A stretch of DNA of 63,888 bases, filler included, from Octopus bimaculoides (GCF_001194135.2; 9 parts of 8 records of this genome joined end to end with filler, not necessarily neighbours in it); one strand, 5' to 3'. Counted from the whole stretch's first letter, positions 1-63,888 are shown. The notes: generated by a model from the letters alone, not told the origin. Numbers and translations: made by a program.

Positions 1-22
1 ATATATATATATATATATATAT

Positions 23-143
23 AGGCGTAGGAGTGGTTGTGTGGTAAGAAGCTTGCTTACCAACCACATGGTTGTGGGTTCAGTCCCACTGCATAGCACC
101 TTGGTCAAGTGTCTTGTACTATGGCCTCGGGCCGACCAAAGCC
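23..143 (+). mobile_element. SINE family A, 5' fragment (tRNA-like head plus CORE-like block)
   Basis: GGCGTAGGAGTGGTTGTGTGGTAAG...GGGTTCAGTCCCACTG...CCTTGGTCAAGTGTCTT; the same sequence recurs many times in the window (16.8, 18.6, 19.6, 20.0, 23.5, 46.8, 52.4 kb). Confidence 0.85.
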
Positions 144-1652
144 TCATTTCAGTTCAGTAAACTGGGACAACGGGAATTGAATCACCTCACTCAGGGACAC
201 ATACTCCATTCGGTCCGGGGCCCAGAATTTACGACTTTACGATCTTGAGACCAGCGTCCTAAGGTCTAGACGGAGCAGCTTCAGATTATTATCTGATGAG
301 ATGTTAAGAAAGGCTGAAACTCGCTCTCTGGATATAAGTTTAGGGCCACCAGTGGGGTGGGTGGGGGAACTCATAGTTTAAACACGATGTATGCATACTT
401 TCCACGGCAAGGATGTGGAAAATGTGTTTACTAAAAACAAGCACGTGCTGGTACGTTTAAATTTACATTTCTACATGCATATACAGACATACTTACATTC
501 ATACATGCATACATATATACATATTTGCATACTCACACTCACACACACACACACATGTGTAGAGTATATATGCATATATATATATATATGCATATATATA
601 TATATATATATATANNNNNNNNNNNNNNNNNNNNNNNNNNNNNNNNNNNNNNNNNNNNNNNNNNNNNNNNNNNNNNNNNNNNNNNNNNNNNNNNNNNNNN
701 NNNNNNNNNNNNNNNNNNNNNNNNNNNNNNNNNNNNNNNNNNNNNNNNNNNNNNNNNNNNNNNNNNNNNNNNNNNNNNNNNNNNNNNNNNNNNNNNNNNN
801 NNNNNNNNNNNNNNNNNNNNNNNNNNNNNNNNNNNNNNNNNNNNNNNNNNNNNNNNNNNNNNNNNNNNNNNNNNNNNNNNNNNNNNNNNNNNNNNNNNNN
901 NNNNNNNNNNNNNNNNNNNNNNNNNNNNNNNNNNNNNNNNNNNNNNNNNNNNNNNNNNNNNNNNNNNNNNNNNNNNNNNNNNNNNNNNNNNNNNNNNNNN
1001 NNNNNNNNNNNNNNNNNNNNNNNNNNNNNNNNNNNNNNNNNNNNNNNNNNNNNNNNNNNNNNNNNNNNNNNNNNNNNNNNNNNNNNNNNNNNNNNNNNNN
1101 NNNNNNNNNNNNNNNNNNNNNNNNNNNNNNNNNNNNNNNNNNNNNNNNNNNNNNNNNNNNNNNNNNNNNNNNNNNNNNNNNNNNNNNNNNNNNNNNNNNN
1201 NNNNNNNNNNNNNNNNNNNNNNNNNNNNNNNNNNNNNNNNNNNNNNNNNNNNNNNNNNNNNNNNNNNNNNNNNNNNNNNNNNNNNNNNNNNNNNNNNNNN
1301 NNNNNNNNNNNNNNNNNNNNNNNNNNNNNNNNNNNNNNNNNNNNNNNNNNNNNNNNNNNNNNNNNNNNNNNNNNNNNNNNNNNNNNNNNNNNNNNNNNNN
1401 NNNNNNNNNNNNNNNNNNNNNNNNNNNNNNNNNNNNNNNNNNNNNNNNNNNNNNNNNNNNNNNNNNNNNNNNNNAACAAAAATCCATCTTTCCATTTTAA
1501 TGTGGTATTCCTTACCTCCTTCCCTCTCCCCCTCTCTCTCCTTCTCTCTCTTTCTCTCCTAAGACCCCCTACCCCCTTCCTTCTACAACAACTTCCTCCC
1601 ACATAGCTAGCTTCTTTAGCCATCCATCCGTCCATGTTTTTTTTTTCCTCTG

Positions 1653-1726
1653 CGTCAATCACTACTACTACTTCAACATGTTGAATGAGGTGCGTTGGAA
1701 TCCAGAACTGGTGTCGCTTCCGAGGC
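1653..1726 (+). repeat. Unclassified ~60-bp module, copy A
   Basis: CGTCAATC...TTCAACATGTTG...GTGCGTTGGAATCCAGAACTGGTGTCGCTTCCGAGGC; 35/37 identical to copy B over the core. Confidence 0.85.
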
Positions 1727-1971
1727 ATCCCTCCCTCCCTCCATGTAACCACGCACAGGCACATGCACTCACGCATCATATATGCGCGCACACGCATCAT
1801 ATATATATATATATATATGCACACGTACATACACACGCGCATCATATACCCACACACACATACACACGTTTGCGTAACGTGAACATAAATGTCTAGAATT
1901 CTCCTCATACATATATATGATTAGCTGTTTAATGCATGTATAATGTGTGTGTGTGTGTGTGTGTGTGTGTA

Positions 1972-2051
<80 letters not shown>

Positions 2052-2513
2052 CTAATATATCTGTGTGTAAGTACGTATGTATGGATGATGGATATATAAA
2101 TATATCTATGCATGCGTGTAGGTATGTATATGTATGTATGCATGTATATGTATGTGTGCATGTATGTATATGTATGCATGTATATATATATATATATATA
2201 TANNNNNNNNNNNNNNNNNNNNNNNNNNNNNNNNNNNNNNNNNNNNNNNNNNNNNNNNNNNNNNNNNNNNNNNNNNNNNNNNNNNNNNNNNNNNNNNNNN
2301 NNNNNNNNNNNNNNNNNNNNNNNNNNNNNNNNNNNNNNNNNNNNNNNNNNNNNNNNNNNNNNNNNNNNNNNNNNNNNNNNNNNNNNNNNNNNNNNNNNNN
2401 NNNNNNNNNNNNNNNNNNNNNNNNNNNNNNNNNNNNNNNNNNNNNNNNNNNNNNNNNNNNNNNNNNNNNNNNNNNNNNNNTATATGTATGTATGTATGTA
2501 TGTGTACATACAT

Positions 2514-2544
<31 letters not shown>

Positions 2545-2560
2545 CACATATATATATATA

Positions 2561-3200
2561 CTAGCAGAAATACCCGGCATTGCCCGGGTTAAAGAGAATA
2601 ATGAAATTTCAAAACGCCGTCTAGATTACGCAGGTCTCAGCTGCTAGTATCCGAGATACCGGCGTTCTACATTAATAACTCTGCAACCCATGCCAGCATA
2701 GGACACAGGCGTTAAGTGAAATGTTAAAGGAAAGTTTTCAACTCATATATGTATATAAAGTAAATACACGTAATTCAAAAACACGTTTTGTGTAGCTTAT
2801 TTCGTAACCAAAAAAAGAGGTACAGATTATAAACAATGAAAGGCCGATTTTGGTGATTCATTTGACAGAGGTAGTTGAGACGATAAATCTGACCTTGGAC
2901 CTTGAAAGTTTGCATGAATTCTGGCTCAGTGAAACTTCTTCGAGCTCCAAATGATGCCAATGGTATCTGTTGTTAGAGACTGTCGTCTAATGTTTAAGAT
3001 TGTCCTTAAAGCAAGTTTGTTGGAATCTTTCTAAAGCCTTGATGTGACGACGATATGTAGTCCAAGTATAAAACGGGTATAAAAGGTAAGTTGAGACGCA
3101 CGATCCACAGACGTTGAGCTTGGTTTTGAAGCTGGTACCTCGGTCAAACAACACACGATTTTCAAGCCTTACAAAGGATCTTACGACGCCATCTTCAGAT
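2561..3200 (-). mobile_element. Internally deleted Helitron: N-terminal Rep-region fragment joined to a 3' terminus
   Basis: Minus-strand ASFGARRSFTEPEFMQTFKVQGQIY (2775-2960) matches the Helitron_like_N motif MTSFGA...FMPTFKVQGQ(I/V)YH. The 3' end is a GC hairpin ACCCGG-CATTGC-CCGGGT (2572-2589) followed by CTAG (2561-2564) and a T flank on the minus strand. Confidence 0.8.
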
Positions 3201-3254
3201 TTATTTCAGCAAAAGAAAATAGAGGAGGATTAGTTAAATACGATTTTAGTTAAA

Positions 3255-3411
3255 TGCGATTTTATTCAACATCTTCCCCTCTCAAATTCACACACTTATT
3301 GCAGCAGTCCTTCAGATTTTCTAAGCCCTATAAAAGAACTTGCCAGGTTGGGCCCCCAACTATGTCTTTTGCGATATCCTTAAAGCCAGGGACTTTTCAA
3401 CAACCCATCGT
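3255..3411 (-). mobile_element. Mariner-type DNA transposon remnant (TIR-like end plus transposase C-terminus)
   Basis: Minus strand GLENLKDCCNKCVNLRGEDVE* resembles the mariner C-terminus GIxKLxxRWxKCxxxxGxYVE*. A TIR-like CGATGGGTTGTTGAAAAGTCCCTGGC lies at 3384-3411; no matching second TIR was seen. Confidence 0.6.
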
Positions 3412-4396
3412 GTGTGTGCGTTTATATATANNNNNNNNNNNNNNNNNNNNNNNNNNNNNNNNNNNNNNNNNNNNNNNNNNNNNNNNNNNNNNNNNNNNNN
3501 NNNNNNNNNNNNNNNNNNNNNNNNNNNNNNNNNNNNNNNNNNNNNNNNNNNNNNNNNNNNCCTAGTGGTCTTCTTTATATATACATATACAATAATCCCT
3601 TGAGATCTCATATATTTTTTCTGAATCTCTCTGATTCTTTTAATGTGCTTGCTTCCTGGTAATAAATCGATATTAATTAATATATAATCTTTTACCCTAA
3701 TGTTTTAATTTTATATATATATACATATATGGGTACAGGACGACAGCAGCAGTAAAACAACATGAAATACAAAAACAAATGAGCTAAAAATGCAAATAAC
3801 GAGAGAGAAAAAGGACAAGTAATACTATATCTCTCTCTCTCTATATATATATATATATTTATATATATGTGTTAATAAAAATATACATATACTCATATTT
3901 GGGGTTCTATTTTTTCTGTTTGCATACATACATACATACATACATACATACATACACACATATATACGTGCGTTTGTGTGTGTAAATACGTCGTAGTTTC
4001 TACACACACACACACACACACACACACTTTTATAAAGACAAACTAACTCCCAATGAAATTCCTTTCCCATTACTCTCGAGATCCGACGCCATGACACAAC
4101 AGGTTCTGTCATGAATGATGTCGAAAAATGTAGGATGTGCAGGCGGGGTGGGTGGAGGTGCGATGCACAAGATTAAAAGAGAAAAATAAATAAATCATAA
4201 ACTCCGTCATTCATTGTCGCGCTATCATTACGTCGTCTGCCATTTTTCCTCTGTCTGCTCTCACCTCTTGTCTCCGCCGTCACCGCCATCACGGAACCTC
4301 CATTACCTCTACTTAACACCTTCCCCCTTCTCACCATTCCTTCACTTCATGCTTCATTCATTCTTTCCATATTATTCATTTATATCGTCATCTTTT

Positions 4397-4460
4397 CCTT
4401 CGTCAATCTTCTTCAACACGTTGGTGCGATGGAATCTAGAACTGGTGTCGCTTCCGAGGC
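4397..4460 (+). repeat. Unclassified ~60-bp module, copy B
   Basis: CCTTCGTCAATC-TTC-TTCAACACGTTGGTGCGATGGAATCTAGAACTGGTGTCGCTTCCGAGGC. Confidence 0.85.
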
Positions 4461-4698
4461 GTCATTCCTATCATCTCTACAAAAGTATACGCGTGCGCGC
4501 GCGCACACACACACTCACTCACACACGTACACACACACATTCACACTCACAAACACACATGCTTAGGTACACAGACACATATATACGCACACACAAACAT
4601 TTTACACACGTAATTAGACATGCACACGCACGTTCACATACACACACACACACATATATATACATATATGTATATACACACACACATATATATGTATA

Positions 4699-4742
<44 letters not shown>

Positions 4743-5493
4743 TATATTTATTTATTTATNNNNNNNNNNNNNNNNNNNNNNNNNNNNNNNNNNNNNNNNN
4801 NNNNNNNNNNNNNNNNNNNNNNNNNNNNNNNNNNNNNNNNNNNNNNNNNNNNNNNNNNNNNNNNNNNNNNNNNNNNNNNNNNNNNNNNNNNNNNNNNNNN
4901 NNNNNNNNNNNNNNNNNNNNNNNNNNNNNNNNNNNNNNNNNNNNNNNNNNNNNNNNNNNNNNNNNNNNNNNNNNNNNNNNNNNNNNNNNNNNNNNNNNNN
5001 NNNNNNNNNNNNNNNNNNNNNNNNNNNNNNNNNNNNNNNNNNNNNNNNNNNNNNNNNNNNNNNNNNNNNNNNNNNNNNNNNNNNNNNNNNNNNNNNNNNN
5101 NNNNNNNNNNNNNNNNNNNNNNNNNNNNNNNNNNNNNNNNNNNNNNNNNNNNNNNNNNNNNNNNNNNNNNNNNNNNNNNNNNNNNNNNNNNNNNNNNNNN
5201 NNNNNNNNNNNNNNNNNNNNNNNNNNNNNNNNNNNNNNNNNNNNNNNNNNNNNNNNNNNNNNNNNNNNNNNNNNNNNNNNNNNNNNNNNNNNNNNNNNNN
5301 NNNNNNNNNNNNNNNNNNNNNNTGTCTAGAGCAGAAAATTTTATTATTTTATGTTTGACTTTTGTTTTGCATTTGTACAAGTTGGATCCAAGTCTCACCC
5401 AGAGACCTCAAGAGACAACAAGTTAGAAGTTCATGTAGGATGTGTGCGGTGCCTAGTAGGGCTACTTTCTGTATATTATTAAATTGTTATTTA

Positions 5494-5700
5494 AGGCGGC
5501 GATGTGGCTGAATCATTAAAACCCCAGGCAAAATGCTATGCGGTATTTCATCCGTCTTTACTATCTGAGTTCAAATTCTGCTTAGGTCGACTTTGCCTTT
5601 CATCCTTTTGGGATCGATAAATTAAGTACCAGTGAAACACTGGGTCGTCTAGTCCCTTCCCTCCAAATTTCAGGCCCTGTGCCTTTAGTAGAAAGGATTA
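5494..5700 (+). mobile_element. SINE family B (~210 bp, ATT-repeat tail)
   Basis: AAGGCGGCGATGTGGCTGAATC...TGAGTTCAAATTC...GGTCGACTTTGCCTTTCATCC...GTAGAAAGGATTATT; more than 12 related copies in the window. Confidence 0.85.
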
Positions 5701-5739
5701 TTATAATAATTGTTATTATTATCATTCAGGCATACCTTG

Positions 5740-6190
5740 ATCCAAAAGTGTTATCTTCTTGCTCCAAATATAATTAGACATTCAGAGTAAACATTTGTGT
5801 GCTGGAGGTCTGCTGTACTCCACCTCCGAATGTAGCAGTCGAGGAGGTGGTGAAGCAGCTCTGTAAGTGTTTCGACCCCTTCCATCATGACACCAGAACT
5901 GCTTGGGGTCATCCACCGATATAGGCAACAAAACATCTACACAACAGCACGAGGTTTGTTAAGTTAGATGTTGTGACTTTGGGCCGGATGTTTCGACCAT
6001 CTTCAACGCTCATTCTTGATGCATCGCTCGGCTTCTCTTGAGCCAAATGTAATGGCTTCTCTTTCTCAGCGACCTCCGTCTGTTTTCTGGCAATACCTTT
6101 TTGTATCCTTCGTAGCTAGTCCAGGATCCTTGAGCATCGAATGAACCCTGTTTACAACAAATCCTCAAGCACTTATCTCCAAAGCTTTCA
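5740..6190 (-). mobile_element. Probable Penelope-like element 3' fragment with degenerate hammerhead-like cores
   Basis: Minus strand REAITFGSREAERCIKNE weakly resembles the PLE GIY-YIG tail (KEAIxI...INxD). It is followed by TTGAAGATGGTCGAAACATC and GATGACCCC...GGGGTCGAAAC motifs typical of PLE pseudo-LTRs. Confidence 0.45.
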
Positions 6191-6219
6191 ACAAATACAG
6201 AGGGGAGAGAAATCAAACG

Positions 6220-6272
<53 letters not shown>

Positions 6273-6599
6273 AGGACGACGGCATCTGTAAGAAAGAGGG
6301 AGGGGAGAGCTTAAGGAAAATAAAATAAAACTTAAACATGTATACAATTTTGTTTAAATCTTCCAATGTAAATTGTAACTCGTTCAACGCCACATATATC
6401 CCCGTGGATCATCGCAAAATTCACGCAACTTCCATATGTACCACCGTTGGTACATTTTCATCATTTTAGAAAATATTTTATTCTGTATTTTTGATATGGG
6501 TTTGAGGATATTTAAATAACATGAGCGCTAAATATTAAATTTTAATTATGAAATATTGTAGGAATGCAAAAACAATTACATTCCCTTGTGATTAGATAG

Positions 6600-6897
6600 T
6601 ATGTAGTGTGGCCGCTCGAAACACGTGGCGCCAGCAAAGGGTTCCTTTAACAGGTAGTGGTGGTTAACGTGTTAAGAGAATGTTTAAAGTACATGTGATG
6701 GGGGTCACTGATCTGTGAAGTTATGCGTGAAAATTCACTAATTAAAGGTGTTTTAAAAGTACATACACACCAAAGGTATATCACATTTTCTAGTAAATTA
6801 AATACAATTATATGGTGACTGAACACACTGAAAAGCAGGTACATTTTAATAGAAAGGATGTTATGTATATATATATGTACTATTCGTGTACATAGTA

Positions 6898-6950
<53 letters not shown>

Positions 6951-7070
6951 ACCAATCTAGCTTCGCTTGTCTACTAAGATGGCCGCTGCTTTGCTCAAGT
7001 GAATACTTCACCGAATTGAAGTCTTTTAACACGAGTTGGCTGTCTTGCGAAACATTATATTTGGTATGTA
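6600..7070 (+). promoter_or_regulatory. Putative promoter-like patch
   Basis: Local CpG enrichment, E-box CACGTG (6622-6627), CCAATC (6952-6957) and YY1-like AAGATGGCCGC (6976-6986). A possible donor TG|GTATGT at 7063/7064 also coincides with the start of a (TATG)n tract. Confidence 0.3.
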
Positions 7071-7682
7071 TGTATGTGTGTATGTATGTATGCATGTATG
7101 CATGTATGTATGTATGTATGTATATTCGGAGCTGTTTGTATGTAAGTTTGTGAGTATGTATATTCGGATATGTTTGTATGTGAGTGTGTGAGACTGTATA
7201 TGCGTGTATGTATGTGTGTATGCCTACGTATATATATATGTGTGTGTGTGTGCACATGTGCGCGCATGCTTGTATTCTGACGATCGATAAAATTGAAATA
7301 GAGGAAAAGACACCAACAGACAAGAGAGGCAGACAAAAAAAATGAGAGAGAGAGAGAGAGAGACAAGTATAGAAAGCAGAGAATAACATTACGTATTTAG
7401 TTTGACATACATATAATATAGTCAGAGATCAAGTGAGAGAGTGAGACAGCGGGAGAGAAATCAAGCGAGAGAGAGAGAAAGAGAGAGACGGTAAGAGAGG
7501 GAGAGAGAGAGACGGAGAGCGAGAGAGAAAGAGAGATAGAGAGAAGACGACGACGTCTGTAAGAGAGGAAGAGGGAGTGGGAGGGAGAGCTTAAGGAAAA
7601 TAAAATATTACAGAAAGAAAGAGTAGGAGAAAGAATCAAAGGTGGAGAAAGGCTAAAGATGTAAGAGAGTAGGAGAGAGAGA

Positions 7683-7753
<71 letters not shown>

Positions 7754-7890
7754 ATGTAGTATGAATGAGATGTGGAAAGTTCCTCCAGATTTTTCTTTAT
7801 ATTTTTTAATTGTTTATATCTTTTCTTTTCCCCCCGCCACTTATTTTATTTTTTTTTTTCTTCATTTATTTATTCCCGTAGTATTTGGTT

Positions 7891-7949
7891 TGGAAGCGAC
7901 ACCAGTTCTGGATTCCATCGTAACAACGTGTTGAATTGATTGACGAAGG
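7891..7949 (-). repeat. Unclassified ~60-bp module, copy C (inverted)
   Basis: Reverse complement CCTTCGTCAATC-AA-TTCAACACGTTGTTACGATGGAATCCAGAACTGGTGTCGCTTCCA; 28/29 identical to copies A and B over the core. Confidence 0.85.
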
Positions 7950-8277
7950 GATGGATGGATGATGGATGATTGGTGTTTATATATATATATATATGGATGG
8001 GTAAAGGTAGATGAATGGTAGAACGGGTGGGTGGTGGTTGGTTAGGTGTATGTGTGTTTGTGCCGGGAAGGAGAGAAATGGTGAGTGGGTATTTTCGATT
8101 GAGGGCTACCGTAGCTATGATGAAAGGGGATAGAATTTTTTCTATCTTTTCCGTCACAAACCACCGACAATCATCACCAATCAACATGTTCTATGTAGTG
8201 TCACCATTGAGCACAAACACTCACTATATGTATATAGAAAAACGAGGTGTGTGTGTGTGTGTGTAAATATATATATA

Positions 8278-8327
<50 letters not shown>

Positions 8328-9254
8328 NNNNNNNNNNNNNNNNNNNNNNNNNNNNNNNNNNNNNNNNNNNNNNNNNNNNNNNNNNNNNNNNNNNNNNNNN
8401 NNNNNNNNNNNNNNNNNNNNNNNNNNNNNNNNNNNNNNNNNNNNNNNNNNNNNNNNNNNNNNNNNNNNNNNNNNNNNNNNNNNNNNNNNNNNNNNNNNNN
8501 NNNNNNNNNNNNNNNNNNNNNNNNNNNNNNNNNNNNNNNNNNNNNNNNNNNNNNNNNNNNNNNNNNNNNNNNNNNNNNNNNNNNNNNNNNNNNNNNNNNN
8601 NNNNNNNNNNNNNNNNNNNNNNNNNNNNNNNNNNNNNNNNNNNNNNNNNNNNNNNNNNNNNNNNNNNNNNNNNNNNNNNNNNNNNNNNNNNNNNNNNNNN
8701 NNNNNNNNNNNNNNNNNNNNNNNNNNNNNNNNNNNNNNNNNNNNNNNNNNNNNNNNNNNNNNNNNNNNNNNNNNNNNNNNNNNNNNNNNNNNNNNNNNNN
8801 NNNNNNNNNNNNNNNNNNNNNNNNNNNNNNNNNNNNNNNNNNNNNNNNNNNNNNNNNNNNNNNNNNNNNNNNNNNNNNNNNNNNNNNNNNNNNNNNNNNN
8901 NNNNNNNNNNNNNNNNNNNNNNNNNNNNNNNNNNNNNNNNNNNNNNNNNNNNNNNNNNNNNNNNNNNNNNNNNNNNNNNNNNNNNNNNNNNNNNNNNNNN
9001 NNNNNNNNNNNNNNNNNNNNNNNNNNNNNNNNNNNNNNNNNNNNNNNNNNNNNNNNNNNNNNNNNNNNNNNNNNNNNNNNNNNNNNNNNNNNNNNNNNNN
9101 NNNNNNNNNNNNNNNNNNNNNNNNNNNNNNNNNNNNNNNNNNNNNNNNNNNNNNNNNNNNNNNNNNNNNNNNNNNNNNNNNNNNNNNNNNNNNNNNNNNN
9201 NNNNNNNNNNNNNNNNNNNNNNNNNNNNNNNNNNNNNNNNNNNNNNNNNNNNNA

Positions 9255-9420
9255 TATATATAAGACGAGCTTCTTTCAGTTTCCGTCTACCCCAATTTCA
9301 CTCACAAGACTTTGGTCAGCCCAGAGCTACGTAGTAGAGGACACTCGACCAAGGTGCTACAAAATGGGACTGAACGTGGAACCATGTTGTCGGGAAGCAA
9401 ACTTGTCATCACACAGGCAC
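9255..9420 (-). mobile_element. SINE family A fragment
   Basis: GACGAGCTTCTTTCAGTTTCCGTCTAC...GGGACTGAACGTGGAACCATG matches the reverse complement of other family A copies. Confidence 0.8.
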
Positions 9421-9879
9421 ACCGGCATGCATGTGTGTGTACGTGCGTATGTATGTACGTAGGTAAAATATGTAGATATATGGAGGTAGATGCGTGTCGT
9501 TAGACGACGAAGATTTAGTTGCATGCTCAGCTGAATTACCTGCCCCTGAGTTAACGCAGCATTGACTTAAATGCTCAGGTGGGATCAATGTGATAGAGTT
9601 GTTGTAGTGAAAATGGTACACCCGTTTCGACGCGACAAAGTTGTATGACACGGCCACTATGAAGTCAGACGGTCAGTCGTTGTAGGAGGTCAGTAGTAGT
9701 AGGGCCGTTGTACGAGTTCTCATTTGGAGTCAATGTCAGTTACGTGATATATACGAGTTCGTGAAAGTAGACATTTCAAAGTCATTGTCTTGCGGAGTTG
9801 TCAACTATAGCACGATGGACGAGTCAAAGATAATAAGACGCGGAATACCGTCACAACATAATAATGGCGACAAGAATAT

Positions 9880-10092
9880 TCTTTTCTTCTCTAGGTACAA
9901 GGCCCTAAATTTTTGGGGAGGGGGCCAGTCGATTACATTGACCCAGTATGCAACTGGTACTTAATTTATCGACCTCGAAAGGATGAAAGGCAAAATCGAC
10001 CTCGCGGAATTTGGACTCAGTACGTAAGGGCAGACGAAATACCGCTAAGCATTTCGTCCGGCGTGCTAACGTTTCTGCCAGCTCGACGCCTT
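9880..10092 (-). mobile_element. SINE family B
   Basis: Reverse complement of the family B consensus, ending CTGCCAGCTCGACGCCTT. Confidence 0.85.
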
Positions 10093-10624
10093 GGCGACAA
10101 AAATATTACAGTGCCGACAATAACATACAAGTGGACGAGGATCCACGTTATAACTAGAGTGTGTACCAAGGCAGTCTGCATTTGTCGGGCATCTGTACAG
10201 TTTCCGCTCACAAGCCGTGTAAAGGCGATCCGAAGCCATGGAAAACGACATTTTCCGAAGGTGACTCAGAGTGGAATCAAGTTCGGAACTCATATCTGTT
10301 AAACGAACTTCTTAACTAGTCGACTGCACTGCGTTTATACACACGCACACACACACACGCACGCATGCACACACACACACACTCACACACACACGCACAC
10401 ACGCATACACACATATACACACACGCACGCACAAAAGCACACATACAAATCCTAGTTTCCAGTGTATAAAGCACAATGAAATATTTTAAGTTTGAATAAA
10501 AAATTTTATTTGCAGGTTTGTAATTTCTCATATTCAAAAGAGAAATTCGAAAACATATATATATATTCGAACACAAATATAGAAGTTATAGATTGTGCTT
10601 TGTCCAAAATACATCCAAATGACT

Positions 10625-10780
10625 TTAGAGCACCGGATATTTCGAACTTGTATCATTGCACCAACATTGAGTCTTCAGGTTCCTGAGATGGATAATTGAG
10701 GCTCTTTCTTTCAGTTTGAGGATTTGAGTTGGCATATCAGGAGGATGCAGGCCATTGAGGAATTTCACTGTGTTTTTCGA
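10625..10780 (-). pseudogene. Helitron PIF1-type helicase fragment
   Basis: Minus strand TVKFLNGLHPPDMPTQILKLKERASIIHLRNLKTQCWCNDT matches the Helitron helicase motif PxEFLNSLxPxGMPPHxLxLKxGxxIMLLRNL...GLCNGT; upstream sequence is frameshifted. Not shown in the ORF track. Confidence 0.75.
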
Positions 10781-11463
10781 GTTCTTTTACATCTAAATTT
10801 GCATCCATGGGTTTATTTTGGCAGTTGTCTCTCAATCCGAGAAAGACGTTTCTGCAATTTCTTACTGAACAACCTGTACAGATGATTTGTTTATAGTGAT
10901 CAAATGTTTCAGCTACACATAAGCTCATTCCCTCCGTCAAATCGATATTGTTTGTACTGGCGCACGATGTGATACGCGTCACATGTCGAAGTGGTCGTAG
11001 TGCATTATGAAATGGAGTGTTTTATTCAAGAACATAACACACAACATGTTCCGGGCAAATAACTCGTGACTTCACGATCGTGACTGCGACCATGCTGTAG
11101 CATATTTGTTATATATGCACACACACACACAGACAGACAGAGGCAGAGACAGAGGTACAATATGAATAACTGAACCGCCAGTTACGTCTCTCAGCCTTTT
11201 CCCCCTCTTTTCCGCAAGAGAAGACAAACGCACCAAACATTGTACATCCTAAATTCGTGCGCTTCGCACATACATGTACATGTCATACACACATATACAC
11301 GTCACACACACACACACCTACCCACCTATCAATTTAGATGCTTGCTTACCAGCTGCGCCGGCCGACCTGTTTATCGATTTTTAGTCAACTGTTTACCACT
11401 CACTCACTACACATGCGCACACACACACACAGACACATGCACGCACGCACACACGGGTGCGTG

Positions 11464-11495
<32 letters not shown>

Positions 11496-11593
11496 AGCAC
11501 ATATATATATATGTATATATTTATATATATATATATTGATATATATATATATATATATATACATTTATATGTGTGTGTATATATATATATATA

Positions 11594-11640
<47 letters not shown>

Positions 11641-63888: not shown

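What the first reader, a model, noticed from the sequence alone, without database searches (positions are those of the whole stretch)
1653..7949. Unexplained ~60-bp module present three times (two direct, one inverted) in rapidly evolving microsatellite DNA
Seen: CCTTCGTCAATC-[variable]-TTCAACAYGTTG-[variable]-GYGCGWTGGAATCYAGAACTGGTGTCGCTTCC at 1653-1726 (+), 4397-4460 (+) and 7891-7949 (-). The 29-bp core differs by one base between C and either A or B, while the flanks share only pyrimidine-rich composition. The module strings together three short dyads (TTCAACATGTTGAA, TGGA-A-TCCA, CCAG-AA-CTGG) and tolerates indels only between blocks. It matches none of the other repeats in the window and does not recur after 8 kb. 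Copies B and C face each other across the promoter-like patch at 6.6-7.1 kb. Inference: a locally multiplied regulatory or boundary element, a small RNA unit, or the conserved core of an old repeat.
Basis: partly seen in the sequence, partly recalled or inferred. Interest (0 to 1): 0.7.

Follow-up and report, generated by a model that had tools for sequence, protein, structure and literature searches.

The report
Short dispersed repeat, likely retroposon fragment
The ~60-base module is real and repeated, but it looks like copies of a small mobile-element fragment in microsatellite-rich, transposon-rich animal DNA rather than a regulatory switch or RNA gene; this is ordinary, and the source genome was not available to confirm it.

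Summary
The three copies exist where stated. The 26-nt core TGGAATCCAGAACTGGTGTCGCTTCC has 0, 1 and 0 mismatches, with none expected in 200 shuffles. Three details of the finding need correction:
- A profile of the copies finds a fourth, degenerate partial copy at 12763-12808. No score that high occurred in 400 shuffled windows.
- Copy B keeps only one of the three dyads.

The flanks are not homologous beyond composition, so the unit is sharp-edged, about 60-100 nt, and differs by 6-8% between copies. That rules out a segmental duplication. Read on the opposite strand, copy A ends in A10 and is bracketed by a perfect 7-nt direct repeat. Copy B shows a weaker version of this and copy C none.

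There is no stable or shared RNA fold, no Rfam match, no Pol III B box, no protein match and no CpG or GC signature for the "promoter patch".

Best reading (about 0.55): an interspersed repeat family, probably 5'-truncated retroposon tails. Genome-wide copy number could not be tested because no cephalopod DNA is reachable with these tools. A, B and C lie on three separate contigs, so their spacing and relative orientation depend on scaffolding. Interest is low.

The parts
1650..1729 (+). It carries an (ACT)n-like 8-nt insert and a 6-nt insert relative to B and C. The putative whole insertion is 1638-1739.
   Evidence: nhmmer 67.0 bits, E 1.2e-20; core exact
4398..4463 (+). Copy B of the module. 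It has one C>T change in the core, which destroys two of the three dyads. The putative whole insertion is 4394-4470.
   Evidence: nhmmer 77.2 bits; core with 1 mismatch; dyads
7884..7948 (-). Copy C of the module. Similarity to A and B stops at GCTTCC. On the + strand it is followed at 7950-7973 by (GATG)n.
   Evidence: nhmmer 70.7 bits; core exact; sequence
12763..12808 (-). Copy D: a degenerate partial fourth copy. GGAATGTAGAATTGGTGTCGCTGC matches GGAATCCAGAACTGGTGTCGCTTC at 20 of 24 positions.
   Evidence: nhmmer 14.0 bits, E 3.9e-4; 0 of 400 block-shuffled windows reach 14, maximum 9.7
1637..1646 (.). T10 run next to copy A. It reads as an A10 tail if the element is read on the - strand.
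   Evidence: One of only two A/T homopolymers of 10 nt or more in 10.6 kb of resolved sequence
1631..1637 (.). Left copy of the direct repeat TCCATGT bracketing copy A. Extended form: CCGTCCATGT at 1628-1637.
   Evidence: TCCATGT occurs only twice in the window. P 0.005 with the boundary fixed at the T run, 0.32 with a floating boundary.
1740..1746 (.). Right copy of the direct repeat TCCATGT. Extended form: CCCTCCATGT at 1737-1746, matching the left copy at 9 of 10 positions.
4388..4393 (.). Left copy of a possible direct repeat TCATCT bracketing copy B. It is followed by TTT.
   Evidence: Weak: P 0.04 with a fixed boundary, 0.37 floating.
4471..4476 (.). Right copy of the possible direct repeat TCATCT.

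Best explanation
The module is a copy of a short interspersed repeat family, not a locally evolved functional element. The copies most likely arrived by separate insertions. The most likely mechanism is LINE-mediated retroposition (target-primed reverse transcription) of a short RNA 3' end, either a heavily 5'-truncated LINE or SINE tail or a very small non-autonomous retroposon.

On this reading the copies do nothing. The high core identity reflects youth (2-6% from the consensus), not selection. The sharp edges are insertion junctions. The microsatellite flanks reflect a window that is at least 25% simple repeats.

Shown: four copies, sharp edges, flanks that are not homologous, and no RNA or protein signal. 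Inferred: insertion as the origin, the orientation, the retroposition mechanism, and a high genome-wide copy number.
For: 1. Flanks are not homologous while the module is 92-94% identical. At that divergence co-duplicated flanks would still align, so the copies were not made by segmental duplication.
2. A fourth, more decayed copy lies 4.8 kb away from copy C, also on the - strand. This points to a family whose members differ in age.
3. Copy A on the - strand shows element, then A10, then ACATGGA, with the same 7-mer just upstream of the element. The extended repeat matches at 9 of 10 positions, the 7-mer is found nowhere else in the window, and P is 0.005 with the boundary fixed at the A run.
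4. Copy B has AGATGA on both sides, after AAA.
5. Copy C stops being similar about 8-15 nt earlier at the presumed 5' end, as variable 5' truncation would produce.
6. By my count 2 of about 6 substitutions are CpG transitions (ACG>ATG, GCG>GCA), which fits neutral decay.
7. The context is rich in transposons: two SINE-like families, a decayed Pif1/Helitron-type helicase, and about 25% tandem repeats. One of the SINE copies in the window ends directly in (TA)n (about 9254-9290). Octopus genomes are reported as about 66% repeats, with SINEs 11.6% and LINEs 12.9% (PMC13282606).
8. No alternative function has support: no stable fold, no Rfam match, no protein match.
Against: - Genome-wide copy number is unknown, because no collection reachable here holds this genome.
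- Four copies in 10.6 kb of resolved sequence need either a very abundant family (order 1e5-1e6 copies in a genome of a few Gb) or local clustering.
- The direct-repeat evidence is post hoc and lies in low-complexity (CCNT)n sequence. With floating boundaries the chance probability is 0.32 for A and 0.37 for B.
- Copy C has no A tail and no clean target-site duplication.
- The longest T run near C (7849-7859) lies at the opposite end of the module from the one near A.
- A and B appear to start at nearly the same 5' position, which random 5' truncation does not predict.
- There is no Pol III B box and no tRNA, 5S or 7SL relationship, so it is not a canonical SINE.
- No partner LINE was found.
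Confidence: 0.55

Rival explanations
1. Local templated insertions. Replication template switching (MMBIR/FoSTeS type) in unstable microsatellite DNA copied a nearby 60-100 nt stretch several times, in either orientation, into sites a few kb apart.
For: The copies cluster within a few kb, lie in both orientations, and have sharp edges with unrelated flanks. The region is full of microsatellites and assembly gaps. Short repeats at the junctions could be microhomologies rather than target-site duplications.
Against: The A10 run abutting a 7-nt repeat at copy A is what retroposition predicts and is not expected from template switching. Copy D lies 4.8 kb further on and is much more diverged. No source copy with extended homology can be identified.
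Confidence: 0.12
2. Another kind of transposon fragment, either a MITE or B and C acting as terminal inverted repeats of a ~3.5 kb non-autonomous DNA transposon spanning 4397-7949.
For: B and C are inverted with their CCTTCG ends pointing outward. A decayed Helitron-type helicase shows that DNA transposons are present in the window.
Against: There is no target-site duplication outside 4397 and 7949 (TCTTTT versus GATGGA). The module has no internal terminal inverted repeat. No transposase ORF or Pfam hit lies between B and C. The inverted arrangement crosses an unresolved gap. Copies A and D are solo.
Confidence: 0.08
3. A cis-regulatory or boundary module, such as a clustered binding platform for a sequence-specific DNA-binding protein, kept by purifying selection while everything around it turned over.
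For: The 26-nt core is identical in A and C and has one change in B. The flanks are unrelated. Short dyads are marginally enriched in A and C.
Against: B loses two dyads with no compensating change. Core conservation is not significantly greater than in the rest of the module. The putative target-site duplication and A tail at copy A would not survive in ancient duplicates. There is no promoter-like composition between B and C. Copy D is freely decayed.
Confidence: 0.08
4. A small RNA gene or retro-pseudogene of one (miRNA, snoRNA, or a piRNA-producing unit).
For: A perfectly conserved 26-nt stretch is about the size of a mature small RNA.
Against: Fold energies are worse than shuffles on both strands (z +0.4 to +1.9) and the three copies share no structure. 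Rfam finds nothing at the module even when only 121-151 nt are searched at E up to 10. All Rfam hits across the window are sub-threshold matches in microsatellites.
Confidence: 0.04
5. An assembly artefact, in which one locus or its haplotypes was assembled three times into separate short contigs of a gappy scaffold.
For: Each copy is on its own contig, bounded by N runs that abut microsatellites.
Against: Redundant contigs would share their flanks at high identity, and they do not. The copies also differ by indels and substitutions.
Confidence: 0.03

Closest known systems
5'-truncated LINE or SINE retroposon insertions made by target-primed reverse transcription (general knowledge of non-LTR retrotransposons)
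   Same: - Short, sharp-edged copies in both orientations
- Unrelated flanks
- A few percent divergence between copies
- An A run plus a flanking direct repeat at copy A
- A slightly different 5' end in copy C
   Different: - No partner LINE or longer consensus is known.
- There is no Pol III promoter box.
- Copy C lacks both a tail and a target-site duplication.
- Copy number is untested.
- A and B share nearly the same 5' end.
Microsatellite-associated interspersed repeats, for example Drosophila mini-me elements, lepidopteran microsatellite-flanking repeat families, and bivalve Helitron-linked pearl/CvA repeats (recalled from memory as a lead, not tested)
   Same: A conserved complex core of tens of bases sits between microsatellites and recurs at several loci.
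   Different: The microsatellites here are not shown to belong to the element. Their types differ between copies, and a quarter of the whole window is simple repeat anyway.
Cephalopod CORE/Ceph-domain SINEs (Akasaki 2010, as discussed in PMC5786205)
   Same: They share the genome context. The window carries SINE-like repeats containing the CCTTGG motif (24-180, 9275-9423, 13293-13343).
   Different: The module profile matches none of those SINE copies. It contains neither CCTTGGGAAAG nor the 23-nt RTE-like string quoted in that paper.
MITEs and the terminal inverted repeats of DNA transposons
   Same: Small size, and an inverted B/C pair.
   Different: There is no terminal inverted repeat within the unit, no target-site duplication outside the B/C pair, and no transposase between them.
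Clustered short conserved promoter or insulator motifs, for example the vertebrate protocadherin conserved sequence element with CTCF sites (recalled from memory as a lead only)
   Same: A motif of 20-30 nt is repeated within a few kb.
   Different: No associated genes, exons or promoter signature are present. Binding is untested.

Membership tests
LINE-mediated retroposon copy (SINE or 5'-truncated LINE tail) | Multiple copies with unrelated flanks | tested here: met
   There are four copies. The flanks align no better than shuffled or reversed controls.
LINE-mediated retroposon copy (SINE or 5'-truncated LINE tail) | Target-site duplication flanking each copy | tested here: inconclusive
   A: perfect 7-nt repeat (9 of 10 when extended), P 0.005 with a fixed boundary but 0.32 floating. 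B: 6-nt repeat, P 0.04 fixed and 0.37 floating. C: none of 6 nt or more.
LINE-mediated retroposon copy (SINE or 5'-truncated LINE tail) | 3' poly(A) or simple-repeat tail | tested here: inconclusive
   On the - strand reading, A has A10, B has AAA(A), and C has (GATG)n with no A run.
LINE-mediated retroposon copy (SINE or 5'-truncated LINE tail) | Dispersed, high copy number across the genome | not testable with these tools
   No cephalopod DNA is in the searchable collections. The protein-handle searches, including a SINE-ORF control, came back empty.
Canonical SINE | Internal Pol III promoter, or a head derived from tRNA, 5S or 7SL | tested here: not met
   No tRNA, no Rfam match, and no B box within one mismatch in the module.
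Canonical SINE | 3' tail shared with a partner LINE | not testable with these tools
   No LINE library is available. The module's 12- to 15-mers are absent from the supplements of the octopus LINE paper.
MITE / TIR DNA transposon | Terminal inverted repeats with a flanking target-site duplication | tested here: not met
   The ends of the unit are not inverted repeats of each other. The sequence outside the B/C pair is TCTTTT on one side and GATGGA on the other.
Segmental or tandem duplication | Homology continues into the flanks at a divergence similar to the repeat | tested here: not met
   The long self-BLAST alignments are compositional extensions of the module match.
Structured small RNA gene | A stable, conserved secondary structure or a match to a known family | tested here: not met
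   All z-scores are positive and the three copies fold differently. Rfam finds nothing.
Protein-coding exon | A homologous protein or domain, and splice sites | tested here: not met
   One frame (FNTL.RWNPELVSLP) is open in all three copies. It has no hit in the word-index search, in 1.84 billion representatives or in Pfam. The spacer between the first two blocks varies by 2, 3 or 11 nt, which is out of frame.
cis-regulatory or insulator element | Protein binding, open chromatin, and conservation at the orthologous position | not testable with these tools
   No chromatin data and no orthologous sequence are available.

The most novel reading that the evidence does not exclude
The module is a functional ~60-bp DNA element, for example a binding platform for an architectural or zinc-finger protein. 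It would have been multiplied locally and held nearly invariant by selection while the surrounding microsatellite DNA turned over completely. That would make it a lineage-specific boundary or regulatory motif.
Probability: 0.07. Interest if true: 0.6.

Novelty: new member of a known kind. Interest (0 to 1): 0.15.

Why it matters
If the main reading holds, the finding has only annotation value. It adds one more short interspersed repeat to mask in a repeat-rich genome, and it gives an example of how a young insertion can look like a conserved element when the surrounding DNA is microsatellite.

It would matter more only if a genome-wide search showed the module to be confined to this locus or conserved at orthologous positions. 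In that case it would be a candidate lineage-specific regulatory or boundary motif, or a case of local templated insertion.

Tried and rejected
- **DNA scans for the 25-nt core.** JGI metagenome contigs, GTDB genome contigs and IMG/VR gave 0 hits. A relaxed 22-nt pattern gave one metagenome hit (L001) whose flanks are unrelated, so it is a chance match.
- **Protein handle.** One frame is open through all three copies. A profile of it found nothing in the 5.8-billion-cluster word index or in 1.84 billion representatives.
- **Control for that negative.** A SINE-derived ORF from the window and a Helitron-like ORF also found nothing. These collections therefore do not cover this genome's non-coding DNA, and the negatives say nothing about copy number.
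- **Literature.** Full-text search for module 16-mers and SINE 13- to 17-mers gave 0 papers. The supplements of the octopus LINE paper contain no module k-mers. The O. vulgaris repeat paper has no library held as text, and the mollusc SINE paper has no supplements held.
- **Longer repeat unit.** Self-BLAST suggested 138-581 nt alignments around the copies. Testing the flanks alone showed these are compositional, so the idea of a longer repeat was rejected.
- **Other origins considered.** tRNA, 5S, snoRNA, a primer-binding site and a Pol III B box were considered by eye. None is supported by ARAGORN, Rfam or the B-box scan.
- **Weak Pfam hits.** zf-BED and Atrophin hits among the 125 ORFs (E about 0.009) are at the level expected by chance and were not pursued.


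Full report
**What the window is.** The 13.7-kb piece is AT-rich (40% GC) animal-type DNA broken by six N runs: 615-1474, 2203-2480, 3431-3560, 4760-5322, 8328-9253 and 11991-12294. Each gap abuts a microsatellite. About 25% of the 10,640 resolved bases are tandem repeats by TRF. It also holds two SINE-like repeat families. One is 24-180, matching the reverse complement of 9275-9423 and of 13293-13343. The other is 5493-5719, matching the reverse complement of 9858-10092. A decayed Pif1/Helitron-type helicase fragment is also present. No ORF of 40 aa or more has a credible Pfam domain other than that fragment. ARAGORN finds no tRNA. I could not confirm the species.

**Gaps first.** Copies A, B and C sit on three different contigs: 1475-2202, 3561-4759 and 5323-8327. 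Their spacing and relative orientation therefore rest on scaffolding.
- Gap 2203-2480 has the same-strand (TATG)n motif on both edges, which is consistent with one array in the given orientation.
- The other two gaps inside the finding give no such evidence.
- Nothing here is coding, so frame continuity does not arise.
- The three contigs are not redundant assemblies of one locus, because their flanks differ.

**The observation.** The 26-nt core TGGAATCCAGAACTGGTGTCGCTTCC is at 1696-1721 (+), 4430-4455 (+, one C>T) and 7892-7917 (-). Zero matches are expected in 200 shuffles. The whole module aligns as GTCAATC, a spacer of 11, 3 or 2 nt, TTCAACAYGTTG, a 6-nt insert in A only, six more bases, then the core. 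A and B continue with GAGGCRTC. Over 51 aligned columns the copies differ at 3-4 positions (6-8%).

- A starts CTGCG rather than CCTTCG.
- The dyads TGGA-a-TCCA and CCAG-aa-CTGG are present only in A and C. B's single substitution removes both without compensation, and the enrichment is marginal.
- 'Indels only between blocks' rests on two indel sites in three sequences.
- The core is not significantly better conserved than the rest of the module by my count (1 change in 26 columns against 5 in 25).

**A fourth copy.** An nhmmer profile of the three copies finds a degenerate partial copy at 12763-12808 on the - strand, scoring 14.0 bits with E 3.9e-4. None of 400 windows shuffled in 200-nt blocks reaches that score; the maximum was 9.7. 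The module therefore does recur after 8 kb, in a more decayed state.

**Edges and flanks.** Self-BLAST reported longer alignments around the copies, for example 4199-4759 against 1479-2016 at 61% and 7892-8027 against 4455-4324 at 72%. I then aligned the flanks alone, using 175 nt upstream and 150 nt downstream. The scores fell inside the range of dinucleotide shuffles and were matched or beaten by reversed-sequence controls. This has a consequence: at 6-8% divergence, co-duplicated flanks would still be about 92% identical. The copies were therefore not made by segmental duplication. Either the unit was inserted separately at each site, or it is very old and strongly constrained.

**Insertion hallmarks on the other strand**.
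- Copy A, read on the - strand, is tggtt ACATGGA [gggagggagggatgcctc GGAAGC...GATTGAC gcagagg A10] ACATGGA cggatgg.
- The 7-mer occurs nowhere else in the window and extends to a 9-of-10 match.
- The A10 run (T10 at 1637-1646) is one of only two A/T homopolymers of 10 nt or more in the window.
- With the boundary fixed at the A run, the chance of the repeat is 0.005. If the boundary may float within the low-complexity (CCNT)n flank it is 0.32. I therefore treat this as suggestive, not proof.
- Copy B has AGATGA on both sides, after AAA (0.04 fixed, 0.37 floating).
- Copy C has no clean duplication and is followed by (GATG)n. Its similarity to A and B ends 8-15 nt earlier at the presumed 5' end, as variable 5' truncation would give.
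- The other long T run (7849-7859) lies near C but at the opposite end of the module, which does not fit the model and is probably unrelated.

**Tests of the other readings.**
- *RNA:* all six folds (three copies, both strands) are less stable than their shuffles, with z from +0.4 to +1.9, and they share no structure.
- *Rfam:* there is nothing at the module, even when only 121-151 nt are searched at E up to 10. The window-wide hits are sub-threshold pseudo-miRNA matches in microsatellites.
- *Coding:* one frame (FNTL.RWNPELVSLP) is open in all three copies. It has no relative in the word-index search, in 1.84 billion representatives or in Pfam. The first spacer varies out of frame.
- *Pol III SINE head:* no B box lies within one mismatch.
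- *DNA transposon:* the unit has no terminal inverted repeats. There is no target-site duplication outside the inverted B/C pair and no transposase between them.
- *Promoter patch:* 6.5-7.1 kb has GC 0.35-0.36 and CpG o/e 0.4-1.3 against a window mean of 0.83.

**What could not be done.** The decisive test is the module's copy number and distribution in the source genome, and it is out of reach.
- The DNA collections hold no match. The single relaxed-pattern hit is a chance match.
- The protein collections do not cover this genome's non-coding DNA. A SINE-derived control ORF and a Helitron-like ORF from the window also found nothing.
- Text searches of papers and supplements for module k-mers were empty.

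**Verdict.** The best-supported reading, at about 0.55, is a short interspersed repeat family. The copies would be young (2-6% from their consensus; octopus TE bursts are reported at Jukes-Cantor 0.09 and 0.2). They would have no function of their own.

The main weakness is density. Four copies in 10.6 kb require either a very abundant family or local clustering. The latter keeps two rivals alive: local templated insertion (0.12) and a selected regulatory or boundary motif (0.08). Other transposon types (0.08), a small RNA (0.04) and an assembly artefact (0.03) are less likely. Overall the finding is real but most probably ordinary.

Noticed in passing
window 10628-10786 (- strand); wider 10450-11100: A 53-aa ORF matches Pfam PF21530, the Pif1 helicase 2B domain (E 2.6e-5, 24.3 bits against a cutoff of 23.9). 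Neighbouring frames read like a frameshifted, stop-ridden helicase C-terminus (...FLNGLHPPDMPTQILKLKERASIIHLRNL...). This is a decayed Helitron or Pif1-like fragment.
   Followed up: partly
window 24-180 (+), 9275-9423 (-), 13293-13343 (-): Three copies (72-78% identical) of a SINE-like repeat containing a CCTTGG motif like the CORE/Ceph domain. The copy at 9254-9423 ends directly in (TA)n next to a gap, which suggests TE tails seed some of the microsatellites and assembly gaps.
   Followed up: partly
window 5493-5719 and 9858-10092 (inverted): A second SINE-like repeat pair, 72% identical over 236 nt. ARAGORN and Rfam find no tRNA-like head.
   Followed up: no
window 6220-6336 and 7494-7616 (direct): An 81%-identical direct repeat made of a GA-rich tract plus GACGACGNCNTCTGTAAGA...GAGAGCTTAAGGAAAATAAAAT. 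It is another unclassified repeat lying between copies B and C.
   Followed up: no
   Followed up: yes
window 1637-1646 and 7849-7859: The only two A/T homopolymers of 10 nt or more in the window both lie within about 35 nt of a module copy, but at opposite ends of the module. The first fits a retroposon tail. The second is unexplained.
   Followed up: partly
window 1594-1788 (+), 4337-4510 (+), 7873-7977 (-): One reading frame (FNTL.RWNPELVSLP) stays open through all three copies, and the 6-nt insert in A is in frame. No protein relative exists in any library searched, so it is probably chance.
   Followed up: yes
all six N runs: Every assembly gap is bordered by a microsatellite, so gap lengths and the order and orientation of the short contigs (728 nt and 1199 nt for copies A and B) are uncertain.
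   Followed up: partly
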